Origin: Vitrella brassicaformis CCMP3155
Taxonomy: Eukaryota > Protista > Chromerida
Length of the DNA stretch: 64,000 bases
NCBI GenBank assembly: GCA_001179505.1
Contig: CDMY01000022.1
Location: 1-64,000, forward strand
Reading direction: 5' to 3'
Shown here piece after piece: positions 1 through 64,000 of the stretch. A program made the translations under genes and the position numbers. Numbering within the stretch: position 1 is the first letter of the stretch; every line of letters starts with the position of its first letter. A model generated the notes under the pieces. That model had not been told where the DNA came from, did no database searches, and saw only the letters and a list, made by a program, of their open reading frames with translations.

Positions 1-116
1 GCGTCAGTCCATTCTGTCTGACGTCCTGTCCGCCATGGCCTGTCTCATGGAACGGACAAAGACTCAACAGCCGTCCTGTCTCACAGATCAGTGGATCGTC
101 GGTCTATGAACCCTAG

Positions 117-461
117 ACCCTAAACCCTGGACCGACTTGCACTTCTGACAGTAAGGGCAACCCTGACGGATGGCACTGCGGGACATACGAAACAACACCG
201 ACTGCCGCATACTTCGGGTTCGGGCCGCGCGCCAAGAGTCATGTGTGCAGCTGCAAGAACGGCGAGTGCCAGGTACGTACGCCACACACTCCACACACAC
301 ATTCACAACGCACTCGTGGTCTCTGCGGTCCCTGCACGACGTTGATTGGCTGCGTGTTGCCTGCTGTCTGTCTGTTTGGTGGTTGGCAGCTTGAGGGGGA
401 ATACAAGGAGTATGAAGCCTGGGAAGTCCACGACAACGCTAAATACCACAAAAAATACTGA
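117..461 (+). CDS. 3' exons of an unknown Cys-containing protein (gene likely starts before the window)
   Basis: Exons 117-272 (TLNPGPTCTSDSKGNPDGWHC...CSCKNGECQ) and 390-461 (LEGEYKEYEAWEVHDNAKYHKKY*) join in phase 0 across a GT-AG intron 273-389. No family recognised. Confidence 0.45.
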   Translation, partial: TLNPGPTCTSDSKGNPDGWHCGTYETTPTAAYFGFGPRAKSHVCSCKNGECQVRTPHTPHTHSQRTRGLCGPCTTLIGCVLPAVCLFGGWQLEGEYKEYEAWEVHDNAKYHKKY

Positions 462-1633
462 AATACCGGGGCATTAAGGGCTAATAGCGCACCTCACTTA
501 GAACACACACACTACTCGAGTGGCTGGCTGCTCGAAATGGCTGTCTGCCTGTTTGGCCGTCTGGCTGCCCGTGGGATGGAGGGATGGCCGTCTCGTCGTC
601 GTCCGATCCGCAAAGCTTTGTCTGTCTGTCTGTCCGCCGTTCCCACTGGCTGTAGCCAACACACACACACACACACACACATACACACACGAAAAGAACG
701 ACCAGACAGAACACACCACTGCTAGCCGCGTTTTAAGAGGCGGGCCGACATGTGTCGATAAGGGTCGGAGGGAGGGCACTTTTTGACGAACAGATGGCTG
801 GCTGGCTGGCTGGCACGTACACAGGCACACCATTGGTCGGTCGACATGCCGGGCAGTTACATAGCCAGTGTGTGTGCGGTGTGTGGAGTGTGAGCTGCTG
901 CTGCTGCTGGGGTGTGTGTGATTTGTGTGGCTCGATGGCTGATGGAATGAGTGGACACAGACACACAACACACATGTGTGTACTTAATTGAGCGAACCAC
1001 CACGGACCACAACATGGCCGTGTGCGCGCTGAGCCGTCCGACACTGGATGGAGGCTTCGGTGTCGACCATTTGCTTGCCATTCAATGGATTGATATTCCC
1101 GTTCCCCCCGTGTCAGTAACCCCACGCACAAGCGCACCAAACAACAAACACCCAGACCATGCAACGCCATGCAAGCAGTCCACAGTACACCGAAATCATA
1201 CATTACACATTCCCGACTCGACTCCCCGCTCTCAACCTGCCCCTTGGCTGTGCGTTGAGCTAGTGGGTGTTGCCGGCCTTATCTCCTCCACTCGCCATCG
1301 CCATGCCGCCACCACCCTCTGACACGCACACACACAATGGGATGCATAATCCACCATCCATCCATCCATCCACCCGTCCACACATATGCTCACCGGCGGC
1401 CTTGCATTGTCTGCTTTGTCTGTCGTGTCTGGGTCGGTCGTGCTGCTGCCGTGTGTCAGTCGACGGACTGCCATCGTCGGGCCCGCTGCCGCCGTTGTCC
1501 CCCTCCCCCTTGTGTGTCCCTCCCACAAACCCCTCACCACCCCCTGTCTGCGGCCAATTGTCTGCGGCTGCTGCTGCTGCTGCCGCCCTGCCGTCACAGC
1601 ACAAGGGCTGGTCGCCTCCTCGCTGCCAAACAG

Positions 1634-3062
1634 TCAGGGTCCCGTGTGGCTTAAGCCGCGACGCATCAGCGCTATCGACGAGAGGTAGGCCGTATTGATG
1701 TTGAAGGTGCCCCTCGGAACATCAGCACTGCATCGCCAAAACACACACACACACACACAAAACAAGAGAGAGAGAGAGAGAGAGGGCATGCCATGCATTC
1801 AATCATTCATTCATTCATTCAGGTGTTGTGCATCTGTGTGTGTGTCTGTCTATGTGCAGCTACCTACCTGTCGACGACGCTATGGCCTCGCTGAGATTGA
1901 CGCCGGCAATGAAATGGTGGTTGAATGGCGTCAGCAGCACAGTGTGGCAGGTCGCCGTGGGCCCGGCCCTCGCCCCGGGCGAACGAATGAATGCCGTGAC
2001 GCCCTCGGGAAACGGTCGGTTGAGGGGCCGATCCGTCAGCGCCATCGCATCTGACCCAATACAGACAAGGAGAGAGAGGAACAAACACATGCACTGCACT
2101 GAGTGCATCCCACCCACCCACCCACCCACNNNNNNNNNNNNNNNNNNNNNNNNNNNNNNNNNNNNNNNNNNNNNNNNNNNNNNNNNNNNNNNNNNNNNNN
2201 NNNNNNNNNNNNNNNNNNNNNNNNNNNNNNNNNNNNNNNNNNNNNNNNNNNNNNNNNNNNNNNNNNNNNNNNNNNNNNNNNNNNNNNNNNNNNNNNNNNN
2301 NNNNNNNNNNNNNNNNNNNNNNNNNNNNNNNNNNNNNNNNNNNNNNNNNNNNNNNNNNNNNNNNNNNNNNNNNNNNNNNNNNNNNNNNNNNNNNNNNNNN
2401 NNNNNNNNNNNNNNNNNNNNNNNNNNNNNGTCATCACTCACTCACCGGCCGAGAACGGCCCAGGGCGAACTCACGGTGCGGGAGAAATTGAGGATGAATC
2501 TGGTGAGGTACCACGAGAATGACGGCTCGATGACCTGCACGTCCGTGAGCTACTGCCCACTCAACCTCCCGGAAGACCCGGTCGTGATGGAGTGAATGGG
2601 CGAGTGCCGGGTCCTTGTGCTGTGCGACCAGCTCTGCGTCGACCTCGCGAGCGAGGCGCTAGCTCGAGCCAGAAGCTCTCGTCATCCTTGATGTGTCGCA
2701 GGCCGGCATCGCCATCGTCGAACAACTCGACGTGCCGCCCCACCAGCTTCCACAGCGCAACCACACGGGGCTCAGCCAGAACCGCCTGCATGCAATCCAA
2801 CCGCACACCAACCACACTTTGTTAAGCCTTCCTACCCCCTCCCTCCCTCCCTCGCGCATTGACTGTCTGTCTGTCTGTCCATATTCCGACCTTTTGGGTG
2901 CGATATGCCTCCCGCGTTCCTCCCGCGTGATGATGGCCGGGGGGGGAAGTCGATGTGTGTGAGGAAGAGGGCCGCTGCGGAGGCTGCCGACGCACACTCA
3001 AGGTAGAGCATCATGAGTGGTGAAGCGAGGGATGCGCAGAGCGCGGACCGACGCGGAGACAC
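1634..3062 (-). CDS. Hypothetical multi-exon protein, spans the N-gap at 2130-2429
   Basis: Non-repetitive blocks with minus-strand splice signals and protein-like translations (QAVLAEPRVVALWKLVGRHVELFDDG; VIEPSFSWYLTRFILNFSR; FPEGVTAFIRSPG...HHFIAGVNLSEAIASST). Frame joins not fully resolved. Confidence 0.35.
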
Positions 3063-3193
3063 TCATGAATGAAGCACTACCGGAGCCAGACCATTCCAAG
3101 CCGTCGCCCTGGAGGCAATGGAATGGTCTGGCTGCGCAAGGTGCCTAGGGTGCTCCCTGAAACCGCTGTTGCCTTGCGGGGAGAAGGGCCAAG

Positions 3194-6100
3194 ATGACGC
3201 CGTTGGAGGTGTCTGCTGAGCGTGTGCAGATGTGGCAAGTCTGGCCCGGAAGAAACAGGTGCAACAAACCGTCATGCAACACTCACTCGCCTCGCCTCGC
3301 TGCACGTCGGAATGATTTCTTCTCTGTCTGGCTTCTCTGGCTGATCAGGTTTCTGCTTGGTGGGCGGCTCATCACGGGTCAGACGGATAAAGTGAAGCAC
3401 AAGCGAGCGTGGCCATGCACACACACGAACAGATCTCTCGCACAAGATGGATGGATGGTTCTTGCAGGTCCGCTGGATGACCTGGGGAGCAACGTGTGTG
3501 CGTGGATGATGATCCTGCTGCCCAGTGCCCTGTACTTCTCGCTCGCTGCTGTAGGGGCCGGGCCACTAACTTCATCACTCAGTCAACCACACCTTCGTCT
3601 GTGCGTGTCTGTTGGTCTGTTGGTCTGTCTGTCTGTTTGTGCGCAGGAGTATCTTTGGCGTGAGGTGTCGCCGATTCTGCCAATCCTGACGCTCTACATG
3701 TTCGCCATGACTGTCCTCTGCTTCCTCCTCACGCAATGCACCGACCCTGGTAGGTACGCACAAACAACAAACAGAACCAAGGCCATCCGACCCACGCGTC
3801 AAGCGGCACTGCATGCCATGTGTGTCGTGGAATGTCTGTGGCTGGTTCATTCGCTCGCTCGCTCGCTCGGTCGGTCAGGTATCATCCCCCGTCGCGATAT
3901 CCAGGAGAGGTTCCACATCGAAGAGAAAAGTAACCGCCCCCCCCCCCCCCCNNNNNNNNNNNNNNNNNNNNNNNNNNNNNNNNNNNNNNNNNNNNNNNNN
4001 NNNNNNNNNNNNNNNNNNNNNNNNNNNNNNNNNNNNNNNNNNNNNNNNNNNNNNNNNNNNNNNNNNNNNNNNNNNNNNNNNNNNNNNNNNNNNNNNNNNN
4101 NNNNNNNNNNNNNNNNNNNNNNNNNNNNNNNNNNNNNNNNNNNNNNNNNNNNNNNNNNNNNNNNNNNNNNNNNNNNNNNNNNNNNNNNNNNNNNNNNNNN
4201 NNNNNNNNNNNNNNNNNNNNNNNNNNNNNNNNNNNNNNNNNNNNNNNNNNNCCCCCATGACACTGCGGTCGACACAGCACACCGGCATGATGTCTGTCTG
4301 CGGATGGATGGTTGGTTGGTTGGCTGTGTTTGTGTGCGGCCATTTCACTAATGTCAGTCAGCAGTCTTCTCGGCTACGATGTGATCCCGCGCGACTCGCC
4401 CGCTGCATCCCCCTCCCCCTCCCCCTCGCCCTCGCCCTCGCCCTCCCCCTCTCCCCCACCGAGCGAGAACGTCACGCGAGCGCTGCAGGACGTCAAGCAG
4501 TCGGTTGTCCCGGTCGACAGGGACGCCAGCCTCATGCACAAAGACACCACCGACCACCAGACAGGCACGCAACGAGTGCACGACAACACAACACGGCCAC
4601 ACACATGGCTGGCTGGCTCGATCTGATCTATCGTCTCGTCTTGTGGTGCTGTGGATCAAATCAATCAGAGGCGTGTACGGGGCGGCTGGTAAGTTTGGAG
4701 GAGGCAGCGCTTCACGCCGCCCCGTCGCCCGACCACCCGCGCCCACCGACGGCCGACAGGCTGCCCCTGATGGATCAGGAAAACGTCAAGGGCAGCAGCT
4801 GCAGCAGCAGTGGTGGCAAGGATGACGGCGAGTGGAGCCACGACACGGCTCACACCGCCAGGGCACAGCGCAGCGAGTCGATGGGCGACATTGTTTCTGC
4901 CAGGGAGAGCCAGGGAGGTGGAGGAGGAGAGTCGGATAAGAGGGATCAGCCAGTGGGCGTCTTGAGGAGACCGCTGTCGCCACAGCTGGTCAGTCGTAGG
5001 GGCTGGATCCTGAGAGTGGTATGTATGCTATGCTGCCTCCTTGTCCACTCCACCTACCTGTGTGGTGTGCAGACGTCTCAAGGATACTACAGACGTCCCG
5101 ACACCGACGCGCCGGTGCCCCTCTCCCTGGCACCCCTGCCCACCCACGCCCCTCACCCCCCAGTGGCCGCCGACAGGCCGGTGCCACCGCCCCCGTCGCA
5201 GCCCGACACAAGCAGCCCCGCCCTGACGTCCTCGCCACCTCCATCGTCCACACAGCCATCGCACGGCTACTGGGGCGGCCTGGGGGCGCTCGCCGCTTGG
5301 CGACAACGATTCGACTCAAGTCAGTGAGGCAGGCAGGCAGGCAGGCAGGCCAGTGTGTGTCTTGACCGATGAATGGATGGATGGATGGATGTCGTGGCTG
5401 CAGGTGGATTGGGTTCCGATCTGTCTGGCGACATGGACGCTGACTTGCGGCTGCGGGAGTCGTTTGACGGGCATGCAATCGCGGTGGCGACGCAGCAGCC
5501 GCATCATCATCAGCACCAGTATCAGTATCAGCAGCATGGGCCACAGGGCGACAGGCACACGCTTGGGAGGATACAGGAGGAGGAACGCCGATACAGGGTG
5601 GGTCGGTCTTGCTGTCTCTCCCAGGCACCATCTGTCCATGTGTCCATGTGTGTGTGTGTTTGTTTGTTTGTTTGTTGCAGCCTCGTGAGGTTGACATCCC
5701 TCCCGCGTATGAGGGGCTGGGTCGGCCGCCGCCACAGGACGGATTAAGATACTGCTCAACTTGCAGACTTATGAGGTCAGCCAGCAGAAGGGACGGAGGG
5801 AGGGCCTCCACGCCTCGTGTGGCTGGGTGGGATGGTGACTTGTTTGTTCTTGTGTCATTCCTTGCTGGTTCATTCAGGCCGCAGAGGGCCTCGCACTGCA
5901 AGATCTGCAACAACTGGTGAGCGTGCGAGAAAGGACACCTACTTGCCGCGCCTTCTCCCTCCCTCCCTCCCTCCCTCATTTGTCGCCTCTCCTCTCTCTC
6001 CTGCTGGCTGCTTCTGCTGTGTTCGTTTCCTTCGTCTGTTTGCTCAGTGTGCTGCGCTTCGACCACCATGTAATTAATCAACACACGCGCCGTACGGTGC

Positions 6101-7180
6101 CGTGCATCGATCGCCTCCACCTACCATACCACGTTGGTGTGGCTGGATGGATGGACGTATGTGGGTGTGGGTGTGTGTGTGTGTGCAGTGTCAGTTTGTC
6201 AACAACTGTATCGGGCAGCGCAACTACCACTTCTTCACTGGTGTGTGTGTTATGTGTGTGAAGAGGGAGGAGGCAGGCCTGCACACACACACACACGCGT
6301 CGCGTCGACTCGACCGACGGCTCCCCCCTCCCTCCCTCCCGGTGTGTGTCCGTGGGCTGCGTGTGCAGGTTTCCTCTGGAGCACAGTCTGCCTGGGGTTC
6401 TGTGTGATTGTGGGTATGTTTGTTGCTCTCATCTCACACACGCGTCTCAACCCACCCCAGAACCCATCCCCTCCCCGTGTCTGGTGTGTATGGCTATGGC
6501 TGTGGCTGGGCTGGCAGGTCTGTTTCTGTATGTGATGGGGGTGTCCCGCCCGGCGGATGGCGGCAACCCCCAAGCCCAATCTGCACTCGGCACCACTGCA
6601 GGTGGGGTGGGTGACAGACAACTTACCAGCACACACCCACACACACACCACACCGACACACTCTTGGTTGGTCGGTCCTCATCTCTCTCTCTCTCTTCCT
6701 CTGTATGTGTGTGTGTGATTGCAGTGTTTCTGCTGGTGCTTCTGGTGGCCATCCCGGCTGCTGTGATGCTGCTGGGTGCCATGGCGCTCTGCATCTGCCA
6801 CATCCACCTGGCGTGCAGGTCAGTAATCTAATCTAGTCACATGATCTCACATCAATCACACACAGGACGAACAGCATGTGTGTGTCTATGTGTGTGATCC
6901 TTCAGCCAGCGGACGACGCGCGAGGCCTTTGCGGCCCGTCGGCCAGCGCTCAGAGACGCCCTCCAGCAGCAGCCAGGTGGTGACCGTCGGCCAAAGCAGT
7001 TTGGCGGGCCCACTCTGTTCGCTCCGCGAGGGCCGCGTTTGTTTGATCCTAGGATGGTAGGTGGGCTGGCCATGAGTTGGGTGGCAAACAGGCAGGCAAC
7101 TGTGTCTGTCTGTCGTGTTGGTACCTTCCTTGATTGCAAATTTGATGGACTTACAGGTGACGACACGGCAAGGCCCTTGA
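3194..7180 (+). CDS. DHHC (ZDHHC/Erf2-like) protein S-palmitoyltransferase, multi-exon
   Basis: Spliced motifs [60 protein letters not shown], several TM segments and the C-terminal TTxE motif (SQRTTREAF). Stop at 7178-7180. Confidence 0.93.
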
Positions 7181-8287
7181 CCGACCGACCGACCGGCCGA
7201 CCACTGGACGGATGGATGGATGGATGTGTTGGTGGGGTGGGAGGGCAGGGAGGGAGGGTGTTATGTTATCTTATCGGTCAGTTAGTCAGCCAGGACAGTC
7301 AGGCGGGCGGGGCTGAGATGGATCTTGGATTATGCTGCTGCTGCTGCTGCTGCACTCAGCTAGCTACACGTGTGTGTGTGTGTGGTTGGATGGAAGAGCA
7401 TTTAGGTGTGTGACTGACCGACATGATGACGCCGGTGAGACGATTGATTGACTGGATCTCCACTCCACGGAAGGACTAGACCTTTTTTCCCGAGCACACG
7501 CCGAGAAAGACACACAAACGGACGGCAGCCGTCTGCCCGCAGAACCCTCAGCTGACAGGCATTGATTGCATCAATTCAGTCAGTCAGTCAGTCGTGTCCG
7601 CGAGTGAGTGGGTGGCGTATGGGAAGCCACACAGCCACACAGGCACACAGAGACAGATCCGACAGGCGTGTGTAGTCGGCCCTTCCGTGTCGGTCTGAAG
7701 GAGTAAGGGCGAGCGCTGGCGTGCCATGCGCCACGTGTGTGTGTCAGGACTGCTCGGGTCAGCGATTGCTTGTCTCATTATTATTGTATGGTTGGTGTGT
7801 CTGTCTCGGTCGCGTCAGCCTCAGCCTCACACACGCCACGCACTGCCAGCTGCATGTGACTGACGCACACACGACGCGCACCACACCACACCACAGCGGT
7901 CCACCAACCCCCCCCCCCCCANNNNNNNNNNNNNNNNNNNNNNNNNNNNNNNNNNNNNNNNNNNNNNNNNNNNNNNNNNNNNNNNNNNNNNNNNNNNNNN
8001 NNNNNNNNNNNNNNNNNNNNNNNNNNNNNNNNNNNNNNNNNNNNNNNNNNNNNNNNNNNNNNNNNNNNNNNNNNNNNNNNNNNNNNNNNNNNNNNNNNNN
8101 NNNNNNNNNNNNNNNNNNNNNNNNNNNNNNNNNNNNNNNNNNNNNNNNNNNNNNNNNNNNNNNNNNNNNNNNNNNNNNNNNNNNNNNNNNNNNNNNNNNN
8201 NNNNNNNNNNNNNNNNNNNNNCCCCCCCCCCCCCACACACACACACACGAAGACACGCACACCACGACCGACAGACACCGTTGCCCC

Positions 8288-10193
8288 TCAGTCGAACAGA
8301 GAGAACCCCATGTCCTGCCAACCAAAAGACAACCAACAGAAACCAACACACCGAGCCGCACGTAACGTGTCCGTTGTCTCCGTCTGTCTGTGTGTACGTG
8401 TGTGTTAGTGTTAGTGGCCCTCTCTGGGTGACTGACTGACTAACTGGCTGGCTGGCTGGCGTCTCTCTCATTGACTGACCTCGTCTTCCTCCTCTTCCTC
8501 CTCCTCGACCTTCTTCTCCTCCTCCTTGGCCTCGGCCGGGGCGGCCTCGCCGCCAGCAGCAGCAGCACCCGCCGCGGGCCCCGCCACCACAAAGGCATCG
8601 GGGTTGGCGATGAACTCCTTGATGCTCTCCATCTGCGGGAAGGAATACTCTGAGGGACAGAGGGAGGGAGAAACACGGAGAGAGGGGGTTAGTGTTGTGT
8701 TTGTGTGTGGGGTGTGAGTTGGGTGTGGTGTGGTGTTTGTGAGGTAGGTGACGTGCCTGAGTCGATGCAGAGTGCGACGAGGTTCTTGAATCCCTTGAGG
8801 ATGACGTGCGGCAGCGACGCCTCGGTGGGGATGCAGATGGCCTTGCTGAAGGCAGCCAGGTTCTGCACGCCCTTCATAAACATCTTCAGGATGTCCTCGT
8901 CGCCGATGTCGAGCACCTCAACCGAATACACAGAGCCTGTGCAGCACAGCACAGCACATCCCATGCATCGCACGCCACACACAAGTGTCGCACGCAAGCG
9001 CCACCACCCCCCCTCTCCACCCTCTCTCCCTGTGTGTGTGGGGGGGGGGGGGGGGGGNNNNNNNNNNNNNNNNNNNNNNNNNNNNNNNNNNNNNNNNNNN
9101 NNNNNNNNNNNNNNNNNNNNNNNNNNNNNNNNNNNNNNNNNNNNNNNNNNNNNNNNNNNNNNNNNNNNNNNNNNNNNNNNNNNNNNNNNNNNNNNNNNNN
9201 NNNNNNNNNNNNNNNNNNNNNNNNNNNNNNNNNNNNNNNNNNNNNNNNNNNNNNNNNNNNNNNNNNNNNNNNNNNNNNNNNNNNNNNNNNNNNNNNNNNN
9301 NNNNNNNNNNNNNNNNNNNNNNNNNNNNNNNNNNNNNNNNNNNNNNNNNNNNNNNNNGGGGGGGGGGGGGGGGGGTGTTACCCTTGTCGAAGACCCGTTG
9401 GACGACGAGCCCGTAGGAGAAGGGTCTGATGTTGAGTTTCTGGAGGAGAGCGGCCTGGGACGCGCCCACCCTCTCGCCCTTGGTGATGACCTGGTTGTCG
9501 GCCTGGATCTCAATCGTCCCCTTCGAAATCTTGGTAGATATCCCCAACGCCTGGAAGAAGGAGGTCTGCTCGGGTCCGAGTGCGGTGGGTCCGGCGGGCA
9601 CGATCACGTCCACGGGGGCGAGCGCACCAGCACGGGCGGGGGCAGGCACCTGTTAGTGCACGCATCACGTCAGCCAAATAAATCACACCTCATGTCATGT
9701 CATGTCATGTCATGGGGGAGGGGGGAGAGAGCGCCGTACAGTACGGTTGTGTCAACTGTCGCTCACTCACCCTGTTGTCTTCGATGATTTTCCTGACTTC
9801 GCCCATGTCGGCGATGCAGAAGACCAGCCCGATGTTGAACTTGACGCACTCTATCAGGTTCTTGACCTCGGGCATCTTGTCCTCGTGCTGACGCAGCGCC
9901 GTGCGCATCATCGTCTACACACACATAGACACACGCACACACACACACACACATACATCAGATCTGATCTGATGCTGCGGTGTGTGTCTGTCTGTCTGTC
10001 TGTGTGCCACCAGACTTACGTTTTTGCCCATGAGGACGATGGCCTTGCCGCGGAGGGCAGTGCGGATGTCGGCAAACTGCTTGCTGCCGACATTGTCAGC
10101 GTGGACGATGAGCACCTGTGGGTAGGTCTCCACTAGGCTGGTCAGCTTCTTGAAGTAGTTCCGCTTCTTCGCCGCTTTCTCGCCAGACGGCAT
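8288..10193 (-). CDS. RPLP0: 60S acidic ribosomal protein P0 (uL10)
   Basis: [17 protein letters not shown]...[59 protein letters not shown], acidic tail EEEEEDE|DMGFSLFD* (last exon 8288-8314). Confidence 0.97.
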
Positions 10194-10742
10194 CCTGTGT
10201 TGTGCTGCTGCTGCTGCTGTTGCTGCTGGTGCTGGCGGCTGGTGTGTGGTGGTGGTAGTGGTGGTGGTGTCCTATGTGTCTGTGTGTCGGGGGTGGCGGC
10301 TGAGGAGTGGAGTTGCAGGTGAGCTTCGGTGGAGACTGTCAGATCCTCAATGGCCTGGCAATCGCGTTTAACCTGCACACAGCGGCACAGACGACACACA
10401 GACCACCAAACGCCCACACGGGGTGGGTGATGCCAAGTCGAGAGATCTTTCCCCCCACTGCATCTGACTACAGTCGCCCACCACCCCTCTCCCATTCCCT
10501 TACCACACGAGCTCTCTTCTTCCCTTTGTAGCTTTTGCGAGCTTGAGACTTCGCGCTGCGAGCTTGGAGTTGATCCCTTCTTGGGACTTTGGAGAAGGGT
10601 CTCTTTCCTTCCTGTCACGCCCCGTCGTCCTCGCGCTCACAGACAGACACACCCGAGCGGGGGAGGGCAGATGTCGTGAGCCGGTGGCTGATTGAGTGAG
10701 TCGAGTGACAATTGTCGAGTGATGACGACTGGCCGAGGGCAG

Positions 10743-13700
10743 ATGGCGTTGCTGTCTTTGCTGGAGGAGGTGGTGGGGAGCGATGTGCTGCCCCAGGGAC
10801 TTTCGCTGTCCTTCCTCCGACGAGCGGGGAAGGAGGCCAAGGCCTGCCCCGTTCCTGCCAACATCAGGTCCAAGTCCCTTGTCAACAGGAGAGGTACGTA
10901 CGTGCCCTAGATAGACAGACAGACAGACAGGGAGGGAGGGAGGGAGGGACACAACGACGCGAGGCGGGACAGGCAGGGGCAGTGAGTGGGGGGATCTTGG
11001 GCAGGCAATCGCAATCACTCGACCTTTGTCTTTCTTTCTTTGTGTTGTCATCGTGTGTCTTTTCGTTGTGCTGTGCTGTGTTGTGTTGTGTTGTGGTGTG
11101 TTGTGTCTTGTCCGTTCACAGCTCGGTCGTATGAAGCCGACGTGTGCACGATGGGTGTCAGCCAGGCGCCAACGCAGCCGGCAGTGCGGCCCTCGTCCTC
11201 ATCAGCAACATCATCATCAACAGGATCGTCATCCCGGTGCGTCGGCCGCACCCTCCACCCCAGCCCGTCTCTCCACCAAAGCCCCACACACAGAGATAAC
11301 TCTCTGTCTCGGTCTAGGACGGCCCGCAAATCCGGCAGGGCGGCCACCACGGCCGCCGTGTCGCCACCACAGAGGCCCAAGACCACTCCCGACCTCCGGG
11401 GCCGCCGGCCCTCCCCTCCACCCTCCCCCTTGACCTTCGCACCCTCCCCCTCGCTCTCGCCCCGTCAGCACCAACACCAGCACCATCACCACCACCACCC
11501 TCTGCGGCCGAGGTCGCAGAGTGAGGACCTCACTGCGTCGCACAGAGAGCAGCAGCTGCGGTGCGGCGAGGATGACGTGTCGACGCCCCCCATGGCGATG
11601 GCGGCGATGAGCGGGTGGGGGTGTGCCATGGGCCGTGTGGACGAGTTTGTCTTTAGTAGTAGTGACAGCCTGTGTCGTCATGGCGAGTATGGGGCCTGGG
11701 AGGGCCTCACGCCGTCCAGGGTGTATGGGGCGGATGAGAGGGTGTCGGGGGTGGGGCTGCCACCGGAGGGGCTGGCTGAGTGCGCGGCGCTGCGGAGGTC
11801 CGCCAAGGTGTGTCATAATATGACTTTTGGGGCTTCGTCCGCGCCTTCAAGTGAGCTACCTGCGCTGCGCCGCCTCCCCACACACCATCTGTCGGCATAT
11901 GTGGATGTCTGTCTGTCTGTCTGTCTGTCTGCTTGTCCTTTCTCTGTTTGTTCTTGCCTCTTGTGTATCGCATATATCAGAGTCGCTGCTTCCCCAGTCG
12001 CTGCTGCCCATCCCCCGAGCGTATCAATACCACTCCCGCACTGCCTACCCAGCCACCGCACAGACAGCTGTCGTCGGGCCGTCATCACGCTGGCGCAGCG
12101 TGCACACCAACAGCAACAGCAACACCAGCCCCAGCACCAGCACCACATGTGGCGCCCACCCCGCCAGCCCCACGGCGGCCGAGGGCAGCGACCTCATTCT
12201 CTGCGACAAGACGCAGCCCGCAGCAGCGGATGCCCACTTCCCCCGCGGCAGCCTCCCAAACAGCTGGGAGCCGACATACTGGCCACCCGACGTCCTCGCG
12301 CACCTGCAACCGCACCCCTTCACCCAGGCCGACCTCGCCGACCGCCTCGACAAGACCTTGAATCGGCCGGCCACTCGGATGCCCTCATCGACGTGTTTGA
12401 GCCCGGGTGGGACGAGGCGGCACGGCCTGGGCCTGACGCTTCATTCAGGCGGGTGCATCATCCCCCGGGTCGACAAGGCGGCCACGACTGGCGGGGCGGA
12501 CGCCTTCTTTCACGACGCCATGACGTCGTCGGTCGGGGTGGCAGATGGCGTGGGGGCGTGGGACGAGCTGGGCCTGTCTGCTGGGGCGTTTGCGCAGGAG
12601 CTCATGTACGGCTGCCAGCAGGCCAGCCAGAGCAGGTTCCTGAGACAGACCACCCAGACGGGCTCGGGCGACGGCACCACCACCACACAGACGACGATCC
12701 CGCCGGCCCTGCCGCCGTCGATGGTTGCTAGCGAGATACTGGTGGATGGGTATGAGAGCACCGAGAGCATTGGGTCGAGCACGGCGTTGGTGGCGTGTCT
12801 GGACGGCAACAAGGGCAAGCTGGGGGCGGCGACGCTGGGCGACAGCGGCATGATGGTGCTGAGGCGGTCGGGCGCTGCGCGGGGCGCACACATGACGGTC
12901 GTCATGCAGACACGACCTATGCAGGTACGTCAGTCGGTCGGTGCCATGTCGGGTCGGTCGGGCTCAATGGATCCCTTCTCTCTCTCTGTCTCTCGCTGTG
13001 TGGATGTGATGTGATGTGATGTGATGTGCCCTACGTGTCTTTCTTTCAGCACTACTTCAACTGTCCGTATCAGCTGACGCGTCTGCCGAGTGCGGGTGGT
13101 CTGCGGAAGCTGCAGGAGGAGGGCGAGGGCAAGGCGCCCCTGGTGTCGCTCCTCACCCAGATGTCCGCCTGCCACCTCGACACACCGGACATGGCTCAGG
13201 AGTACGACGTCGATGTCCAGGAGGTATGCTACACGTTTGCACAGGCGGAGGGAAGGAGTGTGATGGGTCTGGTCTGGTGTTGGTGTTGTGTGTGTGCAGG
13301 GTGACTTGTTGATACTGGGGACGGACGGACTGTTAGATAATCTGTTTGACTTTGAGGTCTGCGGGCTGGCCACCATGGCGCTCTCGCCTGCCGAGGCGGC
13401 CAAGATACACGGAGACACCAACCAGGCCACACACCCACAGGTGAGTAAATGAGTAGTGCGCCTTCATTCACTCACCCATCTCATCTGGCCATGTGTGTCT
13501 TGTCTTATGTCCTTTCTCTCAGCGCATCGCTCGTGCCTTGGCCGAGGCGGCGTATCTGCGCAGCCACGACAAGGCGGGCAAGACCCCCTACGCCAAGAAC
13601 GGTCGGCGTGCGGGCGCCCACCCCACGACGGCCGGCGGCAAGCCCGACGACATCACCGTCGTGGCCTGCTGGGTCACCAAGGCGGTCTCCTCAACACTCA

Positions 13701-13993
13701 CCTCACCCATCCCGTCCCACCCACACCACCAGCCGTCCGGTGCCCGCCCCCCACACACAGCGCCAGCAGCAGGAGCAGCAGGAGGGTCGCCCGGCTCGGC
13801 CAGTGGCCCACCGGGGGTGGAAGCTGCCCCCTGCACAAACGCGGTGCTGTCACGGCCCAACAGGTGTTTCGTGGCGCAGCGGGGCTTCGTGGCGAGGGAG
13901 GGGCAGGGGGGTGGGGGTGCAGTGCCCTCGCCGCTGCTCAAGTATAACAAGAGCTCGCTGAGTCTGGCGAGCGACTTCGCGATGGGCGGATGA
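10743..13993 (+). CDS. PTC7: PTC7-family PP2C phosphatase with long low-complexity N-terminal extension
   Basis: GGADAFF, VGVADGVGAW, GSSTALV, ATLGDSG, Q|HYFNCPYQL, GDLLILGTDGLLDNLF and GGKPDDITVV motifs. First exon from ATG 10743 splices in phase to 11122. Confidence 0.9.
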
Positions 13994-16900
13994 GATGACC
14001 ACACAGCACAGCATACACAACACAACACAACACGGGGGGNNNNNNNNNNNNNNNNNNNNNNNNNNNNNNNNNNNNNNNNNNNNNNNNNNNNNNNNNNNNN
14101 NNNNNNNNNNNNNNNNNNNNNNNNNNNNNNNNNNNNNNNNNNNNNNNNNNNNNNNNNNNNNNNNNNNNNNNNNNNNNNNNNNNNNNNNNNNNNNNNNNNN
14201 NNNNNNNNNNNNNNNNNNNNNNNNNNNNNNNNNNNNNNNNNNNNNNNNNNNNNNNNNNNNNNNNNNNNNNNNNNNNNNNNNNNNNNNNNNNNNNNNNNNN
14301 NNNNNNNNNNNNNNNNNNNNNNNNNNNNNNNNNNNNNNNGGGGGGAGGTGCCATGTCAGGCAGGACGGACGGTCCGTCGGGAGGCGGGAGTGAGAGAGAG
14401 AGAGAGAAAGGGACATACGGAGAGAGGAGAACGGTACGGCTTCGGTCTGACTCACTCATTCATTCGGTCGGTCGATCCTCGGGCTGTTTTGTCCGGCGGC
14501 GTGTGTGTCTCGTGTCTCGTTTTGGGTTGGCTTGCGTTGCGTTGCGTATTGTTTCGTTTTGTTTTGTTTTGTTGTTATTTTTGGTTGTGCGTAAGCGGTC
14601 CTTCAAATGAGGGCCGGCCACATTGACCACCAACCTTTTACGACAGACAGACAGACACAGACAGACACAGACAGACAGGACAGATGGATGGATGGATGGA
14701 GTTTGCCTTTCCCACACCACACCACACGTCACACACACACACACACACGCACACGCCCCTGAGGAGCCCACAGGCGCCTCGGGCGCGAATTCCACGCCAC
14801 ACCGTTGATGTGATGCATCTACACACCACGAGACGAACAATTCTCGTAGCGCCGTCCACACACACACACACACACAGGTTCATTATGAATGGATGGATGA
14901 ATGATTTTCGTAAAGCGACAGCCTACAGCTTTTCTTCTCCTTCTTCGTTTGTGGCCTTGTTGGTTGATGAAATAATGGATGGCTCCACTGTCGCGCGTGT
15001 GTGCGCGTGGAGAACAGGGGACGGGGCGGGGGGCGGAGGGAGGGAGGGGGAGTTGACATACAGCGCCAGACGCGCTGCATTTTGCTTGCGGTTGTCTCGG
15101 CAAATGTTATACTCCATTCTTCCGTGCGCTTGTCCATCCATCCATCCATCCATTCCTCCCTGTCTGTTTGTATGTTTGTCTGTCTGTATCTCGGCTTACT
15201 GGAGGGGGGCAACGATTTTGGTTTTGGTACCTACCTGCCCATGAGCACCGCACGCACCCTTGCGCAACCAAGAGAGTCTTGGCATAGAGAGAGAGAGAGA
15301 TGGAGGAGCGGACGGGCGGGCGGGCGGATGAGTGAGTGGACATCGGTTGCTTTTCAACGACCCTATCTGTTTGGATATATCACCCGACCCACCCACTCAT
15401 TCACTACCGACACGACACACACACACACAGCTGCATCACACACATACAACCGACCGATGAGTGAGCGAGACGGCGACTGACTAACTGACTGACTGACTGG
15501 CTGACCGACCGACCGACCGACTTCCCCACACGAGCAAGGAAGAAAGAATCGCTGTGTGTCTATGCCTGTGAGGCGTGTGGTGTGGAGGTGTGTGGTGTGT
15601 GGTGCACGCCGCCCGTCCGTCGGCACAGAGGCCGTCCATTGCATGGCATGAAGGAGACGCGCACGGCCTGCCTGCCTGCCTGTGGGGTGGGGTGGGGTGG
15701 GGTGGAGTAAGAGAGGAGGGGAGTGGCGGGCAGCAAGAGAGAGAGAGAATCGAGCGAACAAGTTTTTTCGGTTTATCGCCGGGAGGGAGGGAGTGGGAAT
15801 GGACACGGACACGACAATCGTGGGTGGGGTGGGGTGGCAGTGGGACCTTGACACCGACTGGTCTGTCTTGGGTATGACGCGACTTATGTGTACAGCTGGC
15901 CGGGTTGATTCACACCTGACTGACACACCCTGCACACACACACACCCACCCACACGACACACGACGCACTGAGAGAGAGAGAGAGGGGGAGAGATGGACT
16001 ATTTTGGTGCTTTGGTGGGTGGGTGCCTGTCTATCTTATCTATACTCACTCACTCCTTCATTCATTGACTGCTGACGACTTACCCGACTTACTCGGCTGG
16101 CTACTCTCTGGTTGCTGAGACGCCTCCTGGCTCGGTGCGGTGTTTGATCTAATTAGTTGACTGCAGTGGTATACAGACGGAGGGAGACAGGGATGGATGG
16201 ATGGATGGATCGGCGGATGGGCGGGTCGTGGCTGAATGAGCGTCAAGCCACGCCCCCCACGCCAGGCAGACTGACAGAGAAGCAGAGACGCGGATCACTC
16301 GATGCGTCCGTGTGCATGGGCAGCTGTGGCTTTGACCGTTGGATGGCTGGACGGATGGCTGGCTGGCTGGCTGGCTGACAGGGGAGAGAACCCACAGACA
16401 GACAGCCAGACAGACAGCCCAACAGACAGCGTTTTGATTCCGCTTGCTCGTCTTGTTGCCTTTTTGTTGTGTGTGCTGTCTGTGTGTCTTGTCTGTCGAA
16501 ATCCTCTCCCCGCGTGCCGCACTCTCTCATTGCTGTGTGGGGCCGTGGAGGGTGCGTGTGGTCGGTGGCCTCGGCGCGCACACACGTCAGCGTCGAGTGA
16601 AGGACCCACGGGGGTACCACCATGCATCCCTCCAGCCATCGATTGCGAGGCGGCCAGCCTGTCTGTCTGCCTGTCTGTCTTCATGCATATGTGTGTGTGT
16701 GTGTGTGTGCGTCTGTGTCTGAGCAGGTGCCACCTCTGTGCTGTGCAAATGTCTTTGTCGCATGCCCCTCTGCCTCTCTGCCTCTCTGCCTCTCTGCCTG
16801 CCTGTCTGCCTGCCTGTGTGGCCGCCTGGTCGTGTATGCGCCTGTGCGTGGGGGTGTCTTGGTGTCTTGGTGTGTGGAGGTGTTGGTGTGCAAGCCATGG

Positions 16901-19341
16901 TGCTGTCTTTTTTCCGCCGTTGCAGTCATTCACTCATTGCGTCGCCTGTCTGCCTGCCTGCCATCGTGTGTCTATGATGATGTGTCAGTGTGTCAGTGTG
17001 TCTGTCTGCGTGTGTGATTCAGCAAGCGTAATACACAGCTGCCTGAATGAATGCCTGACTGACTGACTGAATGCGCTCTCTGGTGTCGGCCAGCCAGCCA
17101 GCCAGCCAGTCTGCCTGTGCGCGGGGATTTTTGACCATGGAAGTGGTGTCCTGCGGTGCGGTGCTCTTTCGCTTTGAGCGAGTGTCCGCGGGCCATGGTG
17201 GTGTGTATGGGTCATGGGGGCATGCCATGGGTGGGGTTGTGTGCATTGGCTGCTTTGGGGTGTGATGTGGTGTGGTGTGATGTGGTGTGTCGAACGGAGG
17301 GTTCATTTTGACACCAAACAGACGGAGGAACTCTGTCATATGACATGGCATACTTCCTCACCGGGTGTGTGTCTGCCTGCCCATCACTGGGGGGTAGACA
17401 GCGCATGTGTGTGTGTGTGTGTGTGTGTGTTTCGTGTTACGTGTTACGTTCTGCCCCACCCCCCACTCCACCTCCACCCCCACCCCCTAACACCACACCC
17501 TCTTTGCTCACTCTCACTTGATGCGTCTGTCCGTGTGGTTGGGTCCTTTTGGCTGTGCTGGGTTGTGAATGTGTCTGTGTGTGTGTACGTGTAAGTGTAA
17601 GGGTAAGTACATGGCTGGTCGGTCGACTGAATGACGCGAGCAACCGAGCTGCGGTCCTTCCGTCCCTCCAGCCAGCCAGCCAGCCGCTGTCGATGCCGCA
17701 GCTTGCGGCATGCAGCTTGGGCTGGTCACCACGGGGGTGTGGTCGTCGTGTGCGTAGCGTACGGTGTGTGATCGAGATGTGTGGATGTGTGTCGCGTTGT
17801 CATGTGTGTTTAAGATTGGTCTCTCTCTCTCTTTCTCTTCAAGTCTCTCCAACTCTCACTCTCGCTCGCTGTCTGCCTGTTCTTGAGCCAGCGTGAGCTG
17901 CTATGACGGCCAGCTGGCCGTCTCCTCTCGATGATCCATTCCAGCTTCTCTGCTCGACTCGACTCTACTCGACTCGACTCGAGCTCTCTCTTTTCTGCAG
18001 TGGTGGGAGGGTGGGGGAGGAAGTGGGGATCACATGAAAGAAGTGTTGATACAGCGAGAGACACGTGCTGCTGCTGTCACTGCTGCTGCCTTGGGTGGAT
18101 GGGCTCACTCTTTTTCGCACTCTATCTTACTGACTACTGGTAAGACGAGCTACGTAACCTCCAGCCCATCCGCTCACTCACCTCGCCTGTGGAGCAGCTG
18201 TTTTGTTTGTACTGTCTGTCGAGTCATATGCCTGCCTGTCCATCAAGCGTGTCCATCAAGCGTGTCCGTCGGTCGGTCGGTCGGTCGGTCGGTCGGGAAC
18301 GCAGCCTAGCCAGCGACGGAGAGAGGGCATTTTTAAGCGACTTTGTGGGCACTGGGCAGGGGAGGAAATGTCTTATCCCGTGGGCGTCGGGATTGGCTCG
18401 TCGTCGATGCGCGATAGATGGCTGGCTGACACGCACGCCACGCCCGGAGGGCGTGACGGGGGGTGAGAGGCTGACCCATACAAGCATGCCACACGCAGGC
18501 ACGGAGACTAAGACATATTCACGTAGCTACCTCCTCGGCCGTCTTATTGCCGTCTGTCTTGCCCTTCTTCACACACTGACTCCCGCTCTCGTGTGGGAAA
18601 GAGGGAGGGGGACAGGGGGAGAGGGAGAGAGGGAGGGGAAGGTGGTCAGCCTACTGGCAGGCGCTTGGTGAGAGGTGCGTGAGATGATGAGTGGATGGAT
18701 GGATGTGCGTCCATGTCTCGTGTGTGTCGTTACTTACCGGTATTTTTCCCCGAAAACACGACTTATATTATATGACACTGACTGAATGTGAAGGGGAGTG
18801 CTGATTCATTCGCCCGCCGACTGGGTGGGGTGGGTGCGGCACATGGGGTGGGGTGAGGTGAGTAGGGTGAGTGAGTGAGTGAGGTAAGGCAGCCCACGCA
18901 ATTTCTGGGACGTACACACACGCACACATGCCTACACACACGCACACTCACATGCAGCCCCTGGCAGGGCGATGGAGCACACACACTAGTACTCACACAT
19001 ACGCGACTACGCGACTCGTTGATTGATGCATTCACATTCATTGGATGGACATGCGGACATGTGGATGTGCGAATGAACATGCTGCGCGGCGTGGAGCTGC
19101 GGTATGCTATGCTATGCTATGCTGTGATGTGTTGCTTGCCCGCGTCTCATCAGTGTGGCGTGCATGCCATATGCTCTCTCCCTCTTACTTACACGCGTGA
19201 CACACACACGAACAGACATCACCTTTTTGTCACTCACTCGCCGTGGAGGCATCGAATCGTTCGATGGTCCGATTCATTCAACGACAGAGCTGTCTCGTGT
19301 CCCACTGTCCAGTATCTCCCGCACTCTCACTCAAACCAATC

Positions 19342-20751
19342 TCACCAAAAGACCCACCATCTCTTAGGCAGCACCACCTCACAAAACGCCGCCTCAACAG
19401 GCGTCAGCACCGCCCCCTCACCACCACCACACGGCCTCCGCTCTTTCATCGTGTCGGTCATCCTCTCCCAGTGCGCCTCGATGGCCGCCTCCTCTCCTGG
19501 TGGCCAAAACAGGATGCTACGGACATTCAGTGCCATCACACCAGCAACCACAGCAGCAGAGACGGCCGTAACAGCCGTCGCCCGCGAGGCGACCACTGCG
19601 TTGAGTCCCATCTTGGACAGAGCCGCGAACAGGCCGCTGCCCAGCCATGGTGACACCAGCAGCAGGAGAGGAGCGAAGAGCAGCAGGCATGACGCCCAGT
19701 TGACCTCTGCGAGCGGTGCAAATCGCCCCGTTGCCACGCCGATGGCCCATTGCTCGTTGTTGCCGATACGGCTGTGGTACTGCAGTGGGCCGAGCCACTG
19801 TGCCACCCGCTTGTGGATGTCAGCAACGTCTCGGGTGTCGAGGCTTGTCACCGCCTCGACCTTCGGCCACCATACGCCGGCTGAAGCGAAGGAATGCAGA
19901 GACACGATGCGCACTCGGCCATTCTGCCCCGCTGCGCCCCGCCTGGCCATGGGTGGGGGGTAGCTGATTGAAGAGAGGAAGCCGATGGTGCACATGGTGT
20001 CCGTGCCGGCGGCCTTGATCAGACGGGCCATCTCTTTGAGCCTCTTGTCGGAGATGAAGGCTGCCTGCCCTTCATGATCACGGGTCGCGTTGATGCATGT
20101 CTCCTTGAGCAGCCGTGCTGTTGCTGCAGCCCCGCTCGAGTTGGTGCTTGTGGTGGCATTGTCAGACAGGCTGAGGTCCAGCAGGGAAAAACCCGGCTTG
20201 GTCTTCTCAGTGACTGTCATCCTTTTCGGCAGCCTCGATGATCTCCTCACTCTCTCAATGGCCTTCACCATTGTAGCATTGGCCGTGCCAGCTGTCTGCA
20301 TGCTCGTGCTGCTACCGTAGCTGCTGCCGTCCTGTGTGAATTCTCCAATCAGCCCACGGCCAAGGTAGATGCCGTAGTGCTTCTGCCACCAGCCGTGAGT
20401 CCTTCTAATGATGGCGCCAGGCTTGACGGGGCTGCCGTAGCTGTCTCGCAGAGTCGAAAGGTGTGCGGCGTCACACTCATTGAGGGTCGAGACCAGTGCG
20501 CCACACAGGAAGGAGGCCGGGTCCCAGGCGGCGCCCTCGGCCTGCCATGCATATGGCCATCGGGGCCCCAAGGAATGCACCGCCAGCAGGAGGAGGGCCG
20601 TGAAGCTCAGCAAAGTCTGCAGAGAAGCGACGACGAGAGGATCGATGCACCACGTTGTCTGCTTTCTTGCAGTGGTGGTCTGCTTCCTTGCACCTGCTCG
20701 GTACCTGCATCGTGCCCTCTGCGTCAGCTGCAGTGTCACGCGCCTCGGCAC
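19342..20751 (-). CDS. Intronless LRAT/PLAAT-like (permuted NlpC/P60) membrane protein, probably catalytically inactive
   Basis: 469-aa single ORF. PGAII..HYGIYLGRG H-box at 20361-20390, degenerate NCEHF motif as YHSRIGNNEQWA at ~19745-19780, hydrophobic N- and C-terminal segments. Confidence 0.7.
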   Translation of the reverse strand: MPRRVTLQLTQRARCRYRAGARKQTTTARKQTTWCIDPLVVASLQTLLSFTALLLLAVHSLGPRWPYAWQAEGAAWDPASFLCGALVSTLNECDAAHLSTLRDSYGSPVKPGAIIRRTHGWWQKHYGIYLGRGLIGEFTQDGSSYGSSTSMQTAGTANATMVKAIERVRRSSRLPKRMTVTEKTKPGFSLLDLSLSDNATTSTNSSGAAATARLLKETCINATRDHEGQAAFISDKRLKEMARLIKAAGTDTMCTIGFLSSISYPPPMARRGAAGQNGRVRIVSLHSFASAGVWWPKVEAVTSLDTRDVADIHKRVAQWLGPLQYHSRIGNNEQWAIGVATGRFAPLAEVNWASCLLLFAPLLLLVSPWLGSGLFAALSKMGLNAVVASRATAVTAVSAAVVAGVMALNVRSILFWPPGEEAAIEAHWERMTDTMKERRPCGGGEGAVLTPVEAAFCEVVLPKRWWVFW

Positions 20752-20960
20752 TGCCCGCCTTGCTGCCCGCTGTCGTCGGCGACGTCCGCTTGCTTCTTTC
20801 GCTGTTTTTCTTCGTCTTGGTTGATTGAATAAGCATGCACTCGGTCAAACACTGCGAGCTCAAGGGTTTCGCAGGCGTCGCCGACTTTTGCGCAGAAGAA
20901 GCCGCCGCAGCTCATCCGTTCGACTCTGCAGCAGCTGAGGGCTCAGTTGGCAGTCGCGAG

Positions 20961-21176
20961 ATGGGTGCGGTTCGTCGCGGGTTCACGGCGTTTCTGATAC
21001 TGATGCTGGTGGTGGTCACAGCGGCCTCGGGGAAGGACTACGCGTTCCACTGGGGCGTGGCGCTCATATCGCTGGTGATGCTGTTCCTCGCCGACCTCAT
21101 GTTCTTCACCGAGGCCGACTTCCAATTCGACCCCTTCTACCAAAACTGGGCCAAGAGAACGGACCCCAACTACTGA
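20961..21176 (+). CDS. Small two-TM membrane protein (71 aa; an in-frame upstream ATG at 20835 gives 113 aa)
   Basis: MGAVRRGFTAFLILMLVVVTAASGKDYAFHWGVALISLVMLFLADLMFFTEADFQFDPFYQNWAKRTDPNY*: two hydrophobic helices, GC3-rich coding-like codons, no microsatellites. Confidence 0.65.
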   Translation: MGAVRRGFTAFLILMLVVVTAASGKDYAFHWGVALISLVMLFLADLMFFTEADFQFDPFYQNWAKRTDPNY

Positions 21177-23301
21177 CCAAGGAGGGAGCAGAGGGAGGAG
21201 ATGCTGATATGGTAGAGGACAGACAGACACGGGACCGCCGGAGTGGGGACAGATGGCGCGCTTCGACGATGGAGCTGGTGCTGATCATGCGTGCGAGAGA
21301 GGAGAGGATGGATGGATGCTACTCGGCGTACTGCTGCTGCTGCTACTTGTTTCGATGTGTACAGCTTACCTTCTTGCTTGGCTGCGTTTCTTTTGACTGC
21401 CTATGTGTGAGTACGTGTGCGCCCATGAGAGCGGAGCGGAGCGCGACGTCGATGCGTTGGTGCTGTCTGTCTGTTGTGGTGTGGTGTGTGTGGACTGCCG
21501 TCACCTTGACGAGTGCGACAAATCCTATCGAGCGCCCCCGTTTCGATGAGATTCGTGATGTTCGTTGAGCTGACGATTGTCCCGTCCTCCACACAGCGTA
21601 TCGACGAACACCTCACTCAGTTGACGCGTTGGCGTGAGGCTGAATGTCTGTGATTTGGTGCTGTAGGGAACGGCTGGCTGCCTTGTTCTCTCTGCGGCTG
21701 TCATGTCGGTGTGACTGCGGATGGATGTGGGTGTGTGACACGCGTGCTTTATGAAGTTTTGTTTGATGAGCTCAATCAGCGAGCGAGTTGAGCAAACACG
21801 CATGGCATGCGATAAGAGCATTCATCAGATCACTGACTGGTTCGTCACGGTTCGACACGGTGGCGATGGCTGCTGTGCTGAGCCCACTCACTCACTCCAC
21901 CATCAATCAATCAATCAACCAATCAATCAACCACAGCACACATCGAGACAGGCACCCCACCCCACCCTCAACACACACATCCGAAAGCAAGACAGACAGA
22001 CAGACAGACAGCTGTACACGAGTGACACGCCAGGTGGTCTGTCTCTATGCGCTCACTCAATCACTCAATCACTCCTGCAGGCCTGCATCCAGACAATTAG
22101 TTGGCCTGTCAGTCAGGTCAGGGCCTATCTATCGTGTGTGATTGATTTCTATCCACAACCCTCCCCTCCCCCTGCCCCCCCCCCGGCCCATCATGTGCTC
22201 CAAAAAGCCCTCTTTAATTAATTGACCGACGTTCATCTCTTTACACACACACACACACACGCACCCACGGCCCCATACTTGAATCACAGCTGGGCAATGC
22301 ATCCATCTCTGAGGAAGAATATCAGCAGACAGAAACGGCCGAAAACCTTCAGCAGCTGCTGAAGATTCAACTCTGTGGGTAGGCAATGCCACGCCAAGCG
22401 GCCCCCGCCTCTCTCCTGTCCGCTGTCTGTCTGTCTGTCTCTCTGTCAGAATGCGCTATGTGAAGAAGTTGCCCCCGCCTCGCCAAGAATGGCTTCCGCG
22501 AGGGCCACACAACACCCGCTTCTTTGCTTCTTTGTGCTACCTCTGTCTCTCTGAGTGTCTCTGTCTGCTGCACATGAGTCCAGTCCGGTGGTGTGTCTGT
22601 CGCCCTGACTCCCTCCCTCCCTCCCTCCCTTGTATCCTTCGCCGAGTTGCGTCACCGTGGTGAAGACAGGGAGACAGCTGACGGGCGAGAGAGAAGGAAA
22701 AGGAGAGCTGGAGACACACACACTGCAGGCATGATGACACCCACCCCAAGGTACCCCAAGCCCATTCCCTCCCCGTCATCTCTCTCTCTCTCCCCCCGGC
22801 CCCTCCTCCCCACACACACACACGCACACTCATGGATGGATGGATGGCGGATGGATGGATGGCGGATGGATGGATGAAGGCAAGAAGGCAGTCATGGCTG
22901 ACAGGCGCGACACGGCACTTAGAGAACGTTGATTGACACACACTGATGAATGGGCTTGCTGTCTGTCTGTCTGTCTGGCTGGCAGCTTCAAGGCTGACTC
23001 TGACGGCCACAGAGAGAGCAGAAAGCTTCACTCAACTCAATTCGACTCCACTCGCCCCGTCAGTCAGGCAGTCAGTCAGTCGGCAGAGAAGGGGAGGATG
23101 CAGAGAGGCAGAAATTTCTTCGAGTGCGTGCGGATTGTGCAGTGTGCAGCAGGGGGTTCGGGAAGGCGCGTGCTCTCCCGGATGCAGCGGGTGGGAGGGG
23201 GTGAGAGGGAGTGGACAGCACAGCAAGAAGGAAGCAGGCACCCTCCCACCGCTCTGCACTGCACTGCTCTGCTGGTCGATCCCTCCATGCACGTGTGTGT
23301 C

Positions 23302-23336
<35 letters not shown>

Positions 23337-23556
23337 AGAGAGGATGTGTGAGGCAGACAGACGGACGGACGGACGGATGGATGGCCTAAGAGATGACTGA
23401 CCGACCTGACTGCAGCACGGCCCATAGTAGCCTATGCATGCACACACACTCACCCACCCACCACCCACTTATTTGCCGGCCGCCGGCTCGTCGACGGCCG
23501 GCTGCTGCTGCTGCTGCTGCTGCTATTGCGTGACACTTGCCGTGCCGCCATGGTAG

Positions 23557-26500
23557 CTAGGACGAGCAACCGGCGGCCTGCCCTCCCCCGCCCCCGCCCC
23601 CGCCCCCCACCGCTGACACGTCGTCAATGCCTCGCTGCTGTGGCCGCTGCAGGTCCTGCGTCACGGCAGCGAGGTACGACGGACGGACACCACCCCCCGC
23701 CACTGGCCGACGGCTGGGAGGCCCACCCACGCCCACATCCATCTGCCCTCTGTTGATCTTGGTGTTGTTGAGTGTGTAAAGGGGCGGCGGGGGCGGCTGG
23801 TGGGGCTGGGTGTAGGGGGGACAGGGCGGCTGGAAGGAGTGATGGTGGTGGGATCCGAATCCGAATGCTGGTGGGCGCATTGGATGGGCGTGGGGGTGCT
23901 GGTATGGATGGTGTGATGACCGGCGGGAGGGCCGTGGTCCCAGGATGGGCCCCTGCTGCCTACCGGGCGTCTCGAGTGCCGTCTTGGCGATCTGGAGTGC
24001 CTTGAGGGGCAGATGCGACACCAGCTCGGTCAGCTCGCGGCCGTGCAGCGCCTCAACCAACTCTACCAACAACTGCCACCCATCCATCCATCCATCCGTC
24101 CATCCATCCATCCAGCAACACAACACAAGACAATGACAAAGGACCCTTTTGTATGGTAAAAGCGGTGCGTACGATACCTGACAGTCTGGTGGCGAGATGA
24201 CTTTTGCGTCCGGTCCGTAAGGGCGCTTCAGCGGGGGAAACGTGAACTTGGTGAAGCACGCGGGCGCGAAGGGCGCCGCAGCCAGTGCTCTGGGGTTGAT
24301 GGCGCCGGTGCTGCTGTTGCTGCTGTTGCTTGTCTCCGCACCGCCATTGGCCGCCGGCTGCTCGTCCTTCAAAACGATTTGTGCACACAGACAGATGAGA
24401 ACAAAGGCGGACAAATGAGTGTGTGTGTGGGTGTGGGTGTGTTGGGGGTGTAGCTGCCGACGTACGTTGTGTGTGGGTGTGTTCTTGGTGGTGTTGTCTT
24501 TCTTGGCGTGTTGCCACAGCTCGATGTGCAGGGGGATGGGCGAGATGCCGTAGGCCGCTCGGACGAGGTCGACCGCCCGCTCGACATGGTGGCCCTGTAG
24601 ACACCCCTTGAGCAGCACCGAGTACAGCTTCGAATCGACACTCACACCCTGCCGCAGGCACACACAGACATCCATCCAGTTCTTCCACCATGACACACAC
24701 ATGAGCGGTGGTTTGTTGTGTGGGGGTGTGGGAGAAAGGGACGGGGGGGGNNNNNNNNNNNNNNNNNNNNNNNNNNNNNNNNNNNNNNNNNNNNNNNNNN
24801 NNNNNNNNNNNNNNNNNNNNNNNNNNNNNNNNNNNNNNNNNNNNNNNNNNNNNNNNNNNNNNNNNNNNNNNNNNNNNNNNNNNNNNNNNNNNNNNNNNNN
24901 NNNNNNNNNNNNNNNNNNNNNNNNNNNNNNNNNNNNNNNNNNNNNNNNNNNNNNNNNNNNNNNNNNNNNNNNNNNNNNNNNNNNNNNNNNNNNNNNNNNN
25001 NNNNNNNNNNNNNNNNNNNNNNNNNNNNNNNNNNNNNNNNNNNNNNNNNNGGGATAGATAGGCTCAGCTCACTCACTGTATTGTGTGGTGACTTGTTCGA
25101 GCAGCTGGAAGGCCTTCTTGACCTGACGTGCGCGGCCCAACACCTTCACCAGCCCCTGCAGACACACCACATAAACCAGATGCCCACCTCCATCCACCCA
25201 CCTGTCTGTCTGTCTGCCTGTTTGTGTAGTCCTCACCGTGAGTGTGCGATTAGTGGGCGGCACGTTAGCCCGTTTCATGTCTTCGAGCACGGCCAGCGCC
25301 TGGTCGGCGAGCCGGGTAGTGGGCTGCGACGCGCCACGACGGTGAGGACCCCCGCCGACACCACCATTGTTCTCACACCACACGTCCTTGCCGCCCGCAG
25401 GAGGGCTCCCACAACCTGGTCACCATCACACGCACACACACACTTATCTCCCAGAGTGCGGTGCTGTGCTGTTTGTTGTGTGTGTGTATGTGTGTGTGTG
25501 TGTGAGTTTGTGTTGACATTCGATGACGGCGTTGTAGGTGTGTTCGTCGAACATGGCGCCGGTGCCCTGCGTCTTGAGGTGGGTGTAGTACCTGAGGGCC
25601 GAGTCGGTGTCGCCGCTGCTGCAGTAGGCCTTGAGGGCCGTCAGCTGCGCTGAGGCATCCGGGCACATACCTCGCTGACGCATCCCCTGCACCCATCGAC
25701 ACGTGATAGCATATGGAAGGATCGACGTGATCCATGTGTGTGTGGGTGTGGGTGTGAGTGTGAGACTGAGTGACAGACACACCGAGAGCAGGTACTCGAC
25801 ATGGTCGGCCCTCTTGCACTTGGCGCAGGCCTCCAGCAGCTCGCTGTACACCGCCGCGTCCATCGCCACACCACGCTCTTCCATCGTCTGAACGCACAAC
25901 ATCCCAACGCCCAACGCCGGAGCACACGAGTGTGAGTCCATCAATTCTCCCGCCGACCGCCCCGCCCGATGAGCCCACCCACCCCACCTTGTATAACTGC
26001 AGGGCGTCGTCGATTTTGTGTGCCTGCGCCAGGCCCTTGAGGACGGTGCAGTACAGCAGCGGGTTGCCGCTGACGTTCTCCTGGCCGTAGGATGATGGGC
26101 CGCTAATGCCACTCACGCCCATCCGCATGCCGCCCGCCAGGCCTTTTGTGTGGATGATGGTGGGATGGTGGGTGGGGGGCGAGAAGGCGTAGCTGTCGAG
26201 CGTGGTGGATGTGGCCGTGGAGACGGATGTAGGGGACGTGTCGGTGTGGGGGGGCAACACGGGTGGTGCAGGCTGCTGCTGATGGTGCTGCTGCTGCTGC
26301 TGCTTGTGCAAGTCCCTGGCCGTGGGCGTGGGCGTGGTGGCGGCCTCGAGCTCCTCCAGCACCTGGAAAGCCGTGTCCACATCCTGACATCCCCCCCCCC
26401 CACACACACACACATCCATCCATCCATCTCCTTGTCTGCCTATCCTAGTGCATCGTACCTTATTCGCAACAAGCGCCTCTACGAAGCACCCCGTAGTCGC

Positions 26501-27424
26501 TTTGTCAACGGGCACGTTGAGCGCCTTGAGCTCGCGCCACAGCTCCCACACCCTGCCCATGGCCCCCAGCCGCCCGTAACCCCGGATGAGCGCCCCATAG
26601 ATGGAGGGCGATAAGCCGCCCGACCCCGCCAGGATGCCGTCATGGCTGGTGGTGGCTTGGTCGCCTGTGTCCTGGACGGACTTGCGGCGCAGCTGACGCT
26701 CGCACACCGGCAGCTGAGATGTGCAGAGAGAGAGAGGCAGGTATGTCGGTGTGGGTGAGTGAGACACATACATACACACACCATGTTTGGCAGAAGGTCT
26801 GTGAGGCTCATGCGGATGCAAGTGTCGACCATCGACGTGAGCAGCACCTGACAAGCAACGAAACGCATCCAGCGCTCACACACACACACACACACAACGT
26901 CCTCTCTACAAGTGGACTTGCCTCGTCCATTTCTGTGTCAGGGAGGTGGCGCACAACGTCGAGACGACGCTTCACGACCTGCACACACACACACACACAA
27001 GGGGCATGGCACATTGGTGGGGTGTACAGGGGGTCTGCTGGTGTGTTGTTCGTTCGTTGGCTCGTTACGCACATCGGGGTGTGTGTCAGGCAAGAGGGAG
27101 TCGAGCAGGGCGCAGCACGTGTGCGCGTTGGGGGCCACCTGGTCCTCCGCCATCATGGACAGCGCCTCGTCTACCCACTCGCTGCACATCCATCCATCCA
27201 TCCATCGATCGCTTTGTGGTCGGATGCGTCGACACATCCCTCCCTCCCTCCCTCCGTCCCTGTTTGTCTGTCTGTCTGTCTCACTCTATGTTGGGTGTGT
27301 TTTTGTGGGTGGCGGCGCCCAGGAGTGTGTTGTACGTGACGCGGTTGGGCCGCACGTCGTAGTTGCGCATCAGTTTGACCACTTCACGCGCCTCCACACA
27401 CATGCCGCTGCTAACAAAACCCTA

Positions 27425-27464
<40 letters not shown>

Positions 27465-30373
27465 AACCATCCCTGCAGACGTGTGTGTGGGTGTGGGTGG
27501 GGTGGCGCGGGGTGAGGTGGGTTTGGTGACCAACCAACCTTGACAATGGTGTTGAACGAGGCCACGTCCAAGAATCGGCGGTCCAACATCTCGCCTACCA
27601 AAGACACCACCCTATATGACACACACAAGACACACACACACACACACACATACAGACGGGACTGACTTTGCCCGGCGAACGGTTCGCTCACTGGTTGAAG
27701 TCTCCGCTGTCGACGCAGGTGTTGAGAGCAACGTTGTACATGAGCGCGTTCGGCACCACATGAGGGCACTCCACCAGCCGCCGGAACACCTCCATTGCGC
27801 GGGGGAGCTTGCCGGCCGCCCCATAGGCTCTGATGAGGGTGAGGTGCAGCGTCACGTGGACGTTGCCCTCGTCCTCGCCACACCTGACGAGCAGGACCCA
27901 CACACAGGCATACCATACACACACAGGGAGAGAGGGAGAGAGAGATAATGGGTGTGCGTGTCTGCCATTGGATGGATGGACGCACTAACCCGTTTAGTAT
28001 GTTGGCTGCGATGTCGACTTGGTGTGCGCGAATGGCTGCGTCGAAGACGGGGCGGAGGTACAGCTGCGGCAGCGTCAGGCCGTCGGTCCGCATCTGGTGC
28101 AGCAGACCCTCTAAGGACGACCACATGCCGCCGCCTACCATCATCTACAACACACCACACCCACATAAGGCAATCTATCTGGATGGGTCGATGGGTCTTT
28201 CATCTTGGGTCTTGTTGTTTCTCACCTTGGCAATGGTCCCATACGCCCTGGAGAGGGCCTCGCGCACCGCTTGTGGCATCTGCTGCTGCGGCTGCAGCCC
28301 CCCCCACCCCACCCTCTCTATGTGTGTCTCCCTGCGATACCTGTCCAGTACCTCGGTCGCCCAGCCCACGTCTGAGGCCCCCTCGCACCCCGCCAGCAGC
28401 CGATTCACTAGCTGCTCCGTCAGCAAGCGACCCTCCTGGTGCTGCTGTTGGTGGTGGTGATGGCGATGGCGGCTGTCGATGGTCCTGGCCAGATACTCCC
28501 AGACCTTGCGCATGGCGGCGGGGCCGTCACCTAACACGCGGCTGAGCACCATGAACAGCTGTGGCCGGAGGTCCTGCGGCCGTTCGTGCACCAGACGGGC
28601 CGCGAAGGCCTCGATCTTGGTCAGCAAGGGCACCGGCCGTGTGTGGGGGTGATGAGGGTGTGGCATAATGGTGGCATTGTTGTTGCTGGTATCGCCATCG
28701 GCGCGATCGTGCTGCTGCTGGTGGTGCTGGTGCTGGTGCTGGTGCTGGTAGTGGCCATCACCGGTCGTCGGGGTCATGGGCCTGCTGCCTGTGTTCGGGG
28801 TGGGTGAGAGGCTGTTGTTGGGTGCGGGTGGTGTGGGTGCGGCGGTTGTGGGTGGGGTCGATGTGGGCGGTGTGGGGATGGGCGATGGTGAGGCCTTTGG
28901 TGAAGGGGAGAGGGAGAAGGGCTGCGTCGTGTGCAGGTGCTGCGGGAAGGTCACCAGGTGGCGAAGAACCACGTCGAGCCCGTCAACAGGCAACTGCACA
29001 TGCACTCCAAACACACACTTTCTGACCTTCCCCTCCCCCTCCCTCCCTCCCTCCCTCCGTCCCTCCTCTCTGTCTTATCTCTGTACCTTGAGTGGCCAGT
29101 GCATCAGTTCCAGTGCCTTGACGGCAATGTCCAGCCGGCTGGCCCGACACGCCGCATGGCACAGCTCCCCCACGTCCGCACCCAACACCACCGTCTTGCC
29201 ATCGGCAGTGCTCATTGTCATGCCACCGTGATCGTCCCCCTCCGTCTGCGTGTCGTTGCCATGGTGTCGGGAGACGGTCCAGGCCAGAAGGGTGAGGGCG
29301 GTCTCGAGCTGGTCCGATTGGATGGCCAGCCGATACAGCACCGTCAGCAGGGGCGTGTTGAGACAAGCCGGGGGCGTGCTGATGATCCTCTCGGTGGTGC
29401 CGGTGGTCGTGATGGCCTCGCTCGTCGCCGTCATGACAGCGCGCAGCAGGCAGTCTTCGCGGAATGGCCTTGAGCAGAAGTTCTGGGTGAATGGGTGTTG
29501 GGAGAAGGAGACGGTGAGGGCGATCTCGCCGCTTTTGGACAGATCCAGCAGCAGGTAACGCAGCACCGCGCGGCACCACTGACGCACCGCCGTCGTGCCC
29601 GCCGCGGTCGGCGGGACGTATGTGTGTGTGCCCGTCCCCGTGCTCGTGCTCGTGGCCGTGTTGGTGGCGAAGTTGAGGAATGAGGCCATCTCGTCGGCAA
29701 CGCGCGTGGCGTCGTTGTAGTGGCGCGCGAGTGTGAGGGCTATGCGTGCCAGGGGGACGGCCTTGAGGGCAGGGGGGTCGACAACGCCGTCGCACAGACC
29801 GATGCCCGACGGGCATGGCGAGTACGGGGCGTCCTTGCCGTGTGTGGCGGCCGCCACGGCCGCGGGGTAGATGTGCTGCCACATTTCGCACACCTCGGCG
29901 TCGGTGTGACCGGGCTCGACGAGCTGCAGCAGCAGCCGGCAGGTGGACGGATGGGGTTGGGGATGGGGAGGGGGAGGGGGAGGGGGAGGGGGGTGGCTCT
30001 CCTGCTGCTGTGGCGGTGTGATGCTGGTGTTGGTGTTGATGGTGCTGGTGCTGGTAGTGGCGTTGGGCAGCTGACGGGATGGCCGTGTATTGTTGTTTGT
30101 CTTGCTGTTGGTCTTGTTGGCCACAGTGTTTGTGTTTCGCCAACCCATCTGCCGCCCCCGTCTGCGGCGGCAGCCCGTGAGGACGTTGGGGATGAGGAAG
30201 AAGGCGAGTGCCAGGAGGAGCATGATCACACACTCCTCGGCGATAGTGACGAGCGTGTTGGCGCCAAGCTGCATGTAGCTGGACACCGGGTGGCCGCCGT
30301 GGAACAGCACCATAGAAGATGGGCAGATAAAGAAGATGAGAAACAGATGGACGGACGGACGGATGGGCCGCAA
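23557..30373 (-). CDS. Large pentatricopeptide-repeat (PPR) protein with N-terminal hydrophobic anchor
   Basis: Repeated PPR-like units: LIRAYGAAGKLPRAMEVFRRL..PNALMYNVALNTCVDSG, DVASFNTIVK, RPNRVTYNTLL, IYGALIRGYGRLGAMGRVWELWREL, LYCTVLKGLAQAHKIDDA, DEHTYNAV, PPTNRTL, LYSVLLKGCL. Start uncertain (30373, 30313 or 30274). Confidence 0.88.
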
Positions 30374-30918
30374 GATGGGCCGCAGACACGCCTTTCAGCC
30401 GAGGAGATGACCGGGCATCAAGGCATCACACGCATCAATCAATCAGCTTCCGCGCAGCGCGGCGAATCCACCACCCGCCCGTCGCCACACGACCCTGCGC
30501 ACCGCACACATCACAGCATCAACCAAGTTGACCCCACACCGACAGAGCCAGATTCATCCATGGAATTCATCCGACGGTGGGTGGGTGTGGTCCCACAGAC
30601 TTGTGTGGTCGCGTGTGTGGTCGCCGTTCCTGCCTCCATGGATCTCTCTGTCCTCTGGTGGGCCTTACTTCGCTTACTGGGTCGGTGCCACGCGTAGAGC
30701 GATGGATGGATGGATGGTGGAAGTTGGGGATGATCACAGCCGTTCCTCTCAGGCCCTTGAACACATGCAGGCTGAAGAGGAACGGCTCGAAGCGCGAGCA
30801 GTTTCACGAACAGCTCGAAAGCCTTTCGTGGTCCTTGGCGCGGTAATCGTTTCCCCGGGCGGCACTCAACCGACAAGTTGTAGATCTGGCCAGATCTGTG
30901 CGTTGTCAGTCATCGGCG

Positions 30919-33579
30919 ATGAATGGGACGGAGGGGTGTGGCTCGGGCATCCCCGACATAGCCCGCCAGGCTCGTGCCGCCGCCCAGCAGCTGGCGGGCC
31001 TCTCGACTGAAGCCAAGAACGACGCGCTGCGCCTGTTCAAGGAGGAGCTCGTCAAGCAGAGGGTGAGTCACAGGACACAACACAACACATCTACTCAGAT
31101 GGATGGATGTGCGGGTGTGTGTGCAGGGGCTGATACAGGCGGCGAATGCTGCCGACAAGCGCGAGGGCGAGGCGGCTGTGAGTGCGGGTGCGATGGCTCC
31201 GTCACTGGTGAAGCGGCTGGACTGCAGCGGGGCCAAGTTCGAGACCCTCCTCAAGGGCATCGACGACATCATCGGACTCCCAGACCCCGTAAGTGTGTTT
31301 ATGTGTGTGTGTGTGTGCATCTGTATTTATGAGTGTGTGTGTGGTGTGTGGATGCAACGCAGGTGGGTCGGTGTGAGCTGTCGACTCAGCTGGCCGACGG
31401 CCTGGACCTCTATCGCGTCACCTGCCCCATCGGTAGGTCGGTGGAAGTGGGACTGCGCTGGATGCGGTGTGGACTGTTTCTGTGTGTGCATGTTCGTGTG
31501 TGTGCAGGGGTGCTGGCCATCATCTTCGAGTCTCGTCCCGAGGCAGCGGTGAGCAGAGCGCCGACACAGCACACTCATAGACGGAGCCGTGACGACACCA
31601 CCAGCCATGTTTGTGTGTTGAGATGGCCTGATGGCTGGATGGCTGTGCAGGTGCAGATATCGTCCCTGGCCCTCAAGTCGGGGAATGCGCTCATTCTCAA
31701 GGGCGGCAAGGTGGGTGGGTGGGTGGGTGGGGGGGGTGACGCATTCATTACCATACCAACACCCTGTCAATCATCTCTGGGTGTTGTTGTGCAGGAGGCC
31801 ATGCGCTCGAACCGTGCGCTCTATGACGCGCTTGCAGCCGCGCTGAAAAGAGCACCAGGCAAGACACCACCACCACCACCACGTGTCGCTTCCTGGCCTT
31901 GACGGACTCCCTCCTCTGTGTGTGTGTGTCAGGTGTTCCCGCGACGTCGGTGCAGCTGGTTGACACCCGTGAGGAGGTGACATCTTTGCTGCAGTGCGAC
32001 AAGGACATCGACCTCGTTATTCCCAGAGGTAGGTCAGCCAGCCAGCCAGCCAGCCAGCCAGGTCGTCGATCGTCTGATGAATGATGGATGGATGGATGGA
32101 TGTGGGTGTGTGTCGGTGTGTGTCGGTGTGTGTCGGTGTGTGTGTGTGTGTGTGTGTGCAGGTTCGAATGCGTTGGTCCGGTCCATCAAGGACAGCACCC
32201 GGATTCCCGTGTTAGGTAGGTCGGTGGCTCGAATGACCGCATCCCTATTGATCGATCCACTTTGTCACTCGCTCACCCCAGGCCATGCCGACGGCCTCTG
32301 TGCCGTCTATGTGGACGAGGAGTGCGACCTGCAACAGGTGCGCCTGGCGCGTGGCGAGCGGCCTGTGGCCTGTGAATCCTTTGTTCTGTACCTTGGTTGG
32401 TCCGTTCTCTCAGGCGGTGTCGATAGTGGAGGACTCCAAGATGAACTACTGCTCCGCGTGCAACGCACTCGAAACCCTCCTCGTGCACCAAAAGGTCAGC
32501 CAGTCAGCCGGCCAGGGCAGTCATCATCCCACTCGCTCAGCGAGCGACACCGCAGCAGATGAGGCATCGGTGTGTGTGTGGATGGGTGGGTGCAGGTGGC
32601 TGCCTCGTTTCTGCCTTTGCTGTCGGAGCGCCTGGCTGCCCACAGTGTGCAGTACAAGGCCGACACGCGCAGCCTCCCACACCTGTCGGCGCAGTGCACG
32701 CAGCCCGCCACACAAGAAGACTTCCAGTGAGCGAGCCGGCCACCAAGCAAGCAACTGACACCCACTCACTATACCTGTGTGTGTGTGTCTTTGTTTGTCG
32801 AAAGCACTGAGTTTCTGGAGCCGACGATGGCCGTCAAGGTGGTCGACAGTGCACAGGTAAGCGAGGGAGGGAGGGTGGGCGGGAGATGTTGTGTTTGTGT
32901 GTGTGGTGTGATGGTAGGAGGCGATAGGGCACATTAATGCGCACGGGTCGCACCACACGGACTGCATAGTCACCAGCAACTCACAGACAGCAGAGACCTT
33001 CCTGCAGTTCGTCGACTCGGCCGGTATGACTGACACATGAGCACCTGGACACACACACACACACACACATACCCACATACACACAGATGGTGTGGGCGGG
33101 CACGGTGCGGTGCGGTGCAGGTGTCTATCACAATGCCTCCACTCGCTTCGCTGACGGATTCAGGTGCGTGTGTGTGGGTGTGGGTGTGAGTGTGTGTGCC
33201 CATTTGTGTGTTCTTCTGTCTGTGTGTCTGACCTTTGTGCGGTTTGCCCGTCTTGATGCGATCGATGCAGGTATGGCTTCGGCGCTGAGGTCGGCATATC
33301 GACCAACCGCATCCACTCCCGCGGACCAGTGGGCCTCGAAGGGCTCGTCATACACAAATACAGGTGGGTGGGGCACTGATCTGCCCTAGCACCCAACGAA
33401 CAGACAGACAAAGACGCCTGCTCTCCTCTGTGTGTGTGTGTGTGTGTGTGTGTGTCAGGCTGTATGGGAGGGGCCACGTCGTGGGGGAGGTCGGCAAGAA
33501 GTATGGCTTCACCCACGTGCACCGGGACCCGCGAGACACCCCGACCGTCGACAGTATCCAGACTCGGCAGCACCCCTGA
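30919..33579 (+). CDS. proA: Gamma-glutamyl phosphate reductase (glutamate-5-semialdehyde dehydrogenase), stand-alone
   Basis: CPIG|[25 protein letters not shown]|[10 protein letters not shown]|[55 protein letters not shown]|[25 protein letters not shown]. About 15 exons. Confidence 0.96.
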
Positions 33580-34181
33580 CTGACTGATTGATTAATGTGG
33601 CCGGTGCTGATGTGTGTGAGCGTGTGGACGAGGGTGTGGTGTCTGTCATTTGTTTACGTGTCGAGGTGGCGCCGTGGTCGAGCCACAGCTGATGTGGGGA
33701 ACAACGTACCAATTGAGAGAGAGAGAGAAAGCGAAATGGTCTGTCACCAAGACATTGACACATTCCCTGTCAGGCAGAGAGGGAGGCAACGCCACACATA
33801 ATTCGACCGGCGTCCATGTGCCATCGCCATACATCGTCAATCACAGTCGCGATGTGCAACACACACTGCGGACCACAGACAGACAGACAGAGAGGGAGAG
33901 GGTTCAGCAGAGAGAGAGAGGGAGGGAGGGAGGGAGAGACAGCTCCGCTCCCATTTACCCGAACCACAGCAAGTGACAGACAGAAAGGCAGCTAGAGGCG
34001 GTGCTATGATACACATCAGGCCACCCCCACCCACCTCGCCCTCCACACCTCAATCAAAGCAGACGCACATATTACCCACACCCTCTCCCTCAGAGTAGCA
34101 GTGAGGTGAGTGGTACCTCTGCACCCACCCAGCGGCAGAGCCGTGCGCTCATGACTCAGCTGACACACGTCTGCCATTTGT

Positions 34182-34986
34182 TTACGTGCCGTAGCGGCGA
34201 CGTAGTCTGAACACAGCAACAGCGCTTAGAGAGCCATGACAAACAAACCGCCACATGCCCTGCTGGCAGTGCGCGGCCTCCGTCCTTGCGCTCATGGGCG
34301 CCGCTTTCGCCATTTTCTTCATGGCTGTCTTGGACTTCTCCGGCTGGTCCTTTGCGAAAATCCTCTGGGCCTTCTTCACGTCCCTCCGATAGTCCTTGCC
34401 GCCCATCCCAAACGACGAAAGGATTCCTGCAATGAATGGCAGCTAGGATGCCCCCGTCTTGACCTGCCGTCGTTGGTAGACCTGCCGTCGTTGGTAGGGC
34501 CCCACTTCCTCCTGCAACACGACTCTAGCAGCAATCTGGTCGGCCGTTTCTCTACCCCTCGCAGAAGCCGGACTGCTGGCGAGACCCACGCCAAGACCCC
34601 CGGTACGTTCTGACCGGGCCACAGCCATCCACAGACAGCGTTGTGTCGTTCCTTTACGTGCACACTCACTCACCTGCGAAGCTCACATCGAAAGTCACAT
34701 CGATTTGGTTGTCGTAGCTGCCGCGCTGTTGGTAGTCCTCCCACCTCACATGGTAGTCGTCGGCCGTCTTGCCAATCAGCTCAGGAAAAGGGAGGCTCCA
34801 CCTGTCTGCCAGCTGCGTCGCAATTGCCTCCCTGAGGTCTTCTCCAGACGCAACGCGGGCGAGGCGGTCGGGGGGGACGAAGAACGGAAATTGAGTGCGC
34901 TGAGTGCGCCCTCTGAAGAAGAACCACTTGCCTGACTGCTGGTTTGAGTTAACGTTGTCTCTCTCTCCTGACTGCTGGTTTCCCAT
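34182..34986 (-). CDS. Small hypothetical protein with N-myristoylation-type start (MGNQQS)
   Basis: Exon 1 34986-34677 (MGNQQSGERDNVNSNQQSGKWFFFRG...FDVSFA) with a GTGAGT donor. Splices in phase to either GILSSFGMGGKDYRRDVKK (~34428) or ERTGGLG (~34613). 3' end uncertain. Confidence 0.55.
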
Positions 34987-35080
34987 TCCCTTTTATTCTG
35001 CGACGCGACTATTATTCTCGTACTGCGAGCTTATGCAGAAACCACGTCGTGTGAGGCAATTGAAGTGAAGTGAGGCAGCT
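34987..35080. promoter_or_regulatory. Putative 94-bp bidirectional promoter/5' UTR spacer
   Basis: Microsatellite-free, less GC-rich spacer between divergent ATGs at 34986 (-) and 35081 (+). Positional inference only. Confidence 0.45.
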
Positions 35081-37580
35081 ATGGACGAGGAGGAGCTGGA
35101 GTATGCGTTGCTGCAGAAGGGCGAGGTGTTCGTCTACAAAATACCGCCCAGGCCGTCTGTGGGACACAGGTGGGATGGGATGGGGTGGGGTGGGGTGGAC
35201 AGAGCAGAACAGAGCGGAGGGCAGGGCAGGGCGGGGCAGGCCAGGCCAGGACAGCAAACACAACAAACACACCTGTGTGGTTTCATTCCCTCCCTCCCTC
35301 CCTCCCTGTCTGCCTGCCTGCTTGCCTTTGTGTGTGTGTTCATGTCATTGTGTGCGTGCCCTGCCCTCTTTCTGTCTGTGTATATGTATGTCATGTCATC
35401 AGGGCTGAGGATTGGAAGAATCCAATATGGCAGGGGAAGCTGCAGATTGTGGCCAAGGGCGACAGATGCACAGTCAAACTCGTCGACAGAAGCTCTGGTA
35501 AGTGACGAGGGAGGGAGGGATGGGCATGGCCACGCTCACTCAGACAGACAGACAGACAGAGAGGGCAGCCTGGGCTGAAAGAGTCCATCCACACCCGCCC
35601 ACCCATCCATCCATCCATCCACTTGTCCATTCGTCCGTTGATCCACTAACAACAGGTCAGCTGTTTGCGATGTGTCCGGTGCCCGAGAACTACGAGGAGG
35701 CCATCGAACGAAGTCAGTGAAGCAATCAAATGACAATCAATCAACCAACGACCCACACGACACTCGTCCATCATATGGTGTGTGCTGTGCTGTGCTGTGG
35801 TTGTGTGTGTGTTCTGGTGGGTGGGTGGGTGCAGCCGTCGACAGCTCGCGCTACTTCGCCCTCCGGATCGATGACGGCAAGGGTAGGCGAAAGAGCACAC
35901 CACAACATGCACACCGTTCTCGATGGTGCGTGGCTGTATGTGTGTGAGCATGTGTGTGTCAGGTCGTCACGCTTACATCGGTATGGGGTTTGAGGACCGC
36001 AACGACGCCTTCGACTTCAACGCAACACTCAACGACTTCGCAAGGTCCGTCATTCTGTGCTGTGCGTGTCTGTGTGGGTTCCGTCTTCGACTGAGGCTGA
36101 CGCGCAATGGCTGTGCTTTAATCGTGTTCGTTCAGGCGTCGTGAGGTGGAGCGAGAGGAGGCGAGTCGGCCGGCCCTTGCCGACCTGCCGCAGAGGGACT
36201 TCAGACTGCAGGAAGGTGCGTGTGTCTGTGTGTCTGTGTGGCATACACATACTTAGACAGACGCACACAGACATACAGAGGCAGATCAGATGTGCAAGAG
36301 AGACAGAGGAGACGACTGGATGGATGGATGGATGTGTGTGTGCAGGTCAGAAGATCAAGGTCGAGATCAAGGGGGTGAGGGGCAAGTCACGGTAAGCATC
36401 AAAGCACCACCACAGCAGGAGGGAAACGAAGGAAGCCATCCATCCACCTATCTATCCATCCATCCATCCGTCCACGTCTGTCTGTCTGTCTGTGAAGGCG
36501 CAAGGACCACCACGAGGGCAGCCAAGGCGGCGCGGGCATCGCCGCGCCACTCATGCCACCGCCACCCGCAGGACACACAGGTGCCCCTCCACACACATAA
36601 CACACCACACCCTATCCAACCCACCCCACTCTGCCTTCGTTTCTCGTCCCATCAGGTCCGGCCACCCGCTCTCGTCGCCACAACTCCCCCTCCTCACCGC
36701 AGCTCGACGCACAACACCCGCCACAGCCACCACCACAGCAACAGCAGCAGCAGCAGCAGCAACAGCAATATCAGCAACAACAGCAGTTCCAGCCACAGCA
36801 ATACCAGCAGCAGCAGCAGCCAGTCCCTACAGCGACGTACCAGGGCCACATGCCCAAGCAGCACCCGCTGCAGACGCCATACCAGCAAAACGTGAGCGTG
36901 CCGGGCGGCGGGATGCCCTCATACCCACAGCCACAGCCACAGCCCCACCAGCCGCCACCACAGCAGCAACCACAGAAGCAAGCACCACCACCACAATCTG
37001 CCACAGTGGTAAGCAAATTTGCATCCGGGGAGGCCAAGAGAGATGGGGTGGATGGATGGATTGGATGGATTCTGTGTGGCGTGCCGGTCAGGATCTGCTC
37101 GATTTGGAGTTCAGCGACTTCCAGACGGCATCGGTCGCCACTCCCGCCCAGCCACAGCCAACACAACAGGCGCAAGCACAGCCACCGGCCCCTGCGGTAG
37201 GTCAGCCATATGGCGGCTATGCGCAGCAGCAGGCGCCTGCTGCTGCTCCCGTGGCGCCACAACCGGCGTACGGCTCTGGTGTTGTGGGTGGGTATGGTGG
37301 TGGTGGTGGCCAGCCGATGGTTCCTCAGCAGCAGGGAATCCAGTACGGCAACAACACACATGCACCGGCACCAGCACCAGCACATGGACAGATGGCGGGC
37401 AATGTGATGCCTCCTCCTCCTCCCATGAGTCAGCCGCAGCAAGGCAACTACCAGCAGCAGCAGCAGGGGCCGCCCATGGGTGGGATGCAGGGGATGGTGC
37501 AGCAGTATGGGCAGCAGCCACCGCCGGCCGCCAGTGGTGCAATCGCGCAGCAAAGCCAGCCACCGAAACACCAGAGGTGA
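35081..37580 (+). CDS. NECAP: Adaptin ear-binding coat-associated protein (NECAP/PHear) with Q/P-rich tail
   Basis: EVFVYKIPPRPSVGH|RAEDWK.PIWQGKLQIV, GQLFAMCPV, VDSSRYFALRIDDG, GRHAYIGMGFEDRNDAFDFNATL. 3' end approximate. Confidence 0.93.
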
Positions 37581-38121
37581 GTGAGATCCGCTTCAGGCAG
37601 GCAGGCAAACAGACAGACCTCGGTCTGCTGTATGCATATGCAGCAATTTTGACGAGTTCGATCTGCTGGGGTGATGTGACTGACTGGAGTGAGTCATCGA
37701 TCCATCGACCGACCGACCGTTGCAGTGAGATTGGGGGAGGCCGCCATCACGGTGGCAGTGAGTATGTGAGACAACGAACGGCTGGAGAGGGGAGGGGAGG
37801 TGCTGGGTCTCGAGAGGAAACCACCATATATATAATGTGGCTGGCTGCATGAGTGGAGTGAATTGAGTGCATGTCGTGTGTGTACATGCACGAGGGACAG
37901 ATAACTGACTGATTGACACTGTTTAAACCGGCATCGGTGACGGCCTGATGGGTGCGGGTGAGGCGGACGACCCGATAGTGCTAGAACGAGCTTTTAGCTC
38001 TCTCTACAGCTAAAAGCTTATTCAATAACTATCGGGTTGTTTACCTCACCCGAACGCATCGAAAACACATGAATGCGAGCTTGCCTGGCTTGTGCCTGGC
38101 AAAGATCTCTCATCTGCCGCG

Positions 38122-39907
38122 ATGCAGCGAGTGAGATATAGGCTTCTTGGTTCGGGCGGGAGCCGCTTTGTTCATCGGCTTGGCGTTTCTCAGTTCTTCT
38201 CTTTCTCGACCTCATCAGCAGCGTACTCATCAGGACAGCTGACCGTCCTGACGGCGTGGAGCAACGACACAGACAGGCACAGAGCAGGTACCCTACAACG
38301 TCATCTCGCATTGTGGATGGATGGATGGATGGATGGTGTGTTCAGTGGCGGAGATCGCCCGCAGGCATCTGTCGGCCATCGAGCAGCGGCAGAGGCAGCG
38401 TGATGCCGATTCGCAGATCTGCTGGCTGTGGTTCTACGATGACAGGCCGGCCCACAACAACAACAGCAACAGCAACAGCAGCAGCTCGGCCACACACCTG
38501 GTTGAGCACACGGCTGCCCGCAGGGACGACCTGAGTCTGGCTTTCCAGACGCCATGCCTTGACGAGACGCCCTACACAAGCTGCTCGCTCATCATTGCGC
38601 CGTCCATCAGGGTGCGTGAGCGAGGCCCGTGGGAAAGACACACAAAGGTGCATGTGTTGTGTGTTGTGTGTGCTGTGTGTGCTGTGTGTGGACAGTTTTT
38701 CAGCACTCCTGACGAGTCCTTCCCATCAGAGGTGCAGCCCACATGGATGAGCGAGTCGGGGGGGATATTCCTGTGTCTGGGCTCAAGGACCTCCAACGCC
38801 TACGCCCTCTACCGGCGCTTCTCGGGGCTATTCCACCGCACCGCGGGCATCCTGCTGCACACCTCCTCCCCCACATACGCCCTCTCCCTCCCCCAGCACA
38901 CCCACACCGACACGAAAGACGCCTCCAACGGTGCGGCGGGGCTCTTCATCTTCGCCATCGACCGGCCCGACGACCACCACGCCGACGCCTTCCCGGTGCT
39001 GGCATACCGCAATCGCTTTGACCCGATCCAGATCCACTCGTCATTTGCGCGGCGCTTCTTCTTGCCCGAGAGGCTGGCTGAGTTTGCGGAGAAGCGCGCG
39101 ACGAGGATTGTGTCTGTGGACGAGGAGGAGAAGGGCCGGGCGGCGGTGACCTCTGCGGTGCGGCTGAATGCGTTCAAGCCGGAGCCCCCGACTGTGGCTG
39201 ACGGCCAGTTTAAGCGGCTTGAGGGGGTGCCCGTTATGACGTACAATGCGCCGTCATGGCCACAGAAGGAGATTTATCTGACCCTGTTTGAGCCACGGTG
39301 AGTGAGTGAGACCAATACTGAGTCTCGCTTTTGTGTCTTCTGCATCGCACACTGTGGGGATGGGTGGGTGGTTGTCATGTGCAGCTATCGGGTGATGTTC
39401 AAGCACGCCATCGACCGCTGCGGGGGGCTCTTTGGCTTCATCCGAGAGGGCTTCTCGATCGGCTGTCTGGTGGCCATAGAGGGATGGGCCTTCACAACGT
39501 CAGACTACCAGGTCATGCTCAAGGGCACAGCCACACACCGCTTCCTTCTCGGCCGCCGACAGCCCGCCCTCTCCGACGCCCCCGAGAGCTTCGGCCTCTG
39601 CTTCCACGACGTCTGGGTGTACGATGACACCCACAGCGAGGTCGAGAAGCGGCAGCTGGAGGAGCAGGAGTGGGTCAGGCGGGACATCATGCCGTCCATA
39701 AGGGCCAGGGGCATCTCGCTGGCCGAGTACTCCTTCTCTGCCAGGGACGAGAGCAGCGAGCTGGTGCTGGCGTCGACCAGCCTGTCTGCCCGGCTGCAGT
39801 TTGCCGTGCACGGGGACGCGGGCCTGAGCCGGCTCCAAGAGACATCTGTGTTTGCGAGGGACAATTTGCCAGAGGAGGTGGTGGAGAGGAGGGGTGGGAG
39901 CGAGTGA
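38122..39907 (+). CDS. Stand-alone Lon N-terminal (substrate-binding, PUA-like) domain protein, possible mitochondrial leader
   Basis: EIYLTLFEPR|YRVMFKHAIDRCGGLFGF...IGCLVAIE...KGTATHRFLL matches the Lon-N LFEPRY..M...FG...G...RF pattern. No AAA+ or protease motifs. N-terminus is R/S-rich and acid-poor. Confidence 0.75.
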
Positions 39908-40440
39908 GTGAGAAAGAGATGCATTCATGGGTGGGGGAGGGGTGTGGGCGAGAGAATATGCTATATAGCATCGATCCGTGTGTGTCTGTGTGTCTGTGTG
40001 TGTGTGTGTACAGCCTGACAGACAGACAGACTTGCTTGCACCGTGTTGACTGACTGATGGATGGATGGATTGACGCATGGATTGACGCGAGGTGCACGAG
40101 GTGAAGCGTTTGTGGCGACTCAGATCCGTCTGGCCATCCATCAATCGCATCGCCAACATCCATCATGATCGATCACCGCTATCTCAATTGTTCTTCCCAT
40201 ATGCACCAGTCAGCCTAAACCCACCCACGCGGCTAAGCTAGTTGCAGTGTTGTTGTGTGTTTGTTGACTCTCTGTTGGACCTCTGCATGACTATGTATAT
40301 CAACACGCGTGTGGTGGTGATTGATTCGTTGACTCACAGCGCATCGATCATCTCCCTTGCACACCAACACCACTGCGGGCTGCGTCCGAGTAGGGCTCTT
40401 CATGCTTCCCCTCCCACCTGGCCACACACATACAGACGCA

Positions 40441-40473
<33 letters not shown>

Positions 40474-40533
40474 TGTGAGAGAGAGAGTGAGAGAGAGAGA
40501 GAGAAATATAAGTGGTCTGCACTGAGATGTGGC

Positions 40534-40790
40534 TTACTTGCTGCTACTACTGCTGCTCGGCACAGCGATGGCCGTCTGTTCCTGCATTGCCTTGTCATGA
40601 TGCGACTTGTACCCATCCGAAACAAACCTGATGAATGCGCACGAAGAGGACACACAAGAAGCACACACGCACGCATCTGTGGATGCCCTCGACGGTCACG
40701 AAGGCGTGTGATCACATGTTGCTATTGCTGCTGTCTCGTGCAATGAGGTCGACGTCCGGCATTAAGAATCTGATGGATCAAATGACCCAC
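40534..40790 (+). pseudogene. Decayed partial copy of the 5' end of the 40929 ORF
   Basis: Shares tacttgctgcta...gcgatgg..ctgttcc..ttgtcat..gcgacttgta.ccatccg.aacaaacctgatgaatgcgcac...acgcatctgtggat...gctattgc with 40889-41140. Has an early stop (ATG GCC GTC TGT TCC TGC ATT GCC TTG TCA TGA) and indels. Confidence 0.6.
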
Positions 40791-40928
40791 ACGGTCATAT
40801 GACAAACACACACAGCGTCACAGGCGTGACACGGACGGACGGACAGACACGCGCGCACACACACAGAAAGGACGTATGGTTGGTGGGCGTACTTGCTGCT
40901 ATCATTGCTGATCTGATTCAGCCCCGCG

Positions 40929-41600
40929 ATGGCAGGCTGTTCCTTGTCATGCGACTTGTATCCATCCGCAACAAACCTGATGAATGCGCACCGACATGAA
41001 CGCATCTGTGGATCGGATGCCTTCGACAGTCACGGGGACGTGTGGTTGACCTGCTTACATGCTATTGCGGCTGCTACTTCGTCCGATGAGATCAGGACGA
41101 TTGTCCACGCCCTCAGAAACCGACCTATGGACAGACAGACCATGGGAATCTTCAAGATTCCATGTGGGGTGGTTCTTCACTTGCAATTAATGCCATATGT
41201 ACTGACTCAGCTACGGGAGCCGCCTTCTCGTCTTTCGTGCTCTCCTCAGTCTGCTCTTTCTTCAGCCGCAGCCTTTTTTCCTTTCTCCTCTGCTGCCGCG
41301 ACTTGGGATTTCGGTTCCCTTTGCGCTTGCGGCCGCGATCTGGACGATCGATGGACGAATCTGCGGTTTTCTCCATCACTTCGCCTTCCTCCTCATCTCC
41401 ATGTCCCCAAGGGGTCCTGCGGATTTACATTGGATTTACATCCGTCCAAGATGTCTGTCGATATCATTCTATCCTCTGTGTCTGTCTACAGGGGAAATGG
41501 CCCACTTACTTTCACCTCAACGGATTGCTTCAACCGTCTACGGCCATTGACCATCCATCCATCCACACCAACATGCACGACCATCAAAACGTCTGTATGA
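40929..41600 (+). CDS. Intronless hypothetical protein (223 aa), possibly a lineage-specific multicopy family member
   Basis: Non-repetitive open ORF (…FSSAAATWDFGSLCACGRDLD…), with a decayed paralogous 5' segment ~360 bp upstream. Confidence 0.4.
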   Translation: MAGCSLSCDLYPSATNLMNAHRHERICGSDAFDSHGDVWLTCLHAIAAATSSDEIRTIVHALRNRPMDRQTMGIFKIPCGVVLHLQLMPYVLTQLREPPSRLSCSPQSALSSAAAFFPFSSAAATWDFGSLCACGRDLDDRWTNLRFSPSLRLPPHLHVPKGSCGFTLDLHPSKMSVDIILSSVSVYRGNGPLTFTSTDCFNRLRPLTIHPSTPTCTTIKTSV

Positions 41601-41864
41601 AAACACGTCGCACACACATGCACACGCATCACAGCAGTGGCCTGTCCAGCCCCCCTGCCCCCTCCCCTCCCCGCCCCCCAGCTACCTACACACGCAAAGA
41701 CTGAGAGAGAGAGAGAGAGAGAGAGAGAGCTATGGTCCCCCCATCCCCTCATCCATCCATCCGTCCATCCATCCATCCGTTCATCCATCCGTCCATCCAT
41801 CGGTATCTACCGTCACTCATCGGTATCTACCGTCACTCCATCGCTCAGTCAGTCAGTCAGTCCG

Positions 41865-42764
41865 TCAGTCCTTGCCTTTGCCGCCCTTGCCCTTTTGTGG
41901 CGAGTGTGTGGGTGTGGGGTGTGTGTATCGCTTGACGAACTCGGGGAAGACGTCCTTGCGGATATAGAAGCAGAGGTAGCAGTCCTTGGCGATGCGCCTG
42001 AGCAGCCGATCCACCGAGCCGTCAGCCTCCTTGGCGCACTGCTTGACCGGGTCGACCGTCTCATACTGACGCACACACACACACACAGACAGAGAGAGAG
42101 AGAGGGAGAGGGATGGACCAATCAGCAGCACAAGGGTGTGGGGTGTGTGTGTACGGTGAAGACGCGCGAGTCGTCGAAGACCCTCCAGTTGCCCTCTTCG
42201 TCCTGACAAGACGACACCACACAACAGACAGACAACAGAGACCTTTCAACACATGGACACACCACCACCTCGCCTCCCTCCCTCGCTCACCCGGGCATAG
42301 CACACATAGTGTCCGGAGCGCATGGATCCGCTCTGGTGCGCCACCACACACAGCAGCTGGTAGTCCAGACACGGCACTGGGTGACGCAGATCCCCCCCCC
42401 CCCCACCACCAGCACCAGCAGCTGCTGCCGCCGCTGAGGACGATGGCTGGTGTGGCTGCTGTGGCTGGGTGTCGGTGGTGATGCCCGCGCCCCACTGCTG
42501 GGCCTCGCGTATGAAGGAGTTGTTGTCGAGTCGGTCCTGGTTCTCGTCGGACGCCCAGTACTCGTGGTCGAAGAAGTCAGCTGATGAATGAGAATGCATC
42601 AACCAACCAACACACATCACACCCACACACACACAGAGAGAGAGAGAGAGAGATGTGGTTTGGTGTATCGTGTGTGTGTGGGTGTGTTGGGTTACTGACT
42701 GATGGAGAAACCCGATGGGCAGTCGACGGCAATGGTGCACTTGCGATAGCTGCACAGCAACACA

Positions 42765-42798
<34 letters not shown>

Positions 42799-44156
42799 TA
42801 TTGAGATTGGGGGGTGTCTGGTGCCCCTGTCTGTGTGTGTGTACCGTCCGGCGATGCCGCTCTCCTCGTATCTCTTGAGGTTGCAGGTGAGGATGAGCGG
42901 GGCCTCCTGCATGCGGTACTTCTTGCGCACCAACTTGTACCCACACACGTCGCACAACAACTCGGCTGTCGTCGTCTGTCGGTGTGGATGTATCACACAC
43001 ACACACACACACAACCCAGGCAGATGATCAGCTGGACGGATGGATGGATGTGCCTCGACCCACCCGGAAGAACTGGTCCAGGACGAACCGCAGCGACACA
43101 CGCTTGTCAACGTCTCTATCCCTGACCATCCCACAGACACAGACACACACAGACCCCACAACCATCCATCCACCCCTCTCCTTTCTCCCCCTCCCCCAGT
43201 GCTGCCTCACCCGCCAAGCAGCTTCCGATTTTTGCCCTTGTCCTTCTTCGTGTCCGGCGAGGACGGCGCGCTCTCTACATCATCCTTGTCGCCACCACCC
43301 GTCCCCTCCCCCTCCCCCTCCCCCTTGCCGCCCCCACCGCCCTTGAGCCGCTTCCCGCAGCCCTGGGACGGCCGGATCGTGCGCTCCTCGCTGCGGCCCC
43401 TCTTGCGCGCGCAGGGGTCGGTCTGGTCTTCCTCCTCGGATATCTCGTCTGCGTTGATGGGCGATTGGGGCTGCATGAGGGGGGGCGCGGGGCTCATGAT
43501 GGGGTCGTCATCGTCGTCGGCGGCGGGTCCGCTGTGTCGGAGGTGGCTGGCGGGCTGCTTCTTGGGGGTGCAGAAGATGTAATTCTTCTCCTTCTTGCTG
43601 CGGCTGTCCTGCTGCTGCTGCTGGTCTTGGTCGTTGTCTGGGGACGCGTCGAGAGTCGGGGGGAAGAGCTCGTCCTCCTCCTGCCCGCCGCCCCCACCGC
43701 CGTCGCCCTGCAGAAGCTCGTCGTAGCCCTCGTCCTGCATGGCCCCATCGCCATCACCACTGCCTCCGCCACCACCACCGCCACCAGCTGCTGCTGCAGC
43801 AGGGGCCTCGTCGGCGTCGTCATCCTCTACTTCTATGACCTCGGGGCCCTCGACCCCACCCCCACCCTCTCCCCCAGCCGCCCCCTCGCCCTCTCCGTCC
43901 ATCTCCTCCTCTGTGTCTGGTTTGCCCTTGCCCTCCTCCTTGGCGGCAGCGGCAGCAGCGGCCTGCTCCTCGAGCTTCTTGAGGGCCTCGATGTCCTTTG
44001 GCCAGAGGCCGTTGGCGTCTTGTCGGGGGAAGGGGGTGATCTCGGGCTCGTGCATCTCGTACTCGCCAGTGCGGGAGCGGGGCAGGTCGACGTTGAGGAA
44101 GTTCTCGGGCACCTCCATGAAGCGACTGAATGAACTCACCAGACGGACACACACAA

Positions 44157-44188
<32 letters not shown>

Positions 44189-44451
44189 GGATGGTGTGTG
44201 AGTGGGGAGGGGAGGGGGTGCGGTGGGGGAGGCGTACGTGTATACGCATGAGATGCAGCAGACTTGCTCGCGGAGGACGACGCGGAAGTACTTGTGCAGG
44301 GCGAGGAACGGGAAGGCGTCCGGGTCGACGGGCGCGTTGGGGTCCTTGATGCCCAGGCTCTCGCGCACGTACAGCTCCATCTGCTCCTTGTTGCCGTCTA
44401 CCAGAAAATGCGCAAACTCACCAGCATCCTAACACACACACACACACATGA

Positions 44452-44482
<31 letters not shown>

Positions 44483-45067
44483 CGTCAGTGAATACCTCCT
44501 GGCCGCCGCCCTCGAATGCCGGCACGAGTGTGGTGAACTCGCGCAGGAAGGACCTTGGCATGATGGGCCCGTTCTCCGAGCCCTCCTCCACCATGCCCAT
44601 CTGGTGCAGCACCCCGGCCGTCTCGTTGTAGAAGGCGCACTCATAGTCGGAGGGGATCTTGAGGACGTACAGGCCCAGGCAGCCGATCGGCGCAGTAGCG
44701 AATGTGGCGTCGTTGTCGACAGGCCTGACGTTGCGGCCTATGAGGTGGTTCCTCCACGCCTAAAGGCATCCAGGCATAGATACGGCCAGATACAAAACAG
44801 GTGGGTGTGGCTGTCTGTCTCTGTGTGTGTGGGTGTGGGTGTGGGTGTGTGTGTTGAGCGTCATACGGCGGGGAATTGCAGGTATTCCTTGACGAAGGGC
44901 TTGAACTGGTTGAAGGACTGCAGCACCGCGTTGGCGTAGCAGCTGTTGCCGAGGTTGCGCATCCTGATGGACAAACAACACAACACAACACAACACAACA
45001 CAACACATTGGTGACGGACGCCCCACATGTGCAGCTGTGTCCGCCTCTTCCCCTCCCTGTCCCTCCG

Positions 45068-45103
<36 letters not shown>

Positions 45104-46906
45104 CGTGTGTGTGTGTGTGTGTGTGTGGTCACTCACCCCGCGCCGCCGGGCGCCCCCCGTCCGGCCCGCAATCGGTTGACTGCGAGGCTCGGCCGGCCTC
45201 GACCAGGACGACAGCAAGCCCCACCAGCACCACCAGCACCACTGCCGCCCCCGCCACCTCCACGCCCAGCGCCAGCAGCGACATTCTGACGCACCACACG
45301 CCCGACCGATACATATGTAGCCACCCATCCATGTGTGTGGGGTGCAGTGCGTGCGTGCAGTCTTTTCACCTTGGCCGCCAGCGCCCACTTGGGGACGGGG
45401 GGAGGGACTGACAGCGTATGAGACCACAGGATAGACACCACACCACACCATCGACATGTCCTCAACTGACTGTTTTGTTGCCGTGTGCAAAGGTGCGGTG
45501 TGATGTGGTGCGGTGACTGACCGTGGGGTTTGGCCTTTGGGTGCGCTGCTTTGGGCTGAGCCTTTGCCGCTGGATGGAGAACGGCCCGCAGGTCCGCCGG
45601 CCGATTCGCGCCAACGCCACCGCCAACAGCAACACCAACATTACCTCTACCCCCTGAACACACAAATGGACGGACGGCAGGGAAGCAACCGAATGATTTC
45701 TCTGTGTGTGGAGCACTTTTCTTTCTGTCTGTGGGTCGACTGACCTCGGTTCCGTCCGCCCCCCGCCCCACCCCGTCCTTGCCCACTGCGATTCGGTGCC
45801 GCCCCGCCGTCCTGGCCACGGTAACCACCGCGACCACCTCCACCACCACCACCTCCCCCGCCAGCACCCCGTCCAGCACCGATCCCACCTGTTGACGACG
45901 TGACAGTGGACAACACACGCCCCATGTGTGTTTGTTTGCCGGGTGGGCGATGTCGATGAGGGGAGGGATGGGGAGAGGGGAGGGTAGCTTACCTGACGAG
46001 TGCAGGGCGTTTGCGCGCGGGTCTTTGTGTCGGCCACGTGGCTTGAACAGCACGGGCCCCTGCTGCATTCTGCCGATGCCGCCGACGCCGCCCATGGCGC
46101 CGCCCAGCGGTGGCGGGCCGGGGTTGACGTCAGGCTGCCCGCGTTCAGGCGGGATGTAGCTACTGCTGTAGTTGTAGTTGTAGTTGCCCTGGCCCATCAT
46201 CTGGCTGCTGGACGACATGGAAAACATCATGTGGGGGTTCGTGGGCTTGTAGCCGTCGTCGTTGGGGTTCTCGCCACCTGACCGATGGAGGGATGGAATG
46301 GAATGGGTGGACACACACACACACACACAGAGGAGAGGGGTGTGGCGGGGTGTGGTGTGGTGTGGGGGGGTGTGGGGTGTTGGTGTGTTGGTAACCTCGT
46401 TTGCGTCTGAACAGGGCGCCGTCTTTGACGTTGGGCGGCTTGAGTTGGGGGAACCTGGCGAAGAAGACCCTGAGCTGGTCTTGCCGGGGGTAGAAGTTGA
46501 CCTGGCGGTTGCTGCCAGTCTCGATGCAGGTGATGTGCTGGACGTCCCCCTTGCTGTTCATGATCGCCTTGACAGACTGAGAGTTAATCTGACGGACGCA
46601 CAGATATCAGATATCAAAAACAAACACCGCGTCACTTTTCGGTCACCGCCACACGATTCATCCGCCCGTCCACGTGTGTGCAGGTGATTCGTGATTCGTC
46701 GCTCACTCACTCACCGTGAGCTGGAGACTCCCGAGTCCATCGGCAGGTGATAGTTTGATGACGAGGAACCTGCCCTTGAGCTCGAGCGTTTTGATGTGGG
46801 CGTACTCACTGCACGCCCCGTCGCTCTGGTGAGCCACCGTCACGCGGCAGTCCATCTCAGCCTCCTTTCGGCGTCCAGCCATCAGCTCCGCCCCTTCCAT
46901 GTCCAT
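41865..46906 (-). CDS. Ubiquitin-specific protease (peptidase C19) with N-terminal extension
   Basis: Cys box G|MRNLGNSCYANAVLQ, GQEDAHEF-like segment, EAPLILTCNLKRY, His box VVAHQSGSMRSGHYVCYAR and WRVFDDSRV. Upstream coding exons to ~46906; start approximate. Confidence 0.92.
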
Positions 46907-47350
46907 GACTTCACCTCGGTGATCCGATCTGGGCTGATCTGCACGCCATACACAGCACACAGCACACGGCGCACGGCGATGGTGGTGCGGCCGCATCCAA
47001 CACGCTTCCTTGCGCCCTCCCAGCTGACCTTATGGGCTATCAGCAGACGACGTCAGATGGGTCATCGGCACGGGGGAAAGAAGATGAGAAGTCCCCGCCA
47101 TGTTCGAGAATGGCGGCTATCCATACGCAATCAGTATTACTGCATCGTCAACAGGACTCTGGCGATGTGACGCGATGATTTCTCCTTCATGGCGCGCTCA
47201 GATGCCCTCAAAACCGAACACTGCCGGCCAGGAAACCAAAGAACGCTCCATCGCGCTCAACGTTTCTGTCGTTTTCTGTCGTGCCGCCGGCATGCCTACG
47301 TCTATCGTTCCTCCATAAGCCGACCCCTTTGCTGGCGTACCCCACCCATC

Positions 47351-49767
47351 ATGGATAAGAAGGTGCGCCGAGTGCCACCCCTCCCGTCCATGGTCCGACG
47401 GGAAGAGAAGTGTTTGTGGATGTGTGTNNNNNNNNNNNNNNNNNNNNNNNNNNNNNNNNNNNNNNNNNNNNNNNNNNNNNNNNNNNNNNNNNNNNNNNNN
47501 NNNNNNNNNNNNNNNNNNNNNNNNNNNNNNNNNNNNNNNNNNNNNNNNNNNNNNNNNNNNNNNNNNNNNNNNNNNNNNNNNNNNNNNNNNNNNNNNNNNN
47601 NNNNNNNNNNNNNNNNNNNNNNNNNNNNNNNNNNNNNNNNNNNNNNNNNNNNNNNNNNNNNNNNNNNNNNNNNNNNNNNNNNNNNNNNNNNNNNNNNNNN
47701 NNNNNNNNNNNNNNNNNNNNNNNNNNNGGGGGGGGGGTGTGCAGGTGGTTGCCGAGTCGTATGCGGAGCTGCTCAAGGCGGCGGCAGGCGGCGGCGGCAG
47801 TGGGGCCTCTGCATCTGCATCTGCTGCTGCCGCCGCTGCCGCGCCTGCACTGGACAGCATGACGGCTAACGCCAAGCGGCACGGCATCGACACATACGTA
47901 CGCTGGCTGTGTGCAGCATCGCTGATGGTCGTGTGTGCATATGGTTGGGTTCTGCAGATCTACGCTCCGCCGTCCGGCCGCAAACAGGTGTGGATGGGGA
48001 TGGATGGATGGATGTCTGCTTGGTTGGATGGATGGATCTCTCTCTTCTGCACTGGCCTGGCCGCAGGAGTTGCGTGTGCGTTGGAAGGACGAGAAGGGCT
48101 TCGAGAAGATGCGCTCCTGGGGGATCCGCAAGGTCGGTCAGATACACAGAAGGAACCAACACACGACGTAGCACATCCATCCAGCCATTGTGTTGTGTTG
48201 TGTTGTGTTGTGTTGTATTGTGTTGCGTTGTGTTGTGTTGTGTTTTGGGTGCAGTATGGTCTGACGGAGGCGTCCCGACTCGCCGATGAGGTCGTCGAGG
48301 GCATCCTGGCTCAGCTCACGCACGAGGACTCGGCCAAGCGGCAGATCGCCGCGAAGAGCAAGGCCAAGCGCACCAAACCCACCACCAAAGGCAAAGCCAC
48401 CAACCAGCAGGTACTTCTCTACTACCTCGGGCCTAGGGGACGAGACGACAACACGAAGTGCAACAAGCTCCCATTGTGTGTCATGTGTTGTGTGTTTTGT
48501 GTTGCTGTCCTTCGTCGCCATGTGTGTGTGCAGGGCGTTTCGTGTGGTGTGGATGATGATGGCGAGGATGTCGACGTGGAATCCCTCATGCACACCACCG
48601 GCACCACCACCGACAGCGCCACCACGAGCACTGCTGCTGCCCAAGACGAGAACAATAAGGGCAAGGATAAGGACGACCGTGCCGCCCACGGCCAGGCCCC
48701 CGCTCTCCGCCCCCGCGGCAGACCCAAGAAGGCGGCATCGCCGGCCGCTGCGACCGGCAAGACCAACAGCAAGGCCAAGGCTAAGAGGGCGGGGGGCAAG
48801 AGGCCGCCGCTGCTACCGGTGGGCGTGTCTGCGGCTGGAAGAGGATGCTACACATACACCCGTGTCGCAAGTGCTGACATGTGAGCCGGGGAGAGAGGGG
48901 NNNNNNNNNNNNNNNNNNNNNNNNNNNNNNNNNNNNNNNNNNNNNNNNNNNNNNNNNNNNNNNNNNNNNNNNNNNNNNNNNNNNNNNNNNNNNNNNNNNN
49001 NNNNNNNNNNNNNNNNNNNNNNNNNNNNNNNNNNNNNNNNNNNNNNNNNNNNNNNNNNNNNNNNNNNNNNNNNNNNNNNNNNNNNNNNNNNNNNNNNNNN
49101 NNNNNNNNNNNNNNNNNNNNNNNNNNNNNNNNNNNNNNNNNNNNNNNNNNNNNNNNNNNNNNNNNNNNNNNNNNNNNNNNNNNNNNNNNNNNNNNNNNNN
49201 GGGGGGGGGGGGAGAGGGTGTGTTGATGTAATGCATCGTGTGTTGGTGTGTGTTGGTGTGTGTGGTCAGTTCCTACCCTGGTGTGTATACGGATAAGGCT
49301 AAGGCTGAGAAGCGCCTGTACAAGACGCCTGACGAGGCCGCCGTCGCATACGATCTCTCGCTCATGGTGGGTGGGTGGGTGAGGGATGGGCCACACACAG
49401 CACACCATACCACAACACGTGCACCCTCTCCTCGATTCCCCTGTGTGTGTTCCATCCATCCATTGGTCATCAGGCTGCCACGTGTGCCGACCTGACTCAG
49501 TGCCCCACCCCCGCCCCCCTGACCCTCAACCACCCGGCGCACTACCCCCTCTACGCCAGCTACCTCACTGCACACCCGCCCACCAACACACTCAAGAAGC
49601 AGGACGATGCCGAGCGCCTCATGGCGCAGCTCTCGCACTCACACGGCCGTGCGGGCGACGTGGACATGATGGAGGCGTCGGCGGCAGCGGCCCTGCTGAT
49701 GCTCAGCCGCTCTGCGGTCAAGGCAGAGCCGCGCAAGGCCGAGCTCGTGCTGCTGGCCGAGGTGTGA
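47351..49767 (+). CDS. AP2-domain DNA-binding protein (ApiAP2-type domain plus second plant-like degenerate AP2)
   Basis: Spliced RHGIDTY|IYAPPSGRKQ|ELRVRWKDEKGFEKMRSWGIRK|YGLTEASRLADEVVEGI, then SYPGVYTDK...TPDEAAVAYDLSLM|...TLNHP. Two N-gaps fall inside the gene. Confidence 0.75.
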
Positions 49768-52012
49768 GAGGGTGGGGGAGACACGCAGGTGCAGTGGACG
49801 TGGGAACATGTGGCGGCAGAGTGCACCATATGTGGGTGAGATTGGGTGGTGGGGTGGGGTGGGGTGGGGTGTGTGTGGGTGCGTGAGGTGAGTGGCGCAT
49901 CTATCGTAATTACACACGTGTGCTTCCCGCACATCCAGCGATATGAATGGGTCTGTCTCGCATTCATGTCTGTCCGTCTGGGTGTCTGTCTGTCTGTTTT
50001 GACGCTTTCGCACGTGCTCACGATGAGAATCGCTCTGCAGACACACAAACCGCAGAGAGAGACAGTACGACAGGCAGGCAGACGGAGAGAAAGACATCAT
50101 TGCAATGAGTAGCAGGGGGACGTCGCATACACCTGCTGACGGCGATGTGTGTGTGTGTGTGTGTGTGACTGTGTGAGTGTGTGTGTGTTTGTCGATGCGG
50201 GGCTGGCTGGGGATGAAGGATTACAACTCGATTTGCTCAATCAGAGTCAGTGTGTCTCATGCACAGGCAGGATTCCGATATCAGATCCATCCATCCATCC
50301 AGACACACACGCACACACAAGATTCCAACACACATGTCAATGGCTGCCCACAGCAGAGACACTCACCCAGCGCGCCGTTCCTCCCGCTGCGTCGGAGGGA
50401 AGGCACCCCGACGCCACCCAAACAGCTCGTGGGTACGACACCACCGACACACACCTGCACACAGGCAATGCAGCCACAGACAGGGGTGTCTCCCTGCATG
50501 TGTGTACCGTGCCCCTCCCTCCCTCTCTCCCCTGTCGCCCCACTGCACACGCGCGTCGGCTGCTTGTGTCTGCAGGTAATAATGTCTTCAAGCTGACCAG
50601 CCAGCACAGTCAGCTTGAAGACGAAAAGTGTCGAGATCGTGATAGACACGGCGAGGCCATAAGACCCCAAAATTTGGAGTGCCAGCTTCAGCTTCGTGTA
50701 CATCGATTTATCAGTGGGGTAATTCGCCAGACTCAATTAATGTCGTGTGGCGCTGATATAGGTAATTAGCTAAGTGTTCTCATTCCCATGTCCCCTCCCT
50801 GGTCGCATTGGTGTCATGACGTCTCGCTTCGTTCCACACCCTCCCTCCCTCCCATCTTCATGATGGCCCCCCACCACCACACGCACACACACACACACCC
50901 TTCCCCCTCCATCCACACCCACACAAAGCAGCCGATCAAATTGCAGCCGATCGTCCGGCCCGCACGCACTCCTGATTCGAGGACGTACGACTGCCTGGCA
51001 GACAGCCACACAGTGACACAGTATGACACACATATGGCCACAGGTGCAGTTGTCGATTACAAAGAGACACACACAGAACCAAGAAACAAACTAGCGGCGG
51101 GGTGCGATGTTTCCTTCCATCCCACCCCCGCATGCAAATACACACATCCGCACACAGACATACACACATGCAGACGCAACACGCACAAACAAGGGTTGTT
51201 TCGCTGCACTGGCTGGCGATGTACGGGTGGGGTGGTGAATGAGACGATAGACACCTCTGGACCGACCAAGACAGAAGAGAAAAAACGGCGACAAGGAGGG
51301 ATGAATACACAGGCATGTGTGTGTGTTGGGGGGNNNNNNNNNNNNNNNNNNNNNNNNNNNNNNNNNNNNNNNNNNNNNNNNNNNNNNNNNNNNNNNNNNN
51401 NNNNNNNNNNNNNNNNNNNNNNNNNNNNNNNNNNNNNNNNNNNNNNNNNNNNNNNNNNNNNNNNNNNNNNNNNNNNNNNNNNNNNNNNNNNNNNNNNNNN
51501 NNNNNNNNNNNNNNNNNNNNNNNNNNNNNNNNNNNNNNNNNNNNNNNNNNNNNNNNNNNNNNNNNNNNNNNNNNNNNNNNNNNNNNNNNNNNNNNNNNNN
51601 NNNNNNNNNNNNNNNNNNNNNNNNNNNNNNNNNGGGGGGGGGGGGGGGGGGAGATGTGTCTATGGTACAGGCCAACGCACACAAGAGAGTGAGCACAAGT
51701 GTGGACGAGTCAGTCGAGTGCCCAGATATCGTTGCCTGCCGGATGCCGTGGTGCGCACGGGCGGCCTAAGAATAAAGAATGGCTGACTGCATGACGTCAC
51801 GTGCGTGTTGTGGGTTATCAGACTCTCTCGTCCCCACTGAAGGAACCAGAAATCAAATACGCTCATGCAGCCAGCCAATTTCACGCATGCAACGCAACCA
51901 TGTACCCGCCCGACACAGACAGACAGACAGACGCCCCAGCCAGCATTTGCACATTCACCGACCAAATCAAGAAAGAGAGGACGATCGACCGAGTGAATCG
52001 TCTGTTCACCGC

Positions 52013-52781
52013 CTAGAATCTGAGAAGGTTTCGTCCTGAGCCATTCTCAACCTCGTCCGCAGGCTCCTCGAAGGCGGCCCCAAACACATGACGCAGCTCG
52101 GTGCTGTTCAGCTCATCGAACTGGGCCACGGGTACGTTTTCGACGGTAGTTTCATTGCCGCGACGGACAATAGGAAAAGGCCCGTCTTTCTCCGACACGC
52201 CAATGGGCCTCCCACCGGGGCAACTGAGGGTGATTGTTGTCAGAGAATTACCACTTTCATGTCTGATAAACTCGTTGAATCTCTGAAACAAACGGACACA
52301 CTCGCATAAGCGCAACGACATCTCGAGATGTGCCTCTACACTTACACCTCCGAGACAATCACTGGTGGCGTCACCAGTCCAGCGGATTGGGCGTGGGAAG
52401 ACACTTCCAGAGGGTGGGCGGCGTTGGCCGTTAGCCGCCCACAAGTGGAAGTCGCCAGTGTGGTCGACAGGACTGCGAGACACACATAACACGACTGTAC
52501 CACGGTCGTGCATTTGGGATGCTGTGCAGGTGGGATACTGAGCATTCGGTATCTCACCTGAGAAGTTTGCAGCCCCTTTTCGGAAGGCGGAAAAAGCCAC
52601 AGGTGGGAGAGGTGGGATTCTTCGGAAAGACTCTGAGAAGAAAAAAGGGCCCTTCATCGAAAGTTGCACTCCTAGGACCGGGGCACTCGTTGCACACTTG
52701 AAAAGAATGGGCTGAGGTCCCGGGCAGAAAAATCGACGCGCTCAGCAGAGCCAGGGCGATCGCAGCGAGAGAGTGGGCCAT
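52013..52781 (-). CDS. Secreted Cys-containing putative glycoprotein, 3 exons, unknown family
   Basis: Signal peptide MAHSLAAIALALLSASIFLPGTSA. Exons join in phase (KLL|SPVDH; DCLGG|RFNEF). N-glycosylation sequons NET, NST, NGS. Confidence 0.65.
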
Positions 52782-53177
52782 CCTGAGAGAAGGCTGGGAA
52801 GGCTGACGGCCGCGTGGACAGCGTGTGTGAAGGACTGGGGGTCCCTCTGCTTCTCGCCCTGCTCCCTTTCCCAGACCGCTGCCGTTAACGTCTTCGGTTA
52901 GCGTCCTCCTCCATTTGGATCGCAGGAATGGGTAACCTTCGCCACTCGCCCCTACATCGGTCCTGATGTGAGAGCGGAGAGAACGCCAAATTGGCCGGGA
53001 TGACATGGAATCTAAGCTCGCAAGCATGGCTCGCCAGATGTGAAAACCGCTGCGTGCGAAAAGCGCTCAGTAAAACGAATACAAACAGTGGAATCCGCCC
53101 GAGGTGATGTCGCCATTTCTTTCTTATTCGAGATCTACGACCTTCTTAAATCGGTGACTAGAAGTTGTTGTGGCGTC

Positions 53178-54843
53178 ATGCGTTGTTCGTGCGTGCGGCT
53201 GAAGGCCGACCCGGCGCTGCTGGTGTCTAAGCGGCTGCCCAACTCGGCCAAGAGGTCCAAACTGCTGCCCACACTGATCCCACAAAAGGAGTACAAGCAT
53301 CCAGAGATCGTCAAGCGCATCATCCGAATGTCGCTGCGCAAGGAGCGGGACGCTGTCATCTGGTACAACTTGTGCGGCCAGGCCATCGAGAACCGCTCTG
53401 TCTTGCTGCCCATTCACATGGCCGAGATACTGCGGGCGTGCGCGAGGGTGGGTTATAGGCATGGCGAGATGATGGCCCTGTTTGCGGAGAGCCTCAAGCA
53501 GCGGGCGGACGTCAGGAGCGTCGTCCTGGCCCTCACCGCCCTGCAAAAGCTTCAGGTACACACACAGGTTCGGTTCAAGTGGATGTAGACGGCTGTGGAT
53601 GCTGCTGTCTGGCTGTCTGTGTGTGTGCAGATGCCATGTGAGGCTCTCAAGAGTTCCTTCCTGCGTCAGCTTGGCGGCAACTGCGCCAGCCTGAGCTTCA
53701 TCGACCTCCGACACGTGCTCAGCGCCTTTGCATCGCTGCAGGTGAGCGCACCCACACACGCATGAGATGGATGGACCACCCACGAGTGTGTATGTATGTC
53801 TGTGTGCAGATCGGTGTGAGCCACACTGAGCTGCTGCATGAGGTTTGTGACGGGCTGCTGGCGGCCGCATATGCGTCAGAGCAGCCCGACATGACGGGCA
53901 TCGACGGCCGTGAGTTCCTGCAGATACCGTACCATCTGGGCCGGCTGGGCTTCCCCCACCCCACACTGCTGCGGCTGACGTGCATGCGCCTCAAGAGCCT
54001 CATGGTCTCGCGGATTCGGTGCGCTCCCCTCGACGCACTCTGCGCCTATGACGGCTTCCTGAGGCTGGGTGGGCCATCAATTGGGGGAGAAAGGGCGTGC
54101 GTCCGAAGAGGATCACGTGCTTGATTCATTGCCTTCGTTATGTGTCTGTCTGTTCACAGGTGAGGAGTATGAAGGCATCGCTGAGAAACTGGAAATGGTA
54201 CGCTCATGGCAAATCTGTGTGTCTGTGTGTCTGTTTACGCAAAAGTGGTGCTGGGTAGGGACATCTGTGTGTCTGTGTGTCTGTCTGTGTCTGGGTCATG
54301 TATGTCTATGTGCAGTACGGTCGATTTCTGCTGGCTGAGGTGTCGACGAAGGATCTGCTCAACATCGCTGCATCGTTCACTGCCCTCGACATATCCACCA
54401 ACCCGGTCAGCCAGCCAGCGAAGACACATTAATCACACTCACGAGCCAATTGCTTCCCACCGTACTATCGTTGCTGTGTTGTTGTGCAGGTGTGGTCGAT
54501 ATGGGCGGACGAAGTGGCCGACCGGCTGGAATCACTCGACGCCCGGCAGCTGGACTCGGTGCACCAAGTCTACAAGCTGCTGGGCAGGCCTACCAACCGC
54601 CTCTTGTGGGTCAAGACACAGCCAAGACACACACAGCAGCAGCAGATCCCTGCGACTTCGTCACCTGATGACGGAAGTGCACTGAGCCGGCGCAATGGCA
54701 TCAGATCGGCCGTGGGTGGGGACAGGGGTCATGAGAGTGATGAAGACGACACGCTGGTCGTCATCGATGACGACCGGCCGAGTGGTGCCATTGGGGGTGG
54801 GGAGGGCGGTCGTGAGGGGATGACGCAGGCTGCTGTGACGTGA
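53178..54843 (+). CDS. Alpha-helical repeat protein (HPR/OPR/FASTK-like), putative organellar RNA-binding
   Basis: Repeated units HMAEILRACARVGYRHGEMMALF, SFIDLRHVLSAFASLQ|IGVSHTELL, GREFLQIPYHLGRLGFPHPTLL, STKDLLNIAASFTAL. Basic N-terminus. Family assignment is by pattern only. Confidence 0.6.
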
Positions 54844-55180
54844 GCGACAGACAGAGTGGGAAAAGAGAGGCTGACACACAATGTGTACATGTACTGTAGC
54901 CTTGTAATGCGTATACATGTGATACACACACATGTGCATGAGACACACTTACACAAAACGCCCCACACCGAGACACGTACAGACAGACAAAAGCCAGCGC
55001 ACGCACAGTCCGCACTCTCTCCCTTTGAGGGACGTCCTTGTCCTCCTTCTCTGCGATGTATGTGTGTCCGTGAAATGGATGGATGGATGGATGGATGGCA
55101 GAATTTCCCGGGAGGAGGTGGGCATCAGCCTGCATCCGGCGGTCATCAGGGAGCACTCGGCAGGCGTCAGGGGACCAGTT

Positions 55181-55240
55181 TTTCATCACCAAACCCGGTT
55201 TTCTGTCACAAAACCCGGTTTTCTGTCACAAAACCCAGTT
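55181..55240. repeat. 20-bp tandem repeat x3 with quasi-palindromic AAAACCC(G/A)GTTTT core; related motifs continue to ~55305
   Basis: tttcatcaccaaacccggtt / ttctgtcacaaaacccggtt / ttctgtcacaaaacccagtt, followed by aaaacggtttt and gaaacccagtttt. Confidence 0.85.
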
Positions 55241-55407
55241 TTCCTATCGAGTGTCTGGTTTTTCGGGCAGAAAACGGTTTTGCAGCTGGAAACCCAGTTT
55301 TGCACTTGTCTTCCTCCTGGTGGTGCAGGGAGAGGTCCGGGTGTGTGGTGGTCGTGGCCAAGATTAAACAAATTTACAGACGAACGCAAAAGTCTGCTGC
55401 TGGGCTA

Positions 55408-58400
55408 ATGGCCTGGTCTGTGCTCTCCGCAGCTCTCCTCCTGGGTGCGTCAGCCCGCACCACGATAAATGCATCCATCAGATCACCCATAAAACCCTTT
55501 CTCTTGTGCATGGCGCTTTGCAGGGGTTGCTGCAGGAGTTGTTGTCGGCACCTTCGAGCCGTACGACACGTACCAGTCCACGCTCGAGAAGGCTGGCGGG
55601 CGCTTCCTCAACTTCATCCACGACCCACAACCATCGGCGGCCGCCACCGAGGGAGAGGAGGGAGTCCCCTCCTTCGCCCAGGAGCAGGAAACGGCCGAAG
55701 CCAACATTACCGGTGTGAATGTAGCGACACAACCATAGATACCAGCAACGCCTCACCTGTAGCGTCTTTCGGGTGTGTTTGTGGTCTACAGGCTGGAGAG
55801 ACGACGAGCTTGTTTTTGCTGTGGAGATCTGCCGACACGGTGCGCGGGCGCCCATGGAGGAATTCACGGTCATCCATTCATCCCTTGGCTGAATGATGCA
55901 CCGGCCTCCTATTCTTTCTTATCGTTCGATCTTGTTGTGTGCGCGTGTGTGCCGGCCGGCAGGGTGATAAGGAGAACAAGCTCAACAATTGGCTGGGTGG
56001 CAGAAGCTATCTCACCCAGGTTGGCGAGGTCCAGGTAAGTGCATCCATCCATCCATCGGTCTGTCTACAGACATATTCATGACGTGTGGATGTCCGGTAT
56101 ATCTATGTGTGTATCTACCCATCAGCACTGGCTGCTGGGGCCGATCCTCCGCGACCGCTACGTCAAACAGTACAACTTGCTCTCACCCACATATGCACCG
56201 GTTTGTATGAAAGGATGCACACAAGACGACATAATAGATAGATCTGCACAGGTGGCTCATGCATCACACTGTTTGTTCCCTCTTTCTTTCTCTCTCTCTC
56301 CCTCTCAGGGAGAGATCTACATCCGCTCGTCGGCCATCTGGCGCACAGTCATGTCGGCACAGGCACAGATGGCAGGCCTCTACCCACCTGGCACAGGTCA
56401 GTACCTGGGGGCGCTCGTGTCATGCACATGGACGGACGGATGGATGGATGGATGGATGGAAACATACTGGCTCAATGTGTGTTTGCAGCGCCCTCTTACA
56501 CGAGTCAGCAGACCGAGAAGCTCCGCGCTACATATGCGCAGGCCATCGTGGGGTTGCCACCTGACATGGATTGGGAGTGTGATGTAGATGTGAGTAGCTG
56601 ACTGCGACCCATTGCTACATTTCATTCAGTGCGCATGTCTTTGTGACACGAGAGGTGTGCTTGTGTGTCTGTGCTTGTGTGTCCGTGTTTGTGTGTGTAT
56701 ACATGTATGTATACACACAGACAGTGAGTATGTACGTGTACGTATATGAGACATGCACAGTCCTACTCTACATGACTCATTGTTTCTCTCTTCCATGTCG
56801 TCAATGAACGACAGAGACGGCGTGGCCTCCGCCCTGAGGGGCAGTCGATGGCTCTGGAATCGGGTCATCGGCACGGACATCAACCTTGAACCCGCCCGCC
56901 GTGCACTACAGGACAAGGCCACCGGCAACCGCTCTGCAGACGGGGAAACACACGCGTCCGAGACAGCGGGGAGTTCCACCCACACCGACGGTCGCAACGT
57001 GCGCCCACGGGCCGCCAGGAGCCAAGCACACACCGAGTCCTACTGTAAGCGAGCACACGACGTAACAACACAGAGACACATGCAGACGAACACTCATGCA
57101 GGAAGACACACGACAGTCCAACATGTGTATGTCTTGATCTGTCTGTGTCTGTGTTTGTGTCTGCCTGTTGTGTGTGCTTGTGTCTGTGTGTCTGTGTTTG
57201 TGTCTGCCTGTTGTGTGTGCTTGTGTCTGTGTGTCTGTGTTTGTGTCTGCCTGCTCTGTGTCAGACGTTCGTTGGTTGAGGGCCGAAGCCAAGTCAATCC
57301 AGAGCGACTGGTGCCCGCAACTTCGTCCTCAATCTTCCGGGCGACAATGTGGTGACTGGTGTGGATCAGCGCCTTGTTCTCATCGTCAAGAAATCCTATC
57401 GCTACCTCCTGGTGAGAAAGTGCATCTCGTGCGGATCCCTCTCAGCGCACGTGTTCTGTGTCCCTCAGTGGTCGCTCCGACTCAAGCGGCGTGTGGAGGG
57501 CTGGCTGTCGTCAGTGCGGGACCACTTTCGGTTTCATACCACGCCGCACCCATGTGTACAACAGCCTCAGCCAGTGCATACCTCACTTATGCCCACCTCG
57601 GCGGGTATGGAGGCGAGGCCCCAGGTGGTGAGGCCACCAGGTCGTGAGGACGCTCTGCGTCGCCTGGACGAGGACAGATATGAGGCGGCATGCGATCGAC
57701 TCAGGCATGCGATGAATGAGGGAGTTTTGGAGATGACGGCTGCGTTGGCTGATGACGAGTGCTCTCACCTTTGGCTCACGAGGTGAAAGAAGAACTCGCT
57801 CAGACCTGGAGGGATTCCCGTTTGTGTGTGTGTGTGGAGCACATCAGGCCGGGCGGAGTCAGTTGCGTGAGGAGATGGTCGGGGCAAACAACACACTCAC
57901 CTCTGCTGGTGGCGCTATGTCGAATGGCCTCGTCACTTACTTCGATCAGCATCGCCTTCAGGGTCCGTGCGGAGCTGAGGGGCTTGTGGACTTGACAGAG
58001 CAGGTAAGTGAGGGATCAGAGGCAGGTGGTGCATTCCTGACATTGTCGCCGAGCTGCATACAGGAAGTGAAGATACTGGTGGCCGACCTGCAGATTCTCC
58101 ACCAATGTCGCCGCGTCATGACCACACCTGAGCTGAGCCGCGAATGGGCAAGGCGAATGGGTGAGTTCCTGACCAGGTGCTCGACAGTTGGCGTCGTGAA
58201 GGTACGCGACATCCATCCACGCGCCACGACGACAGATAAGAATATCAGGTTCACTATGTCTGTGTCTGTCGCGGCTGAGGTTAGGTGAGATCTGTGGTGA
58301 CACGTGTCGGTGCCCACCTGCCCCCCCTCGAGTGACGTCGGAGATCGGTGGACGCCAAGAAAGAGAGAAATGTGTCAGTGGGACTCGTGTGTGTGCCTGC

Positions 58401-61400
58401 AGTGCATGTTTGTGCGCATGTTTGACTGTGTTACCATGCCACCGATTGCGCGTTCACTGCACGTTCGACGTTAAATATTGACAAGCAACTCATGTCCGTC
58501 ACCAGGCCACAAGTAGTGGGTGTGGATCCTGGTGACTTTTGCATCGTCGCGCCGAACACCGTCATCCACTGCGAGGTGTACATACACACACACACACACA
58601 CACGCACAGGCAGACTGGCCCCTTCTTCTCTCACTCACTGAGTCAGTCAGTCAGTCTCTGGGCAGTAGGTAGCCATCCCTCCCTCTATCTACTGCTCGCC
58701 ACCTTATGTCATTCGCGTCTCGTGTGTCGATGTGTGTCATCAGGGTGAGGCTATCATCCGCGAGGACGAGGAGCGGCTGGACGATGTGGGCTACGAGGAT
58801 GTCGGGGGCTGCCGCAGACAAATGGCGCAGATCAGAGAAATGATCGAAGTCCCACTGGTGAGCCGCCACACCGAGTGAGCCGCCACACCGAGTGTAAATG
58901 ACCAAGACACACGTGCATTCAAATACCAGGGCGTGCGTGAATTCGAGACGTACGTGAGGAGAAAGGGGGCCGCAAGACACACAGACATACAAACGGCACG
59001 GGAGATAGATGTGTTGTCCCTCCATCCTTTTCTGTGTGCATGATAGAGCGGACAATTTGGCCACGCTGGCTCGCATCACCGGGGTCAGACAGCTGGCGCA
59101 AGTCGATTCGATGGAGGGGGACCGCCCCCGCGACCTTCCGCCGTTTATTCCGATCTTCACCGGCGACAAACATTCAGACGAGATACTCCAAGCCATAGTC
59201 ACAAAATTTATCGTCCAGCCCGCACACACACAGAGAGAGATCCCCTTGAGACACGGCCAATCTCTCCTTCCTCTCTGTGTCGCTCTGTCTGATCAGGAGC
59301 CGTTCATCTGCGACAAGTATGAGTCCGTGTGGCGCGCCCTCAACAACAAAATGGACAAGGGCAAGTACCAGTTCTGGAGTTCATCCGGCCAGTTCTTCAT
59401 GGACGTGTGCACCGGCAAGTTTGGGCACCTGCTCAGTGACCCATTCACCGGTCGAACCTACAACACGGTACGGTCCACAACACAACCTGGCTGGACACAT
59501 CCCTGACCTGCATGACGGACGCATCTCACTGCATGGTGCCTTTCCTGTCTTCCTGCCGATGGATGGATGGATGGATCACTGACAGACATTGCCGGAGCAG
59601 AACGAGATACACGAGCAACACATCAACGAGCTCTTCGCCAAGAACCCACCCGGTGAGTCAGTCCGCAGTTATTGACAGTGGGGAGACAGAGCAGGAGAAC
59701 TCAAGCTTCTTACGTATGTCCGTCTGTCTGCAGGCGCTCCCCTCCACGAATACTGCCTCCTCGATAACCCCATCTTGTCCAATATGCACACATCAAGACA
59801 GACAGAATGGGAGAATGCGGCTCAAGTGTGTGTGCATCTGTGTCATCTGTGTGTGTCTCACTGATTCAGCCGCGCTGGCCTGCTGGGCGACGCTCTAGCT
59901 TCCATACTCTACGGTAATTTCCTAATTTCCACCGTAATTTCCTTCCTCTCTCGCGCTGTGTGTGTGTGTGTGTGTGTATGTGTGTGTTGGTGCCTGGCTG
60001 CGTGCAGATGGCCGGAATGTGGTCAGCATCAAGGAGGACTTCTCCGAAAAAGAGATCAAGTGCGGATTTACCCTCCGGATGCAAGACATTCATGCAACTG
60101 ATTGACCCTGTGGTGTGGTCTCTGTGTCTTAATCTGCTTGTCCCTCACTCATTCATCAGCGAGCTGCAAAACTACATGGACGTTAAGTACAGCTTCACCT
60201 TCGCAGACGAAGTAAGTCACCAACACACACACACACACACAGACAGAGAGAGGGAGAGAGAGAGAGAGAGAGAGAGACGCGGCCTCCGCCTTTTAAAATA
60301 TTAGTGTGTCTGTGGATGCATTCATTCATATGTGTAGTTCTTCGGCCGCATGGCGAGCAGCAGCTTCCTGGACATCGTGCAGCGGGCCATCGAGGCCAAG
60401 AAGGCCGCCCACGCCAAAGAAGGCACCTACACGGCCGTCATGAGCAAAGCCAAGAAACACATTGCACACGTACGCACCTCAGCCAGCCACAGAGGGAGGC
60501 AAGCAGGGCCAGTGTCTGTGTGTGTGTGTGTGTGTCTTGTATCCAGTATTCGGGTATCAACCATCGGAGGAAGAGGACACACACGCCATGCATCCCTGTC
60601 TCTCTCTCTGTCTGTCTGTATGTCTGTCTGTCTGTCTGTGGCTGCGTGTTGTGTTGAATTGGCGCATCGATGACTCCATCAATCAGGTATGACGGAGATC
60701 AAGTTCTCCGAGCTCAAATTTCTCCTCTTCTCGGCACACGATAGCCTACTCACATCCATCCTTTCCACTCTGGGTGGGTGGGTGAGCTATCGGCGGTCAT
60801 CCATCCGAATGTCTGCCTGACGTGTGATGTGACCTGGCTGCCTGCATCATGTCATGGACGGATGGGTGCGGTGCAGGCATGTGGGACAACAAGGTCCCGC
60901 CATTCCCCAGCCACCTCCTCATCGAGCTGTGGAAGAACAAGGAGGGCAGATACATCGTCAAGGTCCGTAAGATAGCGAGGACTCTGCTACCCCCTTTCCC
61001 TCTAGATGTCATTCTCGCGTCTCCCTCACGTCTCTCTCTCTCCATATGTGTGTGTGTGTGTGTGTATGCAGATAATTTACAATGGTCAGGAGCGGGAGAA
61101 GTCTTATGACAGCTTCATGAAACTCATGGCGTCAGTAAACCTAAGACACACAGAGAGACGGAGCAAGGAAGAGAGACATGGAGTGCAGCAGAAAGGGCTA
61201 CGATGTTCCTGCTGGTCGGTCACGCGCGTGTGTGAATCAAATCAGCCGAACGCTGGCCGCTCCCGGAGTGCCTGGCGGGCGCCTGAACTTGGAGCACTGG
61301 TGCCTCAACGCTGAAGACCCTGACTTGATCCCTGATGCAAAGGCCGTCTACGTACGCACAGACACACAGAGGCCGGCGCGTTGGTCATCCATGGACACAT

Positions 61401-61544
61401 GTCTGTGTGTGTGCGGTGCAGAATAACCCCGATTTGCTGCATCGCAATCCCCCTGCTCGCCACGCCACTCGTGCCGACTTCCCCGTGTGTGTGAAGATGA
61501 ACAAGCAAATGGCCGGGAAAATCGCCACTCAGGCACGCACATGA
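55408..61544 (+). CDS. Secreted histidine acid phosphatase (clade 2), many exons
   Basis: Signal peptide [12 protein letters not shown]|GVAAG, RHGARAP (RHGxRxP) at 55833-55853, YLTQVGEVQ|[34 protein letters not shown] at ~60720-60742, [12 protein letters not shown]. Confidence 0.93.
56760..58200 (+). other. Exon-like blocks of an unrelated, apparently frame-broken gene nested in the phosphatase intron
   Basis: Blocks with splice-like ends ([23 protein letters not shown]…; [31 protein letters not shown]|WSLRLKRR…; [11 protein letters not shown]…|[18 protein letters not shown]…). No phosphatase motifs, and phases do not all join. Confidence 0.4.
57146..57253. repeat. ~43-bp intronic minisatellite, ~2.5 copies
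   Basis: Unit tgtctgtgtttgtgtctgcctgttgtgtgtgcttgtgtctgtg repeated in tandem. Confidence 0.7.
58506..58857 (+). pseudogene. CDC48: Two-exon CDC48/p97 (VCP) gene fragment (N-domain end, linker, start of D1)
   Basis: 58513-58575 [25 protein letters not shown] intron 58576-58743, then 58744-58857 [38 protein letters not shown]. No Walker A or remainder of CDC48 in the window. Confidence 0.88.
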
Positions 61545-62860
61545 TTCCTCCTTCATTCGTATGAAAACTGTAATTGAAGTGTTGAACGGTGATTCATTCA
61601 TTCACTCAGGAGAAGATGCGGCCGCTGACGGAACAGGGGCCCGTCGCATCGAGAACCAGGATCAGGAAAACGGCGAGCAGCAGCATGCTCCTCGAGCAGG
61701 GAGAGCTCTGACTGAGGCAGCCAGCCAGCCAGCCAGCCAGCTAGCCAACAACGTATCCACACGCACATACATGTATAGGGGCCGAGGGGGTTGGTTGGTT
61801 GGTGTGGCTGATTTCGTGTTTTGAGTCAGGACTGAATAAGGGTAATTAAGTGACTGGTTTCCGTTCGACCAAATACATACGTATACATCCATTCAACGAA
61901 CGTACAGATGATGGATGAATTGCATGCCCATGAATGAACGAACAATAAACAGACCGAGACGCACGGCAAATCAGACAGGCAGACATAGATAGAGTTCATT
62001 CAGGCACTCGAGTGCACACACGGTAGCTAGTCTGCAGCACAGGAAACCTAAATTCATGACAACACGTTTATCGGCGGCATGCATATGGAACGAACGGGTG
62101 AGCGAGGGAGGCAGCCGGTGTGTGTGTTTATGTATGTAGTGGTGATCAGTGATTATATACGAAACGGCTGGACAATCATCGGTCGGCCACATGCGGGGAT
62201 GGATGGATGGACTGTGGGTCGTCGCCACACACACACAGACAGACTGGGTCAATGGGTGGGTGGGTGGGTGGGTCGGTGGGTGGTGCGTGCACATACAAGT
62301 GAGACGTGTCGGTCAACGAAAATTGATTTGAGATGAAAGGGAGGCAGACACAAGTGCGTTTCGCGCTGCTTGAATATGCTTATATGCTGTCTCAAGAGCG
62401 TTCCATCTCGCGACCAGTGTCCTTATTCCTGCTCGGATCGCAACACGCGGGGGTGGCTCGAACAGGAGGAAACCCGACGTGTCCTGCTCGACCGTCGCGT
62501 TTGCTCGTCCTCGAGCGGCCCGCCCCCCGCACGTCACTCAAGGCACAGCACACATGCACCCAAACCTCACGTTGCCTTCTGCCTGCCTCCTCCCTCCCTC
62601 CCTCCCTCCCTCTTGCCGTGAATCGAATCAGTCAAGCCAGTAGTCTGCCCAGCTGTGCCTGCCTAAAATTGCCGCTCAGCAGACAGCACCTGACCAGCAA
62701 ATCGGCCCGTGGCCAAACGACGCCAACGTATTTTCCTCCAGTCGGGGCCTCGGTTGCACAACCGAGGTGCCCTCTCGCAGTTCGCTGTACACCAACACAC
62801 ATGGGCGCTCGGACGGTCGTGAAAAGGGTCACAGTAGACCCGGCAGCCACGGCACACCAA

Positions 62861-63406
62861 TCAGCTGGTGAGGTCGAGTCTGCCCTCCTCCTTGGCTCGA
62901 GCCACAAGGTACTCGATGGCGCTGCGGACGAAGTAAAAGTTGGAGCTCTCATAGTCGTCCTCAGGGATAGTGATGTCAAGCTCCTCCTCAACCCTGCAGC
63001 ACACACACAGACGGACACACACACGGTGGCATGCAATGCCACGCAGTGGGGCGCTGCACTGCAACTGGTTGTGCAGGTGACTTCCCCCTCCCTCTCCCTC
63101 TCCTGCCCACCTTGCGAGCGCCTCAACCTGCCCGACACTATCGAGCATGAGGTCGAAGTTGATGTGGTCCTCCTCGCTGATCTCGTCGACGCTCTTGCAC
63201 GACACGTCGGCCAGCACCTCCTTGACAGTGATGACGATGTCAGACTCTCGCAGCACCGGCTTGCTGCTCGTTGCTGCCAGAAGCCTCAGATGCGTCGGTC
63301 GAGGGGGCGAGGGAGGGGAGGGGATGAAAGATGGAGCCGCCGCCGCATCAGAAAGGCTCAGGATAGAGAGGAAAGAGGAGAGAATCAGATGCACGATGGA
63401 GACCAT
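62861..63406 (-). CDS. ACP: Plastid-targeted acyl carrier protein (divergent), 2 exons
   Basis: Signal peptide plus S/P/R-rich transit region (MVSIVHLILSSFLSILSLSDAAAAPSFIPSP…), then LMLDSVGQVEALA|RVEEELDITIPEDD with the phosphopantetheine Ser. Intron 62994-63110. Confidence 0.8.
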   Translation of the reverse strand: MVSIVHLILSSFLSILSLSDAAAAPSFIPSPPSPPRPTHLRLLAATSSKPVLRESDIVITVKEVLADVSCKSVDEISEEDHINFDLMLDSVGQVEALARWAGEGEGGGSHLHNQLQCSAPLRGIACHRVCVRLCVCCRVEEELDITIPEDDYESSNFYFVRSAIEYLVARAKEEGRLDLTS

Positions 63407-63578
63407 GTTGAGTCACGTCACCATGGGGGACCACGGAATGCTGGATGTCTCTCAAGCACGCGCGGGGGGAAGGGAAAAAAAGGAAACAGGAAGGCCACGT
63501 ACGACGGCATCGGGATGCCTTGAGGCTTTAATGCGGTTCGGGAATGAATGCTCTCCGAGATCTCCGCCAGCTGCAGGC
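63407..63578. promoter_or_regulatory. Putative 172-bp bidirectional promoter between two plastid-targeted genes
   Basis: Spacer between divergent ATGs at 63406 (-) and 63579 (+). Positional inference only. Confidence 0.45.
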
Positions 63579-64000
63579 ATGGCAGCGCCGCTGCTGAGCG
63601 CTCTCATCTGGTCCCTCGTCATCTGCCGCTGTGCAGACGCCTACCTCTCCCCTCTCCCTCAGATCATGATGCCGCGACTCATCCCGCGACGACCCGCCTC
63701 GCTGACTGTCCTCCAGCAGCAGCAGCCGCCTGTGAATGAACCAGGTGACAACTGGCTGGCCGACAGGGAGACGGTCGTCAAGGCGGCGCTGATCCGTGAC
63801 ATTATCGACCATTATGAGGCGGCGAGTGAGCTGGATCCGTTTGACACTTCGCCGATCCAGAAGGAGCTGCAGCTCTTCACCAAGGGCAAGCTGTACGAGA
63901 GCGTCATGATCAAGGCCCAGGACAACCAGCGCACCAAGCCGCGGCGGCTCGAGAAGCTCAAGCAGATCGACAAGAGGATACTGCGGTATATCAAACCCAT
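63579..64000 (+). CDS. 5' part of a protein with bipartite (signal+transit) leader, likely plastid-targeted; runs off the window
   Basis: Open frame to window end: MAAPLLSALIWSLVICRCADAYLSPLPQIMMPRLIPRRPASL…DIIDHYEAASELDPFDTSPIQKELQLFTKGKLYESVMIKAQ. Absent from the ORF track, probably because it has no stop in the window. Confidence 0.7.
   Translation, partial: MAAPLLSALIWSLVICRCADAYLSPLPQIMMPRLIPRRPASLTVLQQQQPPVNEPGDNWLADRETVVKAALIRDIIDHYEAASELDPFDTSPIQKELQLFTKGKLYESVMIKAQDNQRTKPRRLEKLKQIDKRILRYIKP

Follow-up and report, generated by a model that had tools for sequence, protein, structure and literature searches.

A two-exon CDC48 fragment within a Vitrella phosphatase-like gene is probably a recent DNA-level copy of part of a nearby Cdc48(N-D1)-RING gene

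Between the exons of a histidine-phosphatase-like gene of the chromerid Vitrella brassicaformis lie two short exons that encode a piece of CDC48, which raises the question of where this piece came from, by what route it arrived and whether it does anything in its new place. We analysed it within a window of 64,000 nucleotides, the whole stretch under study (C22:1-64000, in an assembly of 72.7 Mb in 1064 contigs); coordinates given here without a contig name are those of the window. The initial annotation, made from the letters of this DNA, had described two exons of 21 and 38 residues, and we reproduced its translation exactly. Exon 1 (58513-58575, + strand, 21 codons) corresponds to p97 residues 165-185, where the N domain of CDC48 ends, and exon 2 (58744-58857, + strand, 38 codons) corresponds to residues 186-224, which comprise the N-D1 linker and the beginning of D1. 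The intron between them (58576-58743, + strand) is 168 nt long, runs from GT to AG and contains (CA)n and (AGTC)n runs. The exons were searched singly, and were joined only locally to count substitutions and read frames. In phmmer searches of PDB sequences, exon 2 matched Arabidopsis CDC48A and human p97 186-224 from end to end (E 5e-16 to 7e-14) and exon 1 matched p97 165-185 (E 2e-5). Because these two matches are adjacent and collinear on p97, the homology is far beyond chance. By the established domain limits of p97, the matches span the last N-domain strand, the N-D1 linker and the first D1 residues.

We refer to this fragment as copy A. A tblastn search of C22:1-94000 with all reading-frame pieces of the CDC48 locus on contig C603 gave no CDC48-like block in the window beyond 58506-58578 and 58744-58872. 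Thus the remark that nothing else of CDC48 follows is true inside the window, although the fragment is an orphan only there, since a second copy lies 15.7 kb away. Copy A lacks a start codon, its own promoter and any adjoining CDC48 exons. So far there is no disabling change within its coding part. Exon 2 has an intact acceptor and an intact donor, with GTGAGC directly on its 3' side, and at 114 nt it would be frame-neutral if included alone.

The second copy, copy B, occupies C22:74540-74944 on the minus strand, on the same contig, inverted relative to copy A and just beyond the window. Over 383 columns (C22:74540-74922), intron included, its DNA is 95% identical to that of copy A, and the exon-2 proteins of the two copies are 100% identical. 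Besides copy A itself, the only relatives of the fragment in the 72.7-Mb assembly are copy B and the CDC48 exons at C603:79461-79712, which are 91% and 81% identical to those of copy A and are separated by a 73-nt intron that cannot be aligned. The search for a parental CDC48 that the initial annotation had proposed led to copy B, and the position of the intron between the two exons is common to copy A, copy B and C603. We rejected the canonical CDC48 gene as the direct parent, given its exon identities of 81-91% and its unalignable intron, compared with 95% and a shared intron for copy B.

Copy B is embedded in a longer gene. When translated C603 pieces were searched against C22:1-94000 with tblastn, CDC48 blocks at C22:75589-73446 were collinear with C603:78562-80930, and these blocks contain the Pfam domains CDC48_N (E 3e-15), AAA (E 4e-17) and AAA_lid_3. 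On the same strand, downstream of the D1 of this gene, there is a C3HC4 RING finger (zf-C3HC4_3, E 2e-15) at C22:72407-72790. The Pfam matches and the collinearity with C603 together delimit a source gene at C22:72407-75589 (minus strand), which we call Cdc48(N-D1)-RING. The C603 pieces found no counterpart of D2 for it in C22:1-94000, and motifs in its D1 are changed: the Walker B DE reads DH, ATNRP reads ATDRP and RRFGRF reads RQFGRF. With these features, the source gene is an N-D1 paralog of CDC48 in which the ATPase motifs are degenerate. The reading of copy A as the N-domain end, linker and D1 start of CDC48 is thus supported by homology, while its attribution to canonical cytosolic CDC48 has to give way to this N-D1/RING paralog. 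Separately, contig C275 contains a third locus of CDC48 type (C275:248029-248124, minus strand), with 59% identity to exon 2, which may be the plastid (SELMA-type) Cdc48.

To place copy A in time we counted substitutions exon by exon and then summed them. Copy A and the C603 parent are separated by 19 synonymous and 9 non-synonymous changes (dS 0.78, dN 0.068), whereas copies A and B are separated by only 1 synonymous and 2 non-synonymous changes (dS 0.026, dN 0.015). The dN/dS of about 0.09 against C603, a comparison that the initial annotation had suggested, indicates that the paralog lineage was under purifying selection long before copy A was made. In keeping with this, the residues PNT, EA, YED and EVPL, which had been read as decay of the fragment, are all shared with the source paralog; their presence in both copies assigns them to the history of the source gene, in which they arose under selection, and they are no sign that the fragment is decaying. 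The exonic differences between A and B comprise 2 in exon 1 and a synonymous one in exon 2 at 58774. Copy A has G at 58521, C at 58537 and C at 58774, where copy B has A. At all three positions copy A keeps the C603 letter, so the changes happened in copy B, and the exons of copy A show no change from the parental state that is theirs alone. The introns, 168 nt in A and 182 nt in B, differ in the length of their microsatellites and by two substitutions, one T/C and one A/G. From these counts the paralog would be old and copy A young, which is to say that copy A is probably either a recent copy or one kept similar to copy B by gene conversion; the identity of 98-99% could come from conversion between an older copy and B and not from a recent origin.

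The boundaries of copy A show how much of the source was taken. The copy spans 58506 to about 58900 on the + strand, about 0.38 kb in total. On its left, flank comparison with copy B identifies a 7-nt stub of the upstream intron, GCCACAA (58506-58512, + strand). Directly after these letters copy B has 15 nt, comprising a polypyrimidine tract and the AG acceptor, that are missing from copy A. Both copy B and C603 read TGTAG before GTAGTGG, and the AA in place of AG before 58513, which had been noticed earlier and which we also see, arose because the 15-nt deletion took out the 3' splice site of exon 1. On the right, a stub of the downstream intron (58858-58898, + strand) begins with a GT donor. 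Its first 24 nt, to 58881, are the same as in copy B, and similarity to copy B fades by about 58902. Copy A also has a perfect 17-nt tandem duplication of its own here (58858-58874 and 58875-58891), which is absent from copy B. No wider homology was found between 7 kb around A and 9 kb around B, and a larger inverted duplication enclosing both was rejected after a sensitive blastn comparison of 55-62 kb with 70-79 kb gave nothing else that was collinear. A little upstream of the fragment, at 58370-58437, there is a 68-nt GT-rich element with copies 82-87% identical on contigs C723, C370 and C530; these positions are also matched by a short RNA contig that derives from a different copy of the element. 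Parts of this stretch of DNA are present in several metagenomes from marine sediment as well.

Because copy A retains a full intron and pieces of the two flanking introns, it must have been copied from DNA, and the earlier proposal of DNA-level capture as opposed to retroposition is borne out by the internal intron, the 7 nt of upstream intron and the at least 24 nt of downstream intron that were copied. Processed pseudogenes lack introns and carry a poly(A) tract and a flanking target-site duplication. A retrocopy could be discarded, as copy A keeps its 168-nt intron and both intron stubs and has neither an A tract nor a flanking duplication. Indeed its intron DNA is about as similar to copy B as its exons are, with 3 exonic and 2 intronic substitutions and microsatellite indels, as in an unprocessed partial duplicate.

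The surrounding gene is recognizable by blocks of homology to histidine acid phosphatases from 55761 to 61514 on the + strand. Upstream of the fragment these include an exon with RHGARAP (55800-55871), an exon with a His_Phos_2 match (56309-56396, E 1e-4) and an exon at 56489-56589, the splice 56396|56489 being present in an RNA contig (X12 record 5). Downstream of it are exons at 59150-59200 and 59273-59443, found by tblastn with paralogs on contig C347, an exon with the SAHD motif (60617-60775) and an exon at 60876-60965 that is followed by further homology blocks to 61514; all of these are on the + strand. The flanking phosphatase exons are therefore real, as had been claimed, and the fragment sits isolated between them. 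The distance between the 56.4-kb and 59.15-kb exons is about 2.75 kb here and a few hundred bases in the C347 paralogs, and since those paralogs are short at this place, the fragment lies in about 2.4 kb of extra DNA, in the same orientation as the gene. The paralogs themselves are two adjoining phosphatase genes at C347:240000-247000 in opposite orientation, one block of which reaches at most 89% protein identity to the gene in the window.

Phosphatase exons 5' of 56705 are present in RNA contigs, one of which reads through the candidate donor at 56590 to 56705, and no in-frame AG acceptor near 59046 fits the phase-0 donor 56589|56590. Because of this read-through and the lack of a fitting acceptor, we place the fragment only between phosphatase-homologous exons. 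In the RNA runs X10 and X12 no contig covers 59150-59443 or 60617-60965, and the roughly 2.4 kb absent from the C347 paralogs may have split or truncated the phosphatase-like gene. Within the extra DNA there is a nested spliced transcript (57255-58486, + strand; X10 record 2 and X12 record 6) with four GT-AG introns at 57412-57468, 57783-57847, 58004-58063 and 58202-58284, seen in RNA-derived contigs of both runs. The contig stops 27 nt short of the fragment, and the transcript is unrelated to the CDC48 piece. It has no Pfam match and no paralog, nor does any single reading frame span it; the idea of a mosaic of captured gene pieces found no support, the exons of the nested transcript having neither genomic relatives nor a Pfam match.

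Contigs of runs X10 and X12 lack GT..AG introns that the DNA runs keep, and we therefore treated these two runs as RNA. All contigs of these runs that touch the CDC48 exons carry the letters of copy B, with A at 58774 and the two copy B letters in exon 1, and one RNA contig of 2930 nt carries the source-gene variant. In them exon 1 is joined straight to exon 2, with the copy B intron spliced out (X12 record 8), and on both sides they run into sequence that is not near A. These contigs are the mRNA of the source gene. No letter specific to copy A was found in the contigs of X10 and X12; as assembled contigs drop rare variants, this gives no sign of expression of A and yet is not proof of silence, and weak transcription or rare splicing of copy A may occur.

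Taken together, these observations make it probable that copy A is a recent, inverted, DNA-level partial duplicate of the Cdc48(N-D1)-RING gene that now sits in the genome as an inert unprocessed pseudogene fragment, presumably without function. The source is this old, constrained paralog of the full CDC48 on C603. What was copied from it as DNA is a pair of neighbouring exons with their common intron and short pieces of the introns to either side, and the copy landed inverted in the extra DNA of about 2.4 kb lying between two phosphatase-like exons, plausibly through templated insertion or a template switch during repair or replication.

A first rival is an assembly artefact, in which reads from the source gene, or from one of its allelic or haplotype variants, were misplaced in a phosphatase intron: the assembly is a short-read scaffold assembly with many 300-N gaps, microsatellites flank the fragment, and the assembly may itself have been built from the best of the DNA runs. 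However, in DNA-type contigs from two studies (X2, 2015, and X3, 2012) the left junction is crossed without interruption and with zero mismatches by a contig covering 57255-58566. The contig of the shared part (58618-58881) has a depth of 20.3 compared with 10.3 in the flanks, and of 12.8 compared with 6.8, as two genomic copies would give. At the right junction a contig covering 58852-59942 overlaps the shared part by 30 letters, which is what a k=31 graph should give where a repeat ends, and is one short of the bridging rule. Unbroken junction contigs and the twofold depth argue against misassembly, and there is no N run within 6 kb; copy A, furthermore, has a 15-nt deletion and a 17-nt duplication of its own. 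We therefore consider an assembly artefact extremely unlikely. Capture by a mobile element (Pack-MULE, Helitron or a similar transduplication), with the fragment as one part of a 2.4-kb mosaic insertion, would account for the extra length of the phosphatase gene relative to the C347 paralogs, and the initial annotation had indeed thought of a decaying transduplicate. Transduplicates carry terminal inverted repeats or Helitron ends, a target-site duplication and multiple copies of the element. None of these hallmarks was found: copy A is not flanked by terminal inverted repeats or a target-site duplication, a search within 30 nt of 56577 and of 59046 gave no direct repeat of 7-10 nt, the genome has neither a further copy nor a protein-level relative of what else lies in the 2.4 kb, and copy A is not a member of a repeat family, with exactly one source copy, nearby. 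This makes a mobile element a very unlikely carrier. Templated insertion is favoured over transposon capture because the source is near and inverted, the piece is short, transposon ends are lacking and there is a local 17-nt slippage duplication.

It was also suggested that the fragment could be a spliceable cassette, so that the whole piece, or exon 2 alone, would be exonised in the phosphatase-like mRNA or in the nested transcript and add a Cdc48 N-D1 linker peptide. Copy A is oriented like both host transcripts, its second exon combines an AG acceptor, a GTGAGC donor and a length divisible by three, and the contig of the nested transcript stops just upstream. In contrast, exon 1 has lost its acceptor to a deletion, and an alternative AG at 58504-58505 would give exons of 70 and 114 nt, out of frame. 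The reading frames of the nested transcript end before 58486, and the downstream phosphatase exons lack any RNA contig. At the level of X10 and X12 contigs there is no spliced joint into 58744 or out of 58857 except in the copy B mRNA, and the RNA junction check that had been proposed thus shows no exon of copy A joined to the host gene or to the nested transcript. With its first 3' splice site gone and only the source variant in the RNA contigs of the two runs, the fragment is an improbable cassette. Two further roles for copy A, in which exon 2 is occasionally spliced into either transcript as early exon shuffling or the fragment takes part in gene conversion with the fast-changing Cdc48-RING gene and so keeps ancestral states of that gene, we regard as very improbable.

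An inert partial duplicate is an ordinary kind of object, and we expect no new biology from it; the unusual gene is the source, Cdc48(N-D1)-RING, which is the more interesting of the two. A literature search on Vitrella and Cdc48 returned papers on the Cdc48 family and on SELMA, with nothing on this locus. Copy A nevertheless matters for annotation, as a gene predictor could thread both of its exons into the phosphatase-like model or call a spurious CDC48 fragment. It also provides a small, cleanly bounded and dated case of an alveolate genome copying short pieces of nearby genes, and it preserves the ancestral state at three positions where the Cdc48(N-D1)-RING gene has meanwhile changed.

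Functional CDC48/p97 proteins have a complete N domain (CDC48_N and CDC48_2) followed by two AAA cassettes, D1 and D2. Copy A, which contains only the equivalents of p97 165-224, differs from cytosolic CDC48/p97 in having 59 of about 800 codons and no N-domain core, Walker motifs or D2, and it cannot form an ATPase. With the C603 CDC48 and the N-D1/RING paralog it shares homology to that segment and an intron at the same position. Copy A is like unprocessed pseudogene fragments in that it keeps its intron and intron stubs, is partial, lacks a promoter and a start codon, and is missing one of its splice sites; the RNA-derived contigs of the two runs show the source variant only. It is unlike the usual members of this class in its size of about 0.38 kb, in being inverted and 15.7 kb from its source and not in tandem, and in having an undisabled coding part. 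These features invite comparison with templated insertions of the MMBIR/FoSTeS type, a likeness of mechanism that is read from the anatomy of the copy, with junction microhomology that is ambiguous and amounts to a few bases at most. Like such insertions, copy A is a short inverted copy of nearby DNA without transposon ends, and its junctions carry a 17-nt duplication at one side and a 15-nt deletion near the other.
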